The notes under the pieces were generated by a model that did no database searches, was not told where the DNA came from, and saw only the letters and a program-made list of their open reading frames with translations. The position numbers and the translations under genes were made by a program. DNA of 64,000 nt from Alphaproteobacteria bacterium (GTDB taxonomy: Bacteria > Pseudomonadota > Alphaproteobacteria > Bin95): the NCBI GenBank assembly GCA_965205265.1, contig CBDBGH010000003.1:1984001-2048000 (forward strand). The letters run 5' to 3'. Positions 1 through 64,000 of this stretch are shown here, piece after piece (the stretch's first letter is position 1; every line of letters starts with the position of its first letter).

Positions 1-2
1 GC

Positions 3-239
3 TGGGTGCCGCATGCCGAGAGGCCGACCTACCACCTGCTGGACAGGCTGCCGGAATTCCGCGCCATGGAGGCGGAGGCCGGGCGCTCCGTGCCGATCAC
101 CGTCTTCGGCGCGGAGGACGAGCCCGCCCGGCTCGACGCCTGGCGCGAAGCCGGGATCGAGAGGGTCGTCTTCAACCTGCCGAGCGCCGGGGCCGATGAG
201 GTCCTGCCGCTGCTCGACCGCTGGGCGGGCCGGTTGTGA
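3..239 (+). CDS. C-terminal part of a probable LLM-class (F420-dependent) oxidoreductase, truncated at window edge
   Basis: Open frame from window start ending ...SVPITVFG...EAGIERVVFNLP...LDRWAGRL, typical of LLM-family C-termini; GTGA overlap with next gene. Confidence 0.6.
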   Translation, partial: WVPHAERPTYHLLDRLPEFRAMEAEAGRSVPITVFGAEDEPARLDAWREAGIERVVFNLPSAGADEVLPLLDRWAGRL

Positions 240-1384
240 GCGCGCTGATCGTCGGCGGCGGCCTCGGCGGCCTCGCGGCGGCGCTGGCGCTCGCGCGCCG
301 CGGCATCGCCAGCCATGTGCTGGAGCAGTCGCCGTCCTTCGGGGAAATCGGCGCGGGCATCCAGCTCGGGCCGAACGTGTTCCGCATGTTCGACCGGCTG
401 GGCGTCGCGGAGGCCATATCGCGCGATGCCGTGTTCGTGGACCGGCTGTTGATGATGGACGCGCTGACCGAAGAAGCGGTCGTGACGGGCGATCTGGGCG
501 AGGCGTTCCGCAAGCGCTTCGGCGCGCCCTATGCCGTGACCCACCGCGCGGACTTCCACCGCACCCTGCTGGAAGCCTGCGAGGCGTCGGGGTCGGTCAC
601 ATTCGAGACCGGCGCCGAGGTCGTCTCGGTGGAGGACCTGGGCGGGCGCGTCCGCGCCCGTCTGGCGGGCGGAGGCAGCCGGGAGGGTTCGTTCCTGGTC
701 GGCGCGGACGGCCTCTGGTCGAAGGTGCGCGAGCATGTCGTCGGCGACGGGCCGCCCAAGGTCTCCGGCCATATCGCCTACCGGGCCGTGCTGCCGATCA
801 GGGCGGTGCCCGAGGACATGCGCTGGAACGCGGCCGCGCTCTGGGCGGGGCCGCGCAACCACCTGGTCCACTACCCGCTCCGGCGCTCCACCCTGTTCAA
901 CCTGGTGGCCGTGTTCCACTCCGACCGCTATGTCGAAGGCTGGGACAGCGAAGGCGACCCGGAGGAGCTGATGGCGCGCTTCGCCGGCATCTCGCCTCGG
1001 CCGATGGCGCTGCTCGAAAAGATCGAGACCTGGCGGATGTGGGTGCTGTGCGACCGCGAGCCGGTGTCCGAGTGGTCGCGCGGGCGGGTCTGCCTGCTGG
1101 GCGATGCGGCGCACCCGATGCTGCAATATCTGGCCCAGGGCGCCTGCATGGCGGTCGAGGACGCGGTGGCGCTGGCCGATGCGCTCGCTGCGGAGGAGGA
1201 TGTCGAGCGGGCCTTCCGCGCCTATGCGAAGGCGCGTTACCTCAGGACCGCCCGGGTGCAGCTCACGGCGCGGATGATGGGCGAGATCTACCACGCGGAA
1301 GGCGTGCGCCGCGAACTGCGCAACCATGTGCTTTCGACCGCGGACCTGCGCGAAGGAATGTCCTGGCTCTACGGCGGCCCTTAG
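236..1384 (+). CDS. FAD-dependent aromatic monooxygenase (3-hydroxybenzoate 6-hydroxylase/salicylate hydroxylase family)
   Basis: GGGLGG Rossmann motif, GEIGAGIQLGPN, LVGADG and LLGDAAHPMLQYLAQGACMAVED fingerprints. Confidence 0.88.
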   Translation: MSALIVGGGLGGLAAALALARRGIASHVLEQSPSFGEIGAGIQLGPNVFRMFDRLGVAEAISRDAVFVDRLLMMDALTEEAVVTGDLGEAFRKRFGAPYAVTHRADFHRTLLEACEASGSVTFETGAEVVSVEDLGGRVRARLAGGGSREGSFLVGADGLWSKVREHVVGDGPPKVSGHIAYRAVLPIRAVPEDMRWNAAALWAGPRNHLVHYPLRRSTLFNLVAVFHSDRYVEGWDSEGDPEELMARFAGISPRPMALLEKIETWRMWVLCDREPVSEWSRGRVCLLGDAAHPMLQYLAQGACMAVEDAVALADALAAEEDVERAFRAYAKARYLRTARVQLTARMMGEIYHAEGVRRELRNHVLSTADLREGMSWLYGGP

Positions 1385-1402
1385 CCCCGGAGGCCGGGTC
1401 CG

Positions 1403-1981
1403 TCAGTCGCCGCCCTTCCCTGCCAGCGCGTCCAGCCGCTCCTGCATCCGGGCGATCTCGCTGCGCATGGCCTGCAATTCGCCGCCTGCATCGGGCGCCG
1501 TTTCCTTCGGTTCCGGCGCCGCCGCCGCGAAGGGGTTCCAGAGCCGCATGGCCTGCTCGAACAGCGCAAGGTTGCGCTTGCCCAGATCGTCCAGCGGGCC
1601 GAATGCGGTGCCCGGTCCGTAGGCGCGCTCGACCTCGCGGCGCATGGCGTCGTGATTGGCGGTGAACCACTCCATCGACTGCTCGAGATAGGCCGGCAGC
1701 ATCCAGCCGGCATTGTCGCGGTACATGGAGATGATCCGGCGCAGCAGCGAGACCGGCAGCAGGTTTGCGCCGTTCTGCTCTTCATCGACGATGATCTGGG
1801 TGAGCGTCGCCCGCGTCAGGTCCTCGCCGCTCTTGGCGTCCTCTACCGTGAACTCGACCCCGTCACGAACCAGCTGGGCCAGATCCGCAAGGGTCACATA
1901 GCTGCTCGTCGCAGTGTTGTAGAGGCGCCGGTTCGCATATTTCCGGATGCGGATTGGGGTCTCTTCCTCGCTCGCAGCCAT
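1403..1981 (-). CDS. phaR: Polyhydroxyalkanoate synthesis repressor PhaR
   Basis: IRKYANRRLYNTATSSYVTL and DAKSGEDLTR..LTQII signature. Confidence 0.95.
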   Translation of the reverse strand: MAASEEETPIRIRKYANRRLYNTATSSYVTLADLAQLVRDGVEFTVEDAKSGEDLTRATLTQIIVDEEQNGANLLPVSLLRRIISMYRDNAGWMLPAYLEQSMEWFTANHDAMRREVERAYGPGTAFGPLDDLGKRNLALFEQAMRLWNPFAAAAPEPKETAPDAGGELQAMRSEIARMQERLDALAGKGGD

Positions 1982-2008
1982 GATGCCGCCGCCTCATCGG
2001 GTCCAGGT

Positions 2009-2020
2009 TGCGGTGCAGCA
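2009..2020. promoter_or_regulatory. Putative PhaR binding box upstream of phaR
   Basis: TGCGGTGCAGCA fits the rhizobial PhaR motif TGCRNYGCASMA, about 30 bp upstream of the phaR start. Confidence 0.65.
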
Positions 2021-2037
2021 TAGCACAGGAATGCGGG

Positions 2038-3345
2038 TCAGGCTCCCACCAGCCACTCATCGACCAGCGCAAGCTCTTCCGCGCTCAGCGGGCGCTGCGC
2101 CTGTTCGCACCTGACGACGATATAGTCCCGGAACGCCTTCGCCACCACGTCCGGATCGGAGGCGTCCGAAGCGACGTCGAAACCCGATTGCCAAAGCCCG
2201 GTGGTGACGAACTCCGCCGCTTCGCGCGGGAGCGACATGCCTTCCTCGCCGGCCCGCTCCTGGAGCAGCCGCGTCATGGCGGCCCGGTCGGTCACGCCTT
2301 CGTCGAACAGCTTCGCCATATGCTCGAAGAGGAGGTCGAACCCGTCGGGATCCAGTGCCGGAATCCCGACCAGGTGGTGGATCGTCTCGATCAGGGCCGG
2401 CAGCCCCTCGCTGCTTTCCCCGGCCTCCGCCGGCGCCTCGAACTCGAACGTCTCCGCGGGCGCGGGCTCCAGCGGCGCCTCGCGCAGCGCCATCTGCCAT
2501 TCTTCGCCGGGCTCCCCGCATTCCAGCATGGGATCGACGGTCGTCAGCGCCTCGGCGAGGCGGCGCAGGGACCGGAAACCGAACCAGTCGCTGTTGCGGA
2601 AATTGGCGAAACGGAAGAAGAAGTGCGGCAGCTCGGCGGCCGGGATCGGCCCGTCCTGCTCGATCGATTCATGCAGGACCGCGGCAACCTCCGGAAGCAC
2701 CGAGTAATCGCCCGTCAGGGATGGCCGGGGCGTGAAGGGGCGGGGCTGGAACGGCCGCGCGCCGTCCGCCGGGACCGCTGCGCCGGGAACGCTCGCGGAT
2801 GCGTCTCCGAGCGCGCTCTCGATGAATACCGACTGCTCGATGGTGTAGCTGCAGGCAGCCGTCAGCGCCGGCGCCACCACGGCATTGGCGAGGATCGCCG
2901 TGCGCCGGTCGTGGGCGCGCAGGCGCAGCAGCACCGGCGTGAAGTCGGCATCGGCCGACAGGATGATGAACTCGTCGAAGGGCGTGGCATGGTCGAGGGC
3001 ATCCATGATGTCGATCGCCATGTAGATGTCGGTGCCGCTCTTGCCGCCCCCGGTAAGCGGCGGGCAGTCGATGACGGAAAACGCGCTCCTGGTGAAGAAG
3101 CCGCGGAACCGGGAGAAGGTCGCGGGATTGAGATAGCACTTGCGCATGAGCAGCGCGCGGCGCGTGCGGCCTTCCCGGCCGCCGCCGGTGGTATGGTAGC
3201 CGCGCTCCAGCCAGTGCATCCAGCGCCCCGGCTGTTCGGCGAACCGCTTGGCGGCGCGCGCATCGACGGCTTCCAGGCTGAGGAATACATTGTCGAAGTC
3301 GACGAAGAGGGCAGCCCGAACCCGGCCCGGGCGGGAAGGCATCAT
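2038..3345 (-). CDS. NYN (LabA/DUF88, PIN-like) domain protein with probable OST-HTH/LOTUS-like C-terminal region
   Basis: ALFVDFDNV, GKSGTDIYMAID and FIILSADADFTPVLLRLR NYN acidic motifs; WFGFRSLRRL segment; AGAGG RBS before ATG at 3345. Confidence 0.85.
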   Translation of the reverse strand: MMPSRPGRVRAALFVDFDNVFLSLEAVDARAAKRFAEQPGRWMHWLERGYHTTGGGREGRTRRALLMRKCYLNPATFSRFRGFFTRSAFSVIDCPPLTGGGKSGTDIYMAIDIMDALDHATPFDEFIILSADADFTPVLLRLRAHDRRTAILANAVVAPALTAACSYTIEQSVFIESALGDASASVPGAAVPADGARPFQPRPFTPRPSLTGDYSVLPEVAAVLHESIEQDGPIPAAELPHFFFRFANFRNSDWFGFRSLRRLAEALTTVDPMLECGEPGEEWQMALREAPLEPAPAETFEFEAPAEAGESSEGLPALIETIHHLVGIPALDPDGFDLLFEHMAKLFDEGVTDRAAMTRLLQERAGEEGMSLPREAAEFVTTGLWQSGFDVASDASDPDVVAKAFRDYIVVRCEQAQRPLSAEELALVDEWLVGA

Positions 3346-3425
3346 GACAACCTCTATCCAATCAAAATCCGTTATCCAATCACGACGGGCGCAAACCCTT
3401 CTATCTAATGTAAAATCCTGTGCCG

Positions 3426-3647
3426 ATGAGTCAAGAGCCGGACAAGGAGCAGGCGGACGAATTCCTGGACCTCTGGGAAAGGAACGTTCTCGCCTGGTGG
3501 CGCGAGACCGCGAGTCTGGCGTTCCCGCCGCTGCCGGATGAATCTCCCGGCCGGAAGGACGGGCCCAAGGCCGCTGGCGCTCCACATGGCGACGGCGGCG
3601 GCGGTCTGGGGCGGCGCAGCGGCAGCGGCAGCGGCGGGGCCCGCTAG
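3426..3647 (+). CDS. Small hypothetical protein overlapping the PHA-synthase-like gene
   Basis: MSQEPDKEQADEFLDLWERNVLAWW follows an AT-rich promoter-like stretch; 110-bp overlap with next ORF. Confidence 0.5.
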   Translation: MSQEPDKEQADEFLDLWERNVLAWWRETASLAFPPLPDESPGRKDGPKAAGAPHGDGGGGLGRRSGSGSGGAR

Positions 3648-4722
3648 CGCGTTCCTCTGGCACCGCGACCTTGCCGGCGACGTCGCCGGACTTGCCGTTG
3701 CCCCCGAAGCGGTCGGGCAGGCGGCGCTGCGGCGCCTTACGGATTTCGAGGCGGCCATCGCCCGCTATTGCGCCCACCCCTTCCGGCGCGCATCCGGGGC
3801 GGAAACGGTCGTCGCGCGAAGCGGCGCGGCACGGCTGCTCTCCTATGGCGAGGGCGAACGGGCGGCGCTGATCGTGCCCTCGCTCATCAATCGCTACCAT
3901 GTCTGCGACCTGTCGGGACGGCACAGCTTCGCGCGGTGGCTTGCGGCCCGCGGCTGGCGCGTGCTGCTCGTCGATTGGGGTGCCCCCGGGGAGCGCGAGC
4001 GCGGCTTCGACTGCACGGGCTATATCCGGAACGTCCTGGAGCCTTTTGCCTGCGAGGCGGCGCGCCTGTCCGGGCGCCCGCCGGTTGTCATCGGATACTG
4101 CATGGGCGGGCTGCTGGCCCTTGCGACGGTGTTGCGGGCGTCCCTGCCGTTCGCCGGCCTGGCGCTTCTCGCCGTGCCCTGGGACTTCCACGGCGGCGGC
4201 GGCCCGGAAGCACGGCGGCTCGCCTTCGCCGGCGCCGCCTTTGCGGAGATGATGGCCGGTAGCGGCGAAATGCCGGTCGACGCGCTCCAGACCTGTTTCT
4301 ACGCCCTCGACCCGATGCTAACGCCGAGGAAGTTCCTGGCCTTCGGAGCGCTTGAGCCCGGCTCGGAGGCGGAACGGGCCTTCGTGGAACTCGAGGACTG
4401 GGTGAATGACGGCGTGCCCCTGGCGGCGCCGGTCGCCCGGGAGTGCTTCACCGGCTGGTACGGCCGCAACGAGCCCGTGCGCGGCGAATGGCGCATCGAC
4501 GGCGAGCCGGTCCGGCCCGAGGCCGCGGCGCTGCCGGCATGGGTCGTCGTTCCCGCGGGCGACCGGATCGTGCCCCCCGCTTCCGCGCTCGCGCTCGCAC
4601 GCACCCTGCCCAACACCACCGTGCGCCGGCCGCGCCTCGGGCATATCGGGCTCATGGCGTCGAAAACGGCGCCCCGGCGTGTCTGGCGGCCCCTGCTTGC
4701 CTGGATGAACAGCCTTCCGTGA
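3538..4722 (+). CDS. PhaC-like (class III-type PHA synthase-like) alpha/beta hydrolase
   Basis: LIVPSLINR, LLVDWG, IGYCMGG (catalytic Cys box), GDRIVPP (Asp), LGHIG (His); start uncertain. Confidence 0.8.
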   Translation: MNLPAGRTGPRPLALHMATAAAVWGGAAAAAAAGPASAFLWHRDLAGDVAGLAVAPEAVGQAALRRLTDFEAAIARYCAHPFRRASGAETVVARSGAARLLSYGEGERAALIVPSLINRYHVCDLSGRHSFARWLAARGWRVLLVDWGAPGERERGFDCTGYIRNVLEPFACEAARLSGRPPVVIGYCMGGLLALATVLRASLPFAGLALLAVPWDFHGGGGPEARRLAFAGAAFAEMMAGSGEMPVDALQTCFYALDPMLTPRKFLAFGALEPGSEAERAFVELEDWVNDGVPLAAPVARECFTGWYGRNEPVRGEWRIDGEPVRPEAAALPAWVVVPAGDRIVPPASALALARTLPNTTVRRPRLGHIGLMASKTAPRRVWRPLLAWMNSLP

Positions 4723-4750
4723 CACGATGCCACGGACAGCAGTGATATGT

Positions 4751-4792
4751 TGCATTGCAGCATAAAACTGCCATCTTTTGTGCGTTGCAAAA
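4751..4792. promoter_or_regulatory. Two putative PhaR boxes upstream of phaB
   Basis: TGCATTGCAGCA (4751-4762, full match) and TGCGTTGCAAAA (4781-4792, one mismatch) in an AT-rich spacer. Confidence 0.65.
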
Positions 4793-4809
4793 AACAAGGA
4801 GCCGAGACA

Positions 4810-5532
4810 ATGCCGAGAGTGGCCCTGATTACCGGCGGCACGAGAGGGATTGGCGCGGAAATTTCACGAGGCATGAAGGCTGACGGCTATGACGTGGTGG
4901 CCGGCTTCCATCTCAATGTCCAGCGCGCCGAGCGGTTCCGCGAGGAGACCGGCATCGACATCCAGCAGTTCGATGTCTCCGACTACGATGCCTGCGAGCG
5001 TGCGGTCCACAAGCTGGAGGAAAGCCACGGGCCGGTCGATATCCTCATCAACAATGCCGGCATCACGCACGATGTCTTCCTGCACCGTATGCCGCAGGAA
5101 GCCTGGCACGAGGTGATCGAGACCAACCTCACCTCCTGCTTCAACATGTGCCGCGTCGTTATCGGCAAGATGCGCGACCGGGGCTTCGGACGCATCGTCA
5201 ATGTCTCGTCCGTCAACGGCCAGACGGGGCAGATCGGCCAGACCAACTATGCCGCCGCCAAGGCCGGCATTCTCGGCTTCACCAAGGCGCTGGCGCTGGA
5301 GAACGCATCCAAGGGCATCACGGTGAACGCCATCTGCCCCGGTTATGTCGATACCGAGATGGTCCGCGCGATTCCGGAGCGCGTGCAGGAGGTGATCAAG
5401 AGCCATATCCCGGTCGGGCGGTTCGGGGACCCGAAGGAAATTTGCCATGTCGTCCGGTTCCTGGTCGCGGACGACGCCTGTTTCGTTACCGGCTCGACAG
5501 TCTCGGTGAACGGCGGCCAGTATATGGCCTGA
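4810..5532 (+). CDS. phaB: Acetoacetyl-CoA reductase
   Basis: TGGTRGIG, NNAGIT, SSVNGQTGQIGQTNYAAAK; AAGGAG RBS before ATG at 4810; PHA context. Confidence 0.9.
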   Translation: MPRVALITGGTRGIGAEISRGMKADGYDVVAGFHLNVQRAERFREETGIDIQQFDVSDYDACERAVHKLEESHGPVDILINNAGITHDVFLHRMPQEAWHEVIETNLTSCFNMCRVVIGKMRDRGFGRIVNVSSVNGQTGQIGQTNYAAAKAGILGFTKALALENASKGITVNAICPGYVDTEMVRAIPERVQEVIKSHIPVGRFGDPKEICHVVRFLVADDACFVTGSTVSVNGGQYMA

Positions 5533-5550
5533 CCTTCGAGAGGCGCGGCA

Positions 5551-6003
5551 ATGGATGGCGCGGACAGGCCGGTCGTGGGAGTCGGAGTGGTCGTCCTGCG
5601 CGGGGACGATGTGCTGCTGGTCCGGCGGGGGGAGCCGCCGCGCAAGGACCAGTGGAGCATTCCGGGCGGCAAGCAGGAGCGGGGCGAAACCGTCCGCGAC
5701 GCCGCCCGCCGCGAAATCCGCGAGGAGACCGGTGTCGAGATCGCGCTGATCGGCCTCGTCGATGTCGTGGACGGCATCCGCCGCGACGAGACCGGCGCCG
5801 CGGTCTCCCACTACACGCTGATCGACTTCGCCGCCGAGTGGGTCTCCGGCGAGGCGGTCGCGGGCGACGATGCGGCGGAGGCGCGCTGGACCCCGCTGGA
5901 CGGCCTCGACGATTACCGGCTCTGGTCCGAGACGCGGCGGATTATCGCCGCCGCGGCCGCGATGCGTGATGATGCGCGGGATCGTAGAGGCGGCTCTCCC
6001 TGA
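5551..6003 (+). CDS. NUDIX hydrolase
   Basis: Nudix box GGKQERGETVRDAARREIREETGV. Confidence 0.9.
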   Translation: MDGADRPVVGVGVVVLRGDDVLLVRRGEPPRKDQWSIPGGKQERGETVRDAARREIREETGVEIALIGLVDVVDGIRRDETGAAVSHYTLIDFAAEWVSGEAVAGDDAAEARWTPLDGLDDYRLWSETRRIIAAAAAMRDDARDRRGGSP

Positions 6004-6703
6004 ACTCTCCGGCCTCGAGTGCCCTGCCGACCAGAATGAGCGCGCTGCGGGCAAGGCCCGCGGCCTTCACCCGCTCGCGGATCGTCGCAAGCGTGCCGGT
6101 CACGATTTTCTGGTCCGGCTGGCTCGCGCGATAGACGACGGCGACCGGGCAGTCTTCCCCCAGCTCCGGCTTGAGCGCGCGGACGACATTGGCGAGGTTG
6201 GCGGTCGAGAGGTGTATCGCAAGCGTTCCGCCGCTCCGCGCCTGGGCGGCGAGTTCTTCGCCGGGAGGCATGCCTGTTGCGCGCACGGCTGTCCGGGTGA
6301 GCGTGACCGTCTGGGCGATGTCCGGCACGGTGAGTTCGATGCCGAGCGCGGCGGCGGCGGCGGCGAAAGCCGGCACCCCCGGCGTGACCGTGTAGCCGAT
6401 ACCCAGCCGGTCCAGGCGGCGCATCTGCTCGGCAACCGCGCCATAGAGCGAGGGATCGCCCGAATGCACGCGCGCCACATCCTTGCCCGCAGCATCGGCC
6501 GCAACGAACTCGGCCTCGATTTCGTCCAGCGTCATCGCTGCCGTGTCGCACACCCTGGCGTCGGGCGAGGCCTCCGCGACCACTTCCGCCGGCACCAGCG
6601 AACCCGCATAGAGCACCACCGGCGACGAGCGGACCAGCGCCAGTCCGCGCACCGTTATCAGGTCCGGCGCGCCGGGGCCCGCGCCGATGAAATGCACCGT
6701 CAC
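5942..6703 (-). CDS. cobM: Precorrin-4 C11-methyltransferase
   Basis: VHFIGAGPGAPDLITVRG, YAGSLV, RVHSGDPSLYG, TLAIHLS. Confidence 0.95.
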   Translation of the reverse strand: MTVHFIGAGPGAPDLITVRGLALVRSSPVVLYAGSLVPAEVVAEASPDARVCDTAAMTLDEIEAEFVAADAAGKDVARVHSGDPSLYGAVAEQMRRLDRLGIGYTVTPGVPAFAAAAAALGIELTVPDIAQTVTLTRTAVRATGMPPGEELAAQARSGGTLAIHLSTANLANVVRALKPELGEDCPVAVVYRASQPDQKIVTGTLATIRERVKAAGLARSALILVGRALEAGEFRESRLYDPAHHHASRPRRR

Positions 6704-8340
6704 GGCGAATAGCCCCTCGGCGTCACGACCCGCCCTGCGACAACGGTCGTCTGGCTGTTGCCCACGATCAGCACGGTGGTCATGTCCACGGCCTCGCGGT
6801 CGAGGCCGGCCAGCGTCTCGACGGCCACCAGTTCGTCCCGGCGGCCGAGATTCCGGGCCCTGACGACCGGCGTTTCGGGGGCCCGGTAGCGCGCAAGCAC
6901 GGCAAGCGCCTCTTCGAGCGGCCGGCGGCGTTCTTTCGAGGCCGGGTTGTAGAAGGCGATCACGAAATCCGCCGCAGCGGCCGCCTCGACCCGGGCGCGA
7001 ATGGTCTCCAGCGGCGTCAGCAGGTCCGAGAGGGAGATGACGGAAAAATCGTGGCCGAGCGGCGCGCCCGCCTTCGCGCTCGCGGCCTGCATGGCCGAGA
7101 CGCCGGGCAGTACCGTCACCGGCACGGCGCCGCCGCTGCGTTCCAGCGCCAGCCCGGCGAGCGCATAAATGCCGGCGTCGCCCGAGGCGAGCAGCACGAC
7201 GGCCCTGCCTTCGCGCGCGAGCCGGAGAGCCAGGTCCGCCCGCTCGCTCTCCTCGCCGATCGCCAGCCTGTGGCGCCGCTTCGTCCCGGTAAGGTCGGCA
7301 ACCAGGTCGAGATAAGGGCCGTAGCCGACGATATCGCTGGCATACGCAATGGCGGCCTCCACCTCGGCCGTTCGCATGGCGGGAGCGCCGGGGCCTATGC
7401 CCGCCACCGTCAGCCGGCCCTTCGGCGGCGCAATCCGGGCGACGGCGCAGGTGACGCGCCGCCCGATCCGTTTCGGCACGGCCAGAACCGCCCCCTCGCC
7501 GGCGGCGGCGAGCGCGGCGGCCTCCGCGACGCTCGCCGTGCCGACCGCGGCGGCAACTGCCGGGGACGGGTTCGGCGCCTCGATCCGGTCGAGCGCCGCC
7601 GCGTCGAAGAGGCGTATCGGCAGATCGAGCGCAGCGACTGCGGGCTCATCCCCCTTGAGGTCGAGCGTCGCCACGGCGGCGAGCGAGGCCCGCGCCAGCC
7701 CCTCGCTCTCCAGGGTTCGAGCGACATGGTCCAGCAGCAGGCCGGCAGGCGCCCCGCGTTCCAGCCCGACGCCGAGGATGAGGCTTGGCGGACGAAGGAT
7801 CAGTTCGTCCCGTCCGGGAGAGAGAGACCGGTCGGTGACCCGCACCGCCAGCCGTCCCTCCTCCGACCAGGGCAGCGGCGCAAGCCACCCGGCATCGCCC
7901 GCCTCGACTTCCAGGCGCACCGGCTCTCCGGCGATCAGCGCCGCCATGACCGGTTTGGCCGTTTCGGGATTGGCGAAGGTCCAGCCCGGCGGCGGGTCGT
8001 CCAGCGCCACGCCGAACAGGACGTCGCTGGCCGTGGTCACGGCCGCCTGCACGCCGAGCGTCCGGGCGATCCGGCGGGCCAGCCGGTTGGCGCCCCGATG
8101 GCCGCCGAGCAGCGGCACTGCGGCGCTGCCGTCCTCCGCAACGACGACGACCGGCGGCTCTTCGCGCTTGTCGGCCAGAAGCGGCGCCAGCCGCCGGACG
8201 GCGATACCGGCAGCCATTATGGCGACGACAGGCTCGCCCGCGCGAAACCGACCCTCCATCTCGTCCAGCGGCACGGCTTCGAGGCCGAGCCGGCCCGCAA
8301 GGCTTGCGCCGCGCTCCGTCAGCACCACCGCGACCGTCAC
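6700..8340 (-). CDS. cobJ: CbiG / precorrin-3B C17-methyltransferase fusion
   Basis: N-terminal CbiG motifs (PLLGGHRGAN, SVAEAAAL) and C-terminal GIGPG, SGDAGIY, GAPLGHDF..ISLSDLLTP, TPRGY. Confidence 0.92.
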   Translation of the reverse strand: MTVAVVLTERGASLAGRLGLEAVPLDEMEGRFRAGEPVVAIMAAGIAVRRLAPLLADKREEPPVVVVAEDGSAAVPLLGGHRGANRLARRIARTLGVQAAVTTASDVLFGVALDDPPPGWTFANPETAKPVMAALIAGEPVRLEVEAGDAGWLAPLPWSEEGRLAVRVTDRSLSPGRDELILRPPSLILGVGLERGAPAGLLLDHVARTLESEGLARASLAAVATLDLKGDEPAVAALDLPIRLFDAAALDRIEAPNPSPAVAAAVGTASVAEAAALAAAGEGAVLAVPKRIGRRVTCAVARIAPPKGRLTVAGIGPGAPAMRTAEVEAAIAYASDIVGYGPYLDLVADLTGTKRRHRLAIGEESERADLALRLAREGRAVVLLASGDAGIYALAGLALERSGGAVPVTVLPGVSAMQAASAKAGAPLGHDFSVISLSDLLTPLETIRARVEAAAAADFVIAFYNPASKERRRPLEEALAVLARYRAPETPVVRARNLGRRDELVAVETLAGLDREAVDMTTVLIVGNSQTTVVAGRVVTPRGYSP

Positions 8341-9041
8341 AGCCAGGCCCTGCCCCGCTTGTGGAGGAGGATCGTCGAGAAATAGGGCACGTCCGCCGGA
8401 TCGACACGATCGAGCGGCAGGACGCGCTCGTCGGGGAGCCCGGCATGGATGACCAGCCGGGCGCGGTCCGCGAAGCCGAGGCGCATGAGCAGACCCCTCA
8501 CGCGCTCGAAATGCCGCCCGACCTTGACGAGAGCAACCGCATCGCAGGCCGAGAGGCGGGCTTCCAGTTCAGCGTCGCCGAGCGGGGCCGGCAGCACCGA
8601 AAGCACATCGTTGCGCGCCGCAAGCGCCCTGCCCGCCGCCGCCGCACAGGCCGTGAGCGACGACACGCCAGGCACCACCTCGACCGGCCAGTCCGCCGAC
8701 AGGCGGGCGAAGAGATAGAGGAAGGAGCCGTAGAAGAACGGGTCGCCCTGGCAAAGCACGGCGACGCCCCGCCCGGCTTCCAGATGCGCCTCGATATCCC
8801 TCAGCGCGCGGTCGTAAACGGCCTCGGCCGGAAAGCGCGCCGCCTGCATCGGCATGCGGATCGCCAGCTCTATCCGGCTGTCGTCCAGATGCGAAGCGAC
8901 GATGGAGCGCGCGAAGCTGGGGCCTTCCAGCGGGGCCGGGAAGGCAATCACTTCGGCCTTGCGGATGATGCGCAGGCCCTTCAGCGTCAGGAGTTCGGGG
9001 TCGCCCGGGCCGACGCCGACGCCGCAGACCCAGCCGCTCAC
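8337..9041 (-). CDS. cobI: Precorrin-2 C20-methyltransferase
   Basis: GVGVGPGDPELLTLK, GDPFFYGSF, PYFS; GTG start overlaps upstream stop. Confidence 0.93.
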   Translation of the reverse strand: MSGWVCGVGVGPGDPELLTLKGLRIIRKAEVIAFPAPLEGPSFARSIVASHLDDSRIELAIRMPMQAARFPAEAVYDRALRDIEAHLEAGRGVAVLCQGDPFFYGSFLYLFARLSADWPVEVVPGVSSLTACAAAAGRALAARNDVLSVLPAPLGDAELEARLSACDAVALVKVGRHFERVRGLLMRLGFADRARLVIHAGLPDERVLPLDRVDPADVPYFSTILLHKRGRAWL

Positions 9042-10249
9042 GAGGCAGCCCGCCACGGTTTGCGCGCGGCCCACTGCGTCACCGACATGGCGGGCCGGAA
9101 GGCGTTGAAGCGTCCGACCGGCCCGAGCACCTCCACCGTCTCGACCGAGATGCGGTAGAGGTCGCCGCCCAGTTCGGACCGTGCCCGGACCAGCCGCGCC
9201 TCGCCCTCCAGCGTGACCGCATTGGCCACGATGCGCCCGCCCGGCCGGAGCGCCTCCCACGCAGCCTCGATGACGCCCCCGGTGCTGAGGCCGCCGCCCA
9301 CGAACACGGCGTCCGGTTCCGCCAACCCCTCTAGAGCCGCCGGCGCCTCTCCGGCATGGATTTCCAGCCCCGGCGCACCCAGTTCCTCCGCATTGCGCGC
9401 CATCGCCGCGCGCCGGGAGGCGAGAGGCTCGACCGCGTCCGCCGTTCCCCCGGCCCTCATCCACTCGATGCCGATTGCCCCCGACCCCGCCCCGACATCC
9501 CAGAGATGCGCGCCCGCCGTCGGCGCGAGCAGGGCGAGCGTCGCCGCGCGGATATGGACCTTGGTCAGCATGCCGTCATGCTCGAAGAACTCGTCCGGGA
9601 GGCCCGGCGCGCGGGAGAAGACATGCGCGCCGTCGCCGGCGACGCATTGGATGGCGAGCGTATTGAGGTCAGGGACCTCCGCGGCCCAGCGATCGGCCCG
9701 CCCTTCCGTGCTTGTCTCAAGAGGGCCGCCCATATGGGCCAGCGCCGTCATGCGGCTGGCGCCGTAGCCGCGGCGGGTGAGCCAGTCCGCGACGCGCGCG
9801 GGCGTGCCGTCGTCATGCGACAGCGCCAGCAGTCTTGCGCCGGGCGCGACATGCAGCGCGAGCAGGCCGAGGGGCCTGCCGTGCAGCGACAGCGCCGCCG
9901 CGCTCTCCAGCGGCCATGCAAGCCGCGCTGCGGCCAGCGAGAACGCGCCGACGGCGGGCAGGATGCGCATTTCCTCCGCCGGCACCCGCCGCGCCAGGGA
10001 TTTGCCGATGCCGAACCACATCGGGTCGCCGGTCGCCAGCACGACGGTCGGGCGCGGGCGGCGCGCGAGGATGGCATCGAGGGTCCGGGACAGCGGACGC
10101 TGCCAGGTCATCCGCTCCGCCGGACCCGCCCCGGCAAGCGCCAGGTGACGTTTGCCGCCCACCAGGAACTCCGCGTTCTCGACGATGGCGCGGCGCGCCG
10201 GTTCGAGGCCGTCCTCGCCGATGCCGAGCACGGTGAGCCAGGGCGTCAC
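9038..10249 (-). CDS. cobL: Precorrin-6Y C5,15-methyltransferase (decarboxylating), CbiE-CbiT
   Basis: LGIGEDG, VLATGDPMWFGIG, PGLPDEFFEHDGMLTK, WDVGAGSG, ANAVTLE. Confidence 0.94.
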   Translation of the reverse strand: MTPWLTVLGIGEDGLEPARRAIVENAEFLVGGKRHLALAGAGPAERMTWQRPLSRTLDAILARRPRPTVVLATGDPMWFGIGKSLARRVPAEEMRILPAVGAFSLAAARLAWPLESAAALSLHGRPLGLLALHVAPGARLLALSHDDGTPARVADWLTRRGYGASRMTALAHMGGPLETSTEGRADRWAAEVPDLNTLAIQCVAGDGAHVFSRAPGLPDEFFEHDGMLTKVHIRAATLALLAPTAGAHLWDVGAGSGAIGIEWMRAGGTADAVEPLASRRAAMARNAEELGAPGLEIHAGEAPAALEGLAEPDAVFVGGGLSTGGVIEAAWEALRPGGRIVANAVTLEGEARLVRARSELGGDLYRISVETVEVLGPVGRFNAFRPAMSVTQWAARKPWRAAS

Positions 10250-10857
10250 GGCGCAGTCTCGGAGGGGTACAACAATGCGTTTACGGCTGCCGCCGCGAGC
10301 GCGCTGCCGCCGAAGCGGCCCCGGAGCGCGATATGCGGCAGGCCGCTTTCGACAAGCGCCGCCTTCGACTCGGCCGCGCCGACGAAGCCCACCGGAAACC
10401 CGAGGACCGCCAGCGGCGGCGGCGTGCCCGCGGCCACGAGCTCAAGCAGCCTGAAGAGCGCCGTCGGGGCATTGCCGACCGCTATAACGGCGCCGCCGAA
10501 GCGCTCCGCCAGCGCGTCCATCGCAGCCATGGCCCGCGTATTGCCGCCGGCGCGCGCCGCCTCCGCGACCGCAGCGTCGTCTATGGCGCAGACGGCGTCG
10601 CACCCGATTACGCCCTCGGCCGTCATGCGGGTGTCGGCGATGACGGGCGCTCCCGCCGCCAGCCCGGCTTCCGCGCGCTCGACAACGCCCGCGCTCAGGA
10701 CAAGGTCCCTCACGATCTCCGGCCGGCCGCAGGCATGGACGAGCCGCAAGGCAAGCCCGGCGGCGCGCGGCGGCAGGCCCGACAGGTCGGTTTCCTCGCG
10801 CGCCATGCGGAAGGAAAGCCGGTAGATCGCCGCCGGATCGCGCAGATATGTGTGCAT
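10246..10857 (-). CDS. cobH: Precorrin-8X methylmutase
   Basis: YLRDPAAIY, GNAPTALF, PVGFVGAAESK, GGSALAAAAVNAL. Confidence 0.95.
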   Translation of the reverse strand: MHTYLRDPAAIYRLSFRMAREETDLSGLPPRAAGLALRLVHACGRPEIVRDLVLSAGVVERAEAGLAAGAPVIADTRMTAEGVIGCDAVCAIDDAAVAEAARAGGNTRAMAAMDALAERFGGAVIAVGNAPTALFRLLELVAAGTPPPLAVLGFPVGFVGAAESKAALVESGLPHIALRGRFGGSALAAAAVNALLYPSETAP

Positions 10858-10862
10858 CGGTG

Positions 10863-11789
10863 TCAGTGGGAGTGGCCGTGCCCATGCTCGTGGGAATGGT
10901 CGTGCCCGTGCTCATGGGAATGCGAGTGTCCGCCGCCGCGCACATGGTGGTGATGGCCCGCCTGCGGTGTGCCGACCTCGTCCTCTCGCCCGACGATCTG
11001 CTCCCGGTATTTGCAGAGCGCGCAATTCATCAGGTTGTCACCCGTCAGCGCGCCCCGGACACGTTCGGCGAAGCTGTCCAGCACCAGGGGATGGTCGTTC
11101 AGATAGGGCGCCTTGACGAAGGATATTCCGGGGTGGGCCGCCGCAACCTTGTCGGTCTGGTCGTAGATGCGCCGCACCAGGACGCCGGTGAACAGGAAAT
11201 AGGGGAAGACCACGATCCGCGGGAAGCCGAGCCGGGCGGCCCGCTCCAGCCCGGCATCGACGCGCGGGTGCGCAACCCCCGAATAGCAGGTCTCCGCCCA
11301 GCCGAAGCCCATGCCCTCCCAGAGCATCCGGGCGACCTTGCTGACATTGGAGTTGGCGTCCGGGTCGTTGGTTCCCCGCCCGACCACCATCAGCAGCGTC
11401 TCCGAGCGCGGCGTCTCCTCGCCGAGCACGCTCTCGATGCGCGCACGGGCGGCTTGTAGCAGCTTGGCGTCGATGGCGAGGTCGCGCCCGAGCCTTATGT
11501 CGATGTCGGGATGCGCATGCGCGAACTCGTTTATTTCCGAGGGCACGTCGTTCTTCACATGCCCGGCGGCGAACAGCATGCCGGGAACCGCCAGAATGCG
11601 CCGGTTGCCCCGCTGCACCAGCGCCTCCAGCCCCTCGCGGATCACCGGGCGGGCGAATTCGAGAAAGCCGATCTCCAGGTCGTAGTCCGGCAGGCGGGGT
11701 CGCAGCCCCTCGGCCAGGGACAGGAACTCCTGCACGGCATCGGCATCGCGGCTGCCGTGGCCGCAAACCATGACTCCGGTCTTGGGCAT
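10863..11789 (-). CDS. cbiX: Sirohydrochlorin cobaltochelatase, long form with His-rich tail
   Basis: GHGSRD, LFAAGHVKND, FPYFLFTG, MNCALCKYR Fe-S motif, C-terminal GHHHH...HSHEHGH. Confidence 0.93.
   Translation of the reverse strand: MPKTGVMVCGHGSRDADAVQEFLSLAEGLRPRLPDYDLEIGFLEFARPVIREGLEALVQRGNRRILAVPGMLFAAGHVKNDVPSEINEFAHAHPDIDIRLGRDLAIDAKLLQAARARIESVLGEETPRSETLLMVVGRGTNDPDANSNVSKVARMLWEGMGFGWAETCYSGVAHPRVDAGLERAARLGFPRIVVFPYFLFTGVLVRRIYDQTDKVAAAHPGISFVKAPYLNDHPLVLDSFAERVRGALTGDNLMNCALCKYREQIVGREDEVGTPQAGHHHHVRGGGHSHSHEHGHDHSHEHGHGHSH
10878..10925. repeat. Imperfect 24-bp tandem repeat encoding the His-rich CbiX tail
   Basis: gtgcccatgctcgtgggaatggtc followed by gtgcccgtgctcatgggaatgcga. 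Confidence 0.7.
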
Positions 11790-11821
11790 CGTGCCTCTCG
11801 TTTCGAGTAGAATCGCCGCCC

Positions 11822-12775
11822 ATGATAGACGGAACGGCAAGCATCGTCCCGATCCTGCTCGGCGCCTTGCTGCTGGACGCGGTGCTTGGCGACCTGCCGG
11901 CCCTGTTTCGCCGCGTGCCGCACCCGGTTGCCTTGATCGGGCGCATGATCGAGCGCGTGGATACCCGCCTCAACCGGCCCGAACGCCCGGCTGCCGACCG
12001 GCGGATGCGCGGGGCCTTCGCCCTGTTGGCCGTGACCGCAGCCGCCGCGGCGGCCGGCTGGGCGCTCAGCCTGCTCGGATGGCTGCCGACCCTGTTGCTG
12101 GCCTTCCTGCTCGTCGCGCAGCGCGGGCTGTACGACCATGTCTCGGCAGTTGCCGCCGGCCTCGATGCCGGCCTGCAACAGGGGCGCGAGGCCGTCTCCC
12201 ACGTCGCCGGACGCGATCCCGCCTCGCTCGACGCCCACGGCGTTGCGCGCGCCGGGATCGAGTCGTTGGCGGAAAACTTCTCCGATAGCGTGGTCGCGCC
12301 CGCTTTCTGGTTCCTGCTGCTCGGCCTGCCGGGGCTTTGCGCCTTCAAGGCGGTCAACACGCTCGACAGCATGATCGGCCACCGCACGCAGCGCCATGAG
12401 GCTTTCGGCGCCTGGTCGGCGCGGGCCGACGATATCGCCTGTTTCCTGCCGGCGCGGATTTCCGCACTCCTGCTCATGGGCGCGGCGTTCTGCTTCCGGC
12501 GGGCAAGCCCGCTCGGCGCATGGCGCGCCGTGATGAACGATGCGCACCGGCACCGCTCGCCGAACGCCGGCTGGCCCGAGGCGGCGATGGCGGGCGCGTT
12601 GGGGCTCGCGCTCGCCGGCCCCCGGCGCTATGGCGGCAGGGTGGTCGAGGACGCCTGGATGGGACGGGGGCGCAGCCGGGCCACGACAGAGGACATTCGC
12701 CGCGCCTTGCGCCTCTTCATTGCCGCATGCGCCCTGCACGCCTGCCTGCTGGCCGCATTATGGGCGACCGGTTAA
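11822..12775 (+). CDS. cbiB: Adenosylcobinamide-phosphate synthase CbiB/CobD
   Basis: HPVALIG, IESLAENFSDSVVAP, KAVNTLDSMIG, SPNAGWPEAAMAGAL. Confidence 0.95.
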   Translation: MIDGTASIVPILLGALLLDAVLGDLPALFRRVPHPVALIGRMIERVDTRLNRPERPAADRRMRGAFALLAVTAAAAAAGWALSLLGWLPTLLLAFLLVAQRGLYDHVSAVAAGLDAGLQQGREAVSHVAGRDPASLDAHGVARAGIESLAENFSDSVVAPAFWFLLLGLPGLCAFKAVNTLDSMIGHRTQRHEAFGAWSARADDIACFLPARISALLLMGAAFCFRRASPLGAWRAVMNDAHRHRSPNAGWPEAAMAGALGLALAGPRRYGGRVVEDAWMGRGRSRATTEDIRRALRLFIAACALHACLLAALWATG

Positions 12776-12795
12776 CCGCTGCCGCATGGAAAAGG

Positions 12796-13479
12796 TCAGC
12801 CCAGCAGGGGCGCCAGGATTTCGTCGAGTTCGTCCGCGGTCAGCGCGCCCGGATGCTTGCGCCCGTCGATAATGAAACTCGGCGTTGAATCGATCTGGTA
12901 TTCCTCCTGGCCGGCCAGCCGTTCCTGAATAATTTTTTCCAGCCCCGTCTCGTCCTGAAGACACGCGCTTGCGCGCTCCTGGCTGAGGCCCGCGAGCTGG
13001 CCGAGACGCAGGAGTTCCGCCAGCGGGTTTTCGGAACGCGCCCAGCTTTTCTGGCCTTCGAAGAGCAATTGAAGGAAGGGGAAATAGCGTCCGGCCGGCA
13101 CGCATTCGGCAAGCGCCGCCGCGCGCAATGCGAGGCCGTCGAGCGGGAAATCGCGAAAGACGAGCTTCACCTTCCCGGTATCGATATAGGCGCTCTTCAG
13201 GTGCCTGTAGCCCTCGGCATGGAATTGCGCGCAATGCGGGCAGGTGAGCGATGAATATTCGACGATTGCGACTCTGGCGCTTTCCTCGCCGAGCACTCGT
13301 TCTTCCGGCCCGATTTCCGGATTCGAAACGGCGTCCGCCGCATGGGCCGCCACGCTGTCCAGCGGACTCACGGCAAGTTGCGAACCGGTCCGTCCGGCGA
13401 AAAAGGAGTTGTAGGCGGCGCTGACGATGACTGCGACCGCCACGACTACAACGACGGTCCATATGTTCCGCATTGGCAC
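12796..13479 (-). CDS. DsbA-family thiol-disulfide oxidoreductase
   Basis: N-terminal hydrophobic anchor, EYSSLTCPHCA, FRDFPLD, STPSF; start may be 13473. Confidence 0.9.
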   Translation of the reverse strand: MPMRNIWTVVVVVAVAVIVSAAYNSFFAGRTGSQLAVSPLDSVAAHAADAVSNPEIGPEERVLGEESARVAIVEYSSLTCPHCAQFHAEGYRHLKSAYIDTGKVKLVFRDFPLDGLALRAAALAECVPAGRYFPFLQLLFEGQKSWARSENPLAELLRLGQLAGLSQERASACLQDETGLEKIIQERLAGQEEYQIDSTPSFIIDGRKHPGALTADELDEILAPLLG

Positions 13480-13570
13480 AGCCTCACCACAAGATGTCGT
13501 AAGCTAACTCGAAATTGAGGTATAAACAAGGCACCCGGAGTCAAAAAAATATAAGCCCCCGAAAGACTCT

Positions 13571-14053
13571 TTATAGGGAGGTCTTGCGGGATGCGGCCAG
13601 CCGCTTCTGCCGCGCCTGCACGGCGCCGCCCAATCGCGCGAGCGTGATGCTGAGTTCGGGGTCGGATATGCCGGACACCGCAACCGGTTCGGGCGCCGGC
13701 TCCATTGCGGGCCTTGCCGCCGGCGGCGGGTCGATGCGGCCCTGCTTCAGGACGATGCGCGTCACCGCCTTGCGCCCCAGAAACAGGTTCACCCGGTCCC
13801 GGATCGACGGCCCCTGGTGCTGGATATAGGTCGCCCAAGCTGACGCGACCCGCAGATGAAGCACGCCGCGGACCAGCCGCAGCGGCCGCGTCCATGTCGC
13901 GATGTCCGTTCCGACGACGCTTTCCCATCGTAGCAGCAGCCGCGTTTCCGAAAAGCCGTGCTTCCGGGCGGTCGGCGCGAGCCCTCGTTCCACCGCCGCC
14001 CCGACGGCCACAAACCGGCCCGTTCTGCGCCTGCCTGGGTTTCTCCCGGTCAT
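13571..14053 (-). CDS. DUF721/DciA-family protein
   Basis: HGFSETRLLLRWESVVG...IQHQ...RVNLFLG..AVTRIVLKQG; usual position divergent from mutY. Confidence 0.82.
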   Translation of the reverse strand: MTGRNPGRRRTGRFVAVGAAVERGLAPTARKHGFSETRLLLRWESVVGTDIATWTRPLRLVRGVLHLRVASAWATYIQHQGPSIRDRVNLFLGRKAVTRIVLKQGRIDPPPAARPAMEPAPEPVAVSGISDPELSITLARLGGAVQARQKRLAASRKTSL

Positions 14054-14139
14054 GCTTCCAGCATAACGGGACAAACCTCGATGACGGAGTCCCGGCGCTA
14101 TGATGGCCGGGGCCGCTTCGAGGGCGGCAGGGAGAGGCC

Positions 14140-15183
14140 ATGAAGGCGAAGGCGGAGGCGCTGCTTCGATGGTATGACGCGCATCGTCGCGAGCTCCCCT
14201 GGCGCGCGCCGCCGGGGGAGCGCGCCGAGCCTTACCGCGTCTGGCTGAGCGAGATCATGCTGCAGCAGACCGTGGCTGCCGCCGCCGGCCCTTATTTCCT
14301 CCGCTTCGTCGAGCGCTGGCCGGATGTCGGGGCGCTGGCCGCTGCCTCGCTGGACGAGGTGCTGCAGGCCTGGCAGGGGCTCGGCTACTACGCCCGGGCG
14401 CGCAATTTGCACGCCGCCGCCCGCATCGTCGCCGCGCGCCATGGCGGACACTTCCCCGACAGCGAGGCCGGGCTCCGCGCCCTGCCCGGCGTCGGCGCCT
14501 ACACCGCCGCCGCCATTGCCGCCATCGCGTTCGAACGCAAGGCGACGGTCGTGGACGGCAATGTGGAGCGGGTGATGGCGCGGCTCTTCCGCGTCGAAAC
14601 GCCGCTGCCCGCCGCGAAAAAAGCGATCCGCGATGCGGCAGCCCGGCTGACCCCGGACGAGCGTCCCGGCGATTATGCGCAGGCGGCGATGGACCTCGGC
14701 GCGACCGTGTGCCTGCCGCGCCGTCCCCGCTGCGGCGCCTGCCCCTGGTCGGGCGACTGCCTCGCCAGGGCGTCCGGGATTGCGGAGAGCCTGCCGGTCA
14801 AGGCTCCGAAGCGCGAGCGGCCGGTGCGGCGGGGCATCGCCTACTGGACCGAGGACGGCGCCGGGCGGGTCCTGCTCCGCCGCCGGCCGGAGAACGGCCT
14901 GCTCGGCGGCATGATGGAAGTGCCCTCGGGCCCCTGGGTCGAGGAGGGCCCGCCGCCGGAGGACCCGCCGGTCGAGGGCGCATGGGAGCCGCTTGGCGCG
15001 GTTGCCAGGCACGGCTTCACGCATTTCATCCTCGAACTGGACGTGCGGACCGGCAGGAGCGCTGCCGCCGCTCCCGAGGGCTGCGTCTGGGCCTCCCTCG
15101 ACGCTCTCGACGGCTACGCCCTGCCCACGGCCATGAAGAAGGTCGTCCGGCTTGCGCTCGACGGGAAGGATCGGCTAATCTGA
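14140..15183 (+). CDS. mutY: A/G-specific adenine glycosylase
   Basis: RELPWR, VWLSEIMLQQT, WQGLGYYARARN, HhH LPGVGAYTA, C-x6-C-x2-C-x5-C, HGFTHF. Confidence 0.97.
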   Translation: MKAKAEALLRWYDAHRRELPWRAPPGERAEPYRVWLSEIMLQQTVAAAAGPYFLRFVERWPDVGALAAASLDEVLQAWQGLGYYARARNLHAAARIVAARHGGHFPDSEAGLRALPGVGAYTAAAIAAIAFERKATVVDGNVERVMARLFRVETPLPAAKKAIRDAAARLTPDERPGDYAQAAMDLGATVCLPRRPRCGACPWSGDCLARASGIAESLPVKAPKRERPVRRGIAYWTEDGAGRVLLRRRPENGLLGGMMEVPSGPWVEEGPPPEDPPVEGAWEPLGAVARHGFTHFILELDVRTGRSAAAAPEGCVWASLDALDGYALPTAMKKVVRLALDGKDRLI

Positions 15184-15196
15184 ACATATGAAGAAC
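15182..15196. promoter_or_regulatory. Alphaproteobacterial LexA (SOS) box over the mmcB start
   Basis: GAAC-atatgaa-GAAC fits GAAC-N7-GAAC; mmcB is an SOS gene in Caulobacter. Confidence 0.75.
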
Positions 15197-15625
15197 GACG
15201 GTGTCCTTCTCGCGCGCGGCGTGTGCCGGTTCCTGCGCCACGCCGGCTATGCGGTGCTGACCGAGTTCACCCTGCGCAACCGCCGCCGCGTGGACGTGAT
15301 CGCGCTCGCCGAGGACGGCCGGATTGCCGTTGTCGAGGTGAAATCCTCCGAAGCCGATTTTCGCGCGGACGCCAAGTGGCGGGACTATCTGGACTTCTGC
15401 GATGCGTTCTATTTCGCTGTTCCGGAAGGTTTTCCCAAACACCTGATCCCGGAAAGCTGCGGCCTGCTGGTCGCGGACGGCTTCGGCGCGGAACTGCTGC
15501 GCGAGCCGGAGGAAGGCCGGGTCAACCCGGCGCGGCGCAAGTCGCTCATCACCCGCTTCGCCCGCACGGCAGGCCTGCGCCTCCAGGCGCTGACGGACCC
15601 GGACAGCGCCTTCAGCGGTCGCTGA
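15188..15625 (+). CDS. mmcB: MmcB-family DNA repair protein (PD-(D/E)xK)
   Basis: EFTLRNRRRVDV, VEVKSS..DFRADAKW..YLDFCD.FYFAV, GLLVAD.FGAE. Confidence 0.9.
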   Translation: MKNDGVLLARGVCRFLRHAGYAVLTEFTLRNRRRVDVIALAEDGRIAVVEVKSSEADFRADAKWRDYLDFCDAFYFAVPEGFPKHLIPESCGLLVADGFGAELLREPEEGRVNPARRKSLITRFARTAGLRLQALTDPDSAFSGR

Positions 15626-16376
15626 AGGCGGCGATCCGCTCGAAGGTCTCGGGGTCGTTGTAGGAGCGCGCCACCGCATCCACTTCACGCTCCAGCGCCT
15701 CCGCCACATCGCCGTATGCTGCGCGGTTGAGGGTCCGCTTCATGTCGCGGACGGCGCGCACCGGCAGCGCCGCCAGCCGCTCGGCCACGGCCTCGGCCTC
15801 GTCCAGCAGCGCATCGTCCGCCGCCACCCGCCAGGCGATGCCGAGTTCGTGGAGCGCGGCCGCGCCGTAACGCTCGCCCAGCATCAGCAGTTCCTTCGTC
15901 TTCTGGAGGCCGATCAGGTTCGGCAGGATGGCCGAGACGCCGCCGGTGACGAACAGGCCCCAGGACACTTCCGGGAAGAAGCCCCGCGCGCCCTCCGCCC
16001 AGATCGGGAAGTCGCAATTGAGCGCCCATTCGAAGCCGCCGCCGACCGCCCAGCCGTGGATCGCGCCGACCACCGGCACGTCTCCGAAGACGATGGCGCG
16101 CGTCACATCCTGAATGGCGTGCGCGCGCGCCCGTGCTGCGGCTTCGCTTCCCGCGATCTTCCGCGCCTTGAGGTCCGCGCCCGCGCAGAAGGCCCGTCCG
16201 GCTCCCCGAAAGACGATGGCGCGCGTGGCTTGGTTGGCGTTGGCGTCGCGGAACGCCTGCGTCAGCGCCGGAACCATCGCGTCGTCGATCGCGTTCAGCG
16301 CCTCGGGGCGGTTGAGCACGATATGGCGGACCGCGCCCCTTTGCTCGGTCAGAACGACGGACCCGGTTGCGGACAT
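15612..16376 (-). CDS. Enoyl-CoA hydratase/isomerase family protein
   Basis: LNRPEALNA, AFCAGADL, AVGGGFEWALNCD, FPEV. Confidence 0.92.
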   Translation of the reverse strand: MSATGSVVLTEQRGAVRHIVLNRPEALNAIDDAMVPALTQAFRDANANQATRAIVFRGAGRAFCAGADLKARKIAGSEAAARARAHAIQDVTRAIVFGDVPVVGAIHGWAVGGGFEWALNCDFPIWAEGARGFFPEVSWGLFVTGGVSAILPNLIGLQKTKELLMLGERYGAAALHELGIAWRVAADDALLDEAEAVAERLAALPVRAVRDMKRTLNRAAYGDVAEALEREVDAVARSYNDPETFERIAAFSDR

Positions 16377-16439
16377 GGCTTAGACCTCCTCGGCTGGCCG
16401 GCTATTGTAGCGGCTTCCGCCCGGGAGAACGCGCACGCC

Positions 16440-18446
16440 ATGACCAATCTCGTGCAACTGGAGATTCTCGACCGCCGGCCCTTCGCCGAGGGACAGCGGT
16501 TCGGGGAGAGCGGGGCCTATGAGCGCATTGCCGGCCGCGCGCGCTTCCGGGTCGATCCCCTGGCGCCGGCCCAGGCGGGCGTGACGGATATCGCGCTTGC
16601 GCCGAGGGACGGCGAGGGGCTGGTCTTGTTCAGCGCCGATGTCTTCATCCTGCAGCCGGCGGACCCGGCGCTCGGCAACCGGCGGCTGTTCTTCGACTGG
16701 GGCAACCGGGGCAACAAGCGCGCGCTCCAGTATTTCTGCGACGCTGAGCACAGCAACGACCCTGAGACCCCGGCCCATGCCGGCAACGGCTTCCTCTTCC
16801 GGCGCGGCTACACGGTCGTCTTCGGCGCCTGGCAGGGCGACCTCCTGCCGGGCGAGGGCCGGATGCTGCTCGACCTGCCGGTCGCGCGCCATGAGGACGG
16901 GCCGGTGACCGGGCCGGTGCGCACGGAGTTCATCGCCGACGAGCCGGGCGTTACCTGCCTGCCGCTCAGCGGCCGCGGCACGACGCGCTCCCATCCCGCC
17001 GTTTCCCTCGATACGGCGAAGGCGAGCCTCACCATGCGCCCCTATGCGGACGCGCCGCGCCGGCCGGTGCCGGCGGACGAGTGGTCCTTCGCGCGCATCG
17101 ACGCGGGCGGCGGACTGGACGGGCTCGGCCCCGACTGGGGCGTGGCGCCGTCCGACAGCCACATCTTCCTGCCGGACGGCTTCCGGCCCGGCTGGATCTA
17201 CGAACTGGTCTATGAAGGCCGCGACCCACTGGTGATGGGCCTCGGGCATGTCGCCGTGCGCGACCTTGTGAGCTGGCTGCGCTACGAGGAGGGCGTCGGC
17301 AACCCGCTCGGCGGCATCGACCGGGCTTACGGCTACGGGCGCTCGCAGACGGGCCGCGCGATCCGCGATTTCGTCTGGCGGGGCTTCAATGCCGACGCCG
17401 CCGGCCGGCGGGTCTTCGACGGGCTGATGCCGCATGTCTCCGGCGCCGGCGGCAAGTGGCTGAACCAGCGCTTCGCCAATGCCGTGGTCTCGGGCGGCCA
17501 GCAGCATGAGGACCGTTACGCGCCCGCCGACCGTTTCCCCTTCGCCTACAGCCCCTGCACGGACCCGCACAGCCGCCGCAGCGACGCGATCCTGAAGCGG
17601 CCCGACACGGACCCGCTCATCGTCCACACCCAGACCGCGACCGAATACTGGCAGCGGCGCGGCTCGCTGGTCCACACGGACTGCGACGGCAACGATCTCG
17701 CGGAGCCGGAGGGCGTGCGCATCTACCACTGGACGGGTACGCAGCATTCCGCCGACCCCAACCAGCGGGAGCCGCGCCGGGCGGTCTGCGAGAACTGGCT
17801 GAATGTCGCGCAGACCTCGATGCTGTTCCGCGCCATGCTCGACGCGCTCGACCGCTGGGCCGACGGCGGCCCGCCGCCCCCGCCGAGCCGCTATCCCCGC
17901 GTCACGGACGATACGCTCGTGCCATACGGCACCTGGCGGGAGCAATTCCCGGCGATCCCCGGCAGGGCCGTGCCGCAATCGCCTAACCTCATGCCGGCGC
18001 TCGATTTCGGCCCACGCACCGAGGAGGGGATTCTCGACAGGGAGCCGCCGGAAGTGCTGGCCGAGGAGGGCTATCCCGTGCTGGTGCCGGCGGTCGATGC
18101 CGACGGCAACGAGACCGCCGGCGTGCGCGCGCCGATGATCGCAGCACCCGTCGGCACCTTCGCCGGCTGGAATATCCGCCGTCGCGGCGTTGGCGGCGGC
18201 GCGATGCACGAGTTTTCGGGCAGCTACATCCCCTTTCCCGACACGCCGGAGGAACGCGCAGCGACGGGCGACCCCCGCCCTTCCCTGCTGGAGCGTTACG
18301 GCGACGCGGCCAGCTATCTGCGGGCCGTCGAGGCGGCGGCGCGGACGCTCATCGAGGAAGGGTTCATGCTGGAGGAGGACCTGCCGCGCGTTCTGGCCCG
18401 CGCGGAGGACTGGGGCCGGCCGCTGACCGATGTGCGGCTTCCCTGA
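16440..18446 (+). CDS. Alpha/beta-hydrolase-domain protein (tannase/3-hydroxybutyrate-oligomer-hydrolase-like, about 670 aa)
   Basis: GAYERIAG, GNRGNK, GYGRSQTGR nucleophile elbow, TEYWQRRGSL, VDADGNE, DPRPSLLERY. Confidence 0.8.
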   Translation: MTNLVQLEILDRRPFAEGQRFGESGAYERIAGRARFRVDPLAPAQAGVTDIALAPRDGEGLVLFSADVFILQPADPALGNRRLFFDWGNRGNKRALQYFCDAEHSNDPETPAHAGNGFLFRRGYTVVFGAWQGDLLPGEGRMLLDLPVARHEDGPVTGPVRTEFIADEPGVTCLPLSGRGTTRSHPAVSLDTAKASLTMRPYADAPRRPVPADEWSFARIDAGGGLDGLGPDWGVAPSDSHIFLPDGFRPGWIYELVYEGRDPLVMGLGHVAVRDLVSWLRYEEGVGNPLGGIDRAYGYGRSQTGRAIRDFVWRGFNADAAGRRVFDGLMPHVSGAGGKWLNQRFANAVVSGGQQHEDRYAPADRFPFAYSPCTDPHSRRSDAILKRPDTDPLIVHTQTATEYWQRRGSLVHTDCDGNDLAEPEGVRIYHWTGTQHSADPNQREPRRAVCENWLNVAQTSMLFRAMLDALDRWADGGPPPPPSRYPRVTDDTLVPYGTWREQFPAIPGRAVPQSPNLMPALDFGPRTEEGILDREPPEVLAEEGYPVLVPAVDADGNETAGVRAPMIAAPVGTFAGWNIRRRGVGGGAMHEFSGSYIPFPDTPEERAATGDPRPSLLERYGDAASYLRAVEAAARTLIEEGFMLEEDLPRVLARAEDWGRPLTDVRLP

Positions 18447-18452
18447 CCGGCG

Positions 18453-19259
18453 ATGGCCTTTCCCCTCGACCATACCGGGCAGATGCGCGCCGATCTCGAT
18501 GCGGGCGCCGCCGCCTGGGAGCGCCTGGGTTTCCTGCTCTCCCCGGAAACGCCGCAGCAGGGCGCCGTTCCGGGAACAGGCGGCATGCAGCCCTGGGCCA
18601 CGGCCAACCGCTGCGCGCTGTTCCGCGAGGGCTATCTGGAGCTGATCGGCATTCGCGCGCCCGACAGGTTCAACCCCTGGGCGCATTTCATCGCCCGGCA
18701 CGAGGGCATCCACATCGCGGCCTTCCGCTGCGCGTCGGCGGACGGGGCCTGGCCCGACATGGCGGCGCTGGGCTTCGCCCCGCCGGTGCAGCGCGCCCGC
18801 TCGACGCCGGCGGGAGAGATGCGCTTCCGCAATATCTTCTCCGAGGACGCAAGCTGGCCCGAGGGGCGCATCATCGTCATCGAGCACCAGACGCCGGACG
18901 TGCTGTGGCGGCCGGAACTGCTGGAGCATCCGAACGGCGCCCGCGCGCTCAGGCAATGCCTGTTCGTCTCGGACAGTCCCGACGAACTGGCGGCCCGGCT
19001 CGCCGGCTTCGGCGCGGACTCCGCCGGCTATGCGGTGCTGTCCGCCGCGGCGTATGCGGACCAGTTCCCCGGCGAGGCCGCGCCGCCCCTGCCCTGCATG
19101 GCCGGGCATGTCATCGCCTTCGCCGACCCCGAGCGGGCCATTCGCCTGATAGAAGGCAATGGTGTGCCCGTGAAGCGGGACAGCCTCGGGCGGGCCTTTG
19201 TCGGCCGGGCGCACAATAACGGCGCGGTCATGGTGCTGATTGAGGGCCGCCCCGCCTGA
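18453..19259 (+). CDS. VOC/glyoxalase-like family protein
   Basis: LDH, LGF, TANR..LF..GYLELI, HQTPD..W.P...HPNGARAL. Confidence 0.85.
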   Translation: MAFPLDHTGQMRADLDAGAAAWERLGFLLSPETPQQGAVPGTGGMQPWATANRCALFREGYLELIGIRAPDRFNPWAHFIARHEGIHIAAFRCASADGAWPDMAALGFAPPVQRARSTPAGEMRFRNIFSEDASWPEGRIIVIEHQTPDVLWRPELLEHPNGARALRQCLFVSDSPDELAARLAGFGADSAGYAVLSAAAYADQFPGEAAPPLPCMAGHVIAFADPERAIRLIEGNGVPVKRDSLGRAFVGRAHNNGAVMVLIEGRPA

Positions 19260-19295
19260 CGGCATAATCGCGCCGCTCCAGCGAAGGGAGAGGCC

Positions 19296-20456
19296 ATGAC
19301 GGGGGAACGGTTCCGCTTCCCGAGGGTCGAGTTCGGCCCGGAGGAACGGGCGCTCAGGGAGGAAGTCCGCGACTTCATCCGTTCCGAGCGGGAGTCGGGC
19401 GGCTTCACGCCCATGGCGGACAGCTGGGGCTCCGGCTGGTCGCCCGAATGGTCGCGCAAGATGGGCGAACGCGGCTGGCTCGGCATGATGTGGCCGAAGC
19501 AATATGGCGGCGGCGAGCGCCCGGCGCTGCACCGCTATATCGTGACCGAGGAGATGGTGTCCGCCGGCGCGCCCTGCGCCGCGCACTGGGTCGCCGACCG
19601 CCAGTCCGGGCCGCTGCTGCTGCGCTACGGCACGGAGGAGCAGCGGCGCTCGATCCTGCCGCGCATCGCCGCCGGGGAATGCTATTTCGCCATCGGCATG
19701 AGCGAGCCGGACTCCGGCTCCGACCTCGCTTCGGTCCGCACCGCGGCCACAAAGGTCGATGGCGGTTGGACGATAAACGGGCGCAAGATCTGGTCTTCCG
19801 GCGCGCACCGCTCGCATTACATGATCGCACTGGTCCGCACCCGGCCCCGCGACATGAAGGCCCGCCATGCCGGCCTGACACAGTTCCTGATCGACCTCAA
19901 GTCGCCCGGCATCGAGATACGCGGCATCCGCAATATCGCCGGCGAGCGCCATTTCAACGAGACCGTGTTCGACGATGCGTTCGTGCCGGACGACATGGCG
20001 ATCGGCGAGGTGGGCGACGGCTGGCGGCAGGTCACAAGCGAGCTCGCCATCGAACGCTCCGGGCCGGAACGGTTCCTCTCCACCTTCCCGGTGCTGACCG
20101 AGCTGGTGCGGGAACTCGGTCCCGAGCCCGGCGAGAGGGACGCGGAAACGGTCGGCGCGCTGGCGGCACGGACCATGGCGCTCCGGCGCATGTCGCTCGG
20201 CGTCTCGAAGCTGCTGGACGAAGGCGAGGCGCCGGAAGTCGCCGCCGCGCTCGTCAAGGACATGGGCACGCGCTTCGAGGGCGAACTGGTGCGCGAGGCC
20301 CGGAACCTCCTGCCGGCGCAGGCCGCGAGCCAGTCCCCGGACCTCTACGGCAAGGTGCTGGCGGACGGCGTGCTGCATGTGCCCTCCTCCACCATTCGCG
20401 GCGGCACCAACGAGGTGCTGAAGGGCATCGTCGCGCGGGAGCTGGGCCTTCGATGA
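19296..20456 (+). CDS. Acyl-CoA dehydrogenase (probable catalytic subunit)
   Basis: GMSEPDSGSDLAS, NGRKIWSS, FNETVFDD, ELAIERSG, IRGGTNEV. Confidence 0.93.
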   Translation: MTGERFRFPRVEFGPEERALREEVRDFIRSERESGGFTPMADSWGSGWSPEWSRKMGERGWLGMMWPKQYGGGERPALHRYIVTEEMVSAGAPCAAHWVADRQSGPLLLRYGTEEQRRSILPRIAAGECYFAIGMSEPDSGSDLASVRTAATKVDGGWTINGRKIWSSGAHRSHYMIALVRTRPRDMKARHAGLTQFLIDLKSPGIEIRGIRNIAGERHFNETVFDDAFVPDDMAIGEVGDGWRQVTSELAIERSGPERFLSTFPVLTELVRELGPEPGERDAETVGALAARTMALRRMSLGVSKLLDEGEAPEVAAALVKDMGTRFEGELVREARNLLPAQAASQSPDLYGKVLADGVLHVPSSTIRGGTNEVLKGIVARELGLR

Positions 20457-21502
20457 GCGACCGTATCGTCCTCGACACGGCGGAGCGCATCCTCGCCGAC
20501 CTCTGCCCGCCTGAGGTCGTCAACGACGCGGAGAACGGCGTCTGGCCGGCAGCGCTTTGGGAGGCGCTGGAGGAAAGCGGCCTCACCCTCGCCTGGGTTT
20601 GCGAAGAGCTCGGCGGCGGGGGAGCGGATGTCGGAGACGGCTTCGATATCCTGAAGGCAGCCGGCGCCTGGGCGGCTCCCGTTCCGTTGGCCGAAACGCT
20701 GCTGGCGGGCTGGCTTCTCGAACGGGTGGGCCTTGCCCCGGCGGTCGGCCCCATGACGGTGGCCCCGGTCGGCCCGGCCGACACCGTCGAGCTCTCAGGC
20801 GGCGTGCTCTCCGGCACGGCGCGGCAAGTGCCCTTCGCGCGCCAGGCCGGGCATGTCGCGCTGCTGGCGGCGGGCCGCATCCTTCTCGTCGAGCGGGAGG
20901 CCTGCGCGCTGGTGCCGGGAACGAGCCTTGCCGGCGAGGCGCGCGACGACATCGCGTTCGACGGCGTGCACCCGCTGCGCTCGGCCCCGGCGCCCGAGGG
21001 ACTCGACCGGGACCGCCCGATGCTTGTCGGTGCGGCGATCCGCGCGGCGCAGATGGCAGGCGCGCTTTCCCGGCTGCTCGACCAGTCGGTGCAATACGCG
21101 CAGGAGCGCGAGCAGTTCGGCCGGCCCATCGGTCGCTTCCAGGCGGTGCAACATGCGCTGGCGGAGCTCGCCGGCGAGGCAGCCGCGGCCGAAGCGGCGG
21201 CGGACGCCGCGGGCGAGGCCGTCGCGGCCGGGGATTTCGGCCCTGCCGGCGTCGCGGCGATTGCGGCGGCCAAGGCGCGCGTCGGCGAGGCGGCGTCGAA
21301 GGGCGCCGCCATCGCGCACCAGGTCCACGGCGCGATGGGCTTCACTTACGAACATTCCCTGCACCACCGCACGAGGCGGCTCTGGTGCTGGCGGGACGAG
21401 TTCGGCAATGAGCGCTTTTGGTCGGTCCGGCTCGGCCGCCTGATTGCCGAGAAGGGAGCCGACGCGCTCTGGCCCTTCGTGACCGGGAGCCATGCGGCGT
21501 GA
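20453..21502 (+). CDS. Acyl-CoA dehydrogenase-family protein (short, probable partner subunit)
   Basis: REQFGRPIGRFQAVQH, HQVHGAMGFTYEH; lacks EPxxGSD; ATGA coupling. Confidence 0.88.
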   Translation: MSDRIVLDTAERILADLCPPEVVNDAENGVWPAALWEALEESGLTLAWVCEELGGGGADVGDGFDILKAAGAWAAPVPLAETLLAGWLLERVGLAPAVGPMTVAPVGPADTVELSGGVLSGTARQVPFARQAGHVALLAAGRILLVEREACALVPGTSLAGEARDDIAFDGVHPLRSAPAPEGLDRDRPMLVGAAIRAAQMAGALSRLLDQSVQYAQEREQFGRPIGRFQAVQHALAELAGEAAAAEAAADAAGEAVAAGDFGPAGVAAIAAAKARVGEAASKGAAIAHQVHGAMGFTYEHSLHHRTRRLWCWRDEFGNERFWSVRLGRLIAEKGADALWPFVTGSHAA

Positions 21503-23253
21503 GCGACCGTCGGGAGGCGGCCGACTCGCTCCGGGCCGAACTGCGCCGGCGCGGCCTCGACGGCTTCGTGGTGCCGCGCGCGGATGAGCACCAGGGCGAA
21601 TATGTGCCGCCGAGCGCGGCGCGGCTCGCCTGGCTGACCGGCTTTACCGGCTCGGCCGGGGTCGCCGTCCTGCTGCTCGAAAAGGCCGCGGTCTTCAGCG
21701 ACGGCCGTTACACGCTGCAAATGCCGGAACAGGTCGATACCGAACTCTTCGAGTGCCGCCATATCGGCGACGATCCGCCGGCGGAGTGGATCGCGGCGAA
21801 CCTGCCGGCGGAGGGCGCGCTCGGCTACGACCCCTGGCTGCATGTGGAGGGCGAGGTCCGCAAGTTCGAGGAGGCGGCCGGCAAGGCCGGCGGCCGGCTG
21901 GTCGCCTGCGAGGACAACCCGCTGGATGCGGTCTGGGCCGAACGGCCCGCCCCGCCGGCCGCGCCGGTCGTCGCGCATGACATCGCCCATGCCGGCCGGG
22001 ACTCCGCCGACAAGCGCCGCGAACTGGCCGCCGCGCTTGCCGGGGCCGGCCGCGACGCCGCCGTGCTGACCCTGCCGGACTCCATCGCGTGGCTGTTGAA
22101 TGTGCGCGGCGGCGATGTCTCCCACACGCCGCTGCCGCTCTCTTTCGCGCTGCTGGACCGCGAAGGCCGGGTGGAGCTGTTCGTCGATCCGGCCAAGCCC
22201 GCGCCGGGCCTTGGCGAGCATCTCGGCAACGAGGTGTCGCTGGCGCCGCCGGAGGCATTCGGGCCGGCGCTCGACGCGCTGGCGGCCAGGACGGTGCTGG
22301 TCGATGCCGCCAGCGCGCCGGCCTGGGTCCTCTCGCGGCTGGAAGCGGCGGGCGCGGCGATCGAACGCGGGCGCGACCCCTGCATCCTGCCCAAGGCCTG
22401 CAAGAACGAGGGCGAGATCGCGGGGACGCGGGCCGCGCACCGCCGCGACGCCGGGGCGATGGCGGACTTCCTCGCCTGGCTCGACCGCGAAGGCCCCTCG
22501 GGCCGGCAGACGGAGCTTTCCGCCGCCGCGCAGTTGCACGGCTGCCGCAAGAAGCTGCCGCTCTTCCGCGATCTCAGCTTCCCGACGATCTCCGGCGCGG
22601 GACCCAACGGCGCCATCGTCCATTACGGCGTGACCGAGGCCACCGACCGGGTGCTCGCGCCGGGCATGCTCTATCTGGTCGATTCCGGCGCGCAGTTCCT
22701 CGACGGCACGACCGACATCACCCGCACGGTCGCCATCGGGACCCCGACGGAGCACGAGCGCGCCTGCTTCACGCGCGTGCTGAAGGGGCATATTGCGCTC
22801 GCCACGGCGCGGTTTCCCGAGGGGACCACCGGCGCCCAGCTGGACGCGCTCGCCCGCGCGCCGCTCTGGCAGGGAGGGCTCGATTTCGACCACGGCACGG
22901 GCCACGGCGTCGGCAGCTACCTCTCCGTGCATGAGGGACCCCAGCGCGTCGCCCGCAGCGGCAACGAGCCCCTGCTTGCGGGCATGATCGTCTCAAACGA
23001 GCCCGGCTATTACGAAACGGGGGCGTTCGGCATCCGCATCGAGAACCTGTTGCTGGTGCGCGGGGACCCCGATTTCCCGGAGATGCTGAGTTTCGAGACG
23101 CTGACCTTCGCGCCCATCGACCGCCGCCTGATCGACATCGCGCTCCTCACGCCCGCCGAACGCGACTGGCTGAACGCCTACCACGCCCAGGTGCGCGAGA
23201 TTGCCGCCTGCGAGGACCCGCTCTGGCTCGAAGCCGCCACCGCCCCGATCTGA
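21499..23253 (+). CDS. Xaa-Pro aminopeptidase (aminopeptidase P, M24)
   Basis: DEHQGEY, GFTGSAG, DSGAQFLDGTTDITRT, HGTGHGVG..LSVHEGP, SNEPGYY, GIRIEN. Confidence 0.95.
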   Translation: MSDRREAADSLRAELRRRGLDGFVVPRADEHQGEYVPPSAARLAWLTGFTGSAGVAVLLLEKAAVFSDGRYTLQMPEQVDTELFECRHIGDDPPAEWIAANLPAEGALGYDPWLHVEGEVRKFEEAAGKAGGRLVACEDNPLDAVWAERPAPPAAPVVAHDIAHAGRDSADKRRELAAALAGAGRDAAVLTLPDSIAWLLNVRGGDVSHTPLPLSFALLDREGRVELFVDPAKPAPGLGEHLGNEVSLAPPEAFGPALDALAARTVLVDAASAPAWVLSRLEAAGAAIERGRDPCILPKACKNEGEIAGTRAAHRRDAGAMADFLAWLDREGPSGRQTELSAAAQLHGCRKKLPLFRDLSFPTISGAGPNGAIVHYGVTEATDRVLAPGMLYLVDSGAQFLDGTTDITRTVAIGTPTEHERACFTRVLKGHIALATARFPEGTTGAQLDALARAPLWQGGLDFDHGTGHGVGSYLSVHEGPQRVARSGNEPLLAGMIVSNEPGYYETGAFGIRIENLLLVRGDPDFPEMLSFETLTFAPIDRRLIDIALLTPAERDWLNAYHAQVREIAACEDPLWLEAATAPI

Positions 23254-23294
23254 GCCCTGCCGGGTTCGCACACATGCGGGTGCTGGCACACGAT

Positions 23295-23345
23295 CCGTTC
23301 CGATAGAACCGCGTTTCGGTCCGAACCCGAACGGAACGTGCTCTA
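23295..23345. repeat. Imperfect hairpin repeat, copy 1 (possible bidirectional terminator)
   Basis: ccgttccgatagaac...cggaacgtg; related to 24642-24690; between convergent genes. Confidence 0.4.
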
Positions 23346-24530
23346 CCGCAGCGCTCGCCGCACGCGGTATGCGGTGCGGAAAAGGGCGGACATGCCGTTT
23401 GCCAGGCTGAAGAACGGCCGGCGCGCCGGCAGGAATTCGGCGGCGGCGAGGTCCTCAATGGCGTTGAGGGTCCGCCGCACGCCCGTTTCCACCAGCCGGC
23501 GCTTGCGGTCATCGCCGAGGTCCAGCCCGCCGCATACCAGAACCGCGACCGTCAGGAGCGACAGCATGTTCCGCCGGTAAAGCTGCCAGCAGTCCTCGAA
23601 GGTGAAGTCTTCCGCGCCCATGCCGCAGACAATGTCCCGATACTCGCTCAGGGCGTCGCGCTCGATTTCGCGGCGCAGTTCGGTCGGGATGTTGCCGCCG
23701 AGGAAATAGGCGACATCGTAGAGGCCGCTGCCGACAGCGCTGACCTGCCAGTCGATCATGGCGACCTTGTCCCCGCCGCCTGCGTCGAAGAACAGGTTGT
23801 CGAGCCGGACATCGCCGTGTGTGAAGGTGAGCGGCGCTGCGGCGACCTCGCCCAGATAGTCGATCAAGCACAGGCCGTAGGCTTCGACAATCCGGCGCAT
23901 TTCGCCCGTAAAGAGACCGTCGATGCGGTCGAGAGCCGGTGCGAGACTCGCCAGATAGACCAATTGCAGCACCCTGAGGCGTTTCGGGCTGAAGGCGTCG
24001 TGCAGCCCGGCCAGCGGCGGCCGGTCGGTCCTGTTCCAGTAGAAGCCGTGCATCCGCGCGAGCGCACGCACGACTGCCCTCGCCTGTTCGGCGGTCGCGC
24101 CGGCGATCTGGTCCCCTAGCGTCATTCCGCCCCCGCCCAGATCTTCGAGCACCAGGACGAAATCATGGCTCCGCGGCTCGAAGTCGCCGTACAGCAGGGC
24201 CGGCGAGCGGACCGGCGCCTGTGCGCCTATATGCCGGTAGAACTCGTATTCCCGCTTGTAGAGCGACAGGCGCCGGCACAGGCGCAGGCTTTTCGGGTCC
24301 GGGGAGGGCAGTTTGACGACGACGCTTCCGGGCGCCGCATCCGCCTCCCCTTCCCAGGCTATGCGGCAGCGCAGGATTTCCCCCAACAGGCCGAACCCGC
24401 CGCCGATCTCCTCGACCGCGACATCGCGGATCGCCGGAAGGTCCGGTGCGCCGGCGGCAGCCAGCGCCTGCTGCAGCCAGCGGGCATCCACCGCCTTCCC
24501 GCCCGCCGGAATTCCCGGATTTGCCGCCAT
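23343..24530 (-). CDS. Phosphotransferase (ecdysteroid-kinase-like/APH superfamily)
   Basis: SVVVKLP, YKREYEFY, LVLEDL, THGDVRLDNLFF, IDWQ, DVAYFL. Confidence 0.85.
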   Translation of the reverse strand: MAANPGIPAGGKAVDARWLQQALAAAGAPDLPAIRDVAVEEIGGGFGLLGEILRCRIAWEGEADAAPGSVVVKLPSPDPKSLRLCRRLSLYKREYEFYRHIGAQAPVRSPALLYGDFEPRSHDFVLVLEDLGGGGMTLGDQIAGATAEQARAVVRALARMHGFYWNRTDRPPLAGLHDAFSPKRLRVLQLVYLASLAPALDRIDGLFTGEMRRIVEAYGLCLIDYLGEVAAAPLTFTHGDVRLDNLFFDAGGGDKVAMIDWQVSAVGSGLYDVAYFLGGNIPTELRREIERDALSEYRDIVCGMGAEDFTFEDCWQLYRRNMLSLLTVAVLVCGGLDLGDDRKRRLVETGVRRTLNAIEDLAAAEFLPARRPFFSLANGMSALFRTAYRVRRALR

Positions 24531-24641
24531 GCCAACTCTTTCCCGCGGGCCGCTCCTTCTGGCGGCAGGACGCAGCCCTGCACGTCCGCCAGCCATCCGC
24601 CAGGCGCAGGAAACGCGCCGGCCGCGAGCCTAATGCAGAAC

Positions 24642-24690
24642 CCGTTCCGACAGAACACATTTCCGGCCCGGCCCGGGACTGGAGCGGGCC
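24642..24690. repeat. Imperfect hairpin repeat, copy 2
   Basis: ccgttccgacagaac...ggagcggg; first 15 nt match copy 1 with one mismatch. Confidence 0.4.
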
Positions 24691-24722
24691 CGGCGGGTCG
24701 GACAGTTTCGGGCGGCGGCCTT

Positions 24723-24746
24723 CTATCCCCCGACGGCGGGGGATAG
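24723..24746. other. Perfect 10-bp stem-loop in a divergent intergenic region
   Basis: CTATCCCCCG-acgg-CGGGGGATAG. Confidence 0.55.
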
Positions 24747-24780
24747 ACTGCACGGCCTGACAGCGGGGAGGGCACGCATC

Positions 24781-25818
24781 ATGGACCGCATCGTTCTCGC
24801 CGGGGCCGCGCAGCCCGGCATGAAGCATCGCCAGGGGCTGTTCCGGCTGGCCGGCGGAGACACAGAGTGGCAACGCGTCAGCCGGGGCCTGCCGGAGGAG
24901 CCGGAAATCCGCGCGCTCGGCTTCGTGGGCGAGAAGGCCTATGCCGGCACGCAGGCCGGACCCTATGTCAGCGAGGACGGAGGCGAGAGCTGGCGCTCGC
25001 TCAACCTGCCGTCGGAGGACCGGACCACATGGTCGGTGATGGCGCGGCCGGGCGACCCGGACACGCTCTATGCCGGCACCACAGGCACCTCCATCTACCG
25101 CAGCACAAACGGCGGCGCGCGCTGGGAGCGGCTTCGGCCGCCCGTGCCGGAGGGGCATTGCGACATGGGCTTCCCGACGCGCGTCATCCGCATGACGGCG
25201 GACCCGAGCGCGCCCGACGAGATTTATGCAGGGTTGGAAGTCGGCGGCGTGCTGCGCTCGCTCGACGGCGGCGACACCTGGGAAAGCTGCAATGCGGACC
25301 TGCTGAGGCTCGCGGGCGAGGAGCACCTGAAGAGCGCCATCGGCTCCGACATGGACAGCGAAGGCATGATGGACACGCACTCGCTGGCGGTCAGCCCCGC
25401 CCTGCCCGGCACTGTGTTCCTGGCGACCCGCATGGGCCTGTTCCGCTCCGACGACCGGGGCGGGACCTGGCGCGAAATGGGCATCGGCGACTACTCGCCG
25501 CTCACCTACGCCCGCGACGTCACGGTCTCGCGGCATGACCCGAAGACGCTTTTCGGCGCGTTCAGCAAGGCCGCCACCAGCGACGCCGGCTCGCTCTGGC
25601 GCAGCACCGACCTCGGCGGGAGCTGGGAGCGGTTCGACAGGGGCGTCGATGTCAACTCCACCCTGATGATCGTGGCCGAAAGCGCTTCCGACCCGGACCG
25701 CGTCTGGTGCGGGGCGCGCGGCGGGCGCACCTTCGGCACGGAGGACGGCGGCGAAAGCTGGGCGCAGGTCGAGCTGCCGGACGAGGTCGGCGGCGTCTAT
25801 GCAATGGCGGCCGCCTGA
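24781..25818 (+). CDS. BNR/Asp-box beta-propeller protein
   Basis: Six Asp-box-like repeats: SEDGGESW, STNGGARW, SLDGGDTW, SDDRGGTW, STDLGGSW, TEDGGESW. Confidence 0.85.
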   Translation: MDRIVLAGAAQPGMKHRQGLFRLAGGDTEWQRVSRGLPEEPEIRALGFVGEKAYAGTQAGPYVSEDGGESWRSLNLPSEDRTTWSVMARPGDPDTLYAGTTGTSIYRSTNGGARWERLRPPVPEGHCDMGFPTRVIRMTADPSAPDEIYAGLEVGGVLRSLDGGDTWESCNADLLRLAGEEHLKSAIGSDMDSEGMMDTHSLAVSPALPGTVFLATRMGLFRSDDRGGTWREMGIGDYSPLTYARDVTVSRHDPKTLFGAFSKAATSDAGSLWRSTDLGGSWERFDRGVDVNSTLMIVAESASDPDRVWCGARGGRTFGTEDGGESWAQVELPDEVGGVYAMAAA

Positions 25819-25863
25819 GGGACAGCGCCGCGCTCTTCCCGTCATGTCTGCGCGCTGTCCCTC

Positions 25864-25949
25864 CGTCATGCCCGGACTTGTTCCGGGCATCCACTTCCAC
25901 CGCCGTAACGACCCCGACGGAGATGCCCGGAACAAGTCCGGGCATGACG
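25864..25949. repeat. CGTC-tagged REP doublet (inverted pair, 30-nt spacer)
   Basis: cgtcatgcccggacttgttccgggcatc (25864-25891) and its exact reverse complement (25922-25949). Confidence 0.92.
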
Positions 25950-25980
25950 GGAAGAGGGTCGGGACACCGGGCCCGCGCCT

Positions 25981-26973
25981 GTGAACGAGGCCGGAAATAC
26001 GGACGCGCTCGCCGCTGCGCTTAGGCGCATGGGGTTGGTCGGGGCGGAGGAGCGGCCCCGCTTCGAGCCGCTGGAGGGCGGTGTCTCCTCGGACATCTAC
26101 CGGGTGGAAACGGCGGCGGGGCCCGTCTGCGTCAAGCGTGCGCTGCCTCGCCTCAAGGTCGCGGCCGACTGGCGCGCCCCGGTGGAGCGCAATGGCTCGG
26201 AAGCAGGCTGGTTCGCGGCCGTGAACGCGCTCCTGCCGGACGCCGCGCCGCGCCTGCTGGGGCAGGACGAAGAGGCGGGCGCACTCGCCATGACATGGCT
26301 TGAGCCGGAGACGCATCCGGTCTGGAAGGCGGAGCTTGCCGCCGGACGGGCCGACGCCGCCTTCGCGCGCGAGGTCGGACGCCGGCTCGCCCTCATCCAC
26401 CGGGCACATGCAGGCGACGGGGCGACCGCCGCCGCCTTCGCGACAGACCCGATCTTCCACGCGATCCGGCTGGAGCCCTACCTGCTGGCGACGGCGGAGC
26501 GGCACCCGGACCTCGCGCCCGCGCTCAACGACCTCGCCGAAGCGACGGCGGCAACGCGCGAAACGCTGGTCCACGGCGATGTCAGCCCGAAGAACATCCT
26601 CGCCGGACCCCGGGGTCCCGTTTTCCTCGACGCCGAATGCGCCTGGTACGGGGACCCCGCCTTCGACATCGCCTTCTGCCTGAACCACATGCTGCTGAAG
26701 AGCGTCTGGAAACCACGGCACGAGGCGGCCTATCTCGCCTGCTTCCGCGCGCTGGTCGAGGGCTACGGGCCGGAGGCGGCGCTGGAGGGGCGCGCGGCGC
26801 GGCTGCTGCCGGGCCTGCTGCTCGCGCGGCTCGACGGCAAGTCGCCGGTGGAATACCTCACCCGCGAGGACGAGAAGGCCCGCCCCCGCGCCTTCGCCCG
26901 CCGCCTGCTGCAACGCCCGCCCGCAAGCCTCGGCGAGATTGCGGCGGCCTGGGAGGAGGGGGCGGCGACGTGA
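25981..26973 (+). CDS. APH-family small-molecule kinase (methylthioribose-kinase-like)
   Basis: LEGGVSSDI, VKRALPRLKV, HGDVSPKNIL, FLDAECAWYGDPAFD. Confidence 0.85.
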   Translation: MNEAGNTDALAAALRRMGLVGAEERPRFEPLEGGVSSDIYRVETAAGPVCVKRALPRLKVAADWRAPVERNGSEAGWFAAVNALLPDAAPRLLGQDEEAGALAMTWLEPETHPVWKAELAAGRADAAFAREVGRRLALIHRAHAGDGATAAAFATDPIFHAIRLEPYLLATAERHPDLAPALNDLAEATAATRETLVHGDVSPKNILAGPRGPVFLDAECAWYGDPAFDIAFCLNHMLLKSVWKPRHEAAYLACFRALVEGYGPEAALEGRAARLLPGLLLARLDGKSPVEYLTREDEKARPRAFARRLLQRPPASLGEIAAAWEEGAAT

Positions 26974-28217
26974 ACGCCTTCGAGATCGAGAGGGTGCGCG
27001 GAAGGCGGGTCTGGGACTCGCGCGGGCGGCCGACGGTGGAGGCCGAAGTGCATCTCGCGGGCGGCGCGGTCGGGCGGGCGATTGCGCCTGCCGGGGCCTC
27101 GACCGGCTCGGGCGAGGCGCTCGACCGGCGCGATGGCGGCGCGGCCTTCGGCGGGCTCGACGTGATGCAGGCGGTAGCCTCGGTCGAGGGCGAGATCGCG
27201 GCCGCGCTCCGGGGCGTCAGTGTCGAGGACCGGGAAGCGGCGGACCGGCGGCTGATCCGGCTGGACGGCACAGAAGACAAGAGACGCCTGGGCGCCAATG
27301 CCTGCGTCGCCGTGTCGATGGCGGCGGCCTGGGCGGGCGCGGCGGCGGCCGGCCTGCCGCTCTGGCGCTGGCTTGCGGGCGAGGGGGCCGTCTCGCTGCC
27401 GGCCCCGGAAATCCAGATCTTCGGCGGCGGCGCCCATGCGGGGCGGCGGGTCGATATCCAGGACTTCATGGTGACCGCGCCGGGCGCTGAGAGCTTCGCG
27501 CAAGCCTGCGCCTGGACCGCCGAGGTCTATCGCGCGGCCGGCCTCCTTATGGCGGAGGCCGGGCGGCTGCGGGGCGTGGCGGACGAGGGCGGCTTCTGGC
27601 CGGATTTCGACACCAATGAGGCCGCGCTCGACATGCTGGCCCGCGCCATCGAGCGCGCCGGCTTCCGGCCGGGCGAGCAGGTCGCCATCGCGCTGGATGT
27701 GGCGGCAAGCGAGTTCGGGCAGGGCGGGCGCTACCGGCTCGCGCTGGAGGACCGGGAACTCGACAGCGAGGGCATGGGCCGCCTCGTCGGCGGCTGGCTC
27801 GCGCGCTACCCGATCGTCTCGGTGGAGGACCCGCTCGGCGAGGACGACTGGGAGGGCTTCGCCGCCTTTACCTCCGCCCATGGCGAGCGCGTGCAGGTGG
27901 TCGGCGACGACCTGCTCGTGACCTCCGCCCGGCGGGTCGGGGAAGCGGCGCGGCGGGGTGCGGCCAACACGCTGCTCATCAAGCCCAACCAGCGCGGCAC
28001 GCTCGCCGAGGCGAAGGCCGCCTGGGACGCCGCGCGCGAGGCGGGTTTCGGCGGCATCGTCTCGGCGCGCTCCGGCGAGACGGAGGATGTGACCATCGTC
28101 CATCTCGCCGTCGGCTGGGGCGCGCCCGGCCTCAAGGTCGGCTCCTTCGCGCGCTCCGAGCGCATGGCCAAGTGGAACGAGGCAATCCGCATAGAGGAAA
28201 GCCTCGCCCGTGCCTGA
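26970..28217 (+). CDS. Divergent enolase (phosphopyruvate hydratase) paralog
   Basis: DSRGRPTVE, GASTG, DEGG, DVAASEF, SVEDP, VGDDL, IKPNQ, RSGETED; non-canonical DIQDF and VSARSG. Confidence 0.88.
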   Translation: MNAFEIERVRGRRVWDSRGRPTVEAEVHLAGGAVGRAIAPAGASTGSGEALDRRDGGAAFGGLDVMQAVASVEGEIAAALRGVSVEDREAADRRLIRLDGTEDKRRLGANACVAVSMAAAWAGAAAAGLPLWRWLAGEGAVSLPAPEIQIFGGGAHAGRRVDIQDFMVTAPGAESFAQACAWTAEVYRAAGLLMAEAGRLRGVADEGGFWPDFDTNEAALDMLARAIERAGFRPGEQVAIALDVAASEFGQGGRYRLALEDRELDSEGMGRLVGGWLARYPIVSVEDPLGEDDWEGFAAFTSAHGERVQVVGDDLLVTSARRVGEAARRGAANTLLIKPNQRGTLAEAKAAWDAAREAGFGGIVSARSGETEDVTIVHLAVGWGAPGLKVGSFARSERMAKWNEAIRIEESLARA

Positions 28218-28275
28218 TACCGCCCCGATTGCTGCCCGGACGCCGGTCCAAAGACCGTCTCCCGGACACTCCCTC

Positions 28276-28362
28276 CGTCATGGCCGGACTTGTTCCGGCC
28301 ATCCATTTCCGCCGCCGTAATGGCCCCCAAGGGAGATGCCCGGAAAAAGTCCGGGCATGACG
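28276..28362. repeat. CGTC-tagged REP doublet (31-nt spacer) between convergent genes
   Basis: cgtcatggccggacttgttccggccatc (compensatory stem change) and gatgcccggaaaaagtccgggcatgacg. Confidence 0.9.
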
Positions 28363-28421
28363 ATATGGAGACATGGCGGGAAGACGGCCGAAAGGTGAAA
28401 GGGCCGCGTGCGGGGCGGGCG

Positions 28422-28985
28422 TCAGCCCTGTTCGAGCTCGCTGTCCCAGTAGAGGAAGTCGGACCAGCTCTCATGCAGGAAATTGGGCGGGAAGCTGCGC
28501 CCGTTCTCCTGGAGGCGCCAGACGCTCGGCCGGACGGGGAGCTTCTGGAGCCGCATGCCGGAATCGCGCAGCAGCCGGTCGCCCTTGGCGCGGTTGCAGC
28601 GCCCGCAGGCGGCGACGACATTGGTCCATGCCGTGCGCCCGCCGCGCGAGCGCGGCACCACATGGTCAAAGGTCAGCTCTTCCGGCGGCAGGCGCGCGCC
28701 GCAATACTGGCAGCCGAAGCGGTCGCGCAGGAAGACGTTGAAGCGCGTGAAGGCCGGGTGGCGCGCCGGCGCCACATAGTCCCGCAGCGCGATGACGGAG
28801 GGCAGCCGCATGGCCCAGGTCGGCGAGCGCACCTCACGGTCGTATTCGGCCAGCACCTGCACGCGGTTGAGGAACACGGCCTTGACGCTTTCCTGCCACG
28901 ACCAGAGCGACAGCGGGAAATAGCTGAGCGGGCGGAAATCCGCATTCAGCACCAGCGTCGGCACGCTCTCCACAGGCGGCGTCAC
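28422..28985 (-). CDS. HNH endonuclease (McrA-like family common in alphaproteobacteria)
   Basis: LVLNADFRPLSY.PLS, FLRDRF.CQYCG, TFDHVVPRSRGG...W.NVVAAC..CN..K; GGAGG RBS. Confidence 0.93.
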   Translation of the reverse strand: MTPPVESVPTLVLNADFRPLSYFPLSLWSWQESVKAVFLNRVQVLAEYDREVRSPTWAMRLPSVIALRDYVAPARHPAFTRFNVFLRDRFGCQYCGARLPPEELTFDHVVPRSRGGRTAWTNVVAACGRCNRAKGDRLLRDSGMRLQKLPVRPSVWRLQENGRSFPPNFLHESWSDFLYWDSELEQG

Positions 28986-29123
28986 AGCACCCTCCAAACC
29001 CGGACCGCGAATCGGCCCGGCTCCCACCATAGGTGCGTCCAGCGCCGGCGCGCAAGGCTGGGGCGGCGCGAAAGCCGCGTCAGGCGGACGAAATTGCTGC
29101 GGCGGAAGGATGACGGGCGCGGC

Positions 29124-29529
29124 TCAGCCCCGTTCCATTCCGTCCTCCGCCCCGGCCAATTCCTGCGCAACCTTCGCCAGCAGCGCCCGAACGGCCTCGG
29201 CGGCGGCGTCGCGGTCTATGGCTTCGGTTTCGGGATCGACGCCGGTGCAGCGGAACTGGACGGCGTAGGGCGTGTAGCGTTCGGTTTCGCGCCAGGGTTC
29301 GACATCGGCGCCGCACTCGGCCAGGCGGTCCAGCAGCGTCTTGAGGCTATGGGTCAGCGGGTAAAGCTCGCCCAGCAGCGCCAGCCACGCCTTGAACGCT
29401 TTACTCTATGGCCTGCTGAACATGGAAGCCGAAGCCTTCCTCCGGTCCCTCCGCAGCCAGAATCTGAAGCGAGCGCATATCCTGTTCCGCCGAACGGAGC
29501 ATCAGCCGGGCGCATTTAAGGTCGCTCAT
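29124..29529 (-). pseudogene. HEPN-domain protein with a +1 frameshift near 29403
   Basis: MSDLKCARLML...GFHVQQAIE then TAA; removing one base restores KAFKAWL...YPLTHSL...YAVQFR. Confidence 0.82.
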
Positions 29530-29851
29530 AGAGCACCCTGCCTTCCCGGAGCGCGCGGGCGAGGACGTGGTTCAGGGAATCGCGCTAGTATTCCCGTTCG
29601 GCGACCGTGAAGACGAGGATGTCTTTGTCCACGCCGAAGCCGGAGGCCGCCCTGTAGAGCCGCACCGACTCGTCCACGCGGCTCCGGCCCGCCCCGAAGG
29701 GCTCGGCCTCGATGACGATCAGGTCCACGTCGGAATGCTCATGCGCATCGCCGCGGGCGCGCGAGCCGAACAGGATCACCTGCTCGGGATCGACCTCCGC
29801 CACGATCGCGCGGACCATCCCGTCCAGCAACTCATCCGTAACCGGGACCAT
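29516..29851 (-). pseudogene. Minimal nucleotidyltransferase (MNT) antitoxin with premature TAG at 29585-29587
   Basis: VILFGSRARG...SDVDL; frame continues past TAG as RDSLNHVLARALREGRVLYE, the typical MNT C-terminus, overlapping the HEPN start. Confidence 0.82.
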
Positions 29852-29861
29852 CGCCCCTCCC
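29811..29861. repeat. 51-bp direct repeat A (RBS plus first 13 codons of MNT gene)
   Basis: Matches 30442-30492 with 3 mismatches. Confidence 0.9.
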
Positions 29862-29897
29862 TGCCGGCGCGCGTTCCGGGCGGCGATGCCGATGGCG

Positions 29898-30158
29898 TCA
29901 GGCCGCCTGCGGCCTTGCGCGGGTTTCGTCACCCCGGCCCATCAGCAGGCCTTCGACAGAAATGTCCTCGTTGAGTTCGTCCCAATGAAGACCGTTCCCC
30001 GAATAGCCGATCCGGTAGTTTTCCCGCTGCGCCGCCGTTGCGCGTCTCAGCCGCGGAAACCAGACCAGGGGCACGCCGAGCGAGCGCCCGTCATCCAACT
30101 CGACCCACATGGTGTGCGGGTCGAAGGAGACCGCGCGGGCTCTAGTCGAAATGTTCAT
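29898..30158 (-). CDS. DUF2442-family protein (predicted TA component)
   Basis: WVELDDGRSLGVPLVWFPRL..AT...R...GLHWDELNEDISVEGLL. Confidence 0.88.
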   Translation of the reverse strand: MNISTRARAVSFDPHTMWVELDDGRSLGVPLVWFPRLRRATAAQRENYRIGYSGNGLHWDELNEDISVEGLLMGRGDETRARPQAA

Positions 30159-30385
30159 TCCAGGCTCTTTCGATTTCTTCCCGACGCCGCCGCACTATGT
30201 CGGCCAATTCCGAAAGCTGCTTGCGGCTGTAGCCGGCGCTCCTAGCAATTCCCACCTCCGGATACAACCAGAATTTCGCCTCGCCGTCACTGCTTTCCGC
30301 GTGGATATGCACCGGCTCCCGGGGGCGCGCCCTCATTCGAGAAGAAGTGGAAGCGAACATTCCGATGGCGAAAGACCACGGGCAC
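30142..30385 (-). pseudogene. DUF4160-family protein with a +1 frameshift in a G5 run (30321-30325)
   Basis: MPVVFRHRNVRFHFFSNEGAP in one frame continues as REPVHIHAE..GEAKFWL in another. Confidence 0.82.
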
Positions 30386-30441
30386 AGGATTAATCCGCGG
30401 CGTCTCGGCATGAACGACCGGGACAGGCCGGCAATATCGAT

Positions 30442-30492
30442 CGGACCATCCCGTCCAGAAGCTCGTCCGTAACCGGGACCATCGCCCCTCCC
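30442..30492. repeat. 51-bp direct repeat B (orphan 5' fragment of MNT gene)
   Basis: Encodes MVPVTDELLDGMVR on the minus strand, then similarity stops. Confidence 0.9.
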
Positions 30493-30596
30493 CGGTCGAG
30501 GATGATGCCGACAGGAGACAGGGTGGGCAAGCGGGCGCAGTTTCGTCTTTGTGCAGCGACAGGCATATTGCGCGCCGGTCCGGAGGGGATTCGAGC

Positions 30597-31799
30597 ATGG
30601 CGCAAACGGCGGAGGCGGGCATAACGGCCGGGGAAAACCGGACGATCGCGCTGATCGGCGCCGGGCATTTCCTGAGCCATTTCTACGCGCTCACCCTGCC
30701 GCCGCTGTTCCTGTTCTTCCGGGAAGAGTTCGGCGTCAGCTATGCGCTGCTGGGCGCGCTGGTGACAGGCTATGCGATGGTGGGCGGCGTGCTCCAAGCG
30801 CCGGTCGGGCTCGCGGTGGACCGCTGGGGCGCCCGGCCGGTGCTGCTGGCGGGCCTTGCGCTCAACGCCGCCGCCATTGCCGCTATCGGATTCGTTTCCA
30901 GCTATTGGGCGCTGGCGCTGCTGGCGGTGGCGGCCGGCATCGGCAACAGCGTCTTCCATCCGGCCGACTATGCGGTGCTGGCGGCGCGCATTCGCGAACA
31001 GCGGCTGCCGCGCGCTTACAGCCTCCACACCTTCCTCGGCTTCTTCGGCACTGCGGTGGCGCCGCTGACGATGGCGGCGCTGGCGGCATTAATGGGTTGG
31101 CGAAACGCCGTCATGCTGGCCGGCGCGGCGGGCATCGCGACCGTGCTGGCGATGGCGATGAGCGGCGGCGCCGTCGCCTCCCCGCCGCGCAACGGGGACG
31201 CGGCAGCGGACGCTGCGCCCGCGCGGTGGCTCTCCCTGCCGATCCTGCTGTTCTTCGGCTTCTTCGCGGCCTACGGCATGGCAAGCGGCGGCATCATGTC
31301 CTTCACGGTCATCGGCCTCGGCAAGCTCTACGGCCTCGACCCGGCATCCGCCGGCGCGGTGCTGACGACGGCGCTGCTGGCGCTCGCGTTCGGCATACTG
31401 GCGGGCGGCGAACTGCCGGACCGCGAACGATGGCAGGTGTATGTCACCGGCGCGGCGCTCATCGGCGGCGGGGCGCTGACGGCGCTTGCCGGCTTCGCCG
31501 ATATCGGCGTTGTCGGCCTCGCCGCGCTGCTGGGGGTTGCCGGGTTCGCAATGGGCGTCGTGCTGCCGGCGCGCGACCTGATCCTCCGGCGGATCACGCC
31601 GCCCGGCAGCACCGGCCGGGTGATCGGCTTCGTATTTGTCGGGCTGTCCGTCGGCGGCGGCCTCGCGCCGCTCCTGTTCGGCTGGACGATGGACCGCGAG
31701 TGGCCGGTCCTGCTGTTCCTCGGCTGCGGGGCCTTCCTCGTTCTCGCCTTTCTCTGCTCCTTCGGCGCGGTTCTCGCCGCCCGGCGCATGCCGCGCTGA
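30597..31799 (+). CDS. MFS transporter
   Basis: GHFLSHFY, G..VDRWG.R, GIGNSVFHPADY, about 12 hydrophobic segments. Confidence 0.92.
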   Translation: MAQTAEAGITAGENRTIALIGAGHFLSHFYALTLPPLFLFFREEFGVSYALLGALVTGYAMVGGVLQAPVGLAVDRWGARPVLLAGLALNAAAIAAIGFVSSYWALALLAVAAGIGNSVFHPADYAVLAARIREQRLPRAYSLHTFLGFFGTAVAPLTMAALAALMGWRNAVMLAGAAGIATVLAMAMSGGAVASPPRNGDAAADAAPARWLSLPILLFFGFFAAYGMASGGIMSFTVIGLGKLYGLDPASAGAVLTTALLALAFGILAGGELPDRERWQVYVTGAALIGGGALTALAGFADIGVVGLAALLGVAGFAMGVVLPARDLILRRITPPGSTGRVIGFVFVGLSVGGGLAPLLFGWTMDREWPVLLFLGCGAFLVLAFLCSFGAVLAARRMPR

Positions 31800-31819
31800 G
31801 CCCGGTTCTTCCGGGCCGG

Positions 31820-33439
31820 CTAAGGCCCCGCATCCTCCAGCATCATGTAGGCTGCCTTTTCGGCGATCATCATGGTGGGAGCGTGCGTGTTGCCGTTGGT
31901 GAGGGTGGGCATGACCGAGGCGTCCGCGACGCGCAGGCCCGACACGCCATGCACGCAAAGGCGCGGATCGACCACCGCCATCGGGTCCGTGCCCATCTTG
32001 CAGGTGCCGACCGGGTGGTAGATCGCGAACCCCGCCTCGCGGGCGAAGTCCAGCCACTCCCCGTCGCTCCGCACCGCCGCGCCCGGCAGCTCCTCGAAGG
32101 CGACATGGCGGCTCATGGCCTCGGTCTCCATCAGGGCGCGGGCGATCTTCATGCCGCCCACCAGCGCCCGGCGGTCGAACTCCGCGGAAAGATAGTTGCC
32201 CCTGATCGCCGGCTGCTCGTCTGCGCAGGCCGAACGGATATGGATCGTCCCGACGCTTTCCGGCCGCGTCTGGTATGTGCCGACGGTCATGCCCGGCGTC
32301 CGCGCCAGCGCCTTGGTCCGGGGGTCGTCATAGCTCGCCGGAACGATGTGGTACTGAACGTCCGGGGCGGCGAGATCGTCCCGCGTGCGCACGAATCCCG
32401 CGACCACGCCGGGCGTGAGCGTCAACAGCCCGCGCCGCGTCACCGCATAGCGAAGAACCTCGCCGGCGAACGCCAGGCCGCGCGACTTCTCGTTGACGGT
32501 GACCGGACGCGCGATGCGCCAGGACTTCCGCACCATGTAATGGTCGCGGTAGTTCTCGCCGACGCCCGGCAGCGCCCTTTGCACCTCGATCCCCTGGGCC
32601 CGCAGCACATCGGGGTTGCCGATGCCCGACAATTCCAGCAATTGCGGCGACTGCACCGCGCCTGCCGACAGCGCAATGCCCCGCTCGGCCGCCGCCCGTT
32701 CCAGCCGGCCGGCCCGCCGGTATTCCACAGCAACGGCGCGCCCGTCCTCGATCACCACCCGCTCCGCCAGCGCGTGGGTGCGCAACTCGATATTGGGGCG
32801 CCTCAACGCGGGCTTCAGGAAGGCCCGGAAGGCGCTGTGCCGAAGGCCGTTCTTCTGGCAGACCTGGTAGTAGCCGAAGCCGTCGTGCGAGGCGCCGTTA
32901 TAGTCGGGGTTGCGGGGATAGCCGAGTTCCTCGCCGGCGCGAATGACGTCGTCGGTGAGTTCGAAGCGGTCGCGCATGTCGGAGACCCGAAGCTCTCCGG
33001 ACGTGCCGCGAAAGGCCGGGTCGCCGCCGTCGCGCCGCTCGGACTTCCTGAAGAAGGGCAGCACCTCCTCCCAGGACCAGCCGCGATTGCCCATCTGCGC
33101 CCAGTCGTCGAAGTCGCGCGCGTTGCCGCGCACATAGAGCATGCCGTTGATCGACGACGAGCCGCCTACGACCTTGCCGCGCGGCAGCGGCATGGCGCGG
33201 TTGTGGGTGTAGTCCTCCGGGTCGATCTCGAAGCGCCAGTTCACAGCGCTGCTGTTAAGGGTCCTGGTGTAGCCGGCGGGGATGTGGATGAAGGGGTTGC
33301 GGTCCATCCCGCCCGCCTCCAGCACCAGCACCCGGTGGCCGGCCCGCTCGGAAAGGCGCGCGGCCAGCACGGAGCCGGCCGAGCCGGTGCCGACGACGAT
33401 CCAGTCGAAGCTGCCCGCGTCCTCTGCGCCGCCGTTCAC
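31820..33439 (-). CDS. GMC-family oxidoreductase (choline dehydrogenase-like)
   Basis: VGTGSAG, PRGKVVGGSSSINGMLYVRG, GVGEN..DH, YHPVGTCKMG, LRVADASVMP...GNT. Confidence 0.95.
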   Translation of the reverse strand: MNGGAEDAGSFDWIVVGTGSAGSVLAARLSERAGHRVLVLEAGGMDRNPFIHIPAGYTRTLNSSAVNWRFEIDPEDYTHNRAMPLPRGKVVGGSSSINGMLYVRGNARDFDDWAQMGNRGWSWEEVLPFFRKSERRDGGDPAFRGTSGELRVSDMRDRFELTDDVIRAGEELGYPRNPDYNGASHDGFGYYQVCQKNGLRHSAFRAFLKPALRRPNIELRTHALAERVVIEDGRAVAVEYRRAGRLERAAAERGIALSAGAVQSPQLLELSGIGNPDVLRAQGIEVQRALPGVGENYRDHYMVRKSWRIARPVTVNEKSRGLAFAGEVLRYAVTRRGLLTLTPGVVAGFVRTRDDLAAPDVQYHIVPASYDDPRTKALARTPGMTVGTYQTRPESVGTIHIRSACADEQPAIRGNYLSAEFDRRALVGGMKIARALMETEAMSRHVAFEELPGAAVRSDGEWLDFAREAGFAIYHPVGTCKMGTDPMAVVDPRLCVHGVSGLRVADASVMPTLTNGNTHAPTMMIAEKAAYMMLEDAGP

Positions 33440-34311
33440 AGGTCCACCGATTCCTTCACGCGCCGCATGGCCTCGATATGCGCATCCGCCCCGCGCAAGC
33501 CCGCATCCATCGTGTTCACCGTCAGGTGGGTCGCATCGACGCTCCGCCAGAAGTCGATATCGGCCTGCCAGGACTCCGAGCCTGCAACCTCGCCCCGTTT
33601 GGCGTAGCGCAGCCAGGACTCGATGCCGATGTCGGCCGGGTCGCGCCCGGCCGCGCGGGCATGGTCCCTGAGGCGCTCGACGCGCGCCGCCGTCTTGTCG
33701 GAAGGCGTGACCAGCGGAAACCAGCCGTCGCCGATGCGCCCGATGCGCTCGATGGTCGCCTCGGCATGGCCGCCGATCCAGATCGGGATCGGGCGCTGTA
33801 CGGGCAGCGGGGCGATGCCGGCGTCCCGGAACCCGTGCCAGCGGCCCTCGAAGGTCACCAGCTCCTCGGTCCAGAGCCGGCGCAACAGCGCGATCTGCTC
33901 CTCCGAACGTTTGCCGCGATTGGTGAAGTCCTCGTTCAGCGCCTGGAATTCGACCTGGTTCCAGCCGACCCCGATGCCGAACCGGAGCCGCCCGCCGGAC
34001 AGGATATCCACCTCCGCCGCCTGCTTGGCGACCAGCGCCGTCTGGCGCTGCGGCAGGATGAGGATGCCGGTGACGAACCCGATCCGCTCCGTCAGCGCCG
34101 CAAGCCAGCCGAACAGCACCATCGGCTCGTGGAACATCGACTTGTGCGTATAGGGGCCGGTCAGGGTGTGCGCCGCCGGGTCGGCCCCCAGCACATGGTC
34201 GAAGGCGAGCAGGTGCGCGTAGCCAAGCTCTTCCGCCGCCTGCGCGAAGTCGCGGCAGGCCGCCGGATCGGCCCCGATCTCCGTCTGCGGAAACACAACC
34301 CCGAGCTTCAT
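33436..34311 (-). CDS. LLM-class F420-dependent oxidoreductase
   Basis: FPQTEIG.D, FDHVLGA, FHEP, ILILPQRQTALVAKQAAEVD.LSGGR...GIGVGWN. Confidence 0.9.
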   Translation of the reverse strand: MKLGVVFPQTEIGADPAACRDFAQAAEELGYAHLLAFDHVLGADPAAHTLTGPYTHKSMFHEPMVLFGWLAALTERIGFVTGILILPQRQTALVAKQAAEVDILSGGRLRFGIGVGWNQVEFQALNEDFTNRGKRSEEQIALLRRLWTEELVTFEGRWHGFRDAGIAPLPVQRPIPIWIGGHAEATIERIGRIGDGWFPLVTPSDKTAARVERLRDHARAAGRDPADIGIESWLRYAKRGEVAGSESWQADIDFWRSVDATHLTVNTMDAGLRGADAHIEAMRRVKESVDL

Positions 34312-34482
34312 GTCAGCCCCTCCCTCGCGGCGCTCTTGTTTTGCAAGCCGGAGCTGAGTTTATCCCTCGCAAGGTCCGCGGCACAGACCGGGATATGCCC
34401 AGTCGCGAGCCAAGACGGCTTTTGCCGAGGCGGTCGCCGAACCGGGTTCCATCGCCGGGTAGCTGGCCACGTTTGTAGCCGG

Positions 34483-34878
34483 TCAGTCTGACGCTTCGGT
34501 TCGCAATCCCGCATGGCGCGCAAGCACATCGAAGTCGGAGTCGTTGTGCAGAACGGCTGCATCCGCGCGAATTGCGATAGCGCCGATGAAGCAGTCGAGC
34601 AGCTTGCGAACGGTTTCTCCTTCGCGGCGGCATCGCCGGTAGAGGACGGCTGCTTCGTCGAAGTCGCCCGGCACCGTCGGGAGGATGATCGCTCTCGCAA
34701 GCAGCCGGCGCAGGCTCGACAAGTGGCGTTCGTCCCGCGCTCCGGCAAGCACTTCCATGCGAACTGCGTCGCACACCGCAATTTCTTCTCTGTCCAGCAA
34801 GGCATCGACGCGCTCGCAGATCGGCGAGCGGGTATTGCGAAGGAACTCGACCCATGCCGAGGTGTCGATCAGGATCAC
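34483..34878 (-). CDS. vapC: VapC PIN-domain toxin
   Basis: MILIDTSAWVEF, MEVLAG, DCFI, HNDSDF. Confidence 0.93.
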   Translation of the reverse strand: MILIDTSAWVEFLRNTRSPICERVDALLDREEIAVCDAVRMEVLAGARDERHLSSLRRLLARAIILPTVPGDFDEAAVLYRRCRREGETVRKLLDCFIGAIAIRADAAVLHNDSDFDVLARHAGLRTEASD

Positions 34879-35078
34879 GTCAGACGACCGGTCCGCATTT
34901 CGTCCAGATCGCCTTCCCAGCCCGATCCGCGCATTTGTCGGGCCTCATCGAGGCTCAACGGTTCCGCCGCCACCAGGCGCAACGCAAAATTGACCGCTTC
35001 CCGCTTCGTGCTCAAGCTGTAACGGTGCATGACTTCAGCGCAGGCTCGGTCGTCGATGTCTATATTGGTGCGTGCCAT
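34875..35078 (-). CDS. vapB: VapB antitoxin (ribbon-helix-helix)
   Basis: MARTNIDIDD...TKREAVNFALR...GWEGDLDEMR; GTGA overlap with vapC. Confidence 0.92.
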   Translation of the reverse strand: MARTNIDIDDRACAEVMHRYSLSTKREAVNFALRLVAAEPLSLDEARQMRGSGWEGDLDEMRTGRLT

Positions 35079-35093
35079 GTGTAAAACATACAC
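35079..35093. promoter_or_regulatory. Putative vapBC operator
   Basis: GTGTA-aaaca-TACAC inverted repeat directly upstream of vapB start. Confidence 0.5.
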
Positions 35094-35145
35094 CAAACGA
35101 TGGGGAGAACAAGTCCCTTAAGTCGCGAAGCGATCCGCCTCCCGT

Positions 35146-36597
35146 TCAGTAGCCCGGCGGGGGCCGGAAGCCGCCGAAATGGCGTTCGATCAGCCGCGCG
35201 GTGTGGATGCAGGCCCGGTCGCCGAGATAGGGGCCGACGATCTGGATGCCGCCGGGCAGGCCGTCGCGCGCAATCCCCGCCGGCGCCACGGCGCCCGGCA
35301 GGTAGCACACACCGTTGAAGCCCGCCCAGAACAGCTGGTCGGTCGTCGCCACCTCGCGATTGTTCACCCGGACCGTGCGCTGGTAGCGCTCGCCCTCATG
35401 GTCGTGCGGAAAGGCGGTGGAGGCCGCGACGGGGCAGAGCAGCACGTCCCAGTCCCGGAAGAAGCGGTGCCAGGCCCAGCGGAAATGCTCGCGCTGCTCC
35501 CGGAGCGCCAGCCACTCCCGGTGCCTCATCGTGTTGCCGCGCGCCATGCGGGCGTAGTAGCTCGGGTCGTCTGCGCCGAGCCGCTCCATGGCTTCCTCAT
35601 GCTCGCGCAGCACGGCTTCCGGCTGGCGGGCGCTGGTCGCGGCCCGCAGCAGCAGGACGTAGTTCTCGTGGAGCGCCGCCATGTCGATCTCGGGCCGCGC
35701 CGCGTCGCTGACGACCGCTCCCGTCGCAGCGATGCGGTCCACAAGGTCCTGCAGCAGGTCGCCATAAACCGTATCGACCTCGGACGGCTCGGAGTCCAGC
35801 ATGACGGCGACGCGCAGGCCTTCGAAGCCGGGAACGCGGGGGCCCGGCAGGTCGAGCTTGTAACCCGCCGCCTCCATTTCGTCGGGACCCGCCATGGCGT
35901 CCAGCGCGGCTTCCAGGTCGTCCGCCGAGCGCGCCAGCGGCCCGACCACGGAAATGTCCGACTGCGCCAGCACGCCCGGCAGAGCGTGGCCGCGCGGCGG
36001 GCAGAGGCCCCAGCTCGGCTTGTGGCCGAACACGCCGCAATAATGCGCCGGATTGCGGATCGAGGCGCCGATGTCGCTGCCGGCGTCGATGCCGGTCATG
36101 CCGGCCGCGAGCGCCGCGCCGGAGCCGCCCGAGGAGCCGCCCGGCGTCCTGCCCAGATCCCAGGGATTGTTGGTGACGCCGTAAATGTCGTTGTAGCTCT
36201 GCCAGTCGGCCAGCATCAGCGGCACGTTGGTCTTGCCGAACAGGTTGACGCCGGCGGCCTTCAGCCGCTGCACCGATACACAGTCCGTCCCGGCGATATT
36301 GTCGCGAAACTCGGGGTCGCCCCAGGTCGTCGGCGAGCCCGCCAGGTCGTAACTCTCCTTGATCGTCATCGGCACGCCGTGAAGCGGCGGCAGGTCCCCG
36401 CCGCGGGCGGTCGCGCTGTCGGCGGCCCGCGCCGTCTCGCGCGCCGTCTCGCGGTCCTGCCAGATGACTGCGTTGAGGGCCGGGTTGTGCCTGTCGATGC
36501 GCTCGAAATACAGGTCCAGTAATTCCTCCGCCCCGATCTCCCGCGTGCGAATCATGGCGGCCAGCTCGGTTGCGGATTTGAACGCGGTCTCGGTCAT
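35146..36597 (-). CDS. Amidase (amidase-signature family)
   Basis: HGVPMTIKE, GKTNVP, GGSSGGS, GSDIGASIRNPA. Confidence 0.95.
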   Translation of the reverse strand: MTETAFKSATELAAMIRTREIGAEELLDLYFERIDRHNPALNAVIWQDRETARETARAADSATARGGDLPPLHGVPMTIKESYDLAGSPTTWGDPEFRDNIAGTDCVSVQRLKAAGVNLFGKTNVPLMLADWQSYNDIYGVTNNPWDLGRTPGGSSGGSGAALAAGMTGIDAGSDIGASIRNPAHYCGVFGHKPSWGLCPPRGHALPGVLAQSDISVVGPLARSADDLEAALDAMAGPDEMEAAGYKLDLPGPRVPGFEGLRVAVMLDSEPSEVDTVYGDLLQDLVDRIAATGAVVSDAARPEIDMAALHENYVLLLRAATSARQPEAVLREHEEAMERLGADDPSYYARMARGNTMRHREWLALREQREHFRWAWHRFFRDWDVLLCPVAASTAFPHDHEGERYQRTVRVNNREVATTDQLFWAGFNGVCYLPGAVAPAGIARDGLPGGIQIVGPYLGDRACIHTARLIERHFGGFRPPPGY

Positions 36598-36659
36598 GGC
36601 GGCTCTCCCCCTATTCTCCCGATGCGCTATATTGCACGAAGAACGACGGAGGCGCGGCA

Positions 36660-37529
36660 ATGGAATTCACACCGATCTCGGGCGCGTGCGGCGCGGAGGT
36701 CTCCGGCATCGACCTGGAGCGCGACCTGACGCCGGAGCGCATCGAGGCCCTGACGGCCGGACTCGGCGAATACGGCGTGCTGGTCTTTCGCGGGCAGACG
36801 CTCTCGCCGGAAGGCCACCTTGCGATGGGCGAGGCGTTCGGCGGCGTCAACATCAACCGCTTCTTCAAGGCGGTGGACGGCTGGCCGGGTATCGCCGAGG
36901 TGCGCAAGGAGCCCGAGCAGAAGGCGAATATCGGCGGCGAGTGGCACACCGACCATACCTACGACATCGAGCCGGCGCTGGGCTCGATCCTGGTCGCGCG
37001 CGAATTGCCGCCCTTCGGCGGCGACACGCAATTCTCCAGCATGTATGCCGCCTGGGACGCGCTCTCGGACGGGCTGAAGGCGATGCTCTCGGGCATGAAG
37101 GCCGTGCATTCGAGCCGCCATGTCTTCGGGACGGACGCCAGCTATGTGAGGGACGGCAGCGATATCGGGAACCGGCTCGGCAACAGGGAGGCCGCGACGC
37201 AGGACGCCGTGCATCCGGTCGTCATCCGCCATCCGGTGAGCGGCCGGCCGTCGCTTTATGTGAACCGCGGCTTCACGGTGCGGTTCGACGGATGGACGGT
37301 CGAAGAGAGCCGCCCGCTGCTGCAGACGCTCTACGAGCACGGGAGCCGGCCCGAATTCACCTGCCGGGTGCGGTTCGAGCCGGGCACGGTGGTCTTCTGG
37401 GACAACCGCGCCACCTGGCATTGCGCGCTCAACGACTATGCCGGCCACCGTCGCCTGATGCACCGCGTCACGGTGGAAGGCGCGCCGCTGCCGGCCTGGC
37501 GGCCCGAGGCGGAGCGCGCCGCCGCCTGA
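36660..37529 (+). CDS. TauD/TfdA Fe(II)/2-oxoglutarate dioxygenase
   Basis: WHTD, GGDT.F, HPVV..HP.SGR, WDNRATWH...RLMHR. Confidence 0.95.
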   Translation: MEFTPISGACGAEVSGIDLERDLTPERIEALTAGLGEYGVLVFRGQTLSPEGHLAMGEAFGGVNINRFFKAVDGWPGIAEVRKEPEQKANIGGEWHTDHTYDIEPALGSILVARELPPFGGDTQFSSMYAAWDALSDGLKAMLSGMKAVHSSRHVFGTDASYVRDGSDIGNRLGNREAATQDAVHPVVIRHPVSGRPSLYVNRGFTVRFDGWTVEESRPLLQTLYEHGSRPEFTCRVRFEPGTVVFWDNRATWHCALNDYAGHRRLMHRVTVEGAPLPAWRPEAERAAA

Positions 37530-37545
37530 CCCGCCCAAGCCCTGC

Positions 37546-38862
37546 TCAGCCGTAGAACAGCCGCGGCAGGGCGAGCGAAAGCGCGGGAAAGGCGACCAGG
37601 AGCGCGAGGCGCCCGATATCGGCGCACCAGAACGGCGTCACGCCCTTGAACACCGTGCTGGTCCTGACGTCCTTGAGCACGCCCGAGAGCACGAAGACAT
37701 TGAGGCCGACCGGCGGCGTTATCAGGCTGATTTCGGTGACCACGACGGCAATGATGCCGAACCAGACCAGAATTGCCTCCTCGCCCAGCCCCGCATAGCC
37801 GAGCCCCTGCACGACCGGAAAGAAGATCGGGATCGTCAGCAGCAGCATCGACAGGCTCTCGAAGACGCAGCCGAGCACGAGATAGATTGCAAGGATGATC
37901 GCGATTACCGCGAGCGGCGGCAGGTCGTATCCCGCAACCAGCGAGAGCAGGCCGTCCGGCAGCCCGCCCCGGTTGACGAAGTTCGAGAAGATCAGCGCGC
38001 CGATCAGCACGGTGAACAGCATCGCCGTGGTGCGCGCGCTGTCGGTCAGCACTTCCAGCAGAGAGCGCCAGGTGAGCGCACCCCGGGCGAGCGCGATGAG
38101 GAAAGCGCCGCCGGCCCCGATGCCGGCGGCCTCCGTCGGGGTGAACAGCCCGCCGTAGATCCCGCCCATCACCAGCACGAACAGCAGCAGCGTGCCCCAG
38201 ACGCCGCCGAGCGCGGCCAGGCGTTCCCGCCACGGGGTGCGCTCCGCCCTCGGCCCCTCCTCGGGGCGCCGCCAGACAACCCATTGCACGGCGCCGAGAT
38301 AGAACAGCACTCCTATGAGGCCGGGAATGAAGCCAGCGGCGAACAGTTCGCGGATGCTGGTCTCCGTCATCAGCCCGTAGAGCACGAGAATGACGCTGGG
38401 CGGGATCAGGATGCCGAGCGTGCCCCCGGCGGCGATCGAGGCCGAGGCGAGGCTGTCCGAATATCCGTAGCGGCGCATCGGCGGCATGGCCACCCTGGAC
38501 ATCGTCGCCGCCGTCGCGAGGCTCGAGCCGCAGATCGCCGAGAAGCCGCCGCAGGCGACGATCGTCGCCATCGACAGCCCGCCCCGCCTGTGGCCGAGAA
38601 AGGCGTGGGAGGCGGAATAGAGTTCGCCGGACAGGCCGGCCCGGGAGACGAAGTTGCCCATCAGGATGAACAGCGGCACCACCGACAGGCCGTAGGAAAG
38701 GGCCGTTTCGGAGACCAGCGTGCCGACCATCGAGAGCGACGGCTTCCATCCCGTCAGATAGCCGAAGCCGGCGAAGCCCACGAGGCCCATCGCGAATGCG
38801 ATCGGCATCCTGACGAATACCAGGACGAGAAGTGCTGCAAAGCCGATGAAAACGACGTCCAT
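37546..38862 (-). CDS. TRAP transporter large permease (DctM)
   Basis: VPLFILMG, CGSSLATAA, GGTLGILIPPS, FTPTEAA, ITPPVGLNVF. Confidence 0.95.
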   Translation of the reverse strand: MDVVFIGFAALLVLVFVRMPIAFAMGLVGFAGFGYLTGWKPSLSMVGTLVSETALSYGLSVVPLFILMGNFVSRAGLSGELYSASHAFLGHRRGGLSMATIVACGGFSAICGSSLATAATMSRVAMPPMRRYGYSDSLASASIAAGGTLGILIPPSVILVLYGLMTETSIRELFAAGFIPGLIGVLFYLGAVQWVVWRRPEEGPRAERTPWRERLAALGGVWGTLLLFVLVMGGIYGGLFTPTEAAGIGAGGAFLIALARGALTWRSLLEVLTDSARTTAMLFTVLIGALIFSNFVNRGGLPDGLLSLVAGYDLPPLAVIAIILAIYLVLGCVFESLSMLLLTIPIFFPVVQGLGYAGLGEEAILVWFGIIAVVVTEISLITPPVGLNVFVLSGVLKDVRTSTVFKGVTPFWCADIGRLALLVAFPALSLALPRLFYG

Positions 38863-38883
38863 GGTCCCCGAACCGTTATCCGG

Positions 38884-39441
38884 TCAGGCGGTTCCGCGAT
38901 CGCCCGGCGCATCCTTCGCGGGGGCCGTCGAAAGCGCCGCCCGCGCGTGGCGGACGGTATTGGCAACGAACGCCGCCGCGCCGCAGGCGCTGAGCGCGGC
39001 GATGAAGTAGTTGATCGGCGCCAGCCTGATTTCGAGGAATTCGGTCGCGTCTCCGTAGTCGGCAGTCAGGCCGGCGATGATCCAGACCCGCCAGGCCACG
39101 AAGCCGAGCGCGACCGCCATGACCGCGTTCAGAACCGCCTGGCGCAGCGGGACCAGCCGTTCGGGGTACCAGAGATCGAGGAGATCGACGGAGACATGCT
39201 CTTCGCGAAGACAGACCGAGGGAAGAATTGCGAACACGATGACGCCCAGCATAAGCTGCGTCAGCTCGGTCGCGCCGTCCAGAGGGGTCCCGAAGAGTTC
39301 GCGTCCGATGACGTCGACGCAGGTCATCACCATCAACGCGAACAACACGAGCGCGGACGCCCCTTCCGGAAGGGCGATCGGCCACCCGCCGCGGCGCGGT
39401 CCGGAAGGGGTCGTCTCTTCGGGTCGATCGGACTCGTTCAC
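38884..39441 (-). CDS. TRAP transporter small permease (DctQ)
   Basis: DVIGR.LF..PL.GA.EL, EHVSVDL, four TM segments; GTG overlaps upstream stop. Confidence 0.9.
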   Translation of the reverse strand: MNESDRPEETTPSGPRRGGWPIALPEGASALVLFALMVMTCVDVIGRELFGTPLDGATELTQLMLGVIVFAILPSVCLREEHVSVDLLDLWYPERLVPLRQAVLNAVMAVALGFVAWRVWIIAGLTADYGDATEFLEIRLAPINYFIAALSACGAAAFVANTVRHARAALSTAPAKDAPGDRGTA

Positions 39442-40457
39442 CTGGCCTTGTCGTATTCGCGGGCGATCCGGCGGAGGTCTTCGAGCGCGGCCCGGGCGTC
39501 GTAGCCGTCCTTGCTGGCACGCTCGATCCAGGCTTCCTCCACCGGCTTCATAAGGGCGAGATATTCCTCCTTCATGGCCGGGCTCGCCTCCTGGATTGCG
39601 GTTCCCGCTTCCTTCGCCGCCGCCAGGCCGGCCTTGTCGGCAGCATCCCACTGAGTGCCGGCGAACTGCGACAGCTTGAGGCCCGATACGCTCATCACCG
39701 CCTTCCGGTCGGCCTCCGACATCCCGTCCAGCGCGGCCGGGTTCATGATGAGCGCGAAGCTGCCGTAATAGAGCCCGCCCGGCATGACGGTCACATGCGG
39801 GACGACCTCTTTCAGGCGGAAGGATTTCTGGGTCTCTATCGGCATGAAGATGCCGTCCGCGACGCCGGACGACAAAGCCTCGTAGACCTTGGGAGCGGGC
39901 AGTTTCACCGCGGTGACGCCAAGCGCCTTGCCGGCCAGGCTGCCGACGCCGCCGGGCACCCGGATCTTCATGCCCTCGAGGTCCGAAAGCGCCGTCAGGG
40001 GCTTCTTCGTCTGAATGACCGCCGGACCGTGCGACATCAGCCCGATCAGCACGGTGCCGCGGTGTTCGTTGGCCTTGTGGAGGTATTTCTCGTGCACCTT
40101 CCAGTAGGCGACGCTGGCGGCCTCGGCGCTGGTGCCGAGGTTCGGCATCTCGACCACCTGCGAGGCCACATAGCGCGTATTGTAGCCGTGGAAGATCCAG
40201 GCGGCATCCGCAATGCCGTCGCGCACAAGGGCGAACTGGTTCAGCGGCGACGCCAGCTTGTATTCGATTTTGGTTGTCACCCGGCCCTCGGTCGCTTCGC
40301 TGACCCATTTCCCCCATGTCGGCCATACGACAGCGTTGATGGGATGGGTCGGCGGGGCCCAGCTCGAAATCCTGAGGACCGTTTCGGCCCCCGACGGCGC
40401 CGCTGCCAGGGCCCCTGCGAGGCAGGCGGTCAGCAAGGTCGCAATACGTTTCAGCAT
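39438..40457 (-). CDS. TRAP substrate-binding protein (DctP)
   Basis: Signal peptide, DLEGMKIRVPGG, VYEALSSGVADG. Confidence 0.93.
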   Translation of the reverse strand: MLKRIATLLTACLAGALAAAPSGAETVLRISSWAPPTHPINAVVWPTWGKWVSEATEGRVTTKIEYKLASPLNQFALVRDGIADAAWIFHGYNTRYVASQVVEMPNLGTSAEAASVAYWKVHEKYLHKANEHRGTVLIGLMSHGPAVIQTKKPLTALSDLEGMKIRVPGGVGSLAGKALGVTAVKLPAPKVYEALSSGVADGIFMPIETQKSFRLKEVVPHVTVMPGGLYYGSFALIMNPAALDGMSEADRKAVMSVSGLKLSQFAGTQWDAADKAGLAAAKEAGTAIQEASPAMKEEYLALMKPVEEAWIERASKDGYDARAALEDLRRIAREYDKAR

Positions 40458-40566
40458 GGTGGTCTCCCTTTTCGTCAGCCGCGGGCGCGTGGGACGGGAG
40501 CGCACGGCGTTCGACTGGCGAAACCCTAACCCGGATTTCCCCCGAAGGTCACGGTCTGTATCCGGC

Positions 40567-41400
40567 TCAGTCCCAGGCGGCCAGCGGCGGAAGCGACATC
40601 AGGATGGCGTCGATATTGCCGCCGGTCATCAGGCCGAAGCGGGTGCCCCGGTCATGGAGCAGGTTGAACTCCACATAGCGCCCGCGCCGGCGGAGCTGGT
40701 GCATGCGGTCGGCCTCCGTCCAGGGCTCGTCCATCCGCATGCCCACGATCCGGGGATAAACCTCCAGCACCGCGCGCCCGACATCCTGCACGAAGGCGAA
40801 GTCCGCCTCCCAGTCGCCGCTCGCCAGATTGTCGAAGAAGATGCCGCCGAGCCCGCGCGGCTCGCCCCGGTGCGGCAGGTGGAAATACTCGTCGCACCAG
40901 GCCTTGAAGCGGGGATAGTAGCCCGCGTCGCGGCGGTTGCAGGCGTCTTCGAGCGCGGCGTGGAAGGCGCGCCCCTCCTCGGCCGCGCGCTCCGGGAACA
41001 TCGGTGTGAGGTCCGCCCCGCCGCCGAACCAGGCCCGGGTCGTTTCGATATAACGGGTGTTCATGTGCATGGCCGGCACGAAGGGCGAGGCCATATGCGC
41101 GACCAGCGAGATGCCGGAAGCCCAGAAGCGCGGATCTTCCTCCGCGCCCGGTATCTGCGCCCGGAACTCTTCCGAGAAGGCGCCGTGCACGGTCGAGACA
41201 TTGACGCCGACCTTCTCGAACACCTCGCCCTTCATCACGGACATGACGCCGCCGCCGCCGCCCGGCCGCTCCCAGCTTCGGCGTTCGAATCGCGCGCCGC
41301 CCGGCTCCAGCGCCTCGAAGGCGGCGCAGAAACCGTCGCGCAACTCCTCGAACCAGAGCCGCGCCCTTGTCCGGCGCGTCGCGGATGCGTCCGTCACCAT
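40567..41400 (-). CDS. hemF: Oxygen-dependent coproporphyrinogen III oxidase
   Basis: [52 protein letters not shown]. Confidence 0.96.
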
Positions 41401-41485
41401 CGGCTTTCCCTGCGGCGGAACCTGCCTGCAATGTGGGGCATATCCGCCTGCAAATGAACGATTGTGCGCCCGCAAGGGCATTTAC

Positions 41486-41500
41486 GCGGCATCGGGTCGC
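41486..41500. promoter_or_regulatory. Putative RegA/RegR/PrrA box between hemF and petA
   Basis: GCGGC-atcgg-GTCGC matches GCGGC-N5-GTCGC; GC-rich motif, so a chance match is possible. Confidence 0.45.
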
Positions 41501-41586
41501 ATAGCGGCGCGGGGGCCGCAAGACATACTCGAATGGGCTATGCGGCGAGCGCCCGCTGTCCATAGGCGCGGGGAGTTTTTTTGGAC

Positions 41587-42132
41587 ATGGCGGCAACGGC
41601 GGACGGGGCGGGCGGCGACGGCGTCACGCGCCGCGACTTTCTGGAATATGCGGCGGGCGGCATGGGCGCTGTTGGCGCAGCCGCGACCGCCTGGGCGTTT
41701 ATCGACAACATGAACCCCGCGGCCGACGTGCTTGCGCTCTCGACCACCGAGGTCGATCTGGAACCCATCGAGCCGGGACAGTCGATCACCGTCGTCTGGC
41801 AGAAGAAGCCGGTGTTCGTGCGCCGGCGCACCGAAGCCGAAATCCGCGAAGCCGAAGATACCCCGCTGGACGCGCTGCCGGACCCGATGGCCGATGCTGA
41901 CAGGGTCCAGAAGGCGGAATGGCTGATCCTGGTGGGCGTGTGCACCCATCTCGGCTGCATTCCGCTCGGGCAGAAGGACACCGATGAGAAGGGCGAATAC
42001 GGAGGCTGGTTCTGCCCCTGCCACGGCTCGCACTACGACACCTCAGGGCGCATCCGCAAGGGGCCGGCGCCGGAGAACCTGCCCGTGCCGCCATACCAAT
42101 TCCTCGACGACACCCGCATCCTGATCGGTTGA
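41587..42132 (+). CDS. petA: Ubiquinol-cytochrome c reductase Rieske subunit
   Basis: Tat motif TRRDFL, CTHLGC, CPCHGS. Confidence 0.97.
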
Positions 42133-42137
42133 GTTCG

Positions 42138-43400
42138 ATGGCTGCGCCCAAATTCGACAATCCCATCGTCCGCTGGATCGACTACCGGCTGCCGGTCTTC
42201 ACCTTCCTGCATCACGAGATGCATGAATACCCGACGCCGAAGAACCTCAACTACTGGTGGAATTTCGGCTCGCTCGCCGGCTTCATGCTGATCGTGATGA
42301 TCGTCACCGGCATCATGCTGGCAATGCACTACACGCCGCATGTGGACCATGCGTTCGACAGCGTGGAGCGCATCCACCGGGACGTGCCCTTCGGGTGGCT
42401 GATCCAGTTCATCCACATGAACGGCGCGTCGTTCTTCTTCATCCTCGTTTATATCCACATCTTCCGCGGGCTCTATTACGGCTCCTACAAGTCGCCGCGG
42501 GAAATCCTGTGGATCCTCGGCGTCGTGATCCTGCTGCTGATGATGGCGACAGCCTTCATGGGCTATGTGCTGCCCTGGGGCCAGATGAGCTTCTGGGGTG
42601 CCACGGTCATCACCAACCTGTTCTCGGCGATCCCGCTGGTCGGGGACGCGATCGTGAGCTGGCTGTGGGGCGGCTTCGCCGTGGACAACCCGACCCTCAA
42701 CCGCTTCTACTCGCTGCACTACCTGCTGCCGTTCGTCATCGTCGGCGTCGTCGTGCTGCATGTGGTGGCGCTGCACACGCACGGCTCCAACAACCCGCTC
42801 GGCATCGAGGCCCGCGGCAAGCAGGACAGCATCCCCTTCCACCCCTATTACACGATCAAGGACATGTTCGGCCTGGGCGCGTTCCTGACGATCTTCTGCC
42901 TGTTCGTGTTCTTCGCGCCGGACTATCTGGGCCACCCGGACAACTATGTGCCGGCGAACCCGCTGGTGACGCCGGCGCATATCGTGCCGGAATGGTATTT
43001 CCTGCCCTTCTACGCGATCCTGCGCGCGATCCCCGACAAGCTGCTCGGCGTCGTCGCCATGTTCGCGGCCATCGCCGTGCTCTTCATCCTGCCCTGGCTC
43101 GACCGCTCGCCGGTGCGCAGCGCCCGCTTCCGCCCGATCTACAAGCAGGTCTTCTGGCTGCTGGTGATCGACTGCCTTGTGCTCGGCTATATCGGGTCGC
43201 AGCCGGCCGAGGGCTGGTACATCCATATCGGGCGCCTCGCGACGATCTACTATTTCGCCCACTTCTTCGTGATCCTGCCGCTGCTCTCCGTGTTCGAACG
43301 GCCGCGGCCCCTGCCGCTCAGCATCGGCGAGCCGGTGCTCGGCGGAGGCGCACCGCCGCCCCAGGGGGCAGGCGGAACCGGCGCGATGGAGAGAGCGTGA
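42138..43400 (+). CDS. petB: Cytochrome b
   Basis: [34 protein letters not shown]. Confidence 0.98.
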
Positions 43401-44170
43401 TGCGCAACCGTCTTCTCGGCGCCGCGCTGGCCGCCGCTCTCGGTCTCGCCGTCCTGCCCGGCGCCGCTTCGGCCGCCGGGGCAGGTCCGACGCCGCCGGA
43501 GCGGGAGTGGAGCTTCCACGGCATTTTCGGCACCTTCGACCGGGCGGCCCTCCAGCGCGGCTACCAGGTCTATCGCGAGGTCTGCTCCGCCTGCCACGGC
43601 ATGCGGTTGATGTTCTACCGCAACCTCACGCAGATCGGCATGTCCGAAGCCGCGGCCAGGGCCGAGGCGGCGAACGCCTTCGTCGTGGACGGGCCGGACG
43701 ACGAAGGCGAGATGTTCGAGCGCCCCGGCAAGCTTTCGGACCGCTTCGTCTCGCCCTTCCCGAACGACAATGCCGCCAAGGCCGCAAACGGCGGCGCCCT
43801 GCCGCCGGACCTCAGCCTGATCGCCAAGAACCAGGCCGCCGGGCCGGACTATATCGCCGCCGTGCTGACCGGCTATGCCGACCCGCCGGAAGGCATGGAG
43901 ATGGGCGACAACCAGAACTACAACATGTACTTCTCCGGCCACCGGATCGCGATGGCGCCGCCGCTCTCCGACGAGCTGGTCGAATATGCGGACGGCACGC
44001 CCGCCACGGTCGAGCAGATGGCCGTCGATGTCTCGCATTTCCTCATGTTCGCCGCCGAGCCGCAGCTTGAGGACCGCCACCGGCTGGGCGTCAAGGTCAT
44101 CATCTTCCTGCTGGTGCTGACCGGCCTCCTCTATGCCCTGAAGCGCAAGGTCTGGAGCGGCGTGCATTGA
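43400..44170 (+). CDS. petC: Cytochrome c1
   Basis: Signal peptide, QRGYQVY.EVCSACH, PPDLS, IAMAPPL, C-terminal TM helix. Confidence 0.97.
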   Translation: MRNRLLGAALAAALGLAVLPGAASAAGAGPTPPEREWSFHGIFGTFDRAALQRGYQVYREVCSACHGMRLMFYRNLTQIGMSEAAARAEAANAFVVDGPDDEGEMFERPGKLSDRFVSPFPNDNAAKAANGGALPPDLSLIAKNQAAGPDYIAAVLTGYADPPEGMEMGDNQNYNMYFSGHRIAMAPPLSDELVEYADGTPATVEQMAVDVSHFLMFAAEPQLEDRHRLGVKVIIFLLVLTGLLYALKRKVWSGVH

Positions 44171-45051
44171 CCGCGCCGCCCGTGATCGGGATCGTCGGGG
44201 GCAGCGGCCTCTACGATATCGACGGGCTGGACGACAGACGCTGGATCGCGGTCGGGAGTCCCTGGGGCCGGCCGTCCGACGAGATTCTCCATGCCCGGCT
44301 GGGCGAGGCCGAACTGCGCTTCCTGCCGCGCCACGGCCGCGGGCACCGGCTCGGCCCGACCGATCTGAATAACCGCGCCAATATCGACGCGCTCAAGCGG
44401 TCCGGCGCCACGGAGATCGTGTCGCTCTCGGCGGTGGGCTCGCTCAGGGAGGAGCACGCGCCCGGCGACTTCGTGCTGGTGGACCAGTTCATCGACCGCA
44501 CCTTCGCGCGCGCCAAGAGCTTCTTCGGCGCGGGCTGCGCGGCGCATGTCTCCATGGCGGACCCGGTATGCCCCCGCCTGGGCGATGTCCTGTCGGAAGC
44601 CGCCGCGAGCGCCGGGGTTTCGATGCACCGCGGCGGGACATATCTCGCCATGGAAGGCCCGCAATTCTCGACGCGCGCGGAAAGCGCCCTCTACCGCAGC
44701 TGGGGCTGCGCCGTCATCGGCATGACCGCCATGCCGGAGGCCAAGCTCGCGCGCGAGGCCGAGCTCTGCTACGCGACCGTCGCCATGGTCACCGACTACG
44801 ATTGCTGGCATGAGGAGCATGAGGATGTCTCCGTCGAGGCGGTCATCCGTGTGCTGCTCGACAATGCGGAGCGCGGCCGGGGCCTCGTCCGCCATGCCGC
44901 GCCGGCGCTGGCGAAGCGCCGCGGGGCCTGTTCCGCCGGCTGCCACACGGCGCTGGAGCATGCGCTGATTACCGCGCCGGAACAGCGCGATCCGGCGCTG
45001 CTGGCCAAGCTGGACGCCGTTGCGGGGCGGGTGCTAAACGGCGCTGCATGA
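44167..45051 (+). CDS. mtnP: S-methyl-5'-thioadenosine phosphorylase
   Basis: [48 protein letters not shown]. Confidence 0.95.
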
Positions 45052-46142
45052 AGGTTGACGGCGCCTCCTATCGCAGCATCCGGGCGGAAGCGGACGGCCG
45101 CGCCGTGCGCATCATCGACCAGACGCGCCTGCCCCACCGTTTCGAGACCGTGCGGCTGGAATCGCTTGAGGACGCCGCCCATGCGATCCGCGCGATGCTG
45201 GTGCGCGGCGCGCCGCTGATCGGCGCGACCGGCGCCTACGGGCTCGCGCTCGGGCTCTTCCGCGACCCTTCCGACGCCGGTCTTGAGGAGGCCCGGCTGA
45301 CGCTGCGCGCCACCCGCCCGACCGGGGCGAACCTTGCCTGGGCGCTGGACGACGTGGCGGCGAAGGTGCGCCCCCTGCCGCCGGCCGAGCGCGCCGAAGC
45401 AGCTTTCCGGCGCGCGGGCGAAATCTGCGACGAGGATGTGGCCATCAACTACGCCATCGGCGAGCACGGGCTGGACCTCCTCCGCACAGCGGCCGCCGGC
45501 AAGCGGGACCGGCTGAATGTTCTGACCCACTGCAATGCCGGCTGGCTCGCCACGGTCGATTGGGGCACGGCGCTCGCGCCCATCTACCGCGCCCATGACG
45601 ACGGCATCGAGGTGCATGTCTGGGTGGACGAGACCCGGCCGCGCAACCAGGGCGCGCATCTGACCGCCTGGGAGCTCGGCCGGCACGGCGTGCCGCACAC
45701 GGTCATCGTGGACAATGCCGCCGGGCACCTGATGCAGCGCGGGCGGGTCGATCTCTGCATCGTCGGCACGGACCGCACGACGGCGACCGGCGATGTCTGC
45801 AACAAGATCGGCACCTACACCAAGGCGCTGGCCGCCCATGACAACGGCGTGCCGTTCCATGTCGCGCTGCCGGGCCCGACCATCGACTGGACGGTCTCGG
45901 ACGGCCTCGCCTCGATCCCGATAGAGGAGCGCGACGCCGCCGAGGTGAGCCAAGTCTGGGGCCGGACGGAGGAAGGCGGCCTTGCGGCCGTCGCCGTGAC
46001 GGCTCCGGGCTCGCCCGCCGCCAATTACGCCTTCGACGTGACGCCGGCGCGGCTCGTGACCGGTTTCATCACCGAACGCGGCCTCGCCGCCCCCGACGGC
46101 CTGGCGCAACTCTTCCCGGAACACCGCGCCGCCGCCGAATAG
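45048..46142 (+). CDS. mtnA: Methylthioribose-1-phosphate isomerase
   Basis: [46 protein letters not shown]. Confidence 0.96.
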
Positions 46143-46157
46143 AAACGGACCCACCCC

Positions 46158-47237
46158 ATGCCCACGATCCGCCATGAGAACCTGCGCGCCGTCGTGCGCG
46201 CCGTCTGCGCCGCCGCCGGAAGCAGCGGGGACGAACCGGCCGATGTCGCCGACAACCTCGTCTATGCCAACCTCACCGGCCATGACAGCCACGGCGTCGG
46301 CATGCTGCCGCGCTATATCAGGGCGGTGCAGGAGGGCGAGCTCCGGCCGAACGCGAAGATCGACCTGCTGGCGGATACGGGCGCCATGCTGGTGGTGGAC
46401 GGCAAGGCGGGCTACGGCCAGTCGGTCGGCAGGCAGGCGATGGAACTCGCCATCGAGCGCGCGAAGCAGCATGGCGTGTGCGTCATGGCCGTGCGCCGGT
46501 CGTTCCATCTCTGCCGCATCGGCGCCTGGGGCGAGCAGTGCGCGCGGGCCGGGCTCATTTCCATCCACTATGTCAATGTCGTGGGCCATCCGGGCCTCGT
46601 GGCGCCCTGGCGCGGCTCGGATGCGCGCTTCGCCACCAATCCCTATTGCATCACCATGCCGGCAACGGGGGCGAACCCGGCAACCCAGCTCGACATGGCG
46701 ACCAGCATCGTGGCCCACGGCAAGGTCCGCGTCGCGAAGAACAAGGACGAGCAAATGGCGCCCGGCACGCTGATCGACAACAGGGGGCAGCCGACCACGG
46801 ACCCGAATGTGATGTTCGAGCGGCCGATGGGCGCGATCCTGCCGGTCGGCGGGCACAAGGGCTACGGCATGGCGCTGATGAGCGAGCTGATGGCGGGCGT
46901 GCTCTCCGGCGGCCAGACCTGCCGGCCGGAGACCGACCACGAGCAGGACACGATCCTGAACAACATGCTCTCCATCGTCTTCGACCCCACGCGGCTTGTG
47001 GACCCCGGCTTCTACAATGCCGAAATGGACGCCACCATCGCGCATGTAAAAGCCTCACCCCCCGCCGACCCCGCCCTGCCCGTCCTCGTCCCCGGAGACC
47101 CCGAACGCGCCACCCACGAAGAACGCAGCCAGGGCGGCATCCCCGTGGACGACGAAACCTGGCGGGAGCTGGAAGCGGCGGCGGTGTCGGTGGGGATCGA
47201 AGCGGCCGAATTCAGGCGGATGGCGGGGGTGAACTGA
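46158..47237 (+). CDS. Malate/lactate/ureidoglycolate dehydrogenase family (Ldh_2, YbiC/HcxB-like)
   Basis: ANLTGHDSHGVG, H..RIG.W.E, TNP, LDMATS..A.GK, HKGYG, VLVPGDPE. Confidence 0.9.
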   Translation: MPTIRHENLRAVVRAVCAAAGSSGDEPADVADNLVYANLTGHDSHGVGMLPRYIRAVQEGELRPNAKIDLLADTGAMLVVDGKAGYGQSVGRQAMELAIERAKQHGVCVMAVRRSFHLCRIGAWGEQCARAGLISIHYVNVVGHPGLVAPWRGSDARFATNPYCITMPATGANPATQLDMATSIVAHGKVRVAKNKDEQMAPGTLIDNRGQPTTDPNVMFERPMGAILPVGGHKGYGMALMSELMAGVLSGGQTCRPETDHEQDTILNNMLSIVFDPTRLVDPGFYNAEMDATIAHVKASPPADPALPVLVPGDPERATHEERSQGGIPVDDETWRELEAAAVSVGIEAAEFRRMAGVN

Positions 47238-47404
47238 AGGGGCGTTATACCAACGGCCTCAATTCGGACTCATGGCGACGGTCATGGCTTTATTATCGTC
47301 GCCCCGGTTCTCGCAGCACCCCCCTTCGTCATACCCGGACTTGTTCCGGGCATCCATGCGGCCGTCCGACGGAAGCGGTGGCGGGAGATACCCGGAACAA
47401 GTCC

Positions 47405-47747
47405 ACTGCTGTCCGGTTTAGGTTTTGCGGACAGGACGCATGGCCTGGATTCAAGCGGGTTTCCAAGGGTCCGGTCGAACCGGGACTCCGATCGACGCCC
47501 GGCGCGCCGCCCCTCTTCATCGTCATGCCCTCATATCGTCATGCCCGGACTTGTTCCGGGCATCCATGCGACCGCCGCGATGGCCCCGACGGAGATGCCC
47601 GGAACAAGTCCGGGCATGACGGAGGAGGGCGTTCGGGCACAGCGCAGGGAGGCTGTTCGGACACGATGGAGGGAAGCGGACCGGAGACACCGCGCGCGCC
47701 CAAAAACTCCGGACCGGACCGGCCCAATGATGGAACCGGACACCAGT
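47405..47747 (+). mobile_element. MITE-like element, copy 1 (343 bp)
   Basis: TIRs ACTGCTGTCCGGTT / AACCGGACACCAGT; flanking direct repeat GGAACAAGTCC at 47394-47404 and 47748-47758; near-identical inverted copy at 60385-60730. Confidence 0.88.
47537..47621. repeat. CGTC REP doublet inside MITE copy 1 (29-nt spacer)
   Basis: Perfect 28-nt inverted pair. Confidence 0.92.
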
Positions 47748-47901
47748 GGAACAAGTCCGGGTATGACGGGCAGAGGGCGTGATGGGAAAGGGTCGGGCCG
47801 CCGGTTACGGACCGAAACGAGATGTGTGCATGCGGTGGGATCGCGTCCGGGGTGACGGCCGGAGCGGCTCCACCATCGGTTCCAATCGACGACCGTTGAT
47901 A

Positions 47902-48303
47902 TCAGCTGTCCGCGGCAAACGGATTCACGATAACGAGGCCGTCGATCCGCCGTCCGGCCTGCAGGTCTTCCGTAAGAAGCGTTTCGCAACCGGCCCGGAG
48001 AGCCGAAGCGATAATCAATGAGTCGTAAAAACTGAAGCCATGCGCCTCGGCCAGCGCGACGGCGGCTTCATGCGTCTCGATATCGAGAGGCCGAATCGAG
48101 TCGAACAACTCACGCACATCCGCGACCGCCGCCGCAACGATGTTCCACTCCAGCCGGAATTTCCGCCGCAAGACATTGGCGAACTCGTTCAGCACCTGCA
48201 CACTGATGGTGCCGCCATCCATGAGCGCTCCGCGCGCGGCCTCGCCCTTTACGCCCGGCCCTTGGGCATAGACCAGGACATTCGTGTCGAAGAATGCCGT
48301 CAT
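47902..48303 (-). CDS. vapC: VapC PIN-domain toxin
   Basis: FFDTNVLVY, SVQVLNEF, FSFYDSLI.ASAL, LLTEDLQ, IVNPF. Confidence 0.93.
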   Translation of the reverse strand: MTAFFDTNVLVYAQGPGVKGEAARGALMDGGTISVQVLNEFANVLRRKFRLEWNIVAAAVADVRELFDSIRPLDIETHEAAVALAEAHGFSFYDSLIIASALRAGCETLLTEDLQAGRRIDGLVIVNPFAADS

Positions 48304-48530
48304 CGGGCGTTGGCTTCGTTCCGGTCGAAGATGTAGTCGTCAGGGATGGGCAGGGCGCGCGCGCGCATCCGTTCTATGGCGCGCAGCCTGCGTTCGTCTC
48401 TGGCAATGGCGAGGCGGCCGGGATTGGCCGACACGATCTCCAGACGATCTCCCGCCTTCAGGTCGAGAGCGTTCACCAGAGCTTTGGGCAGACGCACCGC
48501 CAAGCTGTTGCCCCATTTCGAGACCCGCAT
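48300..48530 (-). CDS. AbrB/MazE-family antitoxin
   Basis: MRVSKWGNSLAVRLP...LDLKAGD...FDRNEANAR; ATGA overlap with toxin. Confidence 0.93.
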   Translation of the reverse strand: MRVSKWGNSLAVRLPKALVNALDLKAGDRLEIVSANPGRLAIARDERRLRAIERMRARALPIPDDYIFDRNEANAR

Positions 48531-48570
48531 GGATATACTCCATGATAGACCACTACTTAAAGATATCTTA
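48531..48570. promoter_or_regulatory. Putative TA promoter/operator
   Basis: AT-rich stretch with palindrome AAGATATCTT (48560-48569) and GGATATAC next to the antitoxin start. Confidence 0.45.
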
Positions 48571-48709
48571 GGCGCTTTCCAACCGGCTTCAAGTCGAAAT
48601 CGTCTCGGAGCCTGCATGGACCGCACGCATTCTTTCCGGCCCCGCCGGGTCGAACACTCCCCGCATCGCATCTGGAGATTGCGTCCGGCCCATGTCAGGC
48701 TGGGCGGCC

Positions 48710-49524
48710 ATGACCTTCGTTTCCAACGCCCGCATGTATGCCGTCAGCCCGGAGGCCGAGGCGGAGTGGCAGGCGCTGATCGCCCATGTGGCGGCGGACG
48801 CCGGGGCGTCTTTCGAGTATCTGGCCTATGCCGCGCCGCAGCCGCTGGAGGAGTTGTGGCGCCGTCCCGATCTCGGCTGCGTGCAGATGTGCGGTTATCC
48901 GATTGCGCTCGGGATTGCCGAGGTCCTGCCGCTGGCCTCGCCCGTGCCCGCCGCGCCCTGGGCCGGGGGCAAGGCGGTTTACCGGACACCGACCTGATCG
49001 TGCGGAAGGACGCGCCCTACGCCGCGCTCGAAGACACGTTCGGCGGCGCGGTCGGCTGGACCGTCGAGCACTCGCATTCGGGCTTTAATGCGCTGCGCCA
49101 TCATCTTCTGCCCCGGCGGGGCGAGGGCCGGGCAGAGCTTTACCGGAAATCCATCGGCCATCTCGTCACGGCCCGGCGCATCCTCGACAGCGTGCTGGAC
49201 GCCAGCATCGACATCGGGCCGCTGGACGCCTACTGGCACATGCTCATGCGGAAATACGAGCCCGCGCTGACGGAGGGCGTCCGCATTCTGGACTCGACCG
49301 CGACCGCGCCGATGCCGGCCTTCGTCGCCGCGCCGGCCTTGCCTGCGGAAACGGCCGCCCGCCTGCGCGAGTCCTTTGCGGCGGCGCATACGCGGCCCTG
49401 GTTCGGGCGGTTCCGGGAGGCTCTGCTCGTCGAGGGGTTCGAGACCGTCACGCGGGAAACCTTCGCCCCGACGCTGGAATGGGACCGGGCCGCCCGCGCG
49501 GCGGGTTATACTGTGCCGGCGTGA
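48710..49524 (+). pseudogene. PhnD/SsuA-like substrate-binding-fold protein with a 2-nt frameshift near 48986
   Basis: NARMY...LW.RPDLG...MCGYP...AVYR joins TDLIVR...HSHSGFNALRH...GPLD if one AC of CGG-AC-ACC-GAC is removed. Confidence 0.78.
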
Positions 49525-51197
49525 TGGCGGAAACCGGTATGAGCTACGATTTCGATCTCGGACCCTGGTCGCGCAGGGTCTCGACGACATCGGAGGCCGC
49601 GCAGCGCTGGTTCGACCGCGGGCTGAACTGGAACTTCGCCTTCAACCATGACGAGGCGGCCGCCTGCTACAGGCGGGCGGCGGAGGCGGACCCGGCCTGC
49701 GCCATGGCCCGCTGGGGCATCGCCCATGCGATGGGCCCCTTCTACAACCGGGCGTGGATCCGCTACTCGGACGCCGAGATCGCCGAGGTGCTGCCGGCCT
49801 GCCACGAAGCGGCGGCGGCCGCGCTGTCTCTCGCGGGCGATGCGGCGCCGGCCGAACGGGCCCTCATCCATGCGCTCGCGAAGCGCTACCGGAACGGCCA
49901 TGAGCGGGACCGCGCGGTCCTGGACGCCTGGCACCGGGACTATGCCGACGCGATGCTGGAAGCCTGCCGGGCGCATCCCGACGACCCGGACATCGCCGCG
50001 CTCTATGCCGAGGCGGCAATCACCTGCACGCCCCGCCGGCTCTGGAACCCGAAGACCGGGGAGCCCGACCCGGATGCGCGCACGATGGAGGCGATGCCGG
50101 TGCTGGAGCGCTGGATGGACCGGATCGGGCGCGGCGGCCCCGCTCATCCGGGCATTCCCCACATGTATATCCACACCCTGGAAATGTCGCCCTTCCCCGA
50201 GCGCGCGCTCAAGGCCGCCGACATGCTGCGCGGTTACGCCCCCGATGCGGGCCATATGGAGCACATGCCGGCGCATATCTATGTGCTCTGCGGCGACTTT
50301 GCGCAGTCGGTCTCGCAGAGCGAACGCGCCGTGCGGGCGGACGACAAATATCTCGCCCATGCCGGGGACGGGAACTTCTACACGACCGTCCGCTGCCACG
50401 ACCTCCACCTGTTCATGTATGCGGCCATGTTCCTCGGCCAGTTCGCCAAGGCCTCCCATGCCGCCGGGCGCATCCGCAGGGTGGCAAGATCTGAGCTGAT
50501 CGCCTGGAGCGCGCCCTTCATGGCGTCCATCCTCGACGGCTATTCCGCCATGTGCACGCATGTCCGGGTCCGCTTCGGCCGCTGGCGCGAACTCGCCGAA
50601 TCGCGCGGCCCCGACGACGCCTCGTTGCGCCCGATCGGCGCCGCCATGCACGCCTACGGGCAGGGGGTGGCGCATGCCGCGCTCGGCAATATCGGCGCGG
50701 CGGAAGCGGCGAGAGGGGCGTTCGACGAGGCTGCGGCGGCGATTCCGGAGGACGCGATCTTCCTCAGCAATACGGTCCGCGACATGCTCCGGGTCGGCGA
50801 AGCCATGCTGGCGGGCGAGCTGGAATACCGGAAGGGCAATCACGACCGCGCCTTCGAGAGCCTCCGCCTGGCGGTCGCGCGCGACGACTCGCTCAACTAC
50901 ACCGAGCCCTGGGCCTGGATGCACCCGCCGCGCCACGCTCTGGGTGCGTTGCTCGCGGAGCAGGGCCTGTTCGGGGAGGCCGAGGCCGTGTTCCGCGAAG
51001 ACCTCGGCTACAGCGGCGGCCTGCCGCGCTGCTGCCAGCATCCCGACAATGTCTGGGCGCTGCAGGGGCTGGTCGAATGCGTGGAGCAGGCGGGAGACGC
51101 CAACGAACTCCGGCTGCTCCGCCAGAGGCTGGATTTCGCGAAGGCGCGCGCCGACATCCCGATAGACAGCGCCTGCTTCTGCCGCGCCGCCGCGTAG
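49524..51197 (+). CDS. TPR-like alpha-helical protein of unknown function
   Basis: AQRWFDRGL...FNHDEA, HPG..HMYIH..E, GHMEHMPAHIY, YTEPWAWMHP.RH, HPDNVW, terminal CFC; start may be 49539. Confidence 0.8.
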   Translation: MAETGMSYDFDLGPWSRRVSTTSEAAQRWFDRGLNWNFAFNHDEAAACYRRAAEADPACAMARWGIAHAMGPFYNRAWIRYSDAEIAEVLPACHEAAAAALSLAGDAAPAERALIHALAKRYRNGHERDRAVLDAWHRDYADAMLEACRAHPDDPDIAALYAEAAITCTPRRLWNPKTGEPDPDARTMEAMPVLERWMDRIGRGGPAHPGIPHMYIHTLEMSPFPERALKAADMLRGYAPDAGHMEHMPAHIYVLCGDFAQSVSQSERAVRADDKYLAHAGDGNFYTTVRCHDLHLFMYAAMFLGQFAKASHAAGRIRRVARSELIAWSAPFMASILDGYSAMCTHVRVRFGRWRELAESRGPDDASLRPIGAAMHAYGQGVAHAALGNIGAAEAARGAFDEAAAAIPEDAIFLSNTVRDMLRVGEAMLAGELEYRKGNHDRAFESLRLAVARDDSLNYTEPWAWMHPPRHALGALLAEQGLFGEAEAVFREDLGYSGGLPRCCQHPDNVWALQGLVECVEQAGDANELRLLRQRLDFAKARADIPIDSACFCRAAA

Positions 51198-51209
51198 CGC
51201 GGATCGGGC

Positions 51210-51923
51210 CTACAGGCCGAAGAGCTCCCGTACCTCCGCCGCCATCGCTTCCGTCATCGCCGCGAGCGCCTTGCGGCCCTTCTCGGCCGTCGCGCGCGTC
51301 GGGCGGCCGACCGTGCCGGAGCGGCTGTAGGCGGCGAGGCCCCTGACAACCAGCAGCGGGCGTTCGGCGAGCTCATCGGCGGCCTCCTCCATGCGGACCA
51401 GTTGCGGCCGGCAATGGAGCAGGACCGAGGTTTCGTATTCGCCCGCATGCATGTCGTCATGCACGCTGGTCTCGATGCCGGCGGCGGCGAAGGCCGCTTC
51501 CTGGATATGCCGGCCGGGACCGAGCCAGACGCAAGGGCCGTCGAGATTGGCTTCCCGCGCGAGATGCGACAGCACCAGGTTGCCGCCATGCGCATTGACG
51601 ATGGCGAGCCGGTCGATGCCGGCATGCGCAAGGCTCGCGCGCATGTCGCCGACGACCGCCGCAAGCGTATCCGCCGCCAGCCAGACCGTGCCGGGAAAGC
51701 CTGCATGCTCCTGCGAGCAGGAGACCGGCAGCACCGGCAGCAAAAGCGCGTCCGTCTTCTCCGCCAGCCCGGCGGCGAGCGCGCCTGCGATCAGGCTGTC
51801 GGTGGCGAGCGGCAGGTGGCTCCCATGCTGCTCGAACGCGCCGACGGGCAGCACGGCAAGCGCCGGCCGGCCGACATCGGCAGCGGTGCGGGCGAGGAAG
51901 GCTTCCGGTAGCATGGCCGCCAT
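51210..51923 (-). CDS. Creatininase/creatinine amidohydrolase-family protein
   Basis: LPVGAFEQHG.HLPLATD, S.EH..FPGT, VNAHGGN, HAGEYETS. Confidence 0.92.
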   Translation of the reverse strand: MAAMLPEAFLARTAADVGRPALAVLPVGAFEQHGSHLPLATDSLIAGALAAGLAEKTDALLLPVLPVSCSQEHAGFPGTVWLAADTLAAVVGDMRASLAHAGIDRLAIVNAHGGNLVLSHLAREANLDGPCVWLGPGRHIQEAAFAAAGIETSVHDDMHAGEYETSVLLHCRPQLVRMEEAADELAERPLLVVRGLAAYSRSGTVGRPTRATAEKGRKALAAMTEAMAAEVRELFGL

Positions 51924-51943
51924 CCTATCAGGAGGCGGCAGGC

Positions 51944-52699
51944 GTGAAACCCGACTATGAGCGCATTGCCGGGGATTACCGGGAGGCCCGCCCCCACTAT
52001 CCGGAGCGGCTGGTTGCGCCGATCGCCGGCTGGTTGCCGGAGGGGCCGCTGGAAGCGCTCGACGCGGGCGCAGGCACCGGCATCGGCACACGCGCACTCG
52101 CCGGCGTTCTGGGGCCGCGGGCGTCCATCCTGGCGGTGGAGCCGAGCCCGGCCATGCGGCGGGAGGCGGAGGCCGCGCCGGGCATACGCTGGCTCGACGG
52201 CAGGGCGGAGGCGCTGCCCGCGGGCGACGCCAGCATAGATCTCGTCTTCTCGGCCCAGGCGCTCCACTGGTTCGACCGCCCGGCCTTCTGGCGGGAATGC
52301 CGGCGGGTGCTGAAACCGGGCGGGACGGTCGCCATCCTCTACAACAACCGGGACTACAGGCGGGACGCCTTCGCCAGCGGCTATGAAGACCTGCTGGAGC
52401 GCTACAGCCCGGGCTACCGCCGCGACTACCGCGAGTTCGATATCCGGGGCGAGCTCGCCGCGCTCGACTGGACGGTTCGCACGCATGAGGAAGGCGAGGT
52501 CTGGACAAGGCCGATGCGCCCGGACGCCTTCATGGCGATGTCCCGTTCGTCCTCGCGGGCGCAGGCCGCGCGGGACGCCGCCGGGGCGGATGTCTTCGAC
52601 CGCGAAGTGGAGGCGCTGATGGAACGGCACGCAAAGGCCGACGGATCGGTCGAAGTGCTCTACCGCTGCGTGCTGACCCTCGCCGCGAAGGCGGGCTGA
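51944..52699 (+). CDS. Class I SAM-dependent methyltransferase
   Basis: Y...RP.YP, LDAGAGTG, AVEP, AQALHWFD, RVLKPGG. Confidence 0.92.
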   Translation: MKPDYERIAGDYREARPHYPERLVAPIAGWLPEGPLEALDAGAGTGIGTRALAGVLGPRASILAVEPSPAMRREAEAAPGIRWLDGRAEALPAGDASIDLVFSAQALHWFDRPAFWRECRRVLKPGGTVAILYNNRDYRRDAFASGYEDLLERYSPGYRRDYREFDIRGELAALDWTVRTHEEGEVWTRPMRPDAFMAMSRSSSRAQAARDAAGADVFDREVEALMERHAKADGSVEVLYRCVLTLAAKAG

Positions 52700-52705
52700 T
52701 GCGGG

Positions 52706-53293
52706 CTAAAGCACCGTCACCGCCCAGCCGGCGTCGGTCCGGTCGAAGCGGAGCGGCAGGGCGTTCGGCGCGTATTCGTCGAGGAACGCGACGCCGAGGG
52801 CGGCTGCGATGACGCGCAGATTGCCGCCATGCGCCACGATGCAGGGGACATCGCTGCCGTCGAGCGCGGCCGCCGCGGCGGATTTGGTGCGGGCGACGAA
52901 GGCTTCCAGCGTCTCGCCGCCTGCCGGCCGCGCGCGCCAGTCGAGTTCCAGCGCTGTCTGGCCGACGAGTTCCCCGAACAACCGCTCGCCGAGCCGGGGC
53001 GTGGCGTTCATCGGCACGGCGAGCCGGCGGGCGACGGCCTGGGCGGTCTCATAGGCGCGCGGATAGCTGCTGGCCTCGATGCGGGTAATGTCCCCGGCGC
53101 CGGCAAGCCGTCCGGCGGCGCGCTCCGCCTGTGCGCGCCCGGCCTCGTTCAGCGGAATGACCGGGCTCTGCACGATGAAGGTGGCATTGCCGGCGGTCTC
53201 GCCGTGCCTCAGGAAGTAGAACCGCCGCACCCCGGGCCTGAGCTCCGGCGGCGCGGCGGCAAGAGCCCTCAGCTCCTCGCCGCCCCGGATCAT
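52706..53293 (-). CDS. Histidine phosphatase family protein
   Basis: FLRHGET, RA.ETA, L.ER.FG, IVAHGG. Confidence 0.9.
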   Translation of the reverse strand: MIRGGEELRALAAAPPELRPGVRRFYFLRHGETAGNATFIVQSPVIPLNEAGRAQAERAAGRLAGAGDITRIEASSYPRAYETAQAVARRLAVPMNATPRLGERLFGELVGQTALELDWRARPAGGETLEAFVARTKSAAAAALDGSDVPCIVAHGGNLRVIAAALGVAFLDEYAPNALPLRFDRTDAGWAVTVL

Positions 53294-53303
53294 CGCGGCC
53301 GCG

Positions 53304-54512
53304 TCAAAGCGCGCCGGCCTGTTTCAGGTCCGCCACTTCCGCGGGCGGCATGTCCAGCAGCTCGCCCAGCACCGCCTCGTTGTGCTCGCCGAGCAGCGGC
53401 GCCCGCGCCACCTCCATCGCCTCGCCGCCGAAGCGCACCGGCCAGGCCGGCACCACCACCGCGCCCCGGTCCGGGTGCTCGACGGTCTGCATGATGCCCC
53501 GGCGGTGCATGTCCTCGTTCGAGATCAGGTCCTTGATGTCGAACACCGCGCCCGCCGGCACGCCCGCCCCGCCGATGGCCTCCATCACTTCCTGCTTGGT
53601 GCGCTCGCGCGTCCAGGCCGACACGTTCTCCTCGATCTCGGCCTTGTGCTCGATGCGCTTGTGGCCGTCGCAGAAGCGCGGGTCGGCCAGCATGTCCTCG
53701 CGCCCGATGGCCTTGCAGACCCGTTCCCAATGCGCCGTCAGGTCGCGGGCGACGAAGATGAAGCAATAGTCGTTCGGCCCGCCGCCCTTGCAGGGGAACA
53801 ACCCGCCCGGCGCGCCCGAGGCGACCGAATTGCCGAGCCTGGGCGCCGCTTCCTGCATCATCGGCTGGCGCGAGAAGGTGACGCGGCAATAGTTCGTCAT
53901 CGCGTCCTGCATCGCCACCTGGAGATGCTGGCCGCGCCCGGTGCGCTCGCGCTGGAAGAGCGCGGAGAGGATCGAGACGCACATATGCAGGCCGGTGCCC
54001 GTGTCGCCGATGGTGGCGCCGGGGCGGATCGGCACGCCGTCCGGCATGCCCGTGATGCTCATCACCCCGCCCGTGGCCTGGGCGATCATGTCGAAGGAAA
54101 GGTATTTCGCGTAGGGCCCGTCCGTGGCGAAGCCCTTCACCTGCGCGAAGACGAGGCGCGGGTTGAGCTTCTGCAGTTCGTCCCAGCCGAAGCCCAACCG
54201 CTCGATGGCGCCCGGCGCGAAATTCTCGATCAGCACGTCCGCCTTGGCGATCAGCCGGCGGAGGAGCTGCTTGCCGCTCTCTTCCTTGAGATTGCAGGTG
54301 ATCGAGCGCTTGTTGCAGTTGAGCAGGATGAAATAGAGCGAATCCATGTCCGCGCGCTCGGAAATCGCGAGCCGGCCCTGGTCGCCGCGCCGGGGCTCCT
54401 CGACCTTGATGACATTGGCGCCGTGCCAGGCCAGCGCCTCGGTGCAGGACGGGCCGGCTTCGAATTGGGTCAGGTCGAGCACGGTAATGCCCGCCAGCGG
54501 CGCATCGCCCAT
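53304..54512 (-). CDS. Class III CoA-transferase (formyl-CoA transferase-like)
   Basis: VLDLTQFEAGPSCT, GANVIKVE, NCNKRS, ENFAPG, IGDTGTG, APLLGEH; AGGAGG RBS. Confidence 0.93.
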   Translation of the reverse strand: MGDAPLAGITVLDLTQFEAGPSCTEALAWHGANVIKVEEPRRGDQGRLAISERADMDSLYFILLNCNKRSITCNLKEESGKQLLRRLIAKADVLIENFAPGAIERLGFGWDELQKLNPRLVFAQVKGFATDGPYAKYLSFDMIAQATGGVMSITGMPDGVPIRPGATIGDTGTGLHMCVSILSALFQRERTGRGQHLQVAMQDAMTNYCRVTFSRQPMMQEAAPRLGNSVASGAPGGLFPCKGGGPNDYCFIFVARDLTAHWERVCKAIGREDMLADPRFCDGHKRIEHKAEIEENVSAWTRERTKQEVMEAIGGAGVPAGAVFDIKDLISNEDMHRRGIMQTVEHPDRGAVVVPAWPVRFGGEAMEVARAPLLGEHNEAVLGELLDMPPAEVADLKQAGAL

Positions 54513-54539
54513 CGGTTTCCTCCTTGCTATGCTTGCCGG

Positions 54540-55880
54540 ATGATACAGCAGGCCATCCGCAATGTTCCACTGACCGGGGCCGACCCGGTCTTCCCGACTC
54601 CCTACCGTATCGGCGAGGCGGGCGCGGTCGCCATCGCCGCCTCCGCGCAGGCCGCCGCCGACTTCTGGGAGCTGCGCACGGGCGAACGCCAGTCTGTGAC
54701 GGTGGACCGCCGCCATGCGGCCGCCGCCATGCGCTCCGCCACCTATCTGAAGATCGACGGCGCCGCGCCCGCCTCCTTGTGGGACCCCTTTTCAGGGACC
54801 TATCCGACCGGCGACGGGCGCCATGTCTTCCTGCACTGCAACTTCCCCCACCACCGCGACGGCATGCTGGCGCTGCTCGGCGCGAAGGCGGAGAAGGAGG
54901 CCTTCGCGCAAGCCGTCGCGGCGCGCGGCGGGCAGGAATTCGAAGACGCCATCGCCGCCGCCGGCCTCTGCGGCGCGATGACGCGCACACCGGAGGAATG
55001 GGCCGCTCACCCGCAGGGCCGGGCGCTTGCGGGCCTGCCGCCCGTTACCATCGGGCGCATCGGCGACGGGCCGAAGACCGCGCCGCGCGGCGGCGGCCGG
55101 CCGCTCGCGGGCATCCGCGTGCTGGACCTCACGCGCGTGCTGGCCGGGCCGACCTGCGGGCGCGCGCTCGCCGAGCACGGCGCGGACGTCATGCGCATCG
55201 CCGGGCCGCATCTGCCCTTCACGCCCGCACTCGTCATGGACACGGGCCACGGCAAGCTCTCCGCTTTCGTCGATCTCCGCGAGGAGCGCGGCCGGGCCCA
55301 GCTTCGCGCGCTCGCCGCCGAGGCCGATGTGTTCGTGCAGAGCTACCGGCCGGGCACCTTGGCGGCGCGCGGCTTCGGCCCCGGCGATATCGGCCCCGGC
55401 AAGGTCTATGTCTCGCTCTCGGCCTACGGCCATGAAGGGCCATTCGCCATGCGCCGGGGCTTCGACAGCATCGTGCAGAACGCCTCCGGCATGTCCACGG
55501 TGCAGGGCAGCAGGCAGGCGCCGCGCAACCTGCCCGTGCAGCCGCTCGACTATTGCGCCGGCTACCTCGCCGCCTGGGGCGTCGCGACGGCGCTGCTGCG
55601 CCGGGCGGAGGAAGGCGGGACCTGGCATGTGCAGCTTTCGCTCGCCGGCATGGCGGAATGGATCAAGGGCATGGGCCTCGTCGAGGACTGGCAGGACACG
55701 CCGGCGGACCTCGCGCCGGAGGAGCTTGCGGCGATCACGATGGAGAGCGACACCCCGCACGGCCGCCTCACCCATCTGGCTCCGATTGCGCAGATGTCGG
55801 CGACGCCGCCGCACTGGGCGCGGCCCTCCGTGCCGCTCGGCTCGCACGACCCCGTCTGGCCGGAGGCGCTCGCCGCATGA
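54540..55880 (+). CDS. Class III CoA-transferase (CaiB/BaiF, extended N-terminus)
   Basis: RVLDLTRVLAGP.CGR.LAEHGADV, DTGHGK, QSYRPG, RGFDS.VQ, LDY..GY. Confidence 0.9.
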   Translation: MIQQAIRNVPLTGADPVFPTPYRIGEAGAVAIAASAQAAADFWELRTGERQSVTVDRRHAAAAMRSATYLKIDGAAPASLWDPFSGTYPTGDGRHVFLHCNFPHHRDGMLALLGAKAEKEAFAQAVAARGGQEFEDAIAAAGLCGAMTRTPEEWAAHPQGRALAGLPPVTIGRIGDGPKTAPRGGGRPLAGIRVLDLTRVLAGPTCGRALAEHGADVMRIAGPHLPFTPALVMDTGHGKLSAFVDLREERGRAQLRALAAEADVFVQSYRPGTLAARGFGPGDIGPGKVYVSLSAYGHEGPFAMRRGFDSIVQNASGMSTVQGSRQAPRNLPVQPLDYCAGYLAAWGVATALLRRAEEGGTWHVQLSLAGMAEWIKGMGLVEDWQDTPADLAPEELAAITMESDTPHGRLTHLAPIAQMSATPPHWARPSVPLGSHDPVWPEALAA

Positions 55881-56632
55881 GCCGCCTGCCCCGCGGTCCC
55901 GGCGCCGCGATCCACTACGAGACGCACGGAGAGGGGCCGGCGGTCCTGCTCAGCCACGGCTTCGGGCTGACGGCGCGCATGTGGGCGGGCCAGGTGGAGG
56001 CGCTCGCGCCCGCCAACCGCCTCGTCCTCTGGGACCTGCGCGGGCACGGGCGCAGCGACTCGCCCGAAGACCCCGGCCTCTACGACCCGGAAGCCTGCGT
56101 GGCCGACATGGCCGCCCTGCTGGATGCGGAGGGAATCGAGCGGGCGGTCGTCGGCGGCCTCTCGCTCGGCGGCTACCTGTCGCTCGCCTTCCATCTCCGC
56201 CATCCCGAGCGCGTGCGGGCGCTGATGCTGTTCGACTGCGGCCCCGGCTTCCGCCGCGACGAGCCGCGCGAGGCCTGGAACGAGCGCACGCGCAAGCGAA
56301 GCGAGCGGATTGCGGCGGGCGATGCGCGGGCGCTCGCGGAGCTCGAGCCGGGCGGCCACCGCGACCTCGCCGGCGTCGCCCGCGCGGCGCGCTGGACGAT
56401 GCTTCACCATGACGGCAGCGTGCTCGAATCCCTGCCTTCGATCCGGGTGCCGGCGCTGGTGCTGGTCGGCGAGGAGGACGCGCCCTTCCGCGGGGCCGCC
56501 GACTACATGGCCCGGAAGATCCCGAACGCCGAACGGGTGGTGCTGCCGGACGCCGGCCACACGGCGAATCTCGACAATCCCGCGGCGTTCAACGCCGCCG
56601 TCTCCGCCTTCCTGGCGGGATTGCCTTCGTGA
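55877..56632 (+). CDS. Alpha/beta-fold hydrolase
   Basis: SHGF, DLRGHGRS, GLSLGG, VGEED, AGH. Confidence 0.92.
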   Translation: MSRLPRGPGAAIHYETHGEGPAVLLSHGFGLTARMWAGQVEALAPANRLVLWDLRGHGRSDSPEDPGLYDPEACVADMAALLDAEGIERAVVGGLSLGGYLSLAFHLRHPERVRALMLFDCGPGFRRDEPREAWNERTRKRSERIAAGDARALAELEPGGHRDLAGVARAARWTMLHHDGSVLESLPSIRVPALVLVGEEDAPFRGAADYMARKIPNAERVVLPDAGHTANLDNPAAFNAAVSAFLAGLPS

Positions 56633-57843
56633 GCGCGCCCGCCTACAGCCTTGCCCGCGATGCGCGGGTCATCGGCCTTGTGGCCGCCGGGCACACGATG
56701 AGCCACATGTTCGTCTTCCTGCTGCTGCCGCTCTCGGTGCGCATGCATGACGAACTCGGCTTCAGCTATCTCGAAGTCGGCATTCTGGCGGGCGCGTTCT
56801 CGGTCGGCGCCGCGGTCTGCCAGACGGGAATCGGCTTCGTCGTGGACCGCATCGGCGGGCGGACGCCGCTCATCCTGGGCGTCGCCGTGCTCTCCGGGGC
56901 CGTGATGGGCTTCGGGCTGGTGTCGTCCTTCTGGGCCATGCTGCCGCTCGCGGTCATCGGCGGCATCGCCAACTCCGTCTTCCACCCGGCCGACTACGCC
57001 ATCCTCTCGGCCTCGGTCGCCGAGCACCGCATGGGGCGCGCCTTCTCCATCCACGCGGTCGCCGGCAATACCGGCTGGATCCTGGCGCTGCTCGGTCCCG
57101 ACCTCGCCGATATCGTCGGCCTGAAGGGCGTCTTCCTCGTCGCGGGCGGCATCGGCATCGCCGTCTCCTTCGCGCTTCTGCTCCAGTCCCGGCATCTGGA
57201 GAGCGCCGACGGCAGGGCGCGGCGGCGCGAACAGGGCGGCTCGACCTCGGACGGCATCGCGCTTCTGCTGACCGTGCCGGTCATCCTGCTGTTCCTGTTC
57301 CAGATGTTCCACTCCATGTCGCTCGGCGGCATCCGCACCTTCGGGATTCCGGCGCTGCACGACCTGCGCGGCTTCGACGACACGGTCATCGCCAAGGCGC
57401 TGATCGCCTACATGGTGGCGGCCTCGGTCGGCAATCTCCTCGGTGGCTGGCTGGTGGACCGCACCGGCCGCCCGCAGCTCGTGTTCTTCGGCGCCATCGG
57501 CACGGTCTTCGTTGCGGTCAACATCATCGGCGCGGTTCCGCTGCCGCTCTACGGCATCGTTCCCCTGATGATGGTCTCGGGCGTCGCGCACGGCGCCATC
57601 ATGCCGACCCGCGACCTGCTGGTGCGCCGCATCTCGCCGCCGGGGCAGATGGGCAAGGTGTTCGGCTTCACCTCCACCGGCCTCTCCATCGGCGGCTTCA
57701 TGACGCCGATCCTGTTCGGCTGGGTGATGGACATGGGCGACCCGAGCTGGGTGTTCTTCGGCAGCGCGGCCGTCATGCTGCTCGCCGTCGCCACCTTCGT
57801 CGAAACCAACCGCAATGTCGGCCGAGCGAGGGCAACGGCATGA
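56629..57843 (+). CDS. MFS transporter (paralog of 30597-31799)
   Basis: GH..SH.F, G..VDRIG.R, NSVFHPADYA, RDLLVRR..PPG..G.VFGF. Confidence 0.92.
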   Translation: MSAPAYSLARDARVIGLVAAGHTMSHMFVFLLLPLSVRMHDELGFSYLEVGILAGAFSVGAAVCQTGIGFVVDRIGGRTPLILGVAVLSGAVMGFGLVSSFWAMLPLAVIGGIANSVFHPADYAILSASVAEHRMGRAFSIHAVAGNTGWILALLGPDLADIVGLKGVFLVAGGIGIAVSFALLLQSRHLESADGRARRREQGGSTSDGIALLLTVPVILLFLFQMFHSMSLGGIRTFGIPALHDLRGFDDTVIAKALIAYMVAASVGNLLGGWLVDRTGRPQLVFFGAIGTVFVAVNIIGAVPLPLYGIVPLMMVSGVAHGAIMPTRDLLVRRISPPGQMGKVFGFTSTGLSIGGFMTPILFGWVMDMGDPSWVFFGSAAVMLLAVATFVETNRNVGRARATA

Positions 57844-58721
57844 ACATGAAACAACTTCCCGCAGGCAACGAACTCTTCCTCGACCACGTCGGCTATTTCC
57901 TCGCCGACCTCGAAGGCGCGGCGGCGCGCTTCGGGCGGCTCGGCTTCACCGTCTCGCCGGTCAATATCCACTACAACAGCGCCGACGGCGAACTCGTGCG
58001 CTCGGGCACCGCCAACCGGCTCATCACCTTCGAGGCGGGCTATATCGAGGCGCTCGGCCAGGTCGCGGACACGCCGCTCGGGGCGGAACTCGCCGCGGGC
58101 GTCGCACGATACGAGGGCCTCCACCTGCTCGCGCTTGCGCATGAGCGGGTCGAGGAGCACGACACCGGCGGCACGGAGATGCGCCCCACCGTCTTCCTGC
58201 GCCGCCCGCTGGAGGACGGGCGCATCGTCCGGGCCACCGTCCGCCGGGCAACGGCCGAAGCCATGCCGGAAGGCCGCGTGCAACTGCTCACCCACGAGAC
58301 GCCGGACCTCATCTGGCTGCCGGGCATGGACCGCCACACCAACGCCGCCCGCGCGCTCACCGGCTACCTGCAGGTCGTCGCAGACCCGGAAGAGGCGGCC
58401 GAGCGCTACGCCCGCTTCGCAGGCCGCCCCGCGCGCAAGTCGGGACCGGTCTTCGAGATCGCGCTCGACCGCGGCCGCTTCGCGCTCGCGGGCCCGGATG
58501 CGCTCGGCGCGCTATTGCCGGACGAAACCCGTCCACCGCTGCCCTTCGCCGCCGCCGTCGGCATCGAGAGCGCAGACCTCGACCGCACGCGTTTCCTTCT
58601 TGCGAACGCGGGCATTACCATCCATGGGCGGCCGGACCGCCTGCTGGTCCCGCCTTCGGAGGGCCTGGGTGCCTGGATCGACTTCCACCGCCCCGGCGCC
58701 CCTCCGCTCTGGACCGCATGA
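57840..58721 (+). CDS. VOC/glyoxalase-like family protein (paralog of 18453-19259)
   Basis: LDHVG, RLGF, TANR...F..GYIE, PEGR...HETPD.IW.P...H.N.ARAL. Confidence 0.85.
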   Translation: MNMKQLPAGNELFLDHVGYFLADLEGAAARFGRLGFTVSPVNIHYNSADGELVRSGTANRLITFEAGYIEALGQVADTPLGAELAAGVARYEGLHLLALAHERVEEHDTGGTEMRPTVFLRRPLEDGRIVRATVRRATAEAMPEGRVQLLTHETPDLIWLPGMDRHTNAARALTGYLQVVADPEEAAERYARFAGRPARKSGPVFEIALDRGRFALAGPDALGALLPDETRPPLPFAAAVGIESADLDRTRFLLANAGITIHGRPDRLLVPPSEGLGAWIDFHRPGAPPLWTA

Positions 58722-58734
58722 CGGGATGATCCTT

Positions 58735-58800
58735 CGAATTTCATGAAATGAACAATTTCCGATATTTGTAAATTTTGTTCCCTATATAGCCTTAATATCT
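58735..58800. promoter_or_regulatory. AT-rich orphan promoter/operator-like patch
   Basis: Perfect palindrome ATTTCATGAAAT (58738-58749), GAACAA...TTGTTC, CCTATATA in an otherwise GC-rich background. Confidence 0.4.
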
Positions 58801-59102
58801 GGCGGATTGCGGTATGACGGTCGCCAAGGAAGCGGACTCCGGAGCCGCCTTCCCGGGTGCTGCGCGGCCGGGCGGCGCCGATTTCTGAAAACCCATGAGA
58901 AGCCGAAGGGACGTGCGCCCTGTGCCTCGCGCGCGAAAACGCCGGCGGGGGACGATGCGCTCGAAGCCGGTCGGCGCGGCGCGCGGGCCGTTCGGTTCGT
59001 CGAATTCGTGGAACGGGAGCCCGCTGGCGCGGTCGGGCGCGATGGTCCCCCGGTTCCGTCGCCATATGCGGCGGCAACACACCGGGCCCCGATGACCCTG
59101 CG

Positions 59103-60263
59103 TTACCGCTTCGATGACAATGCGGTTTCACGGACGATCCGCCGCACGGTCTCGGCCGCGCGGAGGCTGGGCCGCCCGCCGCCGCCGAGTTCGCCGGCCA
59201 GCTCCCGGAAGGCTGCCAATTGCGCCGCGCGCGCCTCTTCATCGACGAGCAGCGGCCGGAGCGCCCTTGCAAGCGGGCCCGGCCGGCAGTCCCCCTGGAT
59301 CAGTTCCGGCACGACGGGTCGGTCGAGCAGGATGTTGACGGGGCAGAACCGGCGGCGCCGGATCGCGAACCGGCCGATGAGCGCCGTGGCAGGGTTCAGC
59401 CGGTAGGCCGTCACCTGCGGCACGCCGGCGCGCGCGAGTTCGAGCGCAACCGTGCCGGACGCGCCCAGCGCCGCCCGGCTGGCCGCGAAGGCGCCCTGTT
59501 TTTCCTCCTCGCCGAGCGTGACCGCCGCCGGCCACGGCCAGCCCGCCACCGTGTCCCGCACCCGGTCTGCCACCGTGCCGACGGTCGGCACCGCCAGATG
59601 CAGGCCGGGAACATCCGCGGACAGGCGCTCCAGCACCTCCCGGAACACCGGCAGCAGCCGGCGCACCTCGCCCGCCCGGCTTCCCGGCAGCACCGCAAGC
59701 AGGGTGTCCTCCGGCGCAATGCCGTGCCGGGCCCGGAAGGCCGCGCCGTCGCCCGGCTCCGCCTCGACCAGCGAGTGGCCGACGAAGGTGGAGGCCAGGC
59801 CCTCGCGCTCGAACAGGGCGGGCTCGAACGGCCAGAGCGTCATCAGATGGTCGAAGAGCCCGGCCATGCGGCGCGCGCGGCCGGGCGCCCAGACCCAGAC
59901 CATCGGCGCGACATAGTGGATGCGCGCGGCCGGGCAGCCTGCCGCGATCAGGCGCCTTGCAAGGCCCTTGTTGAATCCGCCCGAATCGATGGTGACGACG
60001 GCGTCCGGCCGGAAACGCAGGATGTCGGCGGCCGTCTCGTCCATCCGGCGCAGCAGCCTGCGGGCGCGCGGCAGCACCTCGAAGAGGCCCATCACGGCGG
60101 TCTCCGCCTGCGGGAACAGGCTGGCGACGCCTTCCCCCGCCATGAGTTCGCCGCCGACGCCGGCCGCCTCCACCGGCCCGCCCTCGCGCAAGGCGCTCAG
60201 CAGCCGCGCGCCCAGCGCATCGCCCGACGGCTCGCCCGCGACGATATAGACGCGCAGGGTCAC
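59103..60263 (-). CDS. lpxB: Lipid-A-disaccharide synthase
   Basis: VAGEPSGD.LG, VMGL.EVL, HYVAP.VW.W..GR, FVGH, LPGSR..EV, SGT..LE. Confidence 0.95.
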   Translation of the reverse strand: MTLRVYIVAGEPSGDALGARLLSALREGGPVEAAGVGGELMAGEGVASLFPQAETAVMGLFEVLPRARRLLRRMDETAADILRFRPDAVVTIDSGGFNKGLARRLIAAGCPAARIHYVAPMVWVWAPGRARRMAGLFDHLMTLWPFEPALFEREGLASTFVGHSLVEAEPGDGAAFRARHGIAPEDTLLAVLPGSRAGEVRRLLPVFREVLERLSADVPGLHLAVPTVGTVADRVRDTVAGWPWPAAVTLGEEEKQGAFAASRAALGASGTVALELARAGVPQVTAYRLNPATALIGRFAIRRRRFCPVNILLDRPVVPELIQGDCRPGPLARALRPLLVDEEARAAQLAAFRELAGELGGGGRPSLRAAETVRRIVRETALSSKR

Positions 60264-60310
60264 GATGCCCGGCCGCCGGCGGAAGCGGGGGGCGCTTCCC
60301 GCGCCTCTTT

Positions 60311-60357
60311 CGTCACCCCGGCGGGAACGGAGCGAAGCGGAGCGGAGAGCCGGGGTC
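60311..60357. repeat. Second-type CGTC-tagged palindromic repeat
   Basis: cgtcaccccggc...ggagcgaagcggag...gccggggtc hairpin. Confidence 0.6.
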
Positions 60358-60384
60358 TCCTTCCGTCATGCCCGGAACGAGTCC

Positions 60385-60730
60385 ACGGCTGTCCGGTTCC
60401 ATCATTGGGCCGGGCCGGTCCGGAGTTTTTGGGCGCGCGCGGTGTCTCCGGTCCGCTTCCCTCCATCGTGTCCGAACAGCCTCCCCGCGCTGTGCCCGAA
60501 CGCCCTCCTCCGTCATGCCCGGACTTGTTCCGGGCATCTCTCTCAACCGTCTCTGCTGGGCGGCCGCATGGATGCCCGGAACAAGTCCGGGCATGACGAT
60601 ATGAGGGCATGACGATGAAGAGGGGCGGCGCGCCGGGCGTCGATCGGAGTCCCGATTCGACCGGACCCTTGGAAACCCGCTTGAATCCAGGCCATGCGTC
60701 CTGTCCGCAAAACCCAAACCGGACAGCAGT
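60385..60730 (-). mobile_element. MITE-like element, copy 2 (346 bp, inverted relative to copy 1)
   Basis: TIRs ACGGCTGTCCGGTT / AACCGGACAGCAGT; flanking direct repeat GGAACGAGTCC at 60374-60384 and 60731-60741 within a REP hairpin. Confidence 0.88.
60511..60598. repeat. CGTC REP doublet inside MITE copy 2 (32-nt spacer)
   Basis: Perfect 28-nt inverted pair. Confidence 0.92.
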
Positions 60731-60848
60731 GGAACGAGTCCGGGCATGACGAGAAGAGAATCCGGCCTCCTTCAAGCCCCTTTTCCCTGCCGGGCTGGAC
60801 GAAGCGGCGGGGCCATGCCCTAATGCCGCGTCGGCGGCGGGGAGGAAT

Positions 60849-61847
60849 ATGTCGGGTCTGGCGCGCATGGTGGGGCAGCGGCTGGCGCTCGGCGCGTTTA
60901 CGCTGCTCATCGTCAGCATGGTGATCTTCGCCGCCATCGAGGCGCTTCCCGGCGACTTCGCCCAGGCGATTCTGGGCCAGGGCGCAACGCCCGAGGCGGT
61001 CGCCGCCATCCGCGAGAGCCTCGGCATGGACCGCTCAGCGGTCGAACGCTATTTCGCATGGCTCGGCGGCGTGTTCAGCGGCGATTTCGGCGTCAGTTTC
61101 AGCCAGTTGAGCTTCCAGTCCCAATACGGGCGGACCGGCGAGCGCGATATCGTGACCGTCGCCGACCAGCTGGCGCCGCGCTTTGCGAACACCATCTTCC
61201 TTGCGGCCACGGCGGCGGCCGTGGCAGTGCCGCTGTCGCTTGCGCTCGGCATTCTGGCGGCGCTCTACCGGGGCTCGATCTTCGACCGGGCGGCGAATGT
61301 CGGCACGCTCACCTCCATCTCCAGCCCGGAATTCTTCGTCGCCTATATCCTGATCCTCTTCCTGGCGGCGGCGAACCCGATCTTCCCTTCGATCTCGAAG
61401 ATCCATGCCGATCTGGACTTCTGGGAACGGCTCTACCGCACCGTGCTGCCGGCGCTCACGCTCACGCTCGTCGTCACCGCCCACATGATGCGCATGACGC
61501 GCGTCGCGATCATCAACCTCATGGCCTCGCAATATATCGAGATGGCGCGCCTCAAGGGAGTCCCGCGCTGGCGGGTGATCGTGCGCCATGCGCTGCCCAA
61601 TGCGCTCGCCCCGATCATCAATGTCATCGCGCTCAACCTCGCCTACCTGGTTACCGGCGTGGTGGTGGTCGAGGTGGTGTTCGTCTATCCGGGCATCGGG
61701 CAGATGTTCGTCGATGCCGTGAAACTGCGCGACATGCCCACCGTGCAGGCCTGCTGCCTGGTCTTCGCCGCCGCCTATATCCTGCTCAACCTGCTGGCGG
61801 ACGTGCTGTCGGTGCTGACCAATCCGCGCCTCAGGCACCCGAAATAG
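60849..61847 (+). CDS. Peptide/nickel-type ABC transporter permease (DppB-like)
   Basis: LPGD.A..ILG, YIEMARLKG....VI.RHALPNA, VVEVVF.YPGIG. Confidence 0.93.
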   Translation: MSGLARMVGQRLALGAFTLLIVSMVIFAAIEALPGDFAQAILGQGATPEAVAAIRESLGMDRSAVERYFAWLGGVFSGDFGVSFSQLSFQSQYGRTGERDIVTVADQLAPRFANTIFLAATAAAVAVPLSLALGILAALYRGSIFDRAANVGTLTSISSPEFFVAYILILFLAAANPIFPSISKIHADLDFWERLYRTVLPALTLTLVVTAHMMRMTRVAIINLMASQYIEMARLKGVPRWRVIVRHALPNALAPIINVIALNLAYLVTGVVVVEVVFVYPGIGQMFVDAVKLRDMPTVQACCLVFAAAYILLNLLADVLSVLTNPRLRHPK

Positions 61848-61856
61848 GCGGGCGCG

Positions 61857-62795
61857 ATGGGGTTCCTCACCTATGTCGTCCTGCCGCTCGCGGTCCTGAC
61901 CGGGCTCGCCTGGACGGCCCGCGCCGGCTTCCGCGCCATCGCCGGCCCGTTCGGCGCCGTCTTCCGCGCCATGCCGTTGACCGCGGCTTTCGGGCTGACC
62001 GTGGTGCTGCTCTACGTGCTGGCGGCGCTGGCGGCGCCGGCGATTGCGCCCTATGGCGAGTCCCAGGTCTTCGACGAGTTCAACCTCTTCCCCGGCGAGA
62101 ACCCGGATTTCGTGCTCGGCACCGACCAGCTCGGCCGCGACCTGCTCACGCGCCTGCTTTACGGCGGGCGCAACACCATCGGCATCGCCTTCGTGACCAC
62201 GGCGCTCGCCTTCCTCATCGGCGCGACCTTCGGTTTCGTCGCCGCCGTGCTCGGCGGCTGGCTGGACCAGGCGGTTTCGCGCACGGTGGATGTGCTGATG
62301 GCGATTCCGCAGCTCATCTTCGCGCTGCTGCTGCTCACCATTTTCGGGCAGTCCACGATCAACATGATCCTGGTGATCGCCGTGCTGGATTCGACGCGCG
62401 TCTTCCGCCTCGCCCGCGCGGTCGGCGGCAATATCGTGGTGATGGACTATATCGAGGCCGCGAAGCTGCGCGGCGAGGGGCTCGGATACCTGATCTTCAA
62501 GGAAATCCTGCCGAATGCCGCCGCGCCCCTGCTGGCGGAGTTCGGGCTGCGCTTCTGCTTCGTGTTCCTGCTGATTGCGGCGCTGAGTTTCCTCGGCATC
62601 GGCATCCAGCCGCCGCTCGCGGACTGGGGCACGATGGTGCGCGAGCTTTCCATCTATATCGGCTATGCGGAATACGGCGACTGGCAGGCGGCGTCCCTGC
62701 CGCTGCTGCCGGCGGCGGCCATCGCGCTGCTCACGGTCGCGATCAACTTCACCGTGGACTGGATGCTCGACCGCTATTCGGGCCTGAAGAACTGA
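61857..62795 (+). CDS. Peptide/nickel-type ABC transporter permease (DppC-like)
   Basis: LGTDQLGRD.L.R, YIEAAKLRGE, LSFLG.GIQPP..DWG.M. Confidence 0.93.
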   Translation: MGFLTYVVLPLAVLTGLAWTARAGFRAIAGPFGAVFRAMPLTAAFGLTVVLLYVLAALAAPAIAPYGESQVFDEFNLFPGENPDFVLGTDQLGRDLLTRLLYGGRNTIGIAFVTTALAFLIGATFGFVAAVLGGWLDQAVSRTVDVLMAIPQLIFALLLLTIFGQSTINMILVIAVLDSTRVFRLARAVGGNIVVMDYIEAAKLRGEGLGYLIFKEILPNAAAPLLAEFGLRFCFVFLLIAALSFLGIGIQPPLADWGTMVRELSIYIGYAEYGDWQAASLPLLPAAAIALLTVAINFTVDWMLDRYSGLKN

Positions 62796-62814
62796 GACCG
62801 AGGAGACTGGAGCG

Positions 62815-64000
62815 ATGAACGGCGGCGGCCTGACGACCATCCGGAACCTCAGGATCGAAGGACTGGCGGGGGAAGACTGGCTGCCGATCGTGAACGGCAT
62901 CGACCTCGATCTCGACCGCGGCGAAGTGCTCGGCCTCATCGGCGAGTCGGGCGCAGGAAAATCCACGGTCGGCCTGGCCGCCATGGGCTTCACGCGCGAC
63001 GGCTGCCGCATCGCCGGCGGATCCATCGAGTTCGACGGCATCGACCTGGTGGCGGCATCGGAGGAAACCAGGCGCGGCCTGCTCGGCCGGCGCATCGCCT
63101 ATGTCGCGCAGTCGGCGGCGGCAAGCTTCAACCCGGCGCACCGGCTCATCGACCAGCACACCGAGGGGCCGGTGCTGCACGGCGTCTCCTCGCAGCAGGA
63201 GAGCCAGGAAGACGCGATGGCGCTCTATGCCCGCCTCCGGCTGCCGGAGCCGGAAAGCATCGGCTTCCGCTATCCGCACCAGGTCTCCGGCGGGCAGTTG
63301 CAGCGCGCCATGACCGCGATGGCGATGTCATGCCGCCCGGACCTCATCGTCTTCGACGAGCCGACCACGGCGCTCGATGTCACCACGCAGATCGAGGTGC
63401 TGGCCGCGATCCGCGACATCGTCGAGCAGTTCGGCACCGCAGCCATCTACATCACCCACGACCTCGCCGTGGTGGCGCAGATGGCGGACCGGATCAAGGT
63501 GCTGCTGAAGGGCGACGAAGTGGAGGAGAACGACACGCGCTCCATGCTGTCGGACCCACAGGAGGACTACACGAAGTCGCTCTGGGCGGTGAGGAGCTTC
63601 CGGCGTCCGGAACAGCCGCCGGCCGGCGGAGGCGCGCAGCCCGTCATCGCCGTGTCGGGAGTGACGGCCGGCTACGGCGCTGCCGCCGATGTGCTGCACG
63701 AGGTGTCCTTCGACATCCATGCCGGGCGGACGGTTGCGGTGGTGGGCGAGTCGGGCTCCGGCAAATCGACCGTCGCGCGCTGCATCACGGGCCTGTTGCC
63801 GCCACGCAGCGGGGAGGTGCGGTTCAACGGCAACGCCCTGCCCGCCAGCTACCGGGACCGCAGCAAGGACCAGCTCCGGCAGGTCCAGATGATCTACCAG
63901 ATGGCTGACACGGCGCTGAACCCGAAGCTCCGCATCCGGGACATCGTCGGGCGCCCGGTGCAGTTCTACCGGGGGCTCCGGGGCGCCGGATTGCGCCGGC
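62815..64000 (+). CDS. ABC transporter ATP-binding protein with two ATPase domains, truncated at window edge
   Basis: GESGAGKST, YPHQVSGGQLQR, FDEPTTALDVTTQ, second GESGSGKST; AGGAG RBS; absent from the ORF track because there is no stop in the window. Confidence 0.93.
   Translation, partial: MNGGGLTTIRNLRIEGLAGEDWLPIVNGIDLDLDRGEVLGLIGESGAGKSTVGLAAMGFTRDGCRIAGGSIEFDGIDLVAASEETRRGLLGRRIAYVAQSAAASFNPAHRLIDQHTEGPVLHGVSSQQESQEDAMALYARLRLPEPESIGFRYPHQVSGGQLQRAMTAMAMSCRPDLIVFDEPTTALDVTTQIEVLAAIRDIVEQFGTAAIYITHDLAVVAQMADRIKVLLKGDEVEENDTRSMLSDPQEDYTKSLWAVRSFRRPEQPPAGGGAQPVIAVSGVTAGYGAAADVLHEVSFDIHAGRTVAVVGESGSGKSTVARCITGLLPPRSGEVRFNGNALPASYRDRSKDQLRQVQMIYQMADTALNPKLRIRDIVGRPVQFYRGLRGAGLRR

Follow-up and report, generated by a model that had tools for sequence, protein, structure and literature searches.

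A kinase gene and a variant enolase gene that are coupled at one locus may well encode a two-enzyme, non-glycolytic module that converts a D-2-hydroxy acid to a 2-phospho acid and then to an enol phosphate. The substrate that we favor is a larger analogue of glycerate. The pair lies on the positive strand of the window (the whole 64,000-nucleotide stretch of DNA that was analyzed). The kinase gene, KIN, spans positions 25981 to 26973; its open reading frame and translation predict an APH-fold, MtnK-like small-molecule kinase of 330 amino acids with a GTG start codon. Alignments with homologues begin at about residue 10, so the choice of this start codon is uncertain. The enolase gene, ENO2, identified in the same way, spans 26970 to 28217, also starts with GTG, and encodes an Asp/Ala variant enolase of 415 amino acids. 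The kinase stop codon and the ENO2 start codon overlap in a GTGA at 26970 to 26973 on the positive strand, a reading that agrees with the coupling claimed in the original prediction. A purine-rich, putatively Shine-Dalgarno-like stretch, GGGAGGAGGGGG (26951 to 26962, positive strand), sits within the kinase gene, 8 to 19 nt 5' of the ENO2 start.

Two unstranded REP-like elements flank the pair. The one on the 5' side (25858 to 25950), a double hairpin with perfect 29-nt inverted arms at 25863 to 25891 and 25922 to 25950, is a boundary marker outside the kinase-ENO2 pathway, and the one on the 3' side (28270 to 28362) is a direct copy, 87 to 92% identical. These repeats were considered as borders of a mobile island and rejected as such, since the element occurs at about 176 sites in the genome and is therefore a generic REP. 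Rfam searches upstream of the pair found no riboswitch or known RNA, the only matches being spurious ones of miRNA models to the REP hairpin, all with less than the gathering score. No sigma-70-like promoter was found near the pair, terminator-like sites there occurred at chance level, and PADLOC reported no defense-system match. In an RNA-labeled metatranscriptome (X20), where DNA carry-over is possible, contigs about 90 to 95% alike covered 26005 to 26822 and 27020 to 28182, none of them spanning the kinase-ENO2 junction; we do not take these contigs as evidence of expression. X24 yielded no match to the pair.

ENO2 is not the only enolase of its genome. A separate canonical eno, on which the original prediction depended, is present (G000:C3:2915438-2916691); its product is 52% identical to ENO2 and scores 406 bits against the Pfam Enolase_C model versus 279 bits for ENO2. 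A canonical enolase likewise accompanied ENO2 in all 19 sampled genomes that gave an ENO2-type match and in 5/5 further genomes, and in none of them was ENO2 the sole enolase. ENO2 belongs to a large branch that stands apart from the canonical enolases and spans several phyla; identity among 120 relatives was 72 to 95%. Asp/Ala enolases gave at least 557 matches in genomes. Carriers of the branch include common soil, water, and symbiotic bacteria, among them Streptomyces, Burkholderiaceae, Rhizobium, and Methylobacterium, and strains of Inquilinus and Bosea also carry it.

By standard domain models, ENO2 is an enolase over its full length (Enolase_N, 147 bits; Enolase_C, about 277 to 279 bits), and it passes TIGR01060, the phosphopyruvate hydratase equivalog, with 451.6 bits against a cutoff of 300. 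Wherever the source gives a name, members of the branch are called "phosphopyruvate hydratase" or "enolase." Given such names and a passing equivalog score, ENO2 is counted as a spare glycolytic enzyme in genome annotation and metabolic modeling. One report (PMC7244524) treats a second Streptomyces enolase, SCO7638, which is a possible member of the ENO2 branch, as glycolytic.

The active site of ENO2 combines a conserved core with a rebuilt C3 side. All of the motifs and substitutions quoted in the original prediction were found: GASTG, LDVAASEF, SVED, GDD, IKPNQ, and DEGG are present, and DIQDF, SARSG, and EIQIFGGG stand where the genome's own canonical enolase carries IQEF, SHRSG, and MMNVLNGG, respectively. 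We examined residue conservation in 200 members of the branch, comprising 120 database matches and 80 genome loci. Asp165 and Ala366 occurred in 200/200, whereas Glu and His occupied these positions in 24/24 canonical enolases; the substitutions are thus not due to chance. We take the two positions to be those of yeast E168 and H373, which in canonical enolase contact the C3 hydroxyl of the substrate. A literature search on Glu168 and His373 returned nothing usable. The same 200 members all keep S44, H156, Q164, E206, D243, E286, D313, K338, R367, S368, and K389. This set covers the metal ligands, both catalytic residues (Lys and Glu), a further Lys, the His of the lid, and the Arg-Ser pair of the phosphate site. 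In enolases, Glu206 is the acid for hydroxide departure.

Nine positions, Asp/Ala and seven more, tell 36 ENO2 sequences from 24 canonical ones, and the signature of the branch comprises D165, A366, G152, and W210. On the C3 side, the changes are Glu to Asp, His to Ala, Asn to Gly, Leu to Ala, Ala to Trp, and Leu to Trp. Where canonical enolases have Asn-Pro in the lid of the active site, most members have Arg159 and Arg160. Arg342 was considered as a new anion binder common to the whole family and rejected, being present in 141/200 members. No solved structure was found for the branch; the best PDB match of ENO2 was a canonical enolase (387 bits).

The partner enzyme was originally described as an MtnK/APH-like kinase. 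The APH part of that description stood, with a Pfam APH score of 70.6 bits, while MtnK proved to be a resemblance only: KIN scored about 56 bits against TIGR01767 (MtnK), below the cutoff of 275. The nearest solved folds to its AlphaFold model (pLDDT 95.5) were methylthioribose kinases, with TM scores of 0.74 to 0.81 at 13 to 18% identity; for the best match, the TM score was 0.80 and the identity 14 to 18%. APH and protein-kinase-like folds share an HGD..N catalytic loop and a D-x-E/D metal motif. In 35 kinases, H198, G199, D200, N205, and D217 were invariant or nearly so. This APH fold places KIN outside the known glycerate kinase families (GlxK/GarK, PF02595; MOFRL/GckA, PF05161). The ESM Atlas placed KIN among unnamed "phosphotransferase family" clusters, with no hint of function.

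We evaluated how consistently the two genes occur together. A kinase homologue was found in 64/80 ENO2 loci, and in 59 of the 80 it preceded ENO2 in the same orientation at a distance of at most 260 nt. Five genomes with a kinase-less ENO2 locus were tested, and all five contained one kinase orthologue elsewhere, in four cases 6 to 12.5 kb away on the same contig. The closest relative of ENO2 (L003; 91% identical) had no kinase within 6 kb upstream, and two genomes (G129 and G283) contained ENO2 and no kinase match at an E value of 1e-20. Starting from the kinase, homologues of KIN were found in 20/300 other genomes of the same class; those adjoining ENO2 in these 20 genomes were 38 to 64% identical to KIN. 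An enolase gene adjoined the kinase at 21/21 loci of these genomes, and SARSG occurred in 19 of the 21 enolases, that is, in all that reach that part of the sequence.

Fusions tied the kinase to the variant enolase specifically. Among 116 long relatives, 93 were kinase-enolase fusions, none of which carried the canonical Glu (0/93); Asp and Ala could be read at both positions in 88 of the 93. Conversely, 14 long enolases had the canonical Glu, and no kinase was fused to any of them. The conserved neighborhood claimed in the original prediction is thus borne out by the 64/80 loci, by 20/20 kinase-bearing genomes, and by frequent fusion. The pairing, the fusions, and the invariant Asp/Ala together indicate that the two enzymes belong to a single pathway. 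Neither the pair nor the branch was found described in a full-text search of openly available papers.

D-2-hydroxyacid dehydrogenases were encoded at 24/80 ENO2 loci, and in four cases ENO2 was fused to one. The lineages of these dehydrogenases were just 31 to 38% identical to one another, which points to independent recruitment. This repeated recruitment and fusion supports the original logic of phosphorylation followed by dehydration. Hydroxypyruvate-reductase-like dehydrogenases were among the neighbors of the pair. An acid-sugar context appeared sporadically, in the form of a GarL equivalog beside the pair at one locus (L069; 439 bits, cutoff 393), galactarate-dehydratase-like genes at two others (L022 and L026), TRAP and MFS transporters, FAH hydrolases, and Zn-ADH; a pyruvate kinase gene lay beside the pair at another locus (L016). 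Overall, the neighbors of the pair varied widely and none related to it were found in the 64-kb window, so the context names no substrate. For the accessory genes of the extended cluster (Zn-ADH, 2-HADH, FAH, and CMD), the genome studied here contained distant paralogues only, at 27 to 38% identity. An EamA exporter was considered as a third conserved gene and rejected: the 54-locus cluster was a single-linkage artifact of overlapping high-GC open reading frames, and true EamA genes occurred in 3 to 4 of the 80 loci, plus one at L051.

In the scheme that we propose, the kinase would transfer a phosphoryl group from ATP to the 2-hydroxyl of a glycerate analogue, a D-2,3-dihydroxy carboxylic acid; where a D-2-hydroxyacid dehydrogenase is attached, it would make this acid from the matching 2-oxo acid. 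In ENO2, Lys338 would then deprotonate C2, the enolate would be held by two Mg2+ ions together with the phosphate site, and Glu206 would aid departure of the 3-hydroxyl. The product would be an enol phosphate, either an analogue or a precursor of PEP, from which the phosphoryl group could be recovered, and ENO2 would not be a glycolytic enzyme. The position of phosphorylation (by analogy with 2-phosphoglycerate), the dehydration, and the kind of substrate are all inferred. Given the rebuilt C3 side, the preferred substrate of ENO2 most likely has more, or something different, at C3 than 2-phosphoglycerate does; candidates are a C4 to C6 acid sugar or a dicarboxylate. Since ENO2 passes TIGR01060 and keeps the catalytic residues of the first step, it may also act on 2-phosphoglycerate, and the substrate of the pathway may be glycerate itself. 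The enlarged C3 pocket and the tetronate or pentonate substrate of the original prediction are conjectural, and the GarL aldolase, the pyruvate kinase, and the hydroxypyruvate-reductase-like enzymes among the neighbors suit plain D-glycerate equally well.

A rival scheme would make the pair a glycerate bypass. KIN would then be a D-glycerate 2-kinase of non-homologous origin and ENO2 an ordinary, though dedicated, enolase for 2-phosphoglycerate, and with a hydroxypyruvate reductase they would channel hydroxypyruvate or glycerate to PEP. The dehydrogenase-kinase-enolase trio maps exactly onto hydroxypyruvate, D-glycerate, 2-phosphoglycerate, and PEP, and the GarL equivalog, the pyruvate kinase, the galactarate-dehydratase-like genes, and the TIGR01060 score all fit this explanation. 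We nevertheless consider it rather doubtful. If 2-phosphoglycerate were the product of the kinase, the universal canonical enolase would do, yet the kinase occurred without an Asp/Ala enolase in 0/20 genomes and fuses to that type only. It would also have to be explained why two residues at the C3 hydroxyl were changed and then held invariant in 200/200 members. Finally, the genome studied here contains a MOFRL glycerate 2-kinase and no PF02595 protein, and a MOFRL kinase was found in 17/20 kinase-bearing genomes versus 145/301 overall; the kinase is therefore no replacement for glycerate kinase.

Alternatively, ENO2 might form the Mg-stabilized enolate of a 2-phospho acid and then expel or add something else than water, for example sulfite, phosphate, or an amine, or it might just epimerize or tautomerize the kinase product. 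The altered residues are those around the leaving group only, with the parts for proton abstraction and phosphate binding intact, the two lid arginines are present in most members, and LxmK, a structurally related kinase, acts in a phosphorylate-then-eliminate pair. Such chemistry is unlikely, however, as Glu206, the acid for hydroxide departure, is kept in 200/200 members and genes for sulfite, phosphate, or amine metabolism were not recurrent beside the pair. We regard as very unlikely that the pair is a resistance cassette, with ENO2 an inhibitor-insensitive spare enolase and the kinase inactivating a natural enolase inhibitor. APH-family kinases do include antibiotic kinases, the changed residues lie where substrate-analogue inhibitors bind, and the pair is distributed patchily and shows signs of horizontal transfer. 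However, a resistance function is at odds with the recruited and fused 2-hydroxyacid dehydrogenases, the exporter link was artifactual, PADLOC gave no match, and the literature search found no link to a producer cluster. It is barely credible that ENO2 is a second copy of the glycolytic enolase, redundant or in decay, that lacks a separate function: the enolase annotation and the 52% identity with the housekeeping protein would suit a duplicate, but the identity among the 120 relatives, the invariant catalytic residues and signature, the fusions, and the single distinct branch across several phyla would not.

Returning to the non-glycolytic module, the enolase family is usually treated as isofunctional. 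If the branch has its own substrate, it would represent a new specificity in that family, provide a function for the associated kinase family, and add a route from hydroxy acids to PEP-type compounds in soil, water, and symbiotic bacteria. More tentatively, the pair could be a widespread and unrecognized means of acid-sugar or hydroxy-acid catabolism, in which ATP-dependent 2-O-phosphorylation and enolase-type dehydration take the place of the usual metal- or Fe-S-dependent acid-sugar dehydratases and give enol-phosphate products. Were this so, 2-keto-3-deoxy acids would arise in phosphoenol form, as a new class of high-energy metabolites from which the phosphate is recovered as ATP, and ENO2 would be the first case of a specificity for a non-glycolytic substrate within the enolase family proper. 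As a small module of two genes that also occurs in naturally fused form, the pair is directly testable.

Compared with known enzymes, ENO2 matches canonical enolase (EC 4.2.1.11; PF03952 and PF00113) in domains, length, and kept catalytic residues, but it differs in the Asp/Ala substitutions, in forming its own branch, and in its paired or fused kinase; in the genomes examined, it accompanies the canonical enzyme and never replaces it. For KIN, 5-methylthioribose kinase, MtnK (TIGR01767), is both the nearest sequence model and the nearest solved fold. However, KIN has 330 amino acids versus about 400 for MtnK, and the methionine-salvage context of MtnK was absent from the recurrent neighbor families of the 80 ENO2 loci. 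Known routes of comparable logic are HprA-GckA-Eno of the lower serine cycle and GarL-GarR-GarK for glucarate/galactarate and tartrate. The route through hydroxypyruvate reductase, glycerate 2-kinase, and enolase has the reaction order proposed here, namely reduction of a 2-oxo acid, 2-O-phosphorylation, and dehydration. The kinase of the present pair, however, has an APH/MtnK fold rather than a MOFRL or GlxK fold, its enolase is of the variant type, and most genomes that carry the pair also have the MOFRL kinase. PhpH, an enolase homologue, forms carboxyphosphonoenolpyruvate in phosphinothricin biosynthesis and thus shows that a paralogue within the enolase family can dehydrate 2-phosphoglycerate in modified form. 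In the PhpH reaction, it is the phosphate side that is modified, whereas in ENO2 the change lies on the C3 side, and genes for phosphonates are absent nearby.

The kinase gene (25981 to 26973, plus strand) encodes a 330-amino-acid protein, and its stop codon is overlapped, within the tetranucleotide GTGA, by the GTG start of ENO2, the gene for the 415-amino-acid Asp/Ala variant enolase (26970 to 28217, plus strand). The purine-rich sequence GGGAGGAGGGGG is found 8 to 19 nt upstream of the ENO2 start, in a window of approximately 70% G+C. In Pfam searches, the kinase matched APH (70.6 bits), and ENO2 matched Enolase_N (147 bits) and Enolase_C (277 bits). The top NCBIfam model for the kinase was methylthioribose kinase, at only 56 bits against a cutoff of 275, and ENO2 reached 451.6 bits against TIGR01060, the enolase equivalog (cutoff, 300). 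An AlphaFold model of the kinase built from 35 orthologues (pLDDT, 95.5) was nearest to solved methylthioribose kinases (TM, 0.74 to 0.81) but shared only 13 to 18% identity with them; the hydroxytryptamine kinase PsiK and the lanthipeptide kinase LxmK came next. Thus, the protein is an MtnK-type small-molecule kinase, yet not MtnK.

The genome (5.70 Mb in 3 contigs, 99% complete, 7.3% contamination) contains two Enolase_C matches. The second is a 426-amino-acid protein with 52% identity to ENO2, which carries IQEF, SHRSG, and MMNVLNGG at the sites where ENO2 has IQDF, SARSG, and EIQIFGGG. The genome therefore holds a separate canonical enolase, as the original prediction presupposed, and all the motifs it cited were found in the translated ENO2 and its alignment. 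The solved structures closest to ENO2 were all canonical enolases (at most 387 bits), with IQEF and SHRSG in the displayed alignment; thus, ENO2 belongs to a variant branch without a solved member.

The best 120 database relatives of ENO2 were 72 to 95% identical to it and were called enolase or phosphopyruvate hydratase wherever a source gave a name. When one genome per species was scanned with two peptides specific to the branch, at least 557 stretches were confirmed, and the best 80 came from Alpha-, Beta-, and Gammaproteobacteria, nine Streptomyces, Acidobacteriota, Methylomirabilales, and one Bacteroidota MAG. Asp165 and Ala366 were present in all 200 sequences (120 proteins and 80 loci), as were all metal ligands, Lys338, Glu206, Lys389, His156, the Arg-Ser phosphate site, Trp210, and Gly152, the last of which sits within a search peptide for the 80 loci. 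Arg160 was found in 198, His378 in 197, and Arg342 in only 141. Nine positions separated 36 variant from 24 canonical sequences (canonical to variant: N to G152, N to R159, E to D165, L to A190, G to A204, A to W210, L to W276, H to A366, and T to V390). A maximum-likelihood phylogeny built from 60 sequences split variant rows, called by SARSG, from canonical rows at a single branch (SH-aLRT, 99). The ENO2 proteins of Streptomyces, Acidobacteriota, and Methylomirabilota were nested within proteobacterial ENO2, and the canonical enolases of those Streptomyces and Burkholderiaceae genomes fell in the canonical clade, a pattern that indicates an old, horizontally spread paralogue. In one study (PMC7244524), a second Streptomyces enolase is handled as glycolytic. 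Full-text searches, covering mainly literature outside subscription journals, found no description of the kinase-ENO2 pair or of the variant branch; earlier biochemical work may exist.

The kinase is an obligate partner of ENO2. A kinase homologue was found in 64 of the 80 ENO2 loci, on the same strand and at most 260 nt upstream in 59 of them. The 16 loci without it comprised nine from Streptomyces, four from Burkholderiales, and L003, L007, and L011, the last of which lacks upstream DNA. Five genomes with such loci were searched, and each had exactly one kinase orthologue (51 to 55% identity), located in four of them on the ENO2 contig, 6.2 to 12.5 kb away. Conversely, of 300 further genomes from this class, 20 encoded the kinase; an enolase gene adjoined it at 21 of 21 loci, with SARSG in all 19 that covered that part. 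The kinase is thus the conserved neighbour that had been predicted. ENO2-type matches (at least 427 bits, canonical enolases in this set scoring at most 409) were present in 19 of the same 300 genomes, each with at least two enolase matches. The enolase and MOFRL (glycerate 2-kinase family) tallies took in two unpublished genomes, G240 and G040, on which no pair-specific claim rests. Two genomes of one genus, G129 and G283, had ENO2 at 67% identity and no kinase match at an E value of 1e-20; they may depart from the pairing or may carry a kinase that has diverged further. At L004 (ENO2 88% identical), a choline-sulfatase-like gene (4434 to 5951) lies between kinase and ENO2; at L003 (91% identical), the gene before ENO2 encodes an NAD-dependent epimerase, with no kinase within 6 kb upstream.

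In 93 of 116 relatives of 728 to 2,075 amino acids, kinase and ENO2 formed a single polypeptide, with the kinase N-terminal in 92, matching the gene order of the window. Both sites were Asp/Ala in 88 of these fusions, the second site was unaligned in three, and one each had Pro/Ala and Asp/Val. In four further relatives, ENO2 was fused to a D-2-hydroxyacid dehydrogenase (2-HADH). Kinase fusion was absent from all 14 long enolases in which the canonical Glu is present. The fusions provide direct evidence of a single pathway that includes kinase, ENO2, and dehydrogenase.

Other neighbours of ENO2 varied widely across the 80 loci, and the sole recurrent family was 2-HADH (24 loci). Its source lineages were only 31 to 38% identical to one another, which suggests, from sequence divergence, repeated recruitment. 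A more extensive cluster, conserved in Streptomyces, Burkholderiaceae, and Rhizobium (L111, at G301:C1:1343000-1362000, and loci of the range L038 to L079), combined a 2-HADH-kinase-cupin operon; MFS or ABC transport genes, an FAH-family hydrolase, a LacI regulator, and an FMN reductase; and ENO2 followed by an HpaD-like VOC protein (287 bits versus a cutoff of 321), a CMD-family protein, and a Zn-ADH. This cluster may be a clue to the substrate class. Sporadic neighbours included a GarL equivalog (L069), galactarate-dehydratase-like genes (L022, L024, and L026), a TRAP transporter (L026), pyruvate kinase (L016), SDRs, FGGY kinases, and aldo-keto reductases. The genome that harbours the window had no close orthologues of the accessory genes: searches with 2-HADH, FAH, Zn-ADH, and CMD representatives returned only paralogues of 27 to 38% identity. 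Here, the module is a bare kinase-ENO2 pair.

The pair is bracketed by two directly oriented copies of a REP-like element (25858 to 25950 and 28270 to 28362), each with two hairpins with perfect 29-nt arms; further copies lie at 47322, 47537, and 60507. The 5.7-Mb genome contains about 176 sites of the element, which is therefore a marker of intergenic DNA, not a mobile unit. Rfam assignments of it to mir-3116 and mir-4436 were below the gathering score and spurious. Neighbouring genes, none with an apparent functional relation to the pair, encode a BNR-repeat protein, an unrelated 417-amino-acid APH/EcKL-family kinase (23343 to 24596, minus strand, 1.4 kb upstream), an HNH endonuclease (28422 to 29030), an MFS transporter, a GMC oxidoreductase, and a luciferase-like monooxygenase. 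A cluster of small genes (nucleotidyltransferase-domain protein, DUF2442, and DUF4160; 29585 to 30411) and, beyond it, a PIN-domain gene (34483 to 34878) resemble toxin-antitoxin modules. Two adjoining acyl-CoA-dehydrogenase-like genes occupy 19296 to 21502, the second matching the C-terminal domain only. Several sequencing runs with small shares of the window bear sponge metagenome labels, shares too small for a habitat claim.

With residue roles that we take from the literature on the yeast enzyme, ENO2 appears to keep all that is needed for binding a 2-phospho carboxylate with two Mg2+ and for removing the C2 proton, and the side toward C3 and its hydroxyl appears rebuilt. We put at about even the chance that the substrate is a glycerate analogue whose C3 substituent is larger or otherwise different; an acid sugar or a dicarboxylate would be examples. 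A glycerate bypass, which we consider rather unlikely, would fit the clearest neighbours, which belong to glycerate metabolism (GarL, pyruvate kinase, and hydroxypyruvate-reductase-like enzymes), and ENO2 may have retained 2-phosphoglycerate (2-PG) activity. The substrate is probably not simply glycerate, because the C3-side substitutions are invariant, because the kinase was in no case paired with or fused to a canonical enolase though every genome has one, and because a MOFRL glycerate 2-kinase is already present in this genome and in 17 of the 20 kinase-bearing genomes (versus 145 of 301 overall). A different leaving group or reaction is quite improbable, and we give little weight to readings of the pair as a resistance function or as redundancy.

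2-HADH enzymes convert 2-oxo acids to D-2-hydroxy acids. Since the partner of ENO2 is a kinase and the recurring third enzyme is a maker of D-2-hydroxy acids, the simplest scheme would run from a 2-oxo acid to a D-2-hydroxy acid, then to a 2-phospho acid, and finally to an enol phosphate. Its logic would be that of the conversion of hydroxypyruvate to glycerate, 2-PG, and PEP.
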